In this document: piece after piece, positions 1 through 64,000 of the stretch
Numbering within the stretch: the first letter of the stretch is position 1
Layout: the number at the start of each line of letters is the position of its first letter
DNA from: Eledone cirrhosa
Lineage: Eukaryota
Assembly (NCBI GenBank): GCA_964016885.1
Contig: OZ024747.1
Coordinates: forward strand, 16,492,001 to 16,556,000
DNA: 64,000 bases
Direction: 5' to 3'
Made by a program: the position numbers and the translations under genes
The notes under the pieces: model-generated
Databases searched by the model: none
What the model saw: the letters and a program-made list of their open reading frames with translations, nothing else
Told to the model about the DNA's origin: nothing

Positions 1-360
1 ATGGTCTGTACTTGCAACTTCCTAACTAGACCTACTCTTTATGGATCTGTGAAACTCACCTTTTCAAAATGTGTACTGAGTTAGTTAGTAACGTATCATG
101 GAGTCCCAATGCTCACATGCATAAATCAAAAGGCATAGTCAGAGTGGATTATCTGCAGGTTCCTGATTAGTTCAGCACAAACGTTCTCCTTTTCGCTAGT
201 CTTTATTATTTTATTTACATCTGTAAATATTGTAAAACATCTCTGAAACTCAGAATATTTACTCTCAGTCAAGCACTCATTTGGGCGTCAGACATTACAA
301 ATATGAACAGCTGGTATATTTCCAAACCCCGGTTAAGACTATTGGTGAACATAGGCACTA

Positions 361-545
361 ATAATTGTTTCTATTTTGGGCACAAGGCCAGCAATTACCC
401 AGTACATTACTGGTACTTTAGTTTATCGATCTCGTATGGATGAAAGGCAAAGTTAACATCGGCGGGATTTGAACTCAGATCGTAAAGGGACGTAACTATG
501 CTGGAAAGCATGTCCGACCCTCTACCAATACATCTAATTCACCGA
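361..545 (-). mobile_element. tRNA-derived SINE family A
   Basis: Reverse complement has box B (GAGTTCAAATCCC), core TTTGCCTTTCATCC..TCGATAAA..AGTACCAG and tail TGGCCTTGTGCC..TAGAAACAATTATT. About 11 copies in the window. Confidence 0.85.
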
Positions 546-842
546 TAATGGAATGAAAGAAGTTCAGTTGATGCGATCGCGCTTGGCCCAATACACGGTG
601 CAGTGAATAGTTAGTGATGATGATGATAATGTATAATGATTTATCTGATAATCATATATATCTTCTGTATTCAGAATATCTATATAGTTTGTATTTTAGT
701 TCAGTGTGAATTTAACTGATATATGTACACTTTAAGGAAGAAACTAGCTGCAGAAATGCAAAACAGAAGTTCGCAAGAAGACAAATCGATAAATACAATA
801 AGAAATAGTAACATATAACTTCGATAAATTTATATCACTTAC

Positions 843-1040
843 TTGGACATCAAATGGAAAATCATTCAACTCCAAGTTCTCCATGAAAGTCCCTTTAATC
901 ACCCGTTTCTCAACGATGTAAGCTTCACCTTTATCATTGAAGTTCACTCTGTGTCGAATATTTTCTTTTGGATCACCTAGTGTGTTTTCAATATAAAGTT
1001 TTGGACTCCAGTATTTCTTAATATCAATACCTTCAAGTGC
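843..1040 (-). CDS. Exon of a pentameric ligand-gated ion channel (Cys-less/Pro-loop type), extracellular domain
   Basis: 198 nt, phase 0, bounded by atatcag| (1043-1041) and |gtaagt (842-837). Encodes [19 protein letters not shown]...[17 protein letters not shown], containing loop A WxPxxxxxN and the FPFDxQ signature. Confidence 0.88.
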
Positions 1041-1223
1041 CTGATATATTTTAAAAAAAGAGATGAAAAACGAAATGTGATAAATAAAAAAGGAATACAA
1101 TGATGATACTGAAATAAAAAAAAAACAAAGAAATTTGATACGTATGTCAGAATTGTTACATCCACATAAATAACTTGTCTTCACATAAATTTCTATATAT
1201 AAATGAATATATACACACACAGA

Positions 1224-2270
<1,047 letters not shown>

Positions 2271-3261
2271 TTATTCATTTATTTATGTATATATATGTGT
2301 GTGTGTATATATATAAGCAAGTGCTTCGAAAATATCTGAAAATGAAAAACGATCAAGAAAAGTAATAACAAAATTTATAGGATTTAGAAATCAAAGCACG
2401 GAAAGGAATGTAAAGGAATTTCAGTTCAGTAGTTCGATTTATGTTATTCTTCATATAACATCGGAATTGTTTAAAATATGTGTGGGTATTGAGTTCTTGG
2501 GCAACAAACTGTTAAGTAAAGAAAAATAAAGTTACGTAACGAACGGTAAAGAAAACGATTTTTTTTCTTTCGTATACTGAATGTCCCCAGGATATAATCC
2601 TCTTGTTTGTTCAATGAAATATATGTATGAGTGAATATTTACGATTATAGATATACAATTGGCATTCGCACACAAGTATATAGACACATATCGCCAATGA
2701 AAACACAGCATCTTAAATTTGCATCTTAAATTTGTTCTCTATACAAAGATGTGTTGCGGTGGTATATGCGTGTATGTATGAATGGAAAGACAGTCATTGT
2801 TTTACTTCATTGGCTACCTGTCATGTTACCAAGGCTACCTGTCAAGTTATGGTTCATATTTAGTATATAATCTATATATACAACTATTCATACACATTTG
2901 CACACAAACCCAAACAATGTTTAGCAGAGTCGATAGAAGGTTGGATATAATATTTTGTCTTATTCCTTCAAGATCTCTATGGTTTGAATTCAAATTCCCA
3001 TAAGGTCAGCTCTGTCGAGATCGTTGTATATTCACTCAGTTAATGGTACAGAACCAGGGATAAGATACTAAACATCATCCCCAAATTTATCTGATTATCG
3101 GTGGATTCACCCGAACAAGAGCAAATGAATATACTAAAAAGTGGTATGGATGTAACTTCCAGATTTGCAGACAAAGCTTTTTTGGGGAATAATGTCCCAT
3201 CAAACCACATCGAAAAACTACACATATATCAATGTACTTTAAACAGAATACCATGTATAAA

Positions 3262-3450
3262 TGTTTCTACGTTTGGCTCAAGGCCAGCCATTATTCCAAT
3301 GCATGACTGGTGCTTTATTTTATTGGCCCTGTAAGGATGAATGCCAAAGTTAACCATAGTGGGATTTGAACTGAGACCGTAAAAAGTCATAACTCCATGC
3401 TGAATAGTATGGCGTCCGACCTTCTACCGATACTGCCAATCCACCGCCCT
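3262..3450 (-). mobile_element. SINE family A copy
   Basis: Colinear with 361-545 and 32456-32641. Confidence 0.85.
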
Positions 3451-4409
3451 ACCATGTATAAATAACAACAAATACAGTTCAACTGGTGTATTCTTACATT
3501 GATGAAACATATATAGCCATCGAAATCATCGGTAGTCAGAATATTTTGTTGGTTTCATAGAAAAGGTTTCGTAACTCTATGTCGCGATGTATGGGTATGA
3601 CGTTCTACCAATAATTCAACAACAATACAACATCATCCAACAATGTTGAGGGTGTGGGAAGCCAATTTAATTCGCCACACTTAATAATGATGGCAATTAT
3701 AGTGATGTCTTCTTACAAGTAAAACCACGTGTTATTCGTTTCTTTGTTAATATTCGAGAACTATTGTATATTAGGAGCTTATATTATTAACTCAAGTCAG
3801 ATTCACAAGAACATTGACCCTTTAACACGATTTGAACTTGCATTCATGAAATGAGGCGAAACTAAATACTGTCTGGCGATCGTTTTTCAGCTCGACGCTA
3901 CTTCTGTCCTGATACATTACAAAGAAACGATATACTGGACTACAACAATGAAGTCGATCCTTATAGCAATAGGACTTAGATTACTTCCATTATATTCAGA
4001 GAATTCTCATTAAGATCTTATTTATTCAAAATCTAATTTTTCTACCTATTTCACAGCACTTGACTTATCTAATAACATACTCTTTTGCTATTGGCTGCAT
4101 CTAATTCTAGAACAGAAAGATATAAAAACTAAAAGAATATGTTAAAAAAAATATATATATCGTTATCAGGAAAATCAAGATAAATATATAGCGAAATCCG
4201 GAAAAAAGACAAAAAAGAAGAAGAAACGAAAGCAAGCCTAACAATAAAGAAACGATCTTCTAACGACATGATAATGCCAGATATATTCTAGAAAAGTAAT
4301 TTGTAAAGTTTCGATTTGTCAAAGAACAATTATTTTCGCGATGCTGGCACGTATCTGATCAATCTTACGACTGTATCTCCCTACGTCTCTCTTCCCGCTT
4401 CTCTGTCTT

Positions 4410-4509
<100 letters not shown>

Positions 4510-4510
4510 T

Positions 4511-4588
4511 ATAGGGTTTCCCAAAAGTGAATATACACTTTGATCAGAATACTGTTGGAGTGTGTATACATTTGTTGGTCACCCTGTA
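4511..4588. mobile_element. Tiny Tc1/mariner-type MITE
   Basis: Imperfect TIRs ATAGGGTTTCCCAAAAGTGAATATACAC and GTGTATACATTTGTTGGTCACCCTGTA, TA flanks, CAGGGTG-type end. Confidence 0.55.
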
Positions 4589-5044
4589 TATACATATATA
4601 TATATATGTACACACACACAGACACACGCACACAGACACACGCTAACACACACACACCACACTCACATATACACACGTACACACACACGCACACATGCAT
4701 ACACACACACATACACACATACATATATATATATATGAAAAAAATAAAAGTATACTGTTTCAGTTTTTGAGTTGTTTTGTTTGAAAACATTCACTTTTCT
4801 TTTGGAATTATCGTTTATATTTTCACTCTATTTTAAATTTGATTCATTTCATTTCATTTTTGCCTGATATAAAATTTTGTTAATTTTTATGAACTCATTT
4901 CAGACAAAAAAAAATAAAAGAAAAACGTCACAAAACATCTGCCCACCTCATGAAATATCAGGTATAAATGGACAAAGAATCGATCTTCAGCTTGCATCAC
5001 GTACATTTACTTTTAGGTTTTAACATAGGCTTTTACCAAATAAT

Positions 5045-5170
5045 GATTTCTACTATAAGCACAAGGCCAGCAGTTTTTGGGGGTGAGAGGGAGTTCGATT
5101 AAATTGATACCAGTTAATTACTGGTTCTTTTTTTATCGTCCCCGTAAGGATAAAAGACAAAACTAACGAC
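5045..5170 (-). mobile_element. Partial SINE (family A variant, 3' half)
   Basis: GCACAAGGCCAGCA...CTGGTTCTTTTTTTATCGTCCCCGTAAGGATAAAAG matches the SINE 3' half. Confidence 0.65.
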
Positions 5171-7526
5171 ACCACCTTAATAATAATAAGAAATTAAGAC
5201 ATCAATAATATGAGATAACATATATTTACTTTTATTATAACTGATTTCTATACGAGGATAAATGTGTTCAGTTAAAGAATCATATTTCGTGTATGTTTTA
5301 GATGCATGTTTTAGAGCAAAAGTAAGTATATGTAGATCAAATACGCTTCTCTTTCTTTCAAACATGTCAAAAATCACAATAACGAAATTTCAATTGTCAG
5401 AATTCATTAGAATTATTTTTTTAGTTTACTGTATATTAATGATTAGTCTTCGTTTTAGACTGACTAAAATACACTTTCGAATGAATAATAATCGGTTTCC
5501 ACGTTCCTTAAATACACGTTCGTAAATTTACTCACTAGTTAAATTCAAAATGCTGTCAGTCGAAGCTAGGAGTCTCAACGAGGCGAAAGATATCACGATT
5601 TTTATGGCGGAAAATTGTTGAGAACATACAACAACACTTTGCCCGGGAACCAGTCCGTCGTAAGCTCAACACACACTTACTGCTGCAGCTGCTACTCAGT
5701 TTGAGCTAACAGAAATGGAGCAGGCTGATACAAAGGACATTGTTCAAAGATACAAGGTGCCCCCTATTCCTACTTCGGAGATCAATATATGGCATTATGA
5801 TCTCGAAAACAACACACATACCACTATGATGCGTCCCTAGTTTTCATTCAACTTTTTTCTTTTCATTTATGCAGAACTATGTAGAACAGCTATGTGAGTA
5901 ACACTGCAAACCAGCAATGATAGAATGAAATATCAGATGTAAAGTATCAAAAGAACAGATCAATGAAAATATAGGAAAATACAAAACAAACAAAGAAGTC
6001 ATTTCCCTTTGAAAAAAATGTCGAGTTATCTTTAAACAAACCTATATGTTATTGTCTTTTCTGCCAAGCAAATTTATTGATTTAGCCAATCGATAAAAAA
6101 ATAAAACAACAATTTGAAACAAAAAATATGTCGATATTATTTCTAAGAACTGTTATACCATTTCATCTGCAAGATCACAGGTAATGTAACAATAGTTATC
6201 AAATATGATTTTAGGAAATAATTGATTTGAGATCAACTTGAAAACAATATAGTTCAGTTGATTTTTGGTTAAATAAATGAATTTAATGGACTAAAATTAA
6301 CTTCGGATTATCAACAACTACTATATTGTTCATATTGATTTTCTTGTTGCTGAGCTGTCCTGGGGTCCTTTCATCACTCGGTTTTATGTGATTAAGGTAG
6401 CCAATCAAATTCGAAGGAGGAAAACAGAGTTCCATTTTTGCTAACTAGCAATAGCTCTGGTTTGTCTTTGTTTACCTCTACGACATTTCCGATTGAACAA
6501 TATTATCACCAAATGTTTTCCAATCCTGAACATAACGTCATTTGACTCGCGAATTGCATATCGAGTGGGAGGAGAGCTTTATCCCTTGTTGTGTTCACGT
6601 TTCAAGATGTTAAATTGTGTGTGGATGAAGGTTATCCGCTATTTTTAGCTCGACAGTCGACTATGCAGTTGTTCTATCATTGGCGAGTAGCCAGTACATT
6701 AAAAGTTAAAACGCAATAGTATACAATGTTGTGAATGTACTCGCTTATTCTATCATCATATCTTCACCAATAGTGGGGAAGTCCGTGTAATTCTGAGAAG
6801 AAGTAATATGACCACAATAAGCCCAAGATACACCACAGTTAATGTCTAAATATTTAAATTTGTATTGCTTAACAAGCAAATATTGAAATGTCTCCACCGT
6901 TAAAGATTATGCCTAATGGCATTATTCCGTCCTTATATATTAATTATGTAACAAATCTAATTAGCAATTCAGGTGGTAGAATTAGGTATATCCCAATGGT
7001 TATTGAACGTTCATGGATTAGTAATCTATTCACGGGTATTAAACATCTGGTTCATATAATTCTTAACGCTGTTGTTGGTTCATTTTAATTCAAACATAAC
7101 TAGAAGTTGCTCATTTTACACCAACCACTACCACAGTGTACCAATGTAATGATAGTGAAGGAAAGTATTGCTCAGTCAATGGTAGTAAATATGTTGCCGA
7201 TGGCGTTAGACATATTACATTTTAAGCACGCTGAATCCATATCATGTCATGGTCTCCTTTTTGCTAGCACTTAAATACACAATCATATATTTCATGCTAT
7301 TAAAATACTTATGTATTCAGAAAGATTAGTCTATTTGTAGGAGGGTAATTATGCCATTGATATTATATTTAAGATAGCTAGGTCACTATACAATGAATAA
7401 TGCATGGAGGGTGTACTGTATAAAGTAACATGTTTCTATTAGGAATGAAATATTATGCTTAGTGGATATTGGCCAGCGTTTCTACACAAAAGTTTAGGCT
7501 TCCACAAACATGTCTACTCTTTGACA

Positions 7527-7606
<80 letters not shown>

Positions 7607-7677
7607 GGAAAAAATGAAACAAAATTTAATTTCTCACTCTTAGTACGGTTGTTACTTAAATATAAGTATGCATACGG

Positions 7678-8258
7678 ACATACATATATGTATACAGACG
7701 TACAGTAGTGTGTATATATATACATACATGCACACATATATATATGTACGTATGGATTCAGCGAACATTTATTATAATGCTCGGTGTGTTTGTAAACAAA
7801 CATCCCGAATTAAGCCGTACAGTGTCTAGCAACCATCATTGCTCATTTGTTCAACACTGACAAAGGAACGCTGTACTGGTTTCAAGCTTATTAGCTATCG
7901 TCAGCAACGTATACCTTCCTGCCAGATGGTTGAACGTCTGAAAGTATATACTTTCCTAATGCATATTAACGGCAGAGCAGCCTAATTTGCATATCGAGTG
8001 AGTTAATCGGCCGGGGTACCGAAAACTTGTACAGCGGCTTGAAACTAGTAATGCGTTCCTTTGTCAGTGTTGAACAAATCAGCAACGATGTTTGCTAGAC
8101 ACTGTACGGCTTAATTCGGGATGTTTGTTTACAAACACACCGAGCATTATAATACATTTTCGGTGAATCCATAGGTACATATATATATATGTGTGTGTGC
8201 ATGTATGTATTTATATATATATACATACTACTGTACGTCTGTATACATATATGTATGT
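7678..8258. mobile_element. Foldback/MITE-like element with ~210-bp inverted arms
   Basis: 7678-7887 is the reverse complement of 8037-8258 (e.g. AAACAAACATCCCGAATTAAGCCGTACAGTGTCTAGCAA vs TTGCTAGACACTGTACGGCTTAATTCGGGATGTTTGTTT). Confidence 0.85.
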
Positions 8259-8262
8259 ACAT

Positions 8263-8297
<35 letters not shown>

Positions 8298-8301
<4 letters not shown>

Positions 8302-8512
8302 AAGAAATTATAAGATGGTTAAAAATGTTCCATGTATTTTATTATGCGCAGTTCAAAATCAAATATCATCCAGGGACGATATTTGCGTTCTCATCAGATA
8401 AAATAGGGAGACATTATATGAAGCTTTAAAAAGACACTTGTGAGCAAGGTAGTGTCTAAACAACATGTGTAAATACATGGAACTTTTTTAACCATCTTTT
8501 AATTTCTTCTTA
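8298..8512 (-). mobile_element. Short Penelope-derived element with hammerhead (8335-8405) and inverted 40-bp tail duplication
   Basis: Minus strand reads tattttat CTGATGA [stem II] GAAC TGCGC ATA ataaaata. 8298-8340 is inverted at 8471-8512. Same family as 56400-56570. Confidence 0.75.
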
Positions 8513-8518
8513 TATATA

Positions 8519-8705
<187 letters not shown>

Positions 8706-8788
8706 CCAGAGAGTGTAAGGCCGAGTTACTGTAGGTTAAGCCGGCTGAGCACTCGATGTTTAAGTTCACATTATTTACACATTCATAA

Positions 8789-8880
8789 TTTTCAGCAGGC
8801 AAAGGGAGTGCTAAGCTTTGAGGAGTACCAACAGTACGAAAGAGAGATTTGTCACCTTATCTCACCTTGTTTGCTGAAAA
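8789..8880 (+). ncRNA. Degenerate type I hammerhead ribozyme
   Basis: taagct TTGAGGA gtac-caaca-gtac GAAA gagagattt GTC acctta. Flanking TTTTCAGCAGGCAA/TTGTTTGCTGAAAA extends stem I. The core is mutated. Confidence 0.5.
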
Positions 8881-8991
8881 AAGAAGTAAGTGACATAGTC
8901 TCTACTTTAAAACAATAGCGTAAGGTCTTCAAAATTATTTTAATTAAGCATACAGTGTATTGCAAAATACACTATGTAATATATATATATA

Positions 8992-9995
8992 TAACGGAGG
9001 AGTTGTGTGAAGGAACCAGATGGACCATAACGCACCAGAGTACTCAATACTTAGGGTAGTAGAGTGGGCAATAGGAGAAAGTATGACCACGACGTCAGAG
9101 CTCAAGCCGTTTCGACCTCTATTTCTGGACTAAAGTAAGAGTTTTTTTAGTCTGGTAAATAAATAGCCGAACATTTCAAGCGTACTTCCTTATATGGAAA
9201 TATTGTAGTTGTCAAGGGGATTTGTCAACATGTGTAGCGGACACAGACAAGTCTATCATGGCAGTGGATACGGGGTTCGGATGGCTAAACTTGCCTGTAG
9301 AACGATAGGGGAGGGGGTAGAGCCGGTCAAGCGTAGAAGGTGAAATCTACACGGCAAATTCAAAGGAATGTCTATGAAAAGGCCAGAGGAGGTTGGCGAA
9401 AAATGGAAACGAACGAGGAAGAAGTTCGGTGGTGGAAAGAAGTGATAGGGGGAGACAAAGGGAAGAAGAGAACATGGAGGAAAAGAAAAGAGGTACATCT
9501 ACCTATATCAGTAGGGGATTACCCTATCTTTTTCGGCAAGTGGGGTGTTTCAGCCCTAGTCTACCCACCCGGATCGTTAGGGGCTTTGAGGGCGATGTAA
9601 GTCTTCCGCAATCTCTGTTTGCATGCAGTTCCCAGTTCGACTTTTTATTTAGGAGTTGATCCTTTGTAAACAGCATTTGTAATGTTTCCTCCGAGCATAA
9701 GTTACACGGACGGCATTTTCCCGTGTACGAGTTAGCTCTGGACAGTAAGCTCCAAGTAAGATGGTAAGTTACATTATTATCTTGGAGGTCCCTCAACCTC
9801 GGAAATGACCTGTACTACCCATACATGAAACCAAACGACAACCTGCACTACATCCACCGCCGCTCTAACCATCCTAGAAACATCATCAATAATCTAGTTA
9901 AAAACATCTCCCTCCACATGCCTCGTTTGTCCGCCCCACATATCTCGTTTGTCGGCTAATGAGCAGCTATTCGACAAACATGCGACTCATTATAA
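8992..9995. mobile_element. Rearranged Penelope-like fragment: terminal repeat + GIY-YIG C-terminus (minus) fused to RT thumb fragment (plus)
   Basis: 9524-9796(-) LTWSLLSRANSYTGKCRPCNLCSEE..LLNKKS parallels the C-terminus of 51310-52467. ~9795-9990(+) YYPYMKPNDNLHYIHRRSNHP parallels YAPYHKPNERLTYVNAGSNHP. 8992-9120 matches the tail at 44880-45008. Confidence 0.8.
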
Positions 9996-10450
9996 CCAGA
10001 CCCTCAAGCTCTTTCAATAGAGAGTGCATACCCTCCACGTATTCCTTTTTGTAACACCTAACGCATTTTCCGTATGCAGACCCACGTGTTTATCTCATAC
10101 TTCTCTTGCGTACTACCTCATATCCATACACGTTCCTTCTGTTTTCTTATATATATTCTGTACGCATTTTCTTTGTACGGTCTGAGCAGACTATGTACTG
10201 TAATACCATGAACGCCCATTATGTGGCCTTGCGTGAAGATTGCATACGTAGATTGATCCATGTTCGCAACGTAACAACATCTCTGTAGACACATATAACT
10301 GGGCGGACCCTTTCATGTATAGAACACTGTGCGTATCTCTATGTGCCGTTATATGTATATTTTTTATATGTTTAATATTGTTAATATTTTTTATATTTTT
10401 AATATATTTTATATCATATATTTTTTCATATATATGTATATGCGTATATG

Positions 10451-11615
<1,165 letters not shown>

Positions 11616-12370
11616 ATTATTATGTTTTCATATATTTTTTATGCGTGCGTGGGTGTGTATGGGAATGACCGCATATTTGTAGGAGTGTATATGGGCCTGT
11701 GTGTGTGTGTACAAGCACCCCTGTAGGGAAAGGGCTTGTTTGTGTGTATATATATGTATATGCGTGTTTACGAACGAATGTGTATCTGTGCGTGTATATA
11801 TGGGTACATGTGTTTGTGTGTACGTGTGTGCATATGTATGAGCATGTGTGTGTGCGGGTTTATGTATATAGGCCTGTGGGCATGTGTCTATGTATATACG
11901 TGCCTCTCTGAATGAATGTATGCGTTTATATGTGTATATGTTCTCCTTAATGTGTGGGTATAGCAGGAGCCTATGCGTACAACTGTCGGTATCTATATGG
12001 TAGTGTGTGTGTGTGTGTATGTGTATATGTCAGTGCGCGCGTGGATGTGTGGACTACCAAACACAGCAGTAATTAATTGAAGTGTAGTAGACATGCGACA
12101 GCGGATAATACCTCTGGTCAGTATTTATGATGACGTAGGCAACCAACAGCCAATCACTGGACGCGCGAAGAGGATGAGGTTTTGGACAGTACTTGACAGG
12201 GTTAGATATGCCAGTGGAAGAATATGTTCCGAAATCTTTAGACGTGTCCGTCGAACCTGCGGGTCCAGAATCAGACAGATCCCACAATGTTCGCGTCTCG
12301 AGCTGTTCGCCGGCGAAACAGTTGTAACAGACAATAAATTGAGTTCAGATGCATCACTGATTTTTCGTTT

Positions 12371-12450
<80 letters not shown>

Positions 12451-13934
12451 TCTTCTCTGTGAGTTTTCAAGTCTAAGAGCGAAAAGTCCCATTTTTAGAT
12501 CTGGACGCAAACTCACACATGCCGTGTAACGTGCGACTGTGCTACAATTAAACCAAAGTGTACCTAATCATTTTTCCTCTTAAATTATGCCAAATCAATC
12601 AACCGCGATATACAAAATGCTTCTTTATAGAAGTGTTGAGAGAGTTACGTATTTTGAATTTTAAATCTAACTTAAGTTTAACAACTTCATCACACGTTTG
12701 GGAATTATGAAAAATTGTATCAACCTGGAGGGAAAATAGTGCACAACGTCACTCGTTGGATTCAAATTCATACCTACTATGTGCAAATGATTCAGTTAAT
12801 ATTTGTATTTGGAAAGGACGTCAGGAAGATGAAGCATTATATATCTACATTAATAGATATTCATGAGTTCCGAAAATTAAGTAATTTAAACAAAGGAAAA
12901 AAAAACAGTTCGTGAGAAGAAATATCATGCGTCATTTTGTAAAATGATAACTGTCATTATAAGATACATTGTTTACAGGGGGGAATGTCTTATTTTGAAT
13001 ATATTCATAGCTATTGAAACATTTCAAGAAACAAAAATAAAAAATAAATGAGATATTTATTGGTATTATCATATCCTCGAATGACTCATGAGAATGACTT
13101 CAATGTTTAACAAAATTTCATTTTGTTTTGCTTTATTTTTGAATAAATCGAATTCATATGTTTCGTATAACTATTATAATAAATTTATTTGACTTCCCTG
13201 GGAAAATACAAAAAGAAAATATTCTTATTTAACATACCTATTGAGAATTATTTGACTATCTAGACAGGAAATTTATTTCAGTGAACTACATAGGTATTAA
13301 CATCGTACCTCTTCATTCAGTCTTTATGGATCTTTGTTATTCAATATCTTTTCTGTGTTTATTCCTTGTTGTATTTAAAGATTTCTAAAGTGAATGGTTT
13401 ATATCACACTGGAGAATAGTTTACGATTTTTAACGCCCCTTGTTTGTCAGAGGAATACAAGTAAAAGATCTAACGTTTCTTTTTTATCTTAAGAGACTTT
13501 TCATATTTCATATCCTGTACAAATAATTCATTTTTATACGTTTCTTTTAACCTACCTTTTCAGGTGGTGAAATTTAAGTAAATATAACCAAATTTTATGA
13601 TTGATTAAAATATAAAGATTCGATATCAAAGTTATGTCGTATTATTGGAAAGACGTGAACGATATGTTTCCTTCTATTATAACTGTATTATTCATAAATA
13701 TTCCCAATGTAATGTTACGAATTTGAAGGTTTTAAGGTGACATTATCATTCATCACAAAATTCACTGTTTTAAATAAGTCACATCTCAGCTTTCTATTTT
13801 CCCCTAAGCCTTTATTCAGTATTTACACAATCAATATGTCATGATATTGATCATTGAGGCTGCACGAGGAAAATAGAAGTGAAATTACTAATCATGCATA
13901 TTCTCAGTCTTATTATAATCATTTCATTATATCT

Positions 13935-14019
<85 letters not shown>

Positions 14020-14199
14020 TGACCAGCGTGTATATTGTTTTATTTCCAGATGACCTCCCTTTACCCTTTTGGGGAGAGCGTGTATTTTTATTTGGGAGGA
14101 CTGCTGGATTTTAATCTACCAGTCTCTTCTTAGCGCTGAGGGAGAACATCACCATTCTGTTAATGTCGATATAATTCTTATATCGTTATTAATTGGGCA

Positions 14200-14323
14200 T
14201 CCACTGATGAGTTTATAAGAGCGCACTTGTATATAAAACTATGGATTATATACAAGTTTCTACATAATCTGGAAATTATTTATCCCAAATTATAGAAATC
14301 TCATAACGAAACGGCCGTCTGGA
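14200..14323 (+). ncRNA. Type I hammerhead ribozyme with expanded stem II (in TA-flanked element ~14014-14507)
   Basis: tcca CTGATGA (14204-10) ... GAAAC GGCC GTC tgga (14308-23). Intact core, palindromic stem III ACGGCCGT, GUC cleavage site. Confidence 0.75.
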
Positions 14324-14563
14324 AGAAATGAGATATGTATTTAATAATGTCTCATATAAAATAATACAACCAATTATCCACGAACTACTGATTAGGTAGC
14401 ACCTCAAACACTACATTGTGATAATAGTTAAGTATATCCTAATGTTTGTTGAGTGAGATGGAGTTGGTCGGAGTATCGCTTAAGGCTTTCTCTGTTTATG
14501 TATTGTATATATATATATATATACATAAATATACACGGGTGTGTATGATTGTGTATAGAAGAT

Positions 14564-15534
14564 TATATTAATAAAAGAAATTCCAACTTTATCTAATTTA
14601 CTCGTTTTATTTACAATAATTTAAAATTATAATGATATTATAATGAAATAGTATGGTAGAATATTAAGTGTTAAATGTTAATTGAACAAGTACTTTCATG
14701 CTTTCGAAATCTTCAGCTTCATATTCAGTGGTGACAGTCAAGTTTTCAATTTTTGACTGTAATGAGATGGGCAAAATCTCTGCCCTATAGACAGTAAAAA
14801 CGGGCTACAGAATGCTAAGTTTTGCAAACTGTATTTCAATTAATCGGTGTGTAGTTTCACTAGATTACTAAAGCTGGTTGGTTTAGGCGTCACGGTTGGT
14901 TGAGCATGTCTAACGACTTCTATTTGACCATATCCAAAGCATCAATTGTTTTGATATTTTGAAAAATGATGAAAATAGCATTTTCTAAGGTTTTTAATAA
15001 AAATCTTCAGTAATCATCAACATCAACAACACTTTTATTATTATTGTTATTGTTGTTGTTAGTGGTGGTAGTCGACATGGTCGTAGGCGTAGTCATAGTA
15101 GAAGTAATACCCCTAACCATTATTTTTGTTCATTTAGCTTGGTCTGGAATTTATCAATAAAATTATTTTCTTTAATTTTTCTCTTGATTTCATTTGGGTT
15201 GTGTAGTTTGTAGAAAGGGAAATATTATAAATATTTTTTGACCACATGTTGCTAGATGGTTACTCAGGTGTATCTGACGGACATTTGGGTCTCTGATTTG
15301 CTGTTGGTGCACCCGTGCACGTTCCGATTTTACCCATCTCATTACAGTCAAAAATTGCAAACTTGACTGTCACCACTGAATGTGAACCTGAAGATTGCGA
15401 AAACATGAAAGTACTTTTTCAATTAACATTTAACACTTACTATTCTACCATACTATTTCATTATAATATCATTATAATTTTAAGGATTGTAAATAAAACG
15501 AGTAAATCAAAGTTGTAATTTCTTTTATTAATAT
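14564..15534. mobile_element. Foldback/non-autonomous DNA transposon with ~210-bp TIRs
   Basis: 14564-14778 is the reverse complement of 15327-15534 (e.g. TTCAGTGGTGACAGTCAAGTTT / AAACTTGACTGTCACCACTGAA). Confidence 0.85.
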
Positions 15535-15649
15535 ATATATATACATATATATATACCTATATACACACAGATGTACACACGCACGCACAAACACATACAC
15601 ACACACACGCGCACACACACACACAAACACACATATATATATATCTATG

Positions 15650-15776
<127 letters not shown>

Positions 15777-15833
15777 GTATATATATGTAAATATAAATGT
15801 TTATATGTATATATATATGTATATATACATATG

Positions 15834-15869
<36 letters not shown>

Positions 15870-15979
15870 AATAATAATAATAAATTTGAAGACTAAAATC
15901 CAAAGAGAGCTCGATAAGGATACATTATTAGTGCTTAAACTTTAACTGTTATTTTAATAAATATATATATATTTATATA

Positions 15980-16086
<107 letters not shown>

Positions 16087-16409
16087 GTTTGCGAGTGCGT
16101 GTGTACATCTGTGTGTATATATGTATATATGTGACAACTTTGAACCTGTTTCGATATAATATATTGATTGAAACAGTAGGTTTTGTCCAACGATACAAAC
16201 CTGAAGTTAAAGCTTACCTAAACATCAAAAAATCATTTATGAATAGAAAATTACATTGTGTATTGAAGTCGATGTTTTTATTACCTAGATATAACTCCCT
16301 ACACTAGATTAATTTATAATAAACAAGTTATTAATCCAACAATGTGTATAACAATAATATATATATATGTATGTATATATACTATAGTATAATACATATA
16401 TATATATAC

Positions 16410-16481
<72 letters not shown>

Positions 16482-17424
16482 GTGTGCGTGTGTTTGTGTT
16501 TACCTCAGTGTGTGAGCGCCTGCGTGAGAATTTGTGTTCAAAGGAATGCGAATGCAGTAGGAGAATTTAGGATGATGTTTGTAATAATAGTGTTTAATCT
16601 ATCTCATTTGATCTGTGTGATATAAATATTGTTTTATGTAGATATAATACCTCTGAGCTTCGTTACCCTGTACATATAAGATAGCGACACATTTTCATTA
16701 GCTTATACTATTCTTTCCATGATAAACATACACATCTTCATTCATTAATAATACAGATGCGTAGGACAATATATACATTCAACATTATTGACACACAACC
16801 AGTCTCCAAACATAGTTGCACAAGCTATAGCTAGATCAGAAGAACAGCATCGATTTCAGTTGACCCGTAAACAATATTAAACTAGGGTATCTTCACTACG
16901 ATTCACCGCGAAGCAATGTTCAGCCAAAAGATTGTCTGGCACTGAGAACGATTTCTGAATTTCTTGGAAAGTGTGGGGCTGGCTAGAATATTAGATTAAT
17001 AGATAGATATATGTTGGACAGCAGAATAACTACATTACCGCAGATAAACTTATATTCCACTTTTTAAAATCGTTCTAGAATTTATGAAGTAAACAATATT
17101 ATGATAATTAGATCGCTTCAATCTCACTAACAGAAACTTCCATTGCAACCAGTATGTTTTACAGCTATATCGAATTATAATTTTAGTTCAAATTTAGCTC
17201 TGATTTGTACATAGGTGTTAGTTACCGAGAGCATCCGCCCCTCAAATTATGGGTTTCTGTAACAATTAAAACATATGCAGATATATTTTATGGCAGAGAT
17301 GCTTAGGGTATTTTTGTGTCGTAACTGCAAATAAGAAAACATGACTGAGTAGCTGAAATGAGAAATATACACACCCGGTAAGTTGAGTTTTTCTTTGAGT
17401 CTAAATTTAAATTTTGTAAAAGAA

Positions 17425-17600
17425 ACACCTCGCTCAGTGTTTAGGGTTTTTAGCTCAGAAAGGTATGACCATGAGTTCGATTTCCTGCGGCCGTTTGTGT
17501 ACTCGAACAATACCCTTTATTTCCCAGCGCTCTATTGGCCTCAGCTGGCAAAAATCAGTTGTAGCTGTAAGACAATATCCTACCCTGCATCTCTAAGAGA
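17425..17600 (+). mobile_element. Old tRNA-SINE (family B, CORE-like)
   Basis: GCTCAGTGTTTAGGG...GAGTTCGATTTCC A/B-box-like head; similar decayed copies at ~5700-5835 and 55985-56115 (minus). Confidence 0.45.
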
Positions 17601-17699
17601 ACCCAATGAAGAGTGAACGAATCTGGAATATTCAGTCATTTGCCGGTTACGTTAATGAACAGGGGCTTCCATTGGATACAGTGCACGAAGCAGAATACT

Positions 17700-18335
17700 T
17701 GCTAAATACTACCGAGAATTCAGCGAGTGGTCTCGGACTCTATGTAGATGCGTACTTGAAAATGCATGTATTATAACCAGGATGGCGGTATAACTACACT
17801 AGATGGTAACATTTTGAAGAAATATATCGAAACAAGGTTTCACTGGCGACGACGTAAGTACATGCATTGGCAAAGATTTGTATACTTTGAAGAAGTTTAC
17901 TACATTTAGGAATTCAAATCTCTTCAATCAAACACACGGGAATAATACAAACCTCCTATATGTGGACACTCACTAAGAGATGGAGTTGAAACGTAATGAA
18001 ACATACACGAGAATTCTCCGAGCGGCTATAAAGAAATCCTGGATGCAGCATCCACCTCCGATAAGAAGCAATTATTCGGTCATCTACATCTATTTTCTCT
18101 CACAACTCGAGAGCGAGGAATACGATTTGCAGGTTACTGATGGGTCGGAGACAAAAGGATAAAACTGTCAGTGGAGTGTTGTTATTTATTCCAATTCATT
18201 GTCACGCCAACGTGGACAGGACATACAAAACATAAGCCACACCTTTATGTGAGCATGTTGTGAGTAATCTGAAGGCCATTAGCAGTAGCGACCCAGATGG
18301 ATGGAGATGAAGTGTCATGTTGATCGGGGCAATCA
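17700..18335 (+). pseudogene. Decayed RTE-clade LINE RT C-terminal fragment
   Basis: ..WTLTK.MELKRNETYTRILRAAIKKSWMQHP resembles the RTE motif WTLTK..EKKLDG.YTRMLRA.LN.SW.QHP; many frameshifts. Confidence 0.65.
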
Positions 18336-18402
18336 GCACGCCAAGATCTTTTCGAACAATCTCTTTTCTCATTAGAAATTTTGTTCATTATTTTGTATGA
18401 AT

Positions 18403-18593
18403 GACGGTGGATTGGCAGTATCGGTAGAGGGTCGGACGCCATGCTTTGACGCATAGAGTTACGGCCATTGCCATTCTGAGTTCAAATCCCGCCGAGGTTA
18501 ATTTGCCTTTCATCCTTACGGGGTCGATAAAATAAACTAACAGTAATACACTGGGTAATTGCTGGCCTTGTGCCTAACGTAGAAACAATTATT
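18403..18593 (+). mobile_element. SINE family A copy
   Basis: GGTGGATTGGCAGTATCGGTAGAGGGTCGGACGCC...GAGTTCAAATCCCGCC...AGAAACAATTATT. Confidence 0.88.
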
Positions 18594-20293
18594 TTTATGA
18601 ATGACAATTCGTATTAACGATCTAAATGTTCAATAATCCTAAAGCATCATCATTTATTGACGACATTATATTAATGACAGTACCATATGCCTTTGTGATA
18701 TATTCTGTTTTATGTCGGGAGTTATTTATAAAAGGTCAAATTAAAGCCCAACTCATTTACTAATGAATATTTCTGGTTTCAAATGATCCGGCCAACGATT
18801 TAAACGCCATAACGTCCTTATCAATTCCATTTTCATCCTAAAAGGAAACTGTTTTGAAAAACATCTACTGAACGAATAATTAGTCGAACCTTCTCTAGAA
18901 TATACTTGACGAAGTAATTCATCTTTTACCGCAAGAATCTATATATGACGAATGCTCTATAGCTTTTTCTGCTAATATACTAATATGCGAGGTTTATCAA
19001 TTTATTAGTAGTGTTAATATAATTCATTTCATGCGAAATAATGTTGGTAATTATTTGATTAACACCAAATATTAACACCAAAGCGACAGTGTTAGCAACT
19101 TTATACACGATGCACAGGAATGACTCAGCGTTACATTCTAATACAGCTATCATAGAATGATTTCCTTTGCTGACTTTCTTACATAAACTATACATACTAC
19201 ACTTTAATAACCGGTACTATTCTATAATTCTATAATCGGTGTTGCCCATGGATACAATAAGGATTTGCTAATAATATAACTTGACAAATCAATACATTAT
19301 TTTCTCAAGCTCTAATGATATTACATACGATTTGTATTACAATGATCAACACTCGAACATCTCACACTGTCGAGAGGACAGTATACTAGTTATATTTCCT
19401 TTTTAATCAACAATTAAATAGCAGTGGGATACCGCTTAAGCTATTTACCTTTCAATTCAATCAGACAATTAAGCAATATGATACAATTTTATTGTTTTAT
19501 GTAAGCAACATCAAAACAAAAATATTAATGAATATGTAGGAATATCTATATAAAACTGGAGTTGAAATTTAAATGTTATAGAATTCCTACTACACAAAAG
19601 CAAACCAAATATCGTTTCTGATTATTAAATAAAAAACAATGGTGTTAAATACGAATATATTTCACAATATATTTAGTTATATTAGATTTGTCGAATGTCA
19701 AATTTTGAGATTTATTGAATTATCAAACAGTGGAAATTAACTTATTTCTATATGTCAGGCATGAGTTCCAAATAATTCTCATTATTTGTCAATTTTCCAG
19801 TTTGCATGTTAAAGTTCTTATATTTCAAATCTAGAAAACATCTCAGTTTCTGGGCATAAGTTATATATAAAAAAGAAATTATTCATGTTTATCTCAATGA
19901 GCCTAGTATCACCTATCTCTGTATCCGTTATATTCATAGTATAATAAATGTTCCCAGTTCTCTGCACTGAGATGTCTGAGAAGGTAGATTCAACTCCAAA
20001 CGTTGAACCAAATTCAAAATAATGTTTATCTGAACAATATACAGCACGTCATTTAACTTGTATATTAAACTTATGAGATCAATTGGTGTCATATTCCATT
20101 AAGTCGTGTATGATCGAGAATAAATACACTAATCATGTACTAACGTCAATTGGAATGAGTAAATCATCCTCACCCAACACACCAACAATAAAATAAATAC
20201 ATAATGTTATTGTTATTATGTCTCACAGTTTTAGCAAGTTACCAACGATTTAACAAACGTTATAAGAACATGTATGTAAACTGGCGTATATAC

Positions 20294-20424
<131 letters not shown>

Positions 20425-20919
20425 TGTGTGTGTGTGTATCTATATATCTATCTATCTATATATATATATATATGGGGGGTTATGTGTGTGTATGGGGCGG
20501 GGAGAGAATGTACGTTTACGCATGCCTTCGTAAATGGATAATTGATGCCAATCAGAGACATCTTTTCAGTTTAAAATAGAACCAACGTCAGAGGGCATTC
20601 ACCTGTAATACAGACTTCAAATAATTATGCAACTGATGGTGTAATTATTCCAGAAACATATTGGTTATATGTGAGATTAAAATGTTGTTTAATTCAGGAA
20701 CTGATGCTCTGGTCAAATCATTCACCATGTTCAATTTATTCGTAAATATGATAAGTTTATATGTTTACATATAAACATAGTTTCTTTTACTTATATACAC
20801 ACTCTTGTAGCTTCGTTCACATCTTGTGTTGCTGTATACGGATACGAGGTTTTTCAAATATACTTCAGTTATTTTGTGTAAAATATATATATAAAAATAC
20901 CTCTCGCCATATATATATA

Positions 20920-20992
<73 letters not shown>

Positions 20993-21130
20993 AGGTATAG
21001 GATTATCCAAGATGTAGTGATGGTTAATTACTACACTGGATATGGTTGACGTACGGTAAGGGGTTACTCTACGAGTTATGGAAGAATTGTTCAAGGAACT
21101 TAGTTCCTGGTCCTTCAGTATTCCGGAGTG

Positions 21131-21328
21131 TATATAAAGAATGAATAATAACAGGTAGACATCATAAAAAGGTAGTTTATTCCGTGTGCTTACAAGTGTT
21201 TCCACGGTGGTACTGCAGCCTAGTTCCGCTACGTGCAAGCGGAACTAGGCTGCAGTACCACCGTGGAAACACTTGTAAGCACACGGAATAAACTACCTTT
21301 TTATGATGTCTACCTGTTATTATTCATT

Positions 21329-21337
<9 letters not shown>
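21131..21337. repeat. 100-bp perfect palindrome (folded-back Penelope-type tail)
   Basis: Arms 21131-21230 and 21238-21337 around a 7-nt loop; contains GAAAC-ACTT-GTA-agca followed by AATAAA. Confidence 0.9.
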
Positions 21338-21379
<42 letters not shown>

Positions 21380-21861
21380 ATAATATGTACTCCTGCGGGA
21401 ACATTTAATACATATATATGACGTCTGTTACAAATTTAATTAATCTGGGTGTTTGTATTAATGTTTGTATTCGGGATTATTTCCTCTCACACTTTGTGCG
21501 TTGTGTTTTACTCGGGAAATTACGTTTCTAGATCCAATAACCTTCCATTAAATAACATAACATTTATACTAGACTTTGTGCAGCACATATATATATTGCA
21601 GATCAGAATCCAAGAAATGGTGTGTCTGAAATTTCGTCTTAAATTTGTTATCATGTTTCCTTGAGCATTTAGTAAAAAAATTCGATGTCGTATCTAGTAT
21701 TTATAGATGATTCTATTCATTATCTTTATGTATGGTTTTAACGGAGTATCTGGTATTCATATGGCTTTTCTGTCTAGTCTCTACTAAGCTTTCGTGTTTT
21801 CTATATCAGCTGAAAATATTGATGTTTGTCTGCTGTTTCATGATAAGATATTTAAAATTTG

Positions 21862-21940
<79 letters not shown>

Positions 21941-21970
21941 ACGCACACACATATATACACACACACATAC

Positions 21971-22001
<31 letters not shown>

Positions 22002-22026
22002 CATCATATATATATATATATGTATG

Positions 22027-22057
<31 letters not shown>

Positions 22058-25000
22058 GAATATATTTGTGTATCTGTGTGTGTGGGTATGTGTCTGTGTG
22101 TGTATATACATATATATTCGCATGTTTATATATAAATATATATATTTAACCATACTATTGTACTCTATTAATCTGAAAGTTGAGTTATGTTCTACATTTT
22201 TACTTGATTGTCAGAAAAGCGAGTTTATTGGGGTGAATAAGTGTTTGTATTGACGTATGATAATATATAGTAGACTGTCTTAAAGAATTATCGTTATTGA
22301 CAGGTATTTATTGTATAGTATAGTATTACCCACGCGGAAGCGATTATATATCACTGTAAGTTTAGTATTATACCAGCGTCTCAATATCTCCTTCGAAATA
22401 TCTCTACAGGGTTAACATCATTTTGTGCTGTATTAGGTATGGTAAAACACAAATCGGTATGCAAGAGAATAAACTTGAAATGATTAATAGCATTCAGAAT
22501 TGCAGATGTATATTATGTATACAATCACTGCCTTTTCACGAGGTATACGCTGGCTTTATAGTAAGGATTAATAACGACATATTTTGCATAAAACTTTTCC
22601 TACTTACATAGAAAATTATTGTTTATAGCATAGCAAAGCTCCTTGATAACAATTCACAATGAAAAAAGGAAATCCATTATATATGTTAAAATAACATATA
22701 TAAATGAATCAATATATAACAAATGTCATTGTTAAATTTCATTAAATATTCATGATTTTTCATTTTGCATCTATCTTAGTACAAATATGCTTAGGTTATA
22801 GAAGAAATGGTGTTTATTTATACATCTTAGTACACAAATGCATAGATTATAAAGGATTTTTGTTTATTGTTACTGGCTGCCTGCGTGTGGTTGATGTTAT
22901 AGATATAATAAATTAAGTTATAGTTTATAGTTTTCACCAGGTTTTATGCAAGCAATTCTCCATTACGCAATAGGAAGCTTTAGCAGATATATATTGTCCA
23001 GATAGGATAAAGTATGAATTATTTCTGAAATAATTTACATTCAGCTTATATACTGATTTATGCAAGTTGGTAAAAATTCATGGGTTTGGACTGAAAGTCC
23101 ATTTCCTTGCGCGCTTTGTGAAATATGTTGTGAATGATCTGTAGTTATATCCTTTGTCTGATAATATTTTTCATTGCATCCCTCAATCGACTATAGTGTA
23201 CTTTATTTTGTCAATCAAACATATGTATGTAAATGTTTATATATATATATATATGTTCACTTTTGAATTTATGAGCAAATATAAATGTTTCCTTATGGAG
23301 TTTATAAGATGGTCATTTTCGTTGTTCGTAAAATTGAACTACAGAGAGAAGTGGTTAGATAATAACAAAATGGTACTTCTTGCGCCAAGACAGATGTGCA
23401 TTACAAATAACTACAAGGTACGATACTTTCATATATCTTGCCAACATTTGTATCAAATAGGAAATTCTTTTCCAGAAAGAAATATATCGTGGCTAATTTT
23501 CTTGGACAGCATATTCCTTCACATACATATTGATTAATTCCATTATAAAATTACCCATTGTTTTCTTTAAATGAAAATTGAAAACCAAAATGGAATAACA
23601 TTTAAAACAGAAAATATTTCATTCCTCTTGCAATGAAAAATCAGTTTATATATATTTCATTTATGTAAACATGTAAAACGATGGTAACTAGATAATAATA
23701 TCTAACTTAGTGGTTAATCGGTACCTATATCTGTTACCTATGAAGTGCATATGAAATTATCTATAAACGTGTATTTGCTCTGGTTCATCCATAGAAGCTA
23801 TGGTCCCCACTCCATTATCGATCTGCTCTTCAATCTAGTGATATGACAAAAATATAGTGTTTTTGTCGCATCGTTTTTATTACTATATACACCAATTGCT
23901 TGTTTTGTTACCACCACCAGTAATTCACTGAATCACATACACTATATATACCTATATATGCGTTCGTATCGTTATATGCATGCGCGATCGAAGGACTATT
24001 TACGTGCGTCTGTGTGTCGTTTATGGGAATATTTGCATATGAACCACTTTTATTTATTCTGTATCACTTCTCCCATATCATATTGTTATTGAGCATGAGA
24101 CATGATCTATAGAGATGAGGAAGAACGGGTGTTATTTATCTCTACTCAGTCTGTGTACAAGAGTTTTACTCTTAACCAATAGATCATACATTACTTCTAT
24201 ATAACTATTACTTCGAAAAGATCATTTCTATAGCCACACTCTATAATATTCCTTGCTTGCAACAAATCTGGATATTAAATATAATGCAAATATGTTCTTA
24301 TCCTTACGTAATATATCTTGGTAAAACTACAGACATTTTTCAAAAATAGAAATTAAAAATATGGAATACTGTACAAAAAGAGTATAACTATTATGCATAA
24401 ATATATTTTATATGCAACTTATATGAGTAAAATATTAACTCAAAGTGACACACCGAGTTGTGGAGACAGTATCTAACTCAGATTATTGCTGAGAGAAACA
24501 TCAGTCAAGGCTAAGACAAATACTCCAAAGAATGAAAGGATAATCTCTCTATGCACGATGTGTTGGCAAATATAAATATCTTATAATAATACAAGTCATG
24601 CGAAACAGATAAATGGGAAAGTTAATACTTTTACAAATAAGAATAATCTGTTGGCTTGCATTGTCTAGGTGAAAATGTCGATTCTTGTATTGATGATTCT
24701 AATTTTACTAAAACATTCCTAAAGTCTATCCGTTTGGATTTGGTAAAATGATATACCATATGGATATTTGCTTACCTCAGAGAAATATACAAATATATAT
24801 TGCAATGGATTTCCACTTTAGATATATACATTCAGCATTTACCCTGAATAAATTCAAGTAAAGCATAGTAATTAAAATTACATAGACGAAAATGAGCAGA
24901 TCCTACTATCTGTTCTAAAACAGCAAAAACAAACATTACAGTAAAAGTAGCTGCTGTTTACTGTCACATCTACATAAGAAACACTATCTACTGGAAATAT

Positions 25001-25751
25001 CAGTCAAACTATACAATTATAACATTATTTTCTTAAAGGAAATGGAACATTGGCCAACATAGTTCCTGGCTTCCTTATATCCTTTGTGATGAGCAATGTT
25101 GCAACGCCCTATAGCTGGTGGGTTTGTTCTAATGACATTTTTAATGAAAACATGGAAATCAAACCTTAAAAGATCCACACCAACTACATAATATCCATGA
25201 ATGTAGTATTGATAGTTTAATTCATTTTACTAATTCACTTTTTTATAAACGTTGTTACGTTGTGGTTCTTCTTAGAAGCAGCAAAATCAGATCCCATTTA
25301 TTGGCTGCACATTCCAGCAAGACATCATCTCCGATGTCACCCAGGTTTTCCTTGTTTAGTTAAACTATTAAAACATGTTTCATCCAGGTTATATAAAACA
25401 CATTATCATGAACAGGATTTGAATAGTCTTCGTGGAGTTACATTTAAAATATATTGAATATGACCTTCATTTTCAGCTTGACACTATACTTTAGATGTTT
25501 GAAACTAACATGTGTGAGAAATGATCTTTTCATAAACCTAAAAGGAACCACCACAAATAAAAGCCAACTAATTACAATAATGACACATCCTAAATTAGTT
25601 GGGATTAATGAGGTGACCTTATGTTGTGTTCATGTTCTCTCAGGTAACAAGATAACACACAACGAGTGATCTAATCCAAGTAAATGAAAGTTATGCTATC
25701 AATAATGTTCACAATCTCAGAATTAACTAGTTTTCGAAATGCGTGATAATC

Positions 25752-25884
25752 AATAACAATAGCAATAATAATGATGATTAAGAGTATGATGATGATGATG
25801 ATGATGATGATAACAACAACAACAACGACAACAACGACATCAACAATGATAATAATGATAATAATAATAAAAATAATAATAATG

Positions 25885-25920
<36 letters not shown>
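25752..25920. repeat. (GAT)n/(CAA)n/(TAA)n trinucleotide tract, target of the downstream retroelements
   Basis: Direct observation. Confidence 0.95.
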
Positions 25921-25921
<1 letters not shown>

Positions 25922-25944
25922 TTTAAAAAAACAACAAAAAGAAA

Positions 25945-28900
25945 ACCCCGTGACCAAGAAATACCGGGATGGCGGCCGGCGGGGAATAGCCGTGTCTCTA
26001 GGGGAGAACGACCCCTCTAGTCTTGGTTGACACTCGTTCTAGAAGTGGTAACACGAAATGATTACCCCTTGGCGGATAAGGATAAAACGCGACAAAATAA
26101 AGTAAATGTCTAACGATAAAATCTCATACCGAATCGGCCGTCACCCGGGTAAAAAAGGGCCGCGTCCCTCAGAGAGGAACCAGACTGGGGTCGAAAAATC
26201 AGCTAATGGTTCAAACCTTCCCATCACTTCGGAGCTGGAGACCTCCCATAACCGGAATACTCCTACTGTTGGCCCTCCATGCTCACCACCAAGAAATCCA
26301 AAGAAAAAGAAAGAAAAATGGTCAAGGGAAGATAATAAAGAAGTCCTTGAGGCTTTCTACACTGCCATGTACTACCCATCAAATACATCGAATACAGAAC
26401 AGACATATATCAACTGGAAAAAGAAACATCCCGAAAACAGAGGCTATATTGGCAGTAACAAACTAGCCAATATACGAAGAAATATTGTAAGGAAAAAGTT
26501 ACTAACTGATATAGAAATTGATCAGATCAAGCTATTAGCACAAAGTCAGCGAAGGGAAAATGAAACATGTGTCAGTGAAAACGAGGTAAACTGTAACACT
26601 TCGAATCCCAGGGTTGGGGCGGAATCACTGGCAACAGAACAAATTAAAGAAAGGATCGAAAAAGTGGAGGGAGTGCATGCTCAGGATGAAACTCCAAATG
26701 AAAATAATGAGATCGTAAATGATAAAGAAATGAATGAGAATGAACTTGCCAACTTGAAGGATGAAATTATGATCGAATGGATGAAAATGAAAGAATCTGA
26801 TATGGGGCAACGAGACACCCTCCCTAAGATCCAGAACTCCAAACAGAACCAAAAGATAATACACAAGACTAACATAATTCTCATAAACATTATCATCACA
26901 AACAAACTAAACATTACTGATTTAAATCATCCCTATTATGCATCGGCTAAAGTCACCACTCACTTATGTGGAGTGAAGATGAAAAAAACAAAGGAATTCC
27001 CACAAGAAATCTAATTGGCAAGAGAACATCAATCGCCAAATAAACCTTCTCCGATCTGACATAGAAATTTTAACAAACTATAAAGTAGGTGAACATGTTA
27101 AACAAACTAAACTTAGAAAATTGAAAAAAAAGTACAGTATAAAATCAACATGTGACATAGACATGCTGATAGAAATAATCAAGCAAAAAGTGTCGGCCAA
27201 AGCTGCTCGTATAAGGCGCTTTGAAAAACGATCTAGATTCTATAAGGACAATAATATGTTCAAAAACAACCAAAGAAACTTCTACAGAAAAATTGGTAAG
27301 TCAACAGTAACTGCTAAATCAATACCACCCAAGGAGGAAGTGCAAGAATTCTGGGAAAAGAACTGGGCCGAAGAAAAAGTTCATAACATACATGCCCCAT
27401 GGATAGACAAACAAACGAAAGATACAGCTCATCTTGAGGAACAAATATGGGAAAATATAACAGTTGAACAGTTGCGCTTGGCTCTAAGAAAAACCAGCAA
27501 ATGGAAATCCCCAGGAAAAGACAAAATACAAAACTTTTGGATAAATGCCTTCACAGAGTCTCATGAGCTGTTAGCCCAACTTTACAATGAAATAGTTAAG
27601 GAGCCAGAAAAGATGCCATCATGGCTAGTTAACGGCATTACATTCCTGCTTCCGAAGAATGATGAGACAAACAATCCCAAAAATTACAGACCGATAACTT
27701 GCTTGACCACAATGTATAAAATGTTAACATCAGTCCTAACTGAATACACATATGACCACCTGATAACAAATGACCTATTTCCCATTGAGAAGAAAGGGTG
27801 TAAACGAGGCTCATATGGCTGTAAGGATCAGCTTCTGGTTAACAAAATGATACTGGAAGATTGTCATAATAGACACAAAAATCTATCGATTGCTTGGATA
27901 GATTATAAAAAAGCATTCGATAGTTTGCCACACAGTTGGATTGAAAAATGTTTAGAGATTTTCAAAATATCCCCCGTTGTCAGGAGGTTTTTGTCATTCA
28001 GTATGAAGACATGGAAAACGACACTCCTTTTGAATAGTGAAACAAAATCACTGGAAACTGGAGTAGTTAATATTAATTGTGGAATTTTTCAGGGTGACTC
28101 TTTATCACCGCTTTTATTCTGTATCGCACTTATACCATTAAGTAAAATGCTCAATGAAAACATGGATATAAAGTCTATGACAAACTCATTAATCACTTGT
28201 TCTACATGGATGACCTGAAACTATTTGCAACAAATAATGAACAATTGCACCGTGATGACATTAAAATGGAGTTTAGACAAAATAAAAGCGCCAAAGCAAC
28301 GTTTCTAGAAGAAAGTTGCTGAAAAGTTCAGACATTAATCTTGATCGCGGGAATGTGATAAGAGAACTTGAACAAGAGGAAACTTACACATATCTAGTCT
28401 TTGTGAAGGAGACGGAATCAAGCACTCGACAATGAGGGAAAGGATAAGGATGGAATGTTACCGAAGAGTAAGAGCAATCTTAAGAACGGAATTGAATGCA
28501 AGGAATATGATCAATGCTATAAACACGCTTGCCATACCAGTATTAACTTACAGTTACAATATCAGCAAGTGGTCAAGCACAGAGATCCGTAGGCTCGATA
28601 CAAAAAATTAGAAAATTCTTAACCATGCACAGAATGCATCACCCTAAGGCAGATATAGATAGAATATATCTCCATATATCTCCCTAGGAAAGAAGTAGGA
28701 CGGGGGTTAATCCAGTTAGATATTGCGTTGAAAACTGCAACAATTGGATTATCTACATATCTAAGGGAATCACATGATTGGATGATCAAACTCATTTTGA
28801 AACACGAAAGCATCAAAAGATCATATTCCATTACAAAAGAGGCACAAAGATACAGTAATGGACTACAAATTTCAGAAGTCCCATTTACTGCTGAAATGGA

Positions 28901-29926
28901 AAACACAGAAAAAGCAAAGCAGGTAAAAGTAACTGCAAAGAAAGAACTGCTACAGAAACTGGCTAAGAAATGGCAAGAAAAGCCTTGTGTATGGAAAATA
29001 CCCAGAGCGAGCTAACAATCCTGATGTTGACAAAACTTTAACCCATCAGTGGTTGGCATCCTCTGGACTGAAATCGGAGACTGAAGGACTGATTATATCA
29101 GCACAAGATCAGTGTCTGCCAATAAAAAATTACCAAGCCAACATAATAAAAAGTTACCAAGCCAACATAATAAAAAGTTACCAAGCCAACATAATAATAA
29201 ATGGATGCAGCCCATTATGCCGTGTATGCAAAAAACAACCAGAGACCATTGACCATACAATTTCAATGTGCAGTCCTATAGCTCCAACCGAATACCTAAA
29301 CAGGCATGACAGAGCTGCACAATACATACATTGGATAATGTGTAAGCATTTTGACCTGCCCCATCAAAAGAATTGGTGGGAGCATCAACCACCTCCCATA
29401 CTTGAAAAAGATCACATGACAATCTTGTGGAACTTTAGCATCCAAACAGACCGAAAATAGATGCAAATAGACCTGATATAATATTGAAGGACTTTAAAAA
29501 GAGGGTATGCCTGCTAATTGATATGTCTGTTCCAATAGACAAGAATGTATCTATAAAAACATTTGAAAAATTGAGCAAGTATAAGGACCTGGAGATAGAA
29601 ATTGGAAAAATGTGGAAATTGAGAACTAAAACAATACCAGTGGTTGTACGCGCTCTGGGAATGATACCTAAGGGGTCTAATGATTACTTATCGCAAATCC
29701 CAGGAAACCCGCGTATAGGATAAATACAACAGATAGTACTAATGGGAACTGCCCATATACTAAGGAAGATTCTGTCAATATAAGTACATCACAAGTCTAA
29801 ACACTAAAGATGCATGTGTGAGTATGTATGTTCTTTCTTGAACATGGCGGACCTTGTTGTCTCTTGAGGTCACTGGTTGTGACTTGGTGATAACTCGTAT
29901 GAACATAAAGCAAGATAAATGCAACT

Positions 29927-29927
<1 letters not shown>
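25945..29927 (+). mobile_element. Full-length R4/Dong-like non-LTR retrotransposon (RT + CCHC + RLE), family 1, disrupted
   Basis: ORF 26106-29783 with frameshifts and stops: KWKSPGKD, YRPITCL, AWIDYKKAFDSLPH, GIFQGDSLSPLLF, YMDDLKLF, CRVC..ETIDH..SMC, RHD, RPDI..IDMSVP..K..KY. Flanked by (TAA)n on both sides. Confidence 0.92.
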
Positions 29928-29960
<33 letters not shown>

Positions 29961-30214
29961 GGTCTAATGATTACTTATCGCAAATCCCAGGAAACCCGCG
30001 TATAGGATAAATACAAAAGATATTACTAATGGGAACTGCCCATATACTAAAGAAGATTCTGTCAATATAAGTACATCACAAGTCTAAACACTAAAGATGA
30101 ATGTGTGAGTATGTATCTTCTTTCTTGAACATGGCGTACCTTGTTGTCTCTAGAGGTCACTGGTTGTGACTTGGTGATAACTCGTATGAACATAAAGCAA
30201 GATAAATCCAACTG
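29961..30214 (+). mobile_element. 5'-truncated (~250 bp) copy of family 1
   Basis: Near-identical to 29674-29927; ends in (TAA)n. Confidence 0.92.
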
Positions 30215-30241
30215 TAATAATAATAATACTAATAATAATAA

Positions 30242-31835
30242 GGACTAGATAAATGCGCCAAAGCAACGTTCACCAGAGGAAAGCTGCTGAAAAGTTCAGA
30301 CATTAATCTTGATCAAGGGAATGTGATAAGAGAACTTGATCAAGAGGAAACTTACACATATCTAGGTGTTTGTGAAGGAGACGGAATCAAGCACTCGACA
30401 ATGAGGGAAAGGATAAGGAAGGAATGTTACCGCAGAGTAAGAGCAATCTTAAGAACGGAATTGAATGCAAGGAACAGGATCGATGGCATAAACCCACTTG
30501 CCATAATAGTAGTAACCTACAGTTACAATGTCATTAACTGGTCAAGCACAGAGATCCGTAGGCTCGATACAAAAATTAGAAAATTCTTAACCATGCACAG
30601 AATGCATCACCCTAAGGAAGATACAGATAGAATATATCTCCCTAGGAAAGAAGAGGGACGTGGGTTAATCCAGTTAGACATTGCGTTGAAAACTGCAACA
30701 ATTGGATTATCTACATATCTAAGGAATCACATGATTGGATGATCAAACTCGTTTTGAAACACGAAAGCATGAAAAGATCATACTCCATTACAAAAGATGC
30801 ACAAAGATACAGTAATGGACTACACATTCCAGAAGTCTCATTTACTGCTGAAATGGAAAACAAAGAAAAAGCAAAGCAGGTAAAACTAACTGCAAAGAAA
30901 GAACTGCTATAGAAACAGGATAAGAAATGGCAAGAAAAGCCTCTGTATGGAAAATACCCAGAACGAGCTAACAATCCTGATGTTGACAAAACTTTAACCC
31001 ATCAGTGGTTGGCATCCTCTGGACTGAAATCGGAAACTGAAGGACTGATTATATCAGCACAAGATCAGTGTCTGCCAACAAAAAATTACCAAGCCAACAT
31101 AATAAAAAATGGATGCAGCCCATTATGCCGTGTATGCAAAAAACAACCAGAGACCATTGACCATATAATTTCAATGTGCAGTCCTATAGCTCAAACCGAA
31201 TACCTAAACAGGCATGACAGAGCTGCACAATACATACATTGGATAACGTGTAAGCATTTTGACCTGCCCCATCAAAGGAATTGGTGGGAGCATCAACCAC
31301 CTCCCATACTTGAAAAAGATCGCATCTCAATCTTGTGGAACTTTAGCATCCCAAAAGACCGAAAAATAGATACAAATAGACCTGATATAATATTGAATGA
31401 CTTTAAAAAGAGGGTATTCCTGCTAATTGATATGTCCGTTCCAATAGACAAGAATGTATCTATAAAAACATTTGAAAAATTGAGCAAGTATAAGGACCTG
31501 GAAATAGAAATTGGAAAAATGTGGAAATTGAGAACTAAAACAATACCAGTGGTTGTACGCGCTCTGGGAATGATACCTAAGGGGTCTAATGATTACTTAT
31601 CGCAAATCCCAGGAAACCCGTGTATAGGAGAAATACAAAAGATAGTACTAATGGGAACTGCCCATTTACTAAGTAAGATTCTGTCAATATAAGTACATCA
31701 CAAGTCTAAACACTAAAGATGCATGTGTGAGTATGTATGTTCTTTCTTGAACATGGCGGACCTTGTTGTCTCTTGAGGTCACTGGTTGTGACTTGGTGAT
31801 AACTCGTATGAACATAAAGCAAGATAAATGCAACT

Positions 31836-31836
<1 letters not shown>
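30242..31836 (+). mobile_element. 5'-truncated (1.6 kb) copy of family 1
   Basis: Colinear with ~28270-29927; RLE domain open (31009-31692); (TAA)n tail 31837-31872. Confidence 0.92.
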
Positions 31837-31872
<36 letters not shown>

Positions 31873-34800
31873 GAGATAGTGCCACCCTAAAATCACCGAG
31901 AGTGATGAAATCACCGGTGTTTATGTAACCATATATTCACCTATCCTCGATAAGAGTGTTTCAATGTCGAACCTAAACAGTTCGAATAACGGTGAAGTGG
32001 AGACTGGAATGTCATGTGACAGACTCTCACCCAGCAGGTGCTCCCTGGCACAGCAGCAGGGACCTGGCTGTCAACCATATTCTGCTGGTGTCGGAGGAAG
32101 AAGAAGGAAAGGGACCAGAACCAACTGGACGAAAGAATTGAATAGTACTGTTATGCGATGTTACCTAATGAGTAGCCCCAAGCAAAAAGGCTATAGGAAA
32201 CGGATGCATAACATCTGGAACGAGATTGGTCTATTTAAATTAGATGAACAAAAATTGGCCGGGCAGGCTCGGGTAATAAGAACTAATGGGTGTATAAGCG
32301 AGCTGGAAGTGGAGGAACTGAGCAGAGAGATTAGGTTGGAAATGGAGAGTGGAGTATGCCAGACAAATGAGCCAGTGGGAAATGAATTTGAAGAGGTTGA
32401 GAGAACGGAGGAACCATCCGAAGCAGACAATGATCTGAATGTTGTAATAAATAATTGTTACTACTTTAGGCACAAGGCCAGCAATTACCCAGTGCATTAC
32501 TGGTACTTTATTTTATCGACCCCGTAAGGATGAAAGGCAAAGTCAACCTCGGCGGGATTTGAACTCAGATCGTAAAGGGACGTAACTATGCTGGAAAGCA
32601 TGGCATCCGACCTTCTACCGATACTATCAAACCACCGCCCTAATGCTGAAATAAATAATACCTGGAACAAAGATACGGCCATTGAGGAGATGAATGCTGA
32701 CGGGCTAGGACAAGATTTGGTTGATATCCTAAACTTAGTGGTAGATGAAATGAACAATGATAGTGGGAAACCTATGAACCTAAGATTTGTAGACAGGAAA
32801 AAGTTAAAAGAAACAACAGCTAAGGTAAACAAAGTCATCCCATACCTTGAGGCGAGGAGCCTTCACAGTGCAACAATATCGTCAGAGCAACAGAAAATGG
32901 GGTAAGGAAATTACTTGGCATAAAAGTGAGAGGAAACAACAAACAAGAAAGATCAGAACCTTGGTGGAAGAAACGACTGAATGGTCAAATCAGGGAAATG
33001 AGAAATGACATTAGAAAAAACATAGACACTAAAAATAGACTGGAAATAAAGTACAAAACTAGGAGGAAAAGGCTAAATAGTATCATAGAGGAACTGAAGC
33101 AACGCATTGTAGCAAAGAGTGCAAAAATTAGGCGATACGAGAGCAGAGTCAGTCAGTATAGACAGAACAGAATGTTTGACAACAACCAGAATATGTTGTT
33201 TGGACAGCTTCAAGGGAAAGAAAGAGGCAATGACTTGATCCCTGAGGCGGAACAAACTAAGACATTCTGGAGAGGAATATGATAGCAGGATGTTAAACAT
33301 AATGACCAGGCAGTGTGGATTGAGACAGTACAACAGGAGATTAATGAACAGGCACACCAACAAACTGATTTGAGTATCACAGTTGAAACTCTGAAGGGGC
33401 AGGTCAAAAAGCTAACCAAATGGAAATCACCAGGCCCAGATGGTGTGCAGGGGTATTGGATTAAAAATGTAACATCCCTCCACCCGAAACTGACAGCCAT
33501 GTTCAATGACTGCTTGATGTCAGGTGAGGTACCAGAATGGTTGACAAAAGGTACCACAGTTCTGGTAATGAAAGACCGAATCAAGGGTAATGATGTTACC
33601 AACTATAGACCTATCACATGTCTGTCCGTAATGTTGAATCTGTTGACCAGCATTGTGTCTGATGAAATCTACCATCACCTCCACACAAACAACTTGTTAC
33701 CCGACGACAGAAAGGATGCCGAAAGAAGTCCCGTGGTACAAAGGACCAGTTACTTATTGATAAGATGGTAATGTGGAATTGCAAGAGGAGACACATTGGT
33801 CTTGCCATGGGATGGATAGACTACAAAAAGACATTTGACATGGTGACTCATTCTTGGATCACCAAAAGCCTAGAGATCTTCAAGGTGGCAGATAACTTCA
33901 GACAGTTGTTGAGCAAAAGTATGAAGTCCTGGAAAACAGATTTAACATCAGCTGGAGAATCCTTGGGATGCGTGAAGATCAAGAGAGGTATCTTCCATGG
34001 AGATAGTCTGTCCTCTCTGTTGGTTGTCCTTGTCCTGATGTCCCTGACCATTATACTGCGAAAAGTGAGAGCAGGATACAAGTTGGGAAAGGGAGAGCTT
34101 ACCATCAATCACCTCCTCTTCATGGACGATCTTAAGCTCTTCGGGAAGAATGAGAAGGAGTTGGATGTGCTTGTTGACACTGTCCTTATTTTCAGCAATG
34201 ATATATGTATGCAATTTGGTATTAGTAAGTGTGGACTACTTGTGATGAAGAAGGGTGAATTGAGCAGAAGCAACGGAATCCAGGTACCAACAGGTGAGAT
34301 GACAAAGGAAATTGACACTGAAGAAGGATACAAGTATTTGGGTATTCTGGAGACTGATGACATGAAGAACAAAAAAATGAAGGAATTGATAAGATCTGAA
34401 TACATCCGGAGATTAAGGAGCGTATTAAAGTCACATCTGAACAGTAGGAATGCCATAAGTGCAGTAAATTCCCGAGCTGAGTCTAATATTAGGTACAGTG
34501 CGGGAATTCTGAGATGGAATGTTGCTGAACAAAAATAAATGGACAGGAAGACTAGGAAGCTATTGACTATCTACAACATGTTCCACAAGAGGAGTGATAT
34601 CGATATACTCTACTTAAGGAGAATGAAGGTGGAAGAGGTCTTATCAGCATAGTGGACTGTGTTCAGATGGAGAAAAACAACCTACACAAATACGTCACTG
34701 ATAGTAAGGAGCCAATGCTCAGAATTGTACTGAAGGAGAGGACAATAGACCAGGGGATGTCCAAGGAGGTAGTAACAAGGAGAAAGAGCAGCCTTCATGA

Positions 34801-35645
34801 AAAATCCCTTCATAGTACCTTCTTTGAGAAAACTGAATTCAGAGATCCACAGACATAGAACTGGTTGAAAAGAGGAGACCTTAAAAAGGCTACAGAAGGA
34901 ATGTTAAAGGCTGCGCAAGAGCCGGCCCTCAAAACGAAGTGGCTGAAACGCCATATTTACAAGGAGGAGGCTAGCCCACTGTGCAGGATCTGTGGAGAGA
35001 GAGAGAGGAGACTGTAGCTCACATTGTATCCGAGTGTAAACACCAAGCCCAGACTCACTATAAAGGCTGGAGACATGATGTGATGGGCAGGGTGATTCAC
35101 TGGCACCTATGCAAAGTAAACAATTTACCACATTCTGAGAAGTGGTATGAGCATAAGCCAGAGTCGGTGATAGAAAATGATCAGGTGCAGGTGCTATGGG
35201 ATTTTAGGATACAGACGGACAAGAAACTGGAACACAATAGACCTGACCTGGTGGTTTTGGACAAGAAAAAAAAGACCATGCCTGATTGTGGATGTGGCCT
35301 GCCCATTCGACACGAGAGTGCAAGAGAAGTAGAGGGAGAAAATGAACCGATACCAGGACTTAAAGTGGGAGGTAAAAAGGATTTGGAACTGCCATGAAGT
35401 CAAAGTGGTACCGATTGTCATAGGCGCACTAGGTACTATCTCAAAAGGTTTCCAGGGATGGTTAAAGAAAATTGGCCCCGCCCCGATTTTTGGAACACTT
35501 CAAAAGGCATGCTTGCTGGGAACAGCGAGAACCCTCCAATGCGTCCTGAAAATCTGACGCTGCAGGTAGTGGTTTGATATTCATTTCAACAAACTTTCCA
35601 GTTAACTAACATCAATGGCTGAGACTCAAGGAACAATAATAGTAA
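31873..35645 (+). mobile_element. Full-length R4/Dong-like RLE retrotransposon, family 2, disrupted
   Basis: ORF pieces 31964-35557: [80 protein letters not shown]. Degenerate TAA tail. Confidence 0.92.
32456..32641 (-). mobile_element. SINE family A inserted in the family 2 ORF, with 18-bp TSD
   Basis: TSD AATGTTGTAATAAATAAT (32438-55) and AATGCTGAAATAAATAAT (32642-59). Confidence 0.9.
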
Positions 35646-35754
35646 TAATAACTGGCTTACCAATGCACACTGTGAATTTATTTACCCTAGGTGTCAGGAA
35701 GACATTCGGCATATATCTCAGAAACAGTAATGAAAAAAAAAATATTAATAATAA

Positions 35755-35848
35755 TAATTGTTTCTACTTTAGGCACAAAGCCAGCAATTTGAAGGGGACA
35801 CAACATTCTATTAAATAGACCCAGGTGCGTTACTGGGGTCTATTTAAT
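35755..35848 (-). mobile_element. Truncated SINE 3' end with fold-back
   Basis: TTTCTACTTTAGGCACAAAGCCAGCAATT followed by hairpin ATTAAATAGACCCAG..CTGGGGTCTATTTAAT. Confidence 0.6.
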
Positions 35849-36181
35849 GCGCAACCTGACCTGCAAATTATCAAACATATATTTAGGGATAATTGAAAAG
35901 AACCCAAGATCAATTTTTCATGTATTTTAATTACAGGAGGAAATATTTAGGGTAGACAAAGATCTGCAGTTCATAAAGATACCCACGCTTCTAAAATGTG
36001 ATATCACGATGAAACATTAGAAAACAAGTTTATCAACCTACCCATAACTAGAGTTACATCTAGTTTCAATTTCTTTGGCTGTAAAGTCGAGTTTCCATTT
36101 ATTTTCTTATTGTTTAACCTACGTTATCCAATAAAATACAACGTTGTTCTACTGCTAATAAAGACGAAACCAGTATAATAG

Positions 36182-36364
36182 ACCACGTTTAATATAATGT
36201 CCAGCAGTGTATATGCAACCCGAGAACCGCAACGCTGCTTTTAAACAACAATATTATTAAAACACCGACAAAACTGAGGAAAGTAAAATACAACCACGTG
36301 TAATATAATGTCCAGCTACGCTGCTTTTAAACAGCAATATTATTAAAACGCCGGCAAAACTGAG
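36182..36364. repeat. Imperfect tandem duplication (~95 and ~72 bp)
   Basis: ACCACGT.TAATATAATGTCCAGC...ACGCTGCTTTTAAACA.CAATATTATTAAAAC..C..CAAAACTGAG occurs twice. Confidence 0.85.
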
Positions 36365-37819
36365 TAACATGAAATGCATTCAAAATACAATCTCTACGGA
36401 TGATTTAAATCTCTTCAGAGTAGAAATAATACTGAGTTATATCACAACACTCTATAAATATTCTGGTGAATAGAGATTTCACTTTTTGGCTGACCAAATA
36501 AGAATCTGCAATGAATAAACTGATAGATTAAAAAAGAAGCCTAACATTAAATTTAACGATGAAAATAAACCTGTGTGATGAAGATATTTACAGCCTTAAA
36601 GATACCGTTTGTTAGAATACTATGTTATATGTTACCACAGGACTGCAAACCGTCACTATAAAAGGCAAAACGAGGGATATACAGACGAAAATATCAGCCA
36701 TCTCAATACTGTAATTTATTTCAGGGAAATAAGGAAATATAAATGACACATGAATAACAAATATCAGAACACCAAAGGAAAGCTATTAATCTTGATTATA
36801 ACCTTCTTATCGAGCTCACTAAAAGTAAGATACTTAAAATGTATTTACTAAGATGGTATGAAGATTCAAAGTATAGCATCTAGCGTGCAATTACCACCGT
36901 TTGGTACGTTATTGGATTATGTTTTGAACCGTTAGGATCTAAAACTAAGGAAGCCAATTTAAAGTTTTTATTTGTCTCGTAATCATAACATGTTCCTCTA
37001 ATCTCTCGTCAGATTTGCAAGATATAATTACGAAATCCTGTATATTTATGCGAGTAGAGCTAAATACAATGCTCAAAGACGATGTCAAATCTAGTGCTTA
37101 TTAGACGCATTGGATATAATTATTACTATATCATTCGCTGGCCTTTATCTGTGGAAGTAAGAAAGAAAGCAATGCATAACAGTCCCAAGTAGGTTTAACA
37201 TCATTTTCACTGATATTTCTCATCAGATTGATATGGACCATATTTAAAATGGAACAATCGCATGGCAATGTAAAGATAAAATACTAGCTTTTTATAATTG
37301 TGTAATGATTTTGTGACCAAGCCAATGATCAGACTTATATTGGCGTCTGGAATTATGTGTTAATGTATGCTCTTTGCACCATAAAGTAAACGAAACATGG
37401 AGCTATACATTACTGAAGTGAAGTATACTTTATACAACATTTAGTAATTAGTATAAAAACATTTATAAAATAATTAGATGACGATAAGAAAAATGTGATA
37501 AAAGCATCAGGCACATAAACTTGGGAAGATGTTAGAAACGCGTTGCAATACGTAAATTATTTAAAAACAGCTGACACAGGCGACAAGACGCAATTAATCT
37601 ATGTCTGACGTTAAAAACCTGACTAGTATTAATTAGATATTATCACCAATTTATGGCAAAATAACGGTAGCAATTTAGAATTTATCAGTTGACGATTTCA
37701 ACAGTAAGTGTATGTCAAACAAATATGCTAGACAGTTTTACATGCTGGGAACATATTTGAAGTCGTCACCGTTGGTTTCAACCTACATACAGACACACAC
37801 ACATATATATATATATATA

Positions 37820-37945
<126 letters not shown>

Positions 37946-38681
37946 AATATAACGAGTTGATAATGTGTACACGCCTGAAATGATAATCTGATGCTAGAAT
38001 AACTCGATTGAAATCTAATGTACTTGAATCGGTTCCCGTCAATATTGTTCTACTTTAAATATAAATGTAGTATTGCAATAACCTACAATAAAACCAATAA
38101 AATAAAACTGCTTTGAAGTATTTTTAACCGATTTAAATCGTTGTTTTTCTTTTTCTTTCTGTAAGTCGTAACAAAACATATCGACTACTATTGTTTTAAT
38201 ATCATACATTTTGAATAATATTCTACAAGGAGGCATTTTATTCATGACATTATAGGATGTGTTTTCACGGAAGTTAAGTTACTATATTTAGAAGGGTAAT
38301 TGGATGCACGAGATTCGTCATGTATTCTATTTTCTCATTCAATATAAACACAAGAATAAAATAGGATAAAATAAATATTTAAATCGAAACAACCATCTTT
38401 GCTTAAGTAACCACAATACTTGACGTTCTAAAATGATCTCAGGTTTTGGAGGGAGAAGTGTCAATATGTCAAATAGATAAAGGTTTATTCTTTAACATGC
38501 CTGAATGTTATTCAAAATAATATTTCAACTTAACCACGTATTTAACTTTAACATCTGCATCGTGAGATATGGCACATATTATTTTACGTTGAACACTTGA
38601 GATTCTGAAGTGAGTTAATCTGCTGAATTGAACGTTACCTCTTTTGTTTATATATATATAAAATCTGATGTCAAGAACTTG

Positions 38682-38714
<33 letters not shown>

Positions 38715-40350
38715 ATGTGAGTGTGTGTATGGATGTGTGTTTGTGGGGGGGGGGGGGGGTTGCATGTTTGTGTCTTCTTAACATCGGAATTATATATTGC
38801 AGCAACATGCTGGTGTCAGAATAATCTATGAAATATGGTATATATGGGTGTCATCATATGTATATAATCTTATACTACCCTCTCATATGACGTTACTTCG
38901 ATACTCATAGCGTAACCTGATACTGTGGTGCAAATGCGTATTGAGGACCATAGAATACCATTGCATATTTATCACTGACAATCTGCGTGTAAACATGTAA
39001 GTATGTATGTATGTGTGTATATATATATGCATGTATGTATGTACGGACGTTTACATGTATGTTTTTCTTAACCAATTGGGGTTGGGGTCATTTAGTAAAA
39101 TTCAATCCATTGTAAATATTCGGACACGGTCCTTTCAGGACCTGCATCTCTACTTCTTCTTCCCACTACTAACAGAAGCCCAGAAAACGATCATTGATAT
39201 CCTACCCTATCTTCCGAAGCTAAAGGTTATTTTGTGATGTAGTCAGTCATTATATTCACCGAGTTTAAACGATGATTATATTAGAGGACAAATAGGTCGA
39301 GACACATATATATCAGACACAAAGGACATGCATTTCAACATTTCAACCTAAAAAATGTTTGAAAGTTTAAAAAAATATAGATTTGGTGAATTTATCAATT
39401 GGCCTCGGTACAATGCTCACTAACAATTTATAGTAAGGATGATGATGAAGATTTTAATAGCTCACATTAGAAAATCATTTTGTTTTCCACAGAGGATTTG
39501 ATAGGGAAGACAAAATAAGTTTCATAAATCAATTGTACACAAGAAAGAAAATGTTCAAGAAAATTGACTCTAAGTTAATCAAATGTACAAAAATCCAATC
39601 AGAGAAATTGTAACTTTTTTTATGAGTTTTTCAATAAATTAATATTCTTTTACATGAATCACTGGGGGATAGGCTTATTTCTTAGCATCAGATTTTAATG
39701 ACATTTTGAATTTGATGAGAGAAAATAATCTGAAAACCTATGTCTGATATGTAATTTCTATTTTAATTCAAGAAGTAATATAGTTAAAAGAAATTTAATA
39801 ATAACAATAATACAAATAATACTATTTTATTTGCCTCAAGCGACCAACAAGTTACGGACAGACCTATATTTAAATACTTCGCAAACCAGTTTACGAGACC
39901 CAGTTGGTGTAATACACTTTCAAAAATAATGGAGTTGTAACAAAATAGAATAGGTACACATTATAAATTGTGCTAAATGGGGAATGCAGTAAGGGACTAA
40001 GATTGATAATGAAACAGTTTCCGCAAAAATACAGGAAAAAAAAACGCTTATGATGATTCAGTTCACCCTGACACACGAAAGCTAATACTTACATCCCTTG
40101 CTTGGTGATGCGACAAATATATTTGTTGTCACATCACCAGTCTGGGGAGCAGATCGATACTGGAATAGGGTCCATAATTCATACAGGTCACCTTGAGCCA
40201 ATCTTCTGCGAAACGTGCGTAGCAGATCGATACACTATAAACATTTTTCATAAGTAAACATAATTAACTCGTTTTTTTTCTATTATATACACTCTACCTG
40301 TGTATAGAATGCTTGATTTTGTACAAACACCGCAGATCTCTCTCTCTCTC

Positions 40351-40388
<38 letters not shown>

Positions 40389-40760
40389 TATATATACATG
40401 TGTACATAAACACTCACATAGATACACACACGCACACATATAAATAAATATATATATATGTGTGTGTGGGTGTTTATATGTTTGTGTGTACGTCTTTGTG
40501 TTTTAGTCTGACTATATACGTATGCATGTTTTTATATGTTGATGTTTGCACGCAAAATCCCTTTTATAAATGCTGCTATCAGAAATGATAAGTTTCTGCA
40601 TGAAAAGAGATAAGTCTCTTCATAAGCAGCACATTTTATTTGATGTATAAGTTTGCTATATTGGAATTAATGTGGATTACCGATAGGAAACCTGAGGGGG
40701 CGGTGGGTTGAATAAACCGAGGCCCACCCATCAAAGTACGTTATTTATTTATTCATATGT

Positions 40761-40801
<41 letters not shown>

Positions 40802-40894
40802 CATCAATATATATAAATATGTATGTACGTGTGTATACATACACTACACACACACATATCTATATCTATACATACATATATATATATATATATG

Positions 40895-41075
40895 AATGGC
40901 TTCTACGGGACAAGAACTGTATCATTCGGAGGAAATCATCAAAAGGTCCCTGATGATTTCCTCCGAATAAAACAGTTCTAGTCCTGTATAAGCCATTTCT
41001 ATATTAAATTACTTTTACTCTACTATGTACTGAGTACCTTACTTACTGTGGTTATCCCCGTTTTAACCCGGGATC
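40895..41075 (+). mobile_element. Penelope-derived tail with inverted duplicated hammerhead
   Basis: 40895-40941 is inverted at 40951-40997. CTGATGA tttc-ctcc-gaat aAAACAG..CTGTA; same family as 42952-43000. Confidence 0.7.
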
Positions 41076-41111
41076 TACATATATATATATTTATATATAT
41101 ATTATATATTA

Positions 41112-41190
<79 letters not shown>

Positions 41191-41732
41191 GTATAATCCT
41201 TAACATACACATTTAAACTAATTATTAATATTAAATTATTAAATTAAATCTTTAATATTAATGTAAATTTTAATCTTTAATTTTGATTTCTAATTTTTTT
41301 TTATTTTAATTTAATTATAAGTATTATAATCAAAACGTAATGAATCCTGTATTAGAAATATTAATCTCCCACGTTATTCTCAATTCTTCTCTCACTTAGA
41401 TATACTTACGCTGTGTATATTTATCCTTTGAAGCTCATCTCTTCATGCACTCTATTTTCACTATCAATATATATAATTGTTCTTTCTTTCCTCTTCTATC
41501 TTTCTCCTTTTTTATTTCCTTTTTTTCTCTCTCCTTTACATATCACCTACTTCCAAGTGTTTAATTTAAATAAACCGTTATCTTTTCAACATTTCGTACA
41601 CTCATTTGCATACTCACTCATAATTTTGTATCACACCCAATAAATATACTATCTCCACTATCCAGGAAGTTCCAACCGTTAAGGTTGTCTTTTTTTCCGG
41701 GTATGTCAATATTTATTTATAAAACAAATCTG

Positions 41733-41800
41733 TATTTTATCTGATGAAAGCGCACCATAATTTGCCTTGGTTGCCCTTGAAATATGTATAATAAAATAAA
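41733..41800 (+). ncRNA. Type I hammerhead ribozyme
   Basis: tattttat CTGATGA aagcgcacca..tggttgccctt GAA ATATGTAT A ataaaata. Lies in TA-flanked element ~41190-41840. Confidence 0.65.
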
Positions 41801-41836
41801 TATGATTTTATAAATATAGTTTCCATTGATTAATAT

Positions 41837-41900
<64 letters not shown>

Positions 41901-42666
41901 GTGATATCTAAGATATCGTAGAATACAATTGGGATCTATTATGTACAATTAATAGTGTCTAGTAAACTGTTTTGAATCTTGGATATAAAATTTATTTTGT
42001 TTATTCACCCAATGTTCCTAGAATATATATGTGACAAAACCTAATTACTAAATGTGAACACGTTAATCCAGTCACTTTATACTGTTGTTCGGTTATTGTA
42101 CACGTGAGCAGGCATTCGTGGAAATGTATGTGTACTTTGCTTACGAGATAGAATGTACAGTATCACCTCATTTTAATCTAAAGCGTATCATTATTTGATA
42201 TTTTGTCTAGCTCTAGGATAGATATGATAGAAAATATATATGATGAAAAGTTGTTCACCCGCGGTGCACATATTTTTTCTTCCAAAGCAGGATTCCTTCT
42301 TTATGAGTGTATGGTGTGAACACGATTTGGCTGTTATATTTAGCAATTAGAAACACACCCCTTAACTTTCTTACAGATTTCAGGTTTGTCCGTAATTTGA
42401 TCGTTTCCACTGGCTAAGGTAACACTGTCTCAGGCTTGGAGAGTATTGCGGTGCGTGTTTAACAATGACACAGCTCATAATAAACATGATATTTACGCCC
42501 TTGAGTTTCCAAATCAAGTCGGTCAGCCCCGTATAGAGAAGATCGTTCCTGCTTATATATATATATATATATATATAGTACTAATAGTAATACATGTGAG
42601 GACTAAAATCAGAAGATTCCGTTAAGGGTGAAAGGAGCGATTCTTTGCTTGAACTTTAATCTTTTA

Positions 42667-42756
<90 letters not shown>

Positions 42757-42893
42757 CATTTTATTAAGGCTAAATAGTGAGTCTTGTTTCTCTGGAGTTT
42801 CGCCAGTTTGTGATAAACGAGCGAAATTTCCGATTAACAAGACTTAATACAATGAGTTGTGGAGTACTCTTTTCTCTTAGCCATCAAACACAT

Positions 42894-42937
<44 letters not shown>

Positions 42938-42951
42938 ATACGTGTCAGGAA

Positions 42952-43000
42952 GCTTCCTGATGATTTTTCCCGAATGAAACCGTTCCAGTCCTGCAGAAGC
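42952..43000 (+). ncRNA. Degenerate type I hammerhead ribozyme
   Basis: gcttc CTGATGA ttt-ttccc-gaat GAAAC cgttccagtcct GCA gaagc (cleavage triplet GUA changed to GCA). Confidence 0.55.
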
Positions 43001-43883
43001 TTTTCTATTTTGAATGTCTATACTCTGCTTTGTATTTAGTACTGCTTTGTGAATACCTCCGATTGTACCTGGGATAAACTTATATATATATTTTGAAAAA
43101 AACCCTGAACATCTCATTATTTTATCATGAGGAATACTGATGGTAAATGTGGAGTTCGTCCTTTATCGTAGCTTTTTGTATGTTATGAAGCGTTGTGCAA
43201 TTTGTTCTCACTTCTCTAAAATTGTATGCTTTTGTTAGCTGGTATTTGAATCTAATATCTATAGAGTCATACATATACGTCGTGCTTCACATATTTGTGG
43301 AGTGGGTATGAAGTTGGTGTGTCATTATAAAGGATATTGATTTTTACGCCAAATTTCGGTGTACGTATACTTCCATGATTAAACGCTTATTGTTATGGAG
43401 AATTTTATTTGTCAAACTGGTATTGACCTTTAGTGTTTTCCTATCTAGATTTTCCATTTGTGCGGTGTATTGTGTTCCAATTGTTCCTTGTGTAAATATA
43501 TCCTTTGCATTCTGGGGAATATTGCACTTGTCTGGCGAATATTACGTTTTGTGAATCACATTGGCCATTTATATCTTGTCTTCAGGTTTTCTTGAAAGTG
43601 AATAGTTGATAAGTGAAAGTGAATAGTTGATAAAAAATAGGGTTTTGAATTTTTCTTTTTTCGTTTATAGTATATTATTGATGGTAATATATTATTTGGT
43701 TTCATTAATATAGAGATAACCATTATCAGGTTTCTGACACTATTAATCTGTGCGTAATCTGATTGTTTTTATATATATATATATACATGCATGCAGAGAT
43801 TATAATAGTCGGTTTCCGTTAGTTATATTGTGAGATATGTAATTAATATTAATCCTCCAAGTATGGAATTTGGTGTAATTTAT

Positions 43884-44039
<156 letters not shown>

Positions 44040-44816
44040 ATGTCTGTGTGGGTGTATGTGTAAGTGTGTGTGTGTGTCGAAATGGAGAGACAATTAGTGT
44101 AAATTACTGCATAAAGGTAAAAAGTCTAGTGATATACAATAACAGAATAACTACATGATAACAAACATTAATTTATTCTTCTTCAATTACGCTAGAAATA
44201 TACAAATTAATCTCAAGTACGTATATATCCTTAAAAATAATGTTCTTAACCTATTTTAATTGTGCATTCACTCACATTTTATGTACAGAAAATTACTTTC
44301 TTAATTGCCATACTTTTTTCTATTGATACCAAATACTTCCTACTACCTCAAAAATTAAAAATTAAACAAACATCATCAAAAATTAAAAACTAAACAAACA
44401 TCAATTCAAAAACAACTAAAAAAACATATCACACAATTAGCTTTGACTTTCCTTTGGCTCTGATAGTATAAGACAATCAAGAAGAAACATACCATTCTGC
44501 TACATACAAATTTTGCAACTAATAAAGTATGCTAAACTTAACCAACTATAGCTTTATAATGATAGCTTTATAACGAATACTTGTCTTTTCAAAATAAATT
44601 CTTTTGTTAAATACTTTTTTGCTACTAATCTTATATCTACCTGACTGCAATGTTTTCGAATGAAAAAAAATATATACTTCCAAATAACTATTCACTCAAA
44701 TCATCTTAAGTATACCACCCCCATCTTTATCTTCGAATCCTTGGAACGAAAACATTACAAATTGTATCAATGTTTCTTAAGTTGACCGTATCATTATATA
44801 TATATATATATATATA

Positions 44817-45005
44817 GGAACGAGTAGGACCCCGACGGCTGAGCTGAAGCCGTTTCGACGGCTAATTGTGTCCAGAATTAGCCGTCGAAACGGCTTGAGC
44901 TCAGCCGTCGGGGTCCTACTCGTTCCTATTACCCACTCTACTACCCTAAGTATTGAGTACTTTGGTGCCTTATGGTCCACCAGGTTCCTTACCACATTTC
45001 CTCCG

Positions 45006-45008
<3 letters not shown>
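44817..45008 (+). mobile_element. Penelope-derived tail folded back into a palindrome, with the 3' half of a hammerhead
   Basis: ~44815-44867 is inverted at ~44876-44929. GAAACGGCT-TGAGCTC-AGCCGTC gives a full stem III plus GUC. Same family as 8992-9120; TA-flanked. Confidence 0.8.
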
Positions 45009-45074
<66 letters not shown>

Positions 45075-45080
<6 letters not shown>

Positions 45081-45232
45081 TAAGGAAAAAAGATGAAATC
45101 GAAAATGCAATTGGTGCATTTTTTTTTTTATATATATTTATTTGGTTCCTTTACCGGTTTCGCAGTTCTTCTGCTTTTCATAAGTAGAAATGAGATGGAG
45201 CGTTTGTGGTTTCTCTCACATCTTTTTCTCAC
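45075..45232 (-). mobile_element. Short hammerhead-containing element (second copy at 55118-55332, plus)
   Basis: Minus strand 45184-45148 reads ctt ATGAAAA gcag-aagaa-ctgc GAAACCGGTA aagg. Confidence 0.65.
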
Positions 45233-45280
45233 ATATATAAATAATAATATATACATATATACATATATACACATATATAC

Positions 45281-45335
<55 letters not shown>

Positions 45336-45338
45336 TAT

Positions 45339-45743
45339 ACTAGCCGAATTACCCGCGCTTTGCTGCATTTCACATATTCCTTTTTGTAAGAAAATGATGA
45401 TTGATTTTAAATCAGTGATATAATTTATTGACAAACACTCCATTAGGGTATCTTCATATTATTGAAATTTGCTGAATATTTGTGAATAGGCATCATATCG
45501 TGTCATTTAACCATGGTTTAAATATCATATAAATCGAAAAGAAAATATTTTCAGTTGGCGTTTGTGCCCCCGGGGAACGCTTTGATTAAAATTAAATATA
45601 CTTATCCAAGTACCCTGGGCAATGTAGTTTCAGAATATATATATGGTTATGGGGTGGGGTCTATCTCCAAAAGCATAGGAGGAGTTCGTGAACAAAGAAA
45701 CAAACAAACAAATAGACGGGAACTACCACTTTATATAGAGAGA
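45339..45743 (-). mobile_element. Non-autonomous Helitron-like element
   Basis: Minus strand begins TCTCTATATAAAG..TTTGTTTGTTT and ends GCAGCAAAGCGCGGGTAATTCGGCTAGT (5'-TC, GC-rich subterminal segment, CTAG-3'). Confidence 0.6.
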
Positions 45744-46090
45744 TATCATGTCGTTGTACATGGAAGAAAATCGTCAGGAAAGCGGGCTTTCAACTCATAC
45801 GTATATAAAATATATTTGAAGGATATGTGTTATAGAGCTTAATTCAGTTCTAATAATATTTTAATAATTACTTGACGTATTTTCATATAATTAAACGATA
45901 TTGATAAAAGTCGAAGCAATGTAGATTAATAAGAAACTCAATCCATTCACCAATCACAGCTCTGCACAATACCTCATCATACTATCTTAGGATTAAAAGA
46001 TAGATATCAGCTATGAACAATGTGAAAGTAAGGTATATGTCTAAACGTAAGACGAAAGGAGTTTGACATTGTCATATGAAAATAAGCTTC

Positions 46091-46138
46091 TGGTAATCTA
46101 CAACGTTGGTAATCTACAACGTTGGTAATCTACAACGT
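46091..46138. repeat. 16-bp tandem repeat x3 (TGGTAATCTACAACGT)
   Basis: Direct observation. Confidence 0.9.
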
Positions 46139-48150
46139 TCTGACGATTATTGATATGAAGCTTTAATGCTTTAATGATCATAGTTTATTTAATGCTTTCG
46201 TTATCAACGTCTCTATCACTGATTGTCGTGGAAAGAGTTACTTCAATATTCTGGCAGCTGTATATAAGTATATCAACAATGAAGTACTTCATATTCAAGT
46301 CGAAGCTGTTGGTAACATTATGCACGGCCAAGCAAAAGACTACTTCAGATGAATTTCGGTATTATTCTCACATTACTAGAATGAAGTAATAAACGAATAA
46401 CATAATAAAAAGGAAGATTCTGAGAGTCTAGTGAAGGAGAATTCTGGGTGTCTAGTACAGGGAGATACTGAAAGTGTAGCGTAACAAGACTCAATTGCTT
46501 AAACGAATAATTCTTAAATAGCTCGCATAATATAATATATTTGATATTGATATGTATTCTTTAAATATTGCTAGATATTTTCCAACGTTTGAAATACCTA
46601 CTCTCGGTTCTAGTACGTATCATGTTTGGCACTAGCAGTTAAGTATATTTGAAAATGAAAATATGTAAGAAACGTTTATATGTGAAAAGCAATCCTGTAG
46701 TAATTTCATCTCCATTTCCACCATCTACATATCAAATATAACATCAATCCATTTACCAGGTGAGTAAATCGTACATTAGTGCCCCATTGAAATAGATTCT
46801 AAGGTTTCTGAATGATACATTAGTGAGAAAATACATTCCCACAAAAACTTCCGACAAGATGGTAGTTTCGAGGGTGTAATATGCATCTACTAGTTCACAT
46901 GAATTATATATAGTATATTTTTGAGACCAAATATATAAACTTACACACATTCTGAAGAAGTTTCATGCTTGATATGCAGTACAGTACTGTTGTCATTCTT
47001 TTCATTCTAAAAGGAATATATTTCTCCACAAATTATTCTGTCTTGGAAGTCGGTCTCATTGTCACATATAATGGCAAATATGAACGTGATTGTTATATCA
47101 CTTTCTGTCGGTAACACAGTTTAGGGATATTGTATATTGAAATAACGTTTGTATTATATAACCAAGTTAAGAAATTGACAGTACTTCCACCCCACTACAC
47201 CCCACAAATATCCGGCGTGCATTTTGTTTTATATACATATACTAATGTATACAGAACAAAACACATGTAAAAGATAACTTTGAAATGTATTATGTTGTTT
47301 ATCCTAGTATAAAGAGGGGCAAATGAAACATACCATCTAACTAAACAGAACGCTTCAACATAATAAAAGAAAAAAAAATTAAACCTAATCTGCTCATGTT
47401 AAATACAAACAACAAAGCCATTCCGTAATGCAAGGAAAATGAAAATAAACAATAATAAAAATAGCGAATTCAGAAGCAATGTTTAAGGTAAATATATTTA
47501 TTTTAAACATTCAGATAATGGCAACATATGTAAATAAAGTAAAGCTTGTTATACATATGTGTTTTCTATTGATTACAAAAGATATGGGAAATGTGGGTGA
47601 AAATATAAGGGAGAACGGGAAGAAATAATAGACAGAAGAATATGAGGAGGATAAAGAAGACCGGAAAGTACATGAGAATAAGAAAAAATGATACATAAAT
47701 ATAATGGTTAAGAAGTAAGACATAAAAGAAGACCGATGAGCGCACACGTACGAGTAGAAAGATATAGAATAACATAAATGAGAGAATAATACGACAGCAG
47801 GAAGTGTACTAAAATGACTAAAAGGGAGTCAAGTAGAAAAGAAGGAGGATATGATTATTATGGCGATGATGGTGATAATGCTGATGATTTTATAGAGACT
47901 GAAACGAGATGGTGGGTAGGAGCATAATAATATAAGACAAGAAAAAAATAAGGAAATGCCGTCTAACTGTTTTCTTTTTTTATTAGATATCTTTAACATA
48001 CGAACTGTAGTATCTAACAATTATTCCAGTCTCTATGTACACCACTTGGGCTATGAGAAATATACATTAAATCAAACCACAGAACATTGACAGGGAAATT
48101 ATCGTAACTATACAGATGAGTCCTTCTTTAAATGTTGTCACCCAGATTTT

Positions 48151-48207
<57 letters not shown>

Positions 48208-48211
48208 CTCC

Positions 48212-48267
<56 letters not shown>

Positions 48268-48289
48268 AGGTATGTATATATATATGTAT

Positions 48290-49380
<1,091 letters not shown>

Positions 49381-49429
49381 ATTAGTGAAAAAGAACAAAG
49401 GAACCATTATGACATTATAACAAGTTTAT

Positions 49430-49476
49430 TGCCGACAGCCGTTTAGTCCGACCCCATGGTGGGACTTATCAAGGCA
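49430..49476 (-). ncRNA. Hammerhead in the inverted PLE repeat, G12 mutated
   Basis: tgcc TTGATAA gtcc..ggac TAAAC GGCT GTC ggca. Confidence 0.65.
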
Positions 49477-49914
49477 TATAACATGTGATTGCAAGATCAT
49501 TGTTTACATCAACGTATCACTCAAGGCTAGCAGTTTGAAATTGTTGTATACATCAGCAACTCCGCTTTAAGGGGGGCTCTTTTATATTAGTTGTCGGGGT
49601 CAGGGATTGAAGTTTAAAAATTAGACAAAAATATATAATTCACGCATCAACATTAAACCAAAATTCGTGGGGTCCCGTAGAAGCACCTCAGAAAATCCCT
49701 CAATGAGTGTATAAAGCTTACAGGCTCCAATAAACCTATTAGTCTAGAAGAAAATTAAGAGGCTAATAAAATAAGAAAATAAAAATATAAAGTTTCCCTA
49801 AAAAATATATAGAGTTCCTATGAAATTTCTTCTAGAGAAAAAATTTTTTTTCCGAAAGAAAAAACCTAGAATATACCCATACCACCAACATTTTTTCCGA
49901 AAGAAAAAACCTAG

Positions 49915-52467
49915 AATATACCCATACCACCAAGGGCTACTTATGAAAAGCAGCTTATAACCAGCGTTAACTCGTTTGTAAGGAGAATAAGATGGCGCAC
50001 TTTTCACTTCGATAGGCGCCGTAACGCCCCACTAGAGAGTCCATCGAATAGTAAGTATGGTTTTAGGACATTTAGGAGCCCGCCCCATAACCCTCTGCTC
50101 GATAAATTTGAGAGTGACCTTTTGTCTCTCGTCCGGTCTATTAGATATAAAAGAAAAAACTGTAAGCGTAGCGGCTTCCAAACAAGGTTAGAATCACTAG
50201 TTAAATCTTTTAAGGACAGAAAGTATATACTAGTACCCTCGGACAAGACTAGGAATATGTACAACCTGAGCTATGAGGAATACCGCGGCTTCATATACAA
50301 CGAGCTACATAAATCTATAAAATAACCACTGTAGCCAACCTGGATGAGATTAACAGGGAGGCTAAAGTGATAGTAACGAAGCTAGGATTAGAGAAATGCA
50401 CACAACCTTATACCCCCCACCCCCGACAACCAAGGTTCACACTGAAAGACCATAAGGAGGACTTTGCAAGTAGCCCCTCTGTCAGGCTCATTAGCCCCTC
50501 TAAATCTGACATAGGGATTATAAGTAAAAAAATACTAGATGAAGTCATACCGAAAGTTAAAGACAGGATTAGCCTGGACCTATGGGGAAACACTGCAGAA
50601 GTGATAAAGTGGTTCTCAAGCATTAGCAACCACAAGTCACTACGCTTCATCCAGTTCGATATAGACTCCTACTATACGTCTATATCCCGCATACTACTAA
50701 TTAAGGCGCTCATATTGGCAATGCGGACGGACGGACTCGCTAGATCCCAGATTGACATAGTCCTTGCCGCTCGTAAAACAATTATCACATTTGAGGATGA
50801 ATTGTGGACGCACAAGAACACTCGTCACAATTTCGACATCACTATGGGGTCTAGCGACTCAGCGCAGGTGACAGACCTCGTCGGATTGTACCTGCTCAAG
50901 GAGCTCAACGAGCAGCTCCCACACCTCAGAGGTGGGCTATACCGTGACGACGCATTGCTTACTGTGGACTTTAAACGGCACAACCTAGAAAGAACTAGAA
51001 AGGACCTTTATAAATTCTTCAAGAATTTTAACCTATCAATAACTATGGATAGAAATAGTAAGGTAGTCAACTTTTTAGACGCCACACTAGACCTAGATAA
51101 GTTAGAATATGCACCGTACCATAAACCTAACGAAAGGCTGACGTACGTCAATGCCGGCTCCAACCACCCAGGCTCAGTCCTCAAAGCATTAGTTAAGGGA
51201 GTATCTAGTAGGATTAGCGGACTATCTAGCAGCGTGACCGCATTTGAAGCGAACGCGGAATATTACAATAAGGCGCTAGCTGGGTCAGGGCACAAAGATA
51301 AACTCCATTATGTTTAGACAGGCGGCGCCACCCCAGCCCAGCACTGTAATCACGCACAATATGTCCATGGGAGTTGGAGGGAGAGCTAGAAAGGCGAATA
51401 GGGACAATAGGAAGTTAGATAAGAACAGCAACACTCGCAACGCAGACACGGACAGGGCCCGCACGCCTGGTAAGCGATATGCCGCCCCGAGCAAGTCCAA
51501 CAGTGAAAACGGGGGACAGAGGCCTAGGAGACTTGAGACCAACGCACATACCACTGGGTGTACAGCAACCACACCTGGTGGAACCAGTAATAATATAGAC
51601 GAAGAGAGGGCAAACTGCATAGGGGATAGGAAACGCAGTGGAGGGAATAGAAGACGTGATAGTTCCTTCTTTAACCCGCCCTTCAGCTCTAATGTTACTA
51701 CAGACCTCCCCAAATCTTTTTTCTCTTTAATAGATAAGAACTTCCCCCCGGGTAGTAGGTACGGTAGTGTCATCAATAAGAATACTGTCAAGCTATCGTA
51801 CTCTACAACCCCTAATCTGGCCTCACACCTAGCTAAGACAAATAAGAGTAAGATCAAAGAGGGACTTAAGGCCATCCGAAATAGTGAACCACGCCAGCAC
51901 ACACGACAACACGGGACCAACCCACTGAATGAAAGACACAGGGGGATATTAGGCAATAGAACCGGTCCCACTAGGCAGCCCCGCGGCCGCTTGGAGGGAC
52001 ATGCACCCCTGATTAAGGGGCATGTCCCTACTAAAGAGTGTAATTGCAGAAGGAAGGACAAATGCCCACTAGCTGGACACTGCCTTATCAGGAACGTGGT
52101 ATATGCGTGTAACGTAACCACAGGCACGTATACTAAGACGTACGTAGGATCAACCGCTAATGAGTTCAAGATGAGGTTCAACGCCCACCAGAATAGCTTC
52201 CGATATGAGAAGCTTAAAAATACCACGTCGTTAGCGGAGCATATACATAGCTTAAAACAAACAAAAACCCCCTACACACTCAGCTGGAGATGCCTTACTA
52301 AGGCTCCGCCATATAGCTCGTTGAGCAGGTGTTGTAGCCTGTGCCTATCTGAATCTCATGCCATAGTATTCTCAGGGCTCAACTTGCTCAACAGAAGATC
52401 AGAAATCTTCTCGTCCTGCCCCCATACCATACTTAGCTCTTTCTTTTTCTTCAGACCGGACACATAG
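49915..52467 (+). pseudogene. PLE polyprotein: reverse transcriptase + GIY-YIG endonuclease (2 frameshifts)
   Basis: NIPIPP..RRIRWR..PSDKTRNMY; IQFDIDSYYTSI, ITMGSSDSAQV, GLYRDD, NFLD, SNHP; CNCRRKDKCPLAGHC, NVVY..TYVGST..FKMRFNAH, CSLCLSE..LLNRRSE. Frame breaks near 50320 and 51312. Confidence 0.9.
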
Positions 52468-53799
52468 CCATGACACCACCCAGTCCTGCACGTGGCGGCC
52501 CCGCTGGCGTACAGGGTGCTCTGTGGTAACCCCGGCCGCATGGATGCCTCGGCTCCCCGATTGGCCATGGGGACTCTGGTGAGGAACAGATTTCCCTGTG
52601 TCCCAATTGCCAACCTGGGATTGGTGGCAACACTGTTGCTGGGCAACCTGGGGGCAGCTGATGCCTGCGATGCAGGACATCGTGAGGGCCTGGAACCACG
52701 TTGACTAAACTGAGAGGCTGCCGTTGGAGATGTATGTCAACAAACTCGAGAACTGCCTAGGGAAACAGTAACAAAACACCCAATATGGCGGCCGCTCCCT
52801 GCCTATAGCCACTCACCCCCACCCCTCCCTTAGTAAACCCCCGCCCAAATAGATCCCCCCCCCATTCTTTTGAGCTGGTTCTTTATTATCAGTGATTAGT
52901 TCTTTACTAATAGGAATTTTTTTTGTATTTCACCACGGTCGACATAATGGGCTTGGAGAGTTGACTCCCTTGAAGTCTGACCACTCGATAAGTTAGGGGC
53001 TGTGCCCCTTGATCAGGGGTGTGTATAGCTGGTCTACCTGCTGTCTGCTACTATCCGAGACTGGACAGGGTCGTAGCCACAGGCCAGCGCGTGCGCGATA
53101 GCATAGAATGTATATTTTCTGCTGGTCACCCCGTGTAATATGATACCCTAAGATTCCACGCTTGAGATTCACCGAAGCATGCGCAGTCTTAACCGGGAGA
53201 TGACATGCGAACTTGAAAATACCACAAGCGAGACCCTCTGGATAACGTAGACGCAGGACCATACCCGCAAATACATACCCTCATCTGTCTTGAATATACA
53301 GGGCTGACGGAATATGGATAACACGACCACCATCTAAGCTGAGACCGACCCATACAGCAAACAAAGAGAGGACAGCCCTTCGCTTTTGACCAGTCGCGTG
53401 TGGACTTGGAGTTCGTAATATACCACCCCAGTCAAATCCACACTGGTTTTTTAACAATATAGCATGTGGACCAATACATCATGCGTGGCGAAACCTTGGA
53501 CTTAGAACCAGCAGGCTCGTCTATCGCGAAAGCGTTCAACCCCTGAAACTAAAAGATCGAATGGACCACATCCGGCAACCACTGGCTATTAGATCCACAG
53601 GTACATCTCCCAGAGAGTCCACGCAGATAATAGTGAACCCCAGGTGATCTATGAACGTTTAAACAAAACCAGCTGCGCCTGGAGCTATGCAGATGACTGC
53701 TTACGCCTAATGGATATCGTGCCTGGAGCTGTGCAGGGGACTGCATAGGCAGAATGGACATCCCGCCCACACGGTCACCACTACTGTTCATCCTTTTAT

Positions 53800-53955
53800 A
53801 TTTTTGTAATAATTTTATGATAATTTTGTAATAATTTTGCGATAATTTTATGATAATTTGATAATTTTGTAATGATTTTGTGGTAATTTTGTGATGATTT
53901 GATAATTTTGTAATGATTTTGTGGTAATTTTGTAATGATTTTGTAATAATTTTTA
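53800..53955. repeat. Degenerate ~11-bp tandem repeat (TAATTTTGTAA) in the PLE 3' region
   Basis: Direct observation. Confidence 0.85.
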
Positions 53956-54874
53956 ATCCTGTATCAATAATTTTAGAATGTTTTTTTGTGATAATACAGG
54001 GTTACATCACTGAAGCTACCTTATACCTTCTTAAAGATACATTTTATGATTATTGTCTTTTTGCTTATGTATTTTCTTAGTTACCACTTTCTTTAATCTT
54101 GCCCAACTTGATAAACTCCTTGAATTGCTCCCTAATTAAATTACTTAAATTGCTTAGATTATTGTACCTATTGTGCCTAAGTTGTATCTGTTGAAGCAGC
54201 CCTTTGAAAATTCCTCGGATATCCCAAATACCGTAATTTTTAATTTTTAACTTTTAATGTATAATTTTCCTCAATTCGTTTTTATATTTATCCTTAAAGG
54301 CTCTCTAAAATTTTAATTCTTCGAAGGGTCTCTCGGAAGAAGTTCCTATTAGAAATAGTAAAGGGGCCTTTTCTGAGAGATTTATGGAAGGCTCTCTGAA
54401 TTAACCTCTAATTGATTAGTTTCTTTCAACCTAGTTTTCGATTCAGTTTTCTGAATTTTGTAAACGTCATCTCGGGGGAAGAAGGTTTTTTTCTTTCGGA
54501 AAAATTTTTTTTTCTCTAGAAGAAATTTCATAGGAACTCTATATATTTTTTAGGGAAACTTTATATTTTTATTTTCTTATTTTATTAGCCTCTTAATTTT
54601 ATTCTAGACTAATAGGTTTATTAGAGCCTGTAAGCTTTATGCACTCATTGAGGGATTTTCTGAGGTGCTTCTACGGGACCCCAAGTCTTTTGGTTTAATC
54701 TTGATGCGTGAATTATATATTTTTGTCTAATTTTTAAACTTCAAACCCTGACCCCGACAACTAATATAAAAGAGCCCCCCTTAAAGCGGAGTTGCTGATG
54801 TATACAACAATTTCAAACTGCTAGCCTTGAGTGATACGTTGATGTAAACAATGATCTTGCAATCACATGTTATA

Positions 54875-54920
54875 TGCCTTGATAAGTCCCACATGGGGTC
54901 GGACGAAACGGCTGTCGGCA
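54875..54920 (+). ncRNA. Type I hammerhead ribozyme (U3-A8 variant) in the PLE terminal repeat
   Basis: tgcc TTGATAA gtcc-cacatggggtc-ggac GAAAC GGCT GTC ggca, immediately followed by AATAAA. Confidence 0.8.
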
Positions 54921-55075
54921 ATAAACTTGTTATAATGTCATAATAGTTCCTTTGTTCTTTTTCACTAATATTTCTGCTCTGCGTATACGCATAGAGCTTA
55001 ACTAGCTACCGTCACATATTTGGTAAGTCAGACGTGATCATCGCGATTCACATACGACCTACCATACATCTTACT

Positions 55076-55116
<41 letters not shown>

Positions 55117-55154
55117 GTATGTGAGAAAAACCACAGACCCTCCATCTCAACTCA

Positions 55155-55192
55155 CCTTTTGAAAAGCAGAAGAACTGCGAAAGCTGTAAAGG
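55155..55192 (+). ncRNA. Minimal type I hammerhead (U3-A8 variant), partly decayed
   Basis: cctt TTGAAAA gcag-aagaa-ctgc GAAA gctGTA aagg; the sister copy at 45148-84 restores GAAACCGGTA. Confidence 0.6.
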
Positions 55193-55325
55193 AACCAAAT
55201 AAATATATATATATATATTTTTTAAATAAGACTCCAGTTGCATTTTCTATTTCATCTCTTTTTCTTTATATTTTCACTCGTGTAGGACACCTCGGTTATT
55301 TTTCATTTTGTAAAAAAAACCTCAC

Positions 55326-55416
<91 letters not shown>

Positions 55417-56467
55417 TAAGAAAGGAAAGAAAATGCTGACAGATTTTTTCCAGTGAAAAATAGTTTAAGTATAAATTAGTAATAAGTAATGGTTAGTATT
55501 CAGTGTTAGTTTCGAGTTTTTACCGGTTGCGCATTTCAAATGCTTTTCAAAAATAATTTTGTGATAGAGCGTTCGTGATTAGGTTGGTTGTTGAATGTCA
55601 CGCGAATATATATATATATATCAATTAAAAAATCGATATATATATATGAGAACTATATAAACACGTAGAGCAAATATTTATTATAAGAACAGATTAAAAT
55701 TTAAGGAAGGAATCACTGCTGTCACCCTTTACAGGATCTTCTGAAACGGTATATGTATGTGTGTGTGTGTGACAGAGAGAGAGAGAGATTGTGCGTGTGT
55801 GTAACTTAACGGCCCCCTTCCTTCACGAATTACCATGGGATTTGTACTTACTAAGTCAACCGCCGAGAAACCTGTACATTTTGGGAAGACCAACATTTAC
55901 CTATGCATACCAGTTTCACTTCCACACATTACCAATGTTGCCGAAGGGAATGGCGATGGCAGCAGTGACGTGGCAACTCATTTCTAGAGCTACGTAAACA
56001 GGAGCAAAGCAAAAACACATTGTGTTGCTCAAAATCACAACGCATCATCCAATCCGGGAATCGTACACACAACTTCCACATTCAGAGCCCAACGCTCAAA
56101 ACAATAAGGCACGCGTATATATATATATATATATATGTAGGAGGTGAGTTATATTGTAGTACAAATTCTTTTAATTTATACATTATCTTCCAACGGTTTT
56201 TTCAACCTCTCTATGTAAAACAATATATTTTTCTCAGTTATAAAAGCTATCTCTCTCTCTCTATCACCCATCTCTCCTCCTATCTCATCCTTCCTCACTA
56301 TACTCCCCCCCTCCACTTTTTACTCTCATCTCCTCCTCTTGTTCATCCCCCCCCCCTCAAAAATTGTTTTTCCCCAATATCACACATCAATCTAAAACTA
56401 CTTATCATATGTTGATTTAAAACTGCACTATCCACAAGTGTTTTTTAACCTTCATATCATGTCCTCC

Positions 56468-56538
56468 TGTTTTATCTGATGAAAACACAAATGTTATTGC
56501 ATGATGATATTTGTTTTTGAAATGCGCATAATAAAATA
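56468..56538 (+). ncRNA. Intact type I hammerhead ribozyme
   Basis: tgttttat CTGATGA aaacacaaatgttat..atgatatttgttttt GAA ATGCGCAT A ataaaata. Palindromic stem III, AUA cleavage site. Confidence 0.78.
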
Positions 56539-56674
56539 CATGGAACTCATTTAGCCATCTTTTGATCTTATATATATATGTATATATATATATATGTATA
56601 TGTTAAAATTCCAAAGAAAAAGCAAAGAAAAAAGAGTATATATATATATATATAATATGAATATACATACAAAT

Positions 56675-56737
<63 letters not shown>

Positions 56738-57204
56738 GTGTGTGTGTGTCTGTGTGTATTTGTATGTAATTATTTTCGTATTGTATATATTTAATTTCAT
56801 AATTTCAAATCAATTGAAGCGTTTGTTTTACGAAATTTATTTCCACCATTATTTCACGCATGAATAAAATAAGCAGTTCTTGTTTGATTTGGTATTGTCT
56901 TATTTTTTTATAAGTTTTGCTTGAAATTGTTAACAAGGTAATATATGGTTGGTTAGGCGGTGGTGTATATAGAACTTTCTGGAAGAAAGTGGTTTATCAT
57001 ATCAAATTGCTGCATAATATTTAAATGAATAAAAAATGAAATTCTCCATGAAAATAGGAAATGTTTTGTAAATAATTTCATGAAGATATTGCTACGGACA
57101 TCCAATAATTATCATTATTAATATTAATGGGGTTTTTTACGCTCCTTCTGAAAAATTATAATTCTAAATAATATCACTAATGATGATATTTTATTATTAT
57201 TACT

Positions 57205-57450
57205 GCGGTTGATTGGCAGTATTGGTAGAGGGTCGGATACCATGCTTTGCAGCATAGTTGCAGCCCTTACCATTCTGAGTTCAAATCCCGCCGAGGTTAA
57301 TTTTGCCTTTCATCCTTACATGGTCGATAAAATAAAGTACCAGTAATACACTGAATAATTGCTGGCCTTGTGCCAATATTAGAAACGGTGGATTGGTAGT
57401 ATCGGTAGAGGGTAGGAACGCCATTATTTGCAGCATAGAATTACGGCCAT
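57205..57450 (+). mobile_element. SINE family A copy plus tandem partial head
   Basis: Full copy 57205-57386 followed by a second GGTGGATTGGTAGTATCGGTAGAGGG head. Confidence 0.85.
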
Positions 57451-57475
57451 TTTATTATCATTATGAATTTTATAT

Positions 57476-57938
57476 CTCAGTCATTGATGCTATTCAACAG
57501 GGGAAATTAACCAGATGAATATTAAGTGTTCCAAAATAGATGGCCAGCCTTGGAGGTTCTTAGTGACGATGAGTGTGACCTGGATGTTTTGTCCGTCTTA
57601 AATATTTTCCAGTTCCTACTTTAGATCCTGGTAACAGTTTAATCATTCCCTCTTCTTTTCTTGCACTCCTTTATGATCAACCAATATTGTTTTCTTTGTC
57701 AAAAGTCATCAGATCGGATCCATTGTGTTACAATTCTTATTATGTTTGTATAATGACATTTCGCCGAACCTTTCCTATCACTGACTCTGGCTTATGATCA
57801 CACCACTTCTCAGAGTGTGGGTAAACCATCCACTTTGCATAAATGGCAGCGGATCAATTTTTGCTATGATATCATACCTCTATTCCTTATAATGAGTCTG
57901 GGCTACGTGTTTACAATCGATTATGATGTGGAACACAG

Positions 57939-58002
<64 letters not shown>

Positions 58003-58060
58003 CTATCTCTCCCCGGATATTACAGAGCGAGATAGCCTCTTGCTTATCAATAGGATGTTG
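57476..58060 (-). pseudogene. Old 3' fragment of an RLE family 2-like retrotransposon
   Basis: Reverse complement aligns by eye to 34955-35622 (TCTGAGAAGTGGT.TGA.CATAAGCCAGAGTC.GTGATAG; TTTTGGAACACTT; CATCAATG.CTGAG). Confidence 0.75.
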
Positions 58061-58237
58061 CATCGAATTCGTGGCATTCTCTCTGTAGCTTTCTTACAGT
58101 ACTTGCACTGGTGTTGTTGCTGTACGACAAGTGATTGTAAAATGTGTGCATTATAACATTTTGTCTCAGGTGTCAGGTTGACAATCGGCGTGGTTTAGGA
58201 AAGAAGCATAAAGGAAGTTTCAAATAATGATAAAAAC

Positions 58238-58430
58238 AATAATTGTTTCTACTTTTGTCACAAGACAAGCAATTATCCCAGTGCATTACTGGTACTTTAT
58301 TTTATCGACCCCGTAAGGATGAAAGGCAAAGTTAACCTGGGCGGGATTTGAACTCAGACCGCAAAGGGACGTAACTATGCTGGAAAGCATGGCGTCCGAT
58401 CCTCTACCGATACTGCCAAGCCACCGCCCT
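58238..58430 (-). mobile_element. SINE family A copy
   Basis: Colinear with 32456-32641. Confidence 0.9.
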
Positions 58431-58604
58431 TATAATAATAACAATAATGATAAAAATACCTTATGATTTTAAACCTCACCCAATTCATCTTTGTTTCTTA
58501 CTGTTTTCAGTCAATATATTATAATATGCCACTCAAACACCGGCACGATCTACATGATTTACCACTCAAATCGGTAGCCTTTTATCTAAATTAGAAATTA
58601 TTTT

Positions 58605-58785
58605 TGGCAGTATCGGTAGAGGGTCGGACGCCATGCTTTCCAGCATAGTTACGTCCCTTTACGATCTGAGTTCAAATCCCGCCTAGGTTGACTTTGCCTT
58701 TCATCCTTACGGGGTTGATAAAATAAAGTACCAGCAATGCACTGGTGCATTCCTGGCCGTGTGCCTAAAGTAGAAACAATTATTA
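58605..58785 (+). mobile_element. SINE family A copy
   Basis: TGGCAGTATCGGTAGAGGGTCGGACGCC...GTAGAAACAATTATT. Confidence 0.9.
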
Positions 58786-61339
58786 TTCTTCCGGACTAGT
58801 TACTCATATATCTCGAATTTCATGTTTATCATAGTTTCAAGAAAAAGATATCACCAACAGCAGCAATTGTAATTACTGACAAATATGTGTTCAGATTTTC
58901 TATATAACATTGAATAGATTTATAATGTGTAGCAGCGAAATATTATATGATGGAAGTAAAGTATGTGTAGTAATAATTTTCTCTCTTCGACTGTTTTCTT
59001 CTTCATTTAATCCTTTTGTTGTATTTACGTAAAAATGTATGTCGTTGCACTGAGTAAAGCTCAACACAAAGCAATCAGTAGAAGCAATATAAGTTTATTT
59101 AATACTATCTACAGCTACAATGGTAAGTATTGGTACATCTTAAACATAAAATGATTATAACGGCACCTATCAACGGGTGTAAAAACATCTACAAAAATAG
59201 CAATAGTAAAATAGCATCCAAAACACGAATAAAAGAAATGCCACAGCGAGAGAGAAAGAAAAATCAGCAGAAGAAATGATAACAATGTATTTTATAAGGA
59301 AAACAGATGTACAATTATTAGTATCGAAAACACCACAAAACAATAGAAACAGTATTAGGTACGTCAACACCAACAACTATAGGGTGTATTCTATGATGTA
59401 AACAGAAGCATTGGTGAATGTTTCAATAACTAAATAAAATATGACTTAGTGCGGAAAGTTTACTCTTTGCCTCATCAAAGAAAGAAGGCAAACTACGAAT
59501 TATAGAGGACTAGTAGAGTTATCCGTTTTGCCTGGTAATTTTCACCACAGAATACTTTTCTTTCAATTTGTTTTTATTCCAGATCATGTCTCTGTCTTGT
59601 GCCTTATCTCTCGTAATTTATTCTCCGGGGTCCACCCCATCAATCGTCAGTTATCCACCAATATGGTTTCTATGGTAATTTTCTCAGTGAAACTATATGT
59701 TGAAGTGTGGTATCAGTGGCTTGTTGTCTAGTTTGGCGTGAGCATATTCACATAAACATCGGTTGACCGCTTTGAGGGCAACTCTCGGTCTCATAGCGAA
59801 AGCAATGGCCCCGCCTGACGGAATGCATGAGGCGATCAATAAAGGTCAGACTAGTTATATTGTCACAGTAACAGTAATTGATAGTATTACTGTTTTAATG
59901 TTGTTGTTGTTTTCCTTTATTCTGTTAGGAAGTAGATATCGAAAATAAAATCCGTTTTAACTCTAGGACTCAATGGTTTGGGTCTATTAGGTGATAGACA
60001 CACGTACATACATACAAACATATATACAGGTACACATACGCTTTCAAATATATGGTAGATACCATTGCAAAGCAAGACATCCAGATTTTTCTATCCTAAA
60101 CCATAATGTCTGGGGATTATATTTCGTTATTTGGATAATGAATGCTCACCACTTATTCAACCAGTTCAGAGTTACGTTTCATTTCAGGAACATGATAGAA
60201 AAGAAAGCATAACAAGAGAAATTAAAACAATATAGACTGTTATGGCGATAATCAACTTTCAAAACAACAATAAATTCCAACTTTCTATTCCTGATTTGTT
60301 GTAGAATGTGGTGTTACTGACATTGGCCTGAACAGAATGAATACTTTAGAAATATCAATCGTTATTACAGGCGAATCTATTTTCGATGAACATAAATATA
60401 TATTGCAAGTAATTCTGTTTGAATAGAAAGCTACCAGTGGGCAACAACAATGATATTAACAATGACGACGACTTCGATGATATAAATAACAACATCAACA
60501 GAATACCAATAGATGCATAAACCACTCAAATGAAACATACTAAGTGATAAAATCATAAGAAGAATCAGCAGCTACAACAAAGACAGTAGATACAACAGCT
60601 GTATGGGTGCTAAATATGCAGGCAATATATACCTGATAATTTAAACACGGAGAAAATTAATAAGCAGCACAGTATCTGTGGAAAATGTAGATTGAGTAAA
60701 ATAGCAGAAACTTATATAGACTTTGGCAGTATTTCTAGAACAAAGCACTTACAAGAATAGCAACATCAATGCTTACGAACCAATGAGTGAACCTATCAGT
60801 TGTATCAGTACTTGCTAAAAGCAGCAACCAAATCTCTTACACATCTTACATATTATCTGATTTACCGAATTAGAAAGTAGTTAATGTATTCACAGAACCC
60901 TATAAAAAGTTACGCTGTGCACCCTAGGATATATTTGATCATATGCTTGCTCAATCAAGATTGATTAAGGGTGAAGCACCCATCCACAAGTCTACAACAT
61001 GCATCTTATTATCTGTAGATAAAATGTAAAATTCTGTAAATGAATTAAATACAATGTTAGGAAACCTTTCTTGATGAGTAGAAAAGAACAATATACATCT
61101 CGGTTTAATATAAGCTGATGTCTGTGTTAGTAAAGGAACCATAAACGTTTATATGTAAACCTCTTGGAAGAATGGATATCATAACACAGGTAAAGGAAAT
61201 AATGAGGTTTTCTTAATTTGATATAATTCCCTTACCAATAAGTAAGTTTGAAAATAAGGACGGTAGTAACTTGAGGCTTAACGTTTTCTTGTACTGCATT
61301 TTATTTTTGCAATTTAGCACAAATCTGACCTCCTTAATT

Positions 61340-61597
61340 TTACAGTGATAATGACCTGTGGGAGACCCAGGGGTAGACTTGTAGAAACGATTGTTGAATA
61401 ACATCCATGAGTTCGGCTGGTGTCGCTTTGGCAATCCTGTCGGATCACGTCGAGACGGGTGCTTCTTACAGGACCGGCTAGAAGGCTTGCTTGATAACTC
61501 TGCCTCCACGACACTCCCGGAGAGAAGAAGAAGAAGAAGAAGAAGAAGAAGAAGAAGAAGAAGAAGAAGAAGAAGAAGAAGAAGAAGAAGAAGAAGA
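61340..61597 (+). mobile_element. Probable LINE (RTE-like) 3' end with (GAA)n tail
   Basis: GC-richer block with a GRPR-like remnant (GGGAGACCCAGG) ending in ~25 GAA units at 61523-61597. Confidence 0.45.
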
Positions 61598-61735
61598 CAA
61601 CTGTCGGTTAAGTAGTTCAAATTAACCGTATTAGAATAGGGGATATTTTGAATATGTCACACCTTTTTATATTATTAAATTGCCTATCATATAAATCAAC
61701 TTAGACATCGTTTTAATAAATAGAAAATAGCTTAC

Positions 61736-61864
61736 TGTATGTGTTTGACCGTCGAGAGCTGGTTCCCGCCATTTTCCTTTGACAATAACATCAGCTGAGT
61801 ATTGTTCCTTGAGGGTGTCAATCTCACCAACTTTAGCAAATTGCACCACTATCTGGACACGAAC
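61736..61864 (-). CDS. Upstream exon of the same pLGIC gene (beta1-beta2, loop D)
   Basis: 129 nt, phase 0, bounded by ttattctag| and |gtaag. Encodes VRVQIVVQFAKVGEIDTLKEQYSADVIVKGKWREPALDGQTHT, matching the pLGIC 'eID..eq.y.ad....W.dP.L' pattern. Splices in frame to 1040-843. Confidence 0.85.
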
Positions 61865-62002
61865 CTAGAATAATGGATAAAAGTAAGAATCAAATGAATT
61901 ATTTAAACATTTTTAATGTTTCAGATATATACTTATATTCTCTATCAAACAAAATAATAGGTTCCTAAAATTATCTCAAATTGCATACACACTTAAATAA
62001 AC

Positions 62003-62160
62003 AATAATTGTTTCTTATTTTGGCGCAAGGCCAGCAAATTTCTCCAGTGTATTACTGGTACTTTATTTTATCGACAAATTTTAACTCAGAATGGCAAGGG
62101 CCGTAACTCAATGCGTAAAAGCATGGCGTCCGACCCTCAATACTGCCAATCCACCGCCCT
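62003..62160 (-). mobile_element. SINE family A copy with internal deletion
   Basis: Head and tail match the family; the central CATCC core is deleted. Confidence 0.8.
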
Positions 62161-62502
62161 TTGTAAATAAACAATAATGATTGCACGTTTTTAAACCTTG
62201 AGTAGATTTTGGTAATGCTTCTCATGAGGAAAGCAATTATATTTTAACATTTAAACGAATAAAATTTTAAGCTCCTTGAAAACAGTAAGAAATGTTAAGG
62301 GTATTTTTATAGTCATCTCAAAATTGCTATGAATCATTTATGTGTAAAGCCTCCTTTTTTCACTCTAAATATTAATATGTATGTTAAATTAACATTTCAA
62401 ACAGAAACCTTTTATTTATTTTATTATTTATTTTATTATTTATTTTATTTTATAATAAAAAAATATTTTTATAATAAAAAATATTTTATAGTAAAAAGTA
62501 AA

Positions 62503-62675
62503 TGGTGGTGGATTGGCAGTATCTGTAGAGGGTTGGACTCCATGATTTGACGCATTCTGAGTTCGAATCCCGCCGAGGTTTACATTGCCTTTCATCCTTG
62601 CGGGGTCGATAAAATAAAGTACCAGTAATGCACTGGGATAATTGCTGGCCTTGTTCCAAAAGTAGAAAGAATTAT
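62503..62675 (+). mobile_element. SINE family A copy
   Basis: GGTGGATTGGCAGTATC..GAGTTCGAATCCCGCC..GCCTTTCATCCTTGCGGGGTCGATAAAATAAAGTACCAG. Confidence 0.88.
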
Positions 62676-64000
62676 TTATTTTATTTTATTATTTACTGAA
62701 AGTTGAATAACCCTATATTCTAAGTTGATATCCTACCAGTCATATTTGTAATTTATGTTGCAAGTGAGAATTTTAAAAAAATGCTCCACTTATAAGTTTA
62801 TCCATAAATGTAAATTTTCCAAAATTACATATTAATGTGAATTGATAGACACACTCCCTTCAATAATCCAAATATTTTACATTTCCCTGTATATTTTCAA
62901 TGTGGAGGCTCTATTGCTTGCTTCGCCAATATACAAATCCTCTTGCTTTAATCGAGCATTGCTAATGGTAGGGATTAGCTAGGACGTATTATATACCCTC
63001 TGATAATATTAAAAATATTTACGCACATTACGTAAATATACAAGAAATTGAGTCAGTTTTCTAAAGTTCAAATTTTACTTCAGGTGGCATTTCCATTTTT
63101 CAGCATTGCATGTATATCTATTTTATCTTATATAAGGGATAAACATAAAGATCATTCATAGTGTGAACATCAAAATATAACTTCTGTTTTAGGTTGCTGT
63201 TGACATATCTTTCGCTTTGGAAATCGTTTGATCTGCAATATCCAACTTTATAATATACGTATTTACTATATTTACTATATTTTCAATTTGTTAATATCAT
63301 TATTATATTTAGTAAATATACAGCAAGTAATTATCTAACTTAGACATCAATTGTCATGCCTTTTTGAACAAGCAAATAAATAGAACAAACTCTTCAACAA
63401 TAAATGTCGAGCCAATCAAAGGAAACGTTTCTGTTATATTCATATTTTATATTTTTGTCTACGTCAGAAATTTCAGCGAAGTTTCATATTCCTTTTTATT
63501 TATTTTTGCACCGTTTATTACTGCAAATTTATCGAATTAAATTGCATAAGTAAGATAAGAAAAAGGAGAAAATAGATAATTAACTTACCATAAATATATT
63601 TGCGCAAAATTCTCAGGGTTTTTGTTTATATTTAAACATAATTCGAGCAACAGAGACTATGCATAGTCTGTAGCTTGTAGACACAACCTTATGTTATTTG
63701 TATTTAATATTTAATTATTTCGGGAGTGGTTTAGGCGGACACGCTATTCGAAATACCATTGTTTGTAAATATGTATTATATTATATTTTCAAACTAATTT
63801 TTGAGTAAGTTGTTTTCCCAAAATACAACGAAATAATAATTGTATTTATCTAATCGGATTACAATTTGAAGTATATATTTTCTCTGCTTTTTTCTATATA
63901 AATACGAAATATAAAAGAATTTAAATGGTCATTTAATGAAAACGATCATGCATGTCTTTCATTGACAGCTTAACAATGATTATTTGCCAGTGTACTGATT

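Follow-up and report, generated by a model that had tools for sequence, protein, structure and literature searches.

The locus analysed here raises the question of what a structured RNA is doing immediately ahead of the open reading frame (ORF) of a LINE. Within a 64,000-nucleotide stretch of Eledone cirrhosa DNA (the window), a first-pass annotation had described a pseudoknotted leader at the 5' end of a Dong-like element and suggested that it might be an undescribed processing ribozyme or, as a fallback, an RNA for translation initiation. The element, family A, is a 5'-truncated and frameshifted copy at 25908–29961 (approximate boundaries; this and all features below are on the + strand unless noted), flanked by a TAA microsatellite on one side and its own TAA tail on the other, with the AUG of its single ORF at 26106–26108. 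Another family A copy encodes an intact ORF of 1,216 amino acids. The protein has a reverse transcriptase (RT) domain as well as a CCHC finger and restriction-like endonuclease (RLE) motifs, both spotted by eye, and R2 proteins are its best matches among the solved structures of the PDB. Family A copies are inserted into TAA repeats and also carry a TAA tail. The features of an R4/Dong-type RLE LINE, namely a single ORF with RT, CCHC and RLE, a TAA target and a TAA tail, are thus all present, and it is on these, rather than on an RT tree of named references, that we class the host element as R4/Dong-type.

Family A is young: the 40 best scorers among 1,552 candidates show 100% identity across 25944–26110, and the core pattern of one pseudoknot (PK2, below) matches 1,115 places in the element's own genome. 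It is a very active jumping gene. Behind its TAA tail, two more family A 3' fragments (29961–30240 and 30242–31870) are stacked head-to-tail, and the same stack (window 29930–35560) includes a truncated element of a second family, B, from ~31872. A diverged RLE-type C-terminal fragment, 31% identical to family B, lies on the minus strand at 57544–57939. Elsewhere, seven copies of the older G-C subfamily (below) stand in tandem at a spacing of ~4.9 kb (G000:C2:353612554-353642046). In the youngest subfamily (L001–L030), ~50 nt at roughly −300 to −250 relative to the AUG match an abundant short repeat at its 3' end, a repeat that we take to be SINE-like; this match is missing from most older copies, and some copies are joined to the repeat at that point.

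All helix segments listed by the first-pass annotation are present where it had placed them. Its picture of the fold was incomplete, having missed the stems of one pseudoknot (PK1), another pseudoknot (PK3) and the most conserved part of the structure, which lies inside the ORF. PK1 (25946–25993), like the other pseudoknots below a predicted fold, consists of P1 (CCCCG 25946–50/CGGGG 25980–84) stacked on P2 (CCGG 25964–67/CCGG 25976–79), with the P2 loop (25969–73) paired to 25989–93. This last pairing had been recorded as a simple hairpin, GATGGC/GCCGT; it is instead the loop-pairing arm of PK1. In PK2 (26000–26040), a stem (26000–04/26012–16) presents the loop AGAACGA (26005–11) to TCGTTCT (26034–40), with a small hairpin (26020–22/26029–31) in between. 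A further hairpin, GGTAA/TTACC (26047–26066), holds an upstream AUG (−48) in its loop, and PK3 (26067–26090) has a stem (26067–70/26078–81) whose loop (26072–74) pairs with 26088–90 across an A-rich linker. Descriptors of these pseudoknots were matched in 2 of 200 shuffles for PK1, in 1 of 300 dinucleotide shuffles for PK2 (5-bp stem plus 7-bp Watson-Crick loop pairing) and in 15 of 300 shuffles for PK3.

The PK2 loop pairing, which the first-pass annotation had correctly picked out, is not only rare in shuffles but also compensated in an older own-genome subfamily (184 copies), which has G-C in place of the window's A26007-U26038. A count by eye of these two positions among the first 100 listed of the 1,115 matches gave 84 A-U, 15 G-C, 1 G-U and 0 A-C, and one A-C copy (L047) was seen outside that set; the 15 G-C copies go back to a single historical event. 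In contigs from related runs, too, positions 26007 and 26038 had changed together. Relative to the window, the common differences of 30 older copies are the compensated pair, five unpaired positions and an A-run slip affecting the first base of P1. Searches by pattern for older subfamilies in the own genome yielded decayed or single-mutant copies only.

A profile of the N-terminal domain retrieved 23 metagenome loci from about 10 lineages, 40–65% identical over the best segment. The window's upstream architecture is common to two lineages, one represented by L127 and the other by L138, L139, L140 and L146: PK1 and PK2 occur in 2 of the 10, as does PK3, and the remaining lineages, together with an old own-genome family (C), have different, structured leaders. 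Over four distinct sequences from three lineages, 91.7% of PK1 cells are paired, and in 3 of 12 pairs both partners have changed, with P1 position 3 being C-G, A-U and G-C in the three lineages. In the L138 group the PK1 loop pairing is offset by a single base, and neither L127 nor L146 passes the strict PK1 descriptor. PK2 has a different 7-bp loop pairing on a 3-bp stem in the distant L139; in L127 the test for the 7-bp pairing failed, and ~5 bp are possible by eye. For PK3, all 21 cells in three distinct sequences are paired and 2 of 7 pairs are compensated. At the place of GGTAA/TTACC, L127 has, by eye, a hairpin of unrelated sequence. The claim that a pseudoknotted RNA precedes the LINE ORF is borne out, since it is conserved by compensatory changes in homologues.

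The outer 9-bp helix that the first-pass annotation had drawn around this region (25951–59/26021–29) fared less well. It is possible in family A and exceeds chance in the window (1 of 2,000 shuffles, for segments picked post hoc), but the homologues do not support it: the same segments reach 6 bp in L127 and 5 bp in L139, at chance level in both (784 and 1,488 of 2,000 shuffles). It also competes with the small hairpin GTC/GAC, which by eye has a counterpart in L127 and L139. We regard this outer helix as unconfirmed. An apparent second PK1 copy in the L138 group can alternatively be read as a pair of simple pseudoknots, and we left it out of the counts.

Further searches gave no relatives in the viral contigs scanned, one spurious match in the prokaryotic genomes scanned, and 2 and 0 matches in word-index protein searches. 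Several leaders among L134–L141 contain repeated GGAGAAGG..AACTC blocks upstream of their pseudoknots, similar to a motif in RTE-clade 5' UTRs. Family C (L154–L172) has another structured leader in the ~190 nt before its AUG, with some compensatory changes among copies, and carries the same module inside its ORF.

This in-ORF module comprises two further pseudoknots. In PK4 (26137–26165), a strongly covarying helix (26137–39/26158–60) is crossed by 26143–47/26161–65; in PK5 (26167–26212), a 7-bp stem (26167–73/26184–90) with 6 of 7 pairs compensated encloses a loop (26177–82) that pairs with 26207–12. The underlying alignment, of the window, metagenome loci and family C, is gap-free over 21 sequences and 115 columns. 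RNAalifold recovers the two nested helices from it, and a column scan adds the pair 26177/26212, which occurs as four Watson-Crick types. With all four helices, 81.6% of 441 cells are paired, compared to 30–39% in slid controls, and both partners have changed in 12 of 21 pairs (in 50 cells, where shuffles give 16.3); the model is partly derived from the alignment it was scored on, and relatedness is not taken into account by the shuffle control. Of the four, the two crossing helices are less secure than the nested ones, because 26143–47/26161–65 is mostly invariant, which weakens its support, and 26177–82/26207–12 is paired in only 63.5% of cells, its middle two pairs being usually open. RNAalifold also offered pairs 59-60/88-89 in alignment A3, paired in 19 and 18 of 21 sequences with no both-side changes, which we did not adopt. 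A slippery AAAAAAG (26147–53), which could have pointed to frameshifting, is missing in most homologues.

Among 12 lineage representatives, codon positions 1, 2 and 3 of the in-ORF region are conserved at 0.83, 0.82 and 0.81, and the encoded amino acids vary. As the three positions are equally conserved, the constraint on the module acts at the nucleotide level. The motif is found in 21 of 23 metagenome loci, the other two lacking that part of the element, and it is better conserved than the UTR pseudoknots. It is confined to one protein subclade and is absent from family B, whose protein is 39% identical. Compensatory changes in each of PK1 to PK5, and equal codon-position conservation over variable amino acids, speak against the pairings being fortuitous and the conservation being that of a peptide or a DNA promoter motif. 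We consider this reading very improbable and already largely refuted, even granting that the in-ORF region is CpG-rich, that the UTR modules rest on three lineages and that the nested-only fold is not more stable than shuffles (z = +1.04). The z-score is little informative for pseudoknots, which ViennaRNA is unable to score.

Where LINE ribozymes are known, cleavage falls at the 5' junction or upstream of it, as has been shown for Dong of Bombyx (PMC3774820). An end-forming ribozyme should have its cleavage site at the 5' junction of full-length copies. To map 5' ends, we placed 108 loci (one copy twice) on a full-length copy; 30 had been chosen by protein, and most of the other 78 for holding the structure, a choice that under-samples cuts downstream of the fold. 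Full-length copies start sharply at −1147/−1146 from the AUG (26 of the first 60 loci), and other family A copies extend upstream of the window copy's junction. The UTR fold thus occupies the final 160 nt of a long 5' UTR and lies ~1 kb into the full-length RNA; it is not the element's 5' end. As 26 of the 30 protein-picked loci run past −200 (3 begin inside the ORF, and the remaining one is the window copy, ending at ~−198), the RNA copied by the element is mostly uncut at the fold. Junctions peak at −1147, with no peak within 5 nt of P1 (−160), where no BLAST junction fell in any of the 108 loci. This pattern argues against an end-forming ribozyme at the fold, and with it the first-pass idea of a 5'-end processing ribozyme is disfavoured.

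A minority of junctions lie close to PK1: 8 of 108 loci break at −198 to −173, a few possibly as near as ~−165, and L127 starts directly at PK1 after a TAA run. These ends would fit pseudoknots that block 5'-3' exonucleases, or that stabilise a shortened mRNA starting just upstream of PK1, and a stem with its loop pairing downstream resembles the topology of xrRNAs. However, the −198 to −165 stretch is A/AAT-rich and target-like, its junctions lack exact resolution, and comparable clusters occur at further AAT-like spots (−250, −465 and −760), so that microhomology explains them. No third helix of a flavivirus-type junction was seen and Rfam gave no match. We think a nuclease-blocking role unlikely.

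As to the true 5' end, L014 exemplifies full-length copies with a base-precise start at −1147, first letters GGGAAG. No ribozyme was detectable at this end, which is likely a transcription start; some Dong-type elements, then, begin at a sharply defined base and have no detectable HDV-like ribozyme. The leaders of families A and B share an inverted-repeat block (83% identity over 98 nt) as well as a TATA-like box followed by conserved bases (81% over 37 nt), at about −600 to −440 from the AUG in the L014/L081 leader and at 652–749 and 1135–1171 in the L082 leader. These two modules suggest a shared or exchanged internal promoter.

We also compared the fold with catalogued RNAs. Rfam 15, a check that the first-pass annotation had called for, gave no credible match and no ribozyme family for the region or the whole leader (E-value mode) or for 11 homologue loci (gathering threshold). 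A strict HDV descriptor (nested double pseudoknot, G1, 3-bp P3, L3 YYYHCGY, a G(G) following P1 and the catalytic C preceding P2), run with no positive control, scored 0 matches across the window region, the full leader and 14 leaders of homologues; a loose version had only implausible ones. Fits to HDV on both strands were rejected, among them one with P1 at 25994–26000/26040–46, which has a 2-bp P3 and no valid P2. Short motifs for the hammerhead, pistol and hairpin cores were not found, and twister-like fragments were isolated. The earlier statement that the fold does not fit HDV, hammerhead or twister therefore agrees with both descriptor and Rfam tests. No description of the structure turned up in Rfam or in the paper listings and abstracts searched, and an earlier mention elsewhere is possible. 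The fold is real and, it seems, uncatalogued: a structured RNA akin to the structured 5' RNAs of RLE LINEs, and not a 5'-end ribozyme.

One module might instead belong to an undescribed class of self-cleaving ribozymes and act in a fraction of the transcripts. Dong of B. mori and R4 of Ascaris carry 5' ribozymes, according to the same source (PMC3774820), PK1 combines P1/P3-like stacked geometry with invariant unpaired bases, and PK4 and PK5 have invariant unpaired residues as well. Against this, most copies retain the 1 kb upstream without a junction peak, a cut within PK4–PK5 would remove the AUG, and PK1 departs from HDV in starting with C and having a purine-rich loop and no P4. With the descriptor and Rfam tests negative too, we hold such an activity to be quite unlikely.

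The position of the module relative to the start codon points elsewhere. In all 11 proteins matching the encoded peptide (158 examined; two from one cluster), Met lies 8–10 codons before a conserved Arg, which places the beginning of the first in-ORF helix 31–37 nt after the A of the AUG. A conserved structure at near-fixed spacing from the start codon, as expected of an initiation element, is thus found, with two exceptions: L131 lacks an AUG in frame ahead of the module, and in P0033, noticed by eye among proteins that the pattern missed, Met is only 3 codons before Arg. Upstream AUGs number 11–15 in five of five full leaders, two of them inside the structure. Many upstream AUGs disfavour plain scanning. 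A TATA-like box lies at −469, and a downstream promoter could shorten the leader, leaving 5–6 AUGs still in place.

The compensated pairings, the position ~1 kb inside the transcript, the upstream AUGs and the near-fixed distance of the in-ORF module from Met together support the first-pass fallback of a translation-initiation RNA. We put at roughly one half the probability that the five-pseudoknot chain (~−160 to +107) is a cis-acting initiation element for the LINE's own ORF. In such a model, the chain would bring the ribosome to the element's own AUG and set it in place there, behind a leader rich in upstream AUGs. PK1 to PK3 would be where the ribosome lands for internal entry or shunting; PK4 and PK5 might halt the small subunit so that the AUG sits in its P site, in the manner of the alphavirus downstream loop. 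The fixed spacing could alternatively reflect an N-terminal peptide or protein-binding geometry.

The main rival reading takes the chain as a platform to which the element's own protein binds and which controls RNP assembly or second-strand cleavage during integration. In its favour, the 5' RNA of R2Bm has the same place (UTR end and ORF start) and a pseudoknot and is described in a review as regulating integration (PMC12203849), the element's protein finds its best solved-structure matches in R2 proteins, and the module is restricted to one protein subclade. Yet a platform alone leaves the narrow AUG spacing unexplained, there is no similarity to any R2 family in Rfam, and most genomic copies are 5'-truncated but integrated nonetheless, an argument that bears on the template and not on the bound RNA. 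We regard it as a possible but doubtful alternative to initiation; the two roles are not exclusive, and both may hold.

A broader scenario, which we offer tentatively and would expect to fail somewhat more often than not, is that this R4/Dong subclade lost its 5' HDV-like ribozyme, gained a long promoter-bearing leader and uses the pseudoknot array as a new class of internal-initiation element. The in-ORF pair would set the start, interchangeable UTR pseudoknots would recruit the ribosome, and the same RNA may double as a protein-binding integration switch. The RNA is compact and backed by covariation, and its defined helices, natural compensatory variants and many intact copies make its roles testable by simple assays.

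Several known systems resemble the chain in part. The dicistrovirus IGR IRES and the upstream pseudoknot domain of tobamoviruses, the latter in the 3' UTR, likewise set several pseudoknots in a row and are linked to translation; the chain differs from them in its AUG start, its nesting and its lack of an Rfam match. The HDV-like ribozymes of Dong (B. mori), R4 (Ascaris) and R2 share with it the element clade and a pseudoknotted RNA in the 5' region, as that source has it (PMC3774820), and PK1 shares their stem-on-stem geometry with a loop pairing 3' of P1. In contrast to them, the fold here is internal and has no G1, pyrimidine-rich L3, P4, catalytic-C joint or junction peak. Alphavirus downstream loops lie 27–31 nt after the AUG and work best at 25 and 34–40 nt (PMC4872096). 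They too are coding-region RNA structures ~30 nt after the AUG at conserved spacing, but each is one long stable hairpin, whereas the retrotransposon has a predicted pair of pseudoknots with short helices.

A further close system is the R2Bm 5' RNA, reportedly characterised in work of Kierzek 2009, Moss 2011 and Christensen 2006 that a review summarises. That review describes a pseudoknot at the ORF start, suggested to act in initiation, and states that conservation of the motif 'still needs to be explored' (PMC12203849). Our data bear on whether this RNA has counterparts outside silk moths, and on how single-ORF (RLE) LINEs translate their protein. Compared by the review's description, both are structured RNAs with a conserved pseudoknot at the ORF start of an RLE non-LTR element, with proposed roles in initiation and integration control; the one described here differs in belonging to an R4/Dong-type element, in having no Rfam match, in spreading five small pseudoknots across UTR and ORF, and in using a true AUG at near-fixed spacing.
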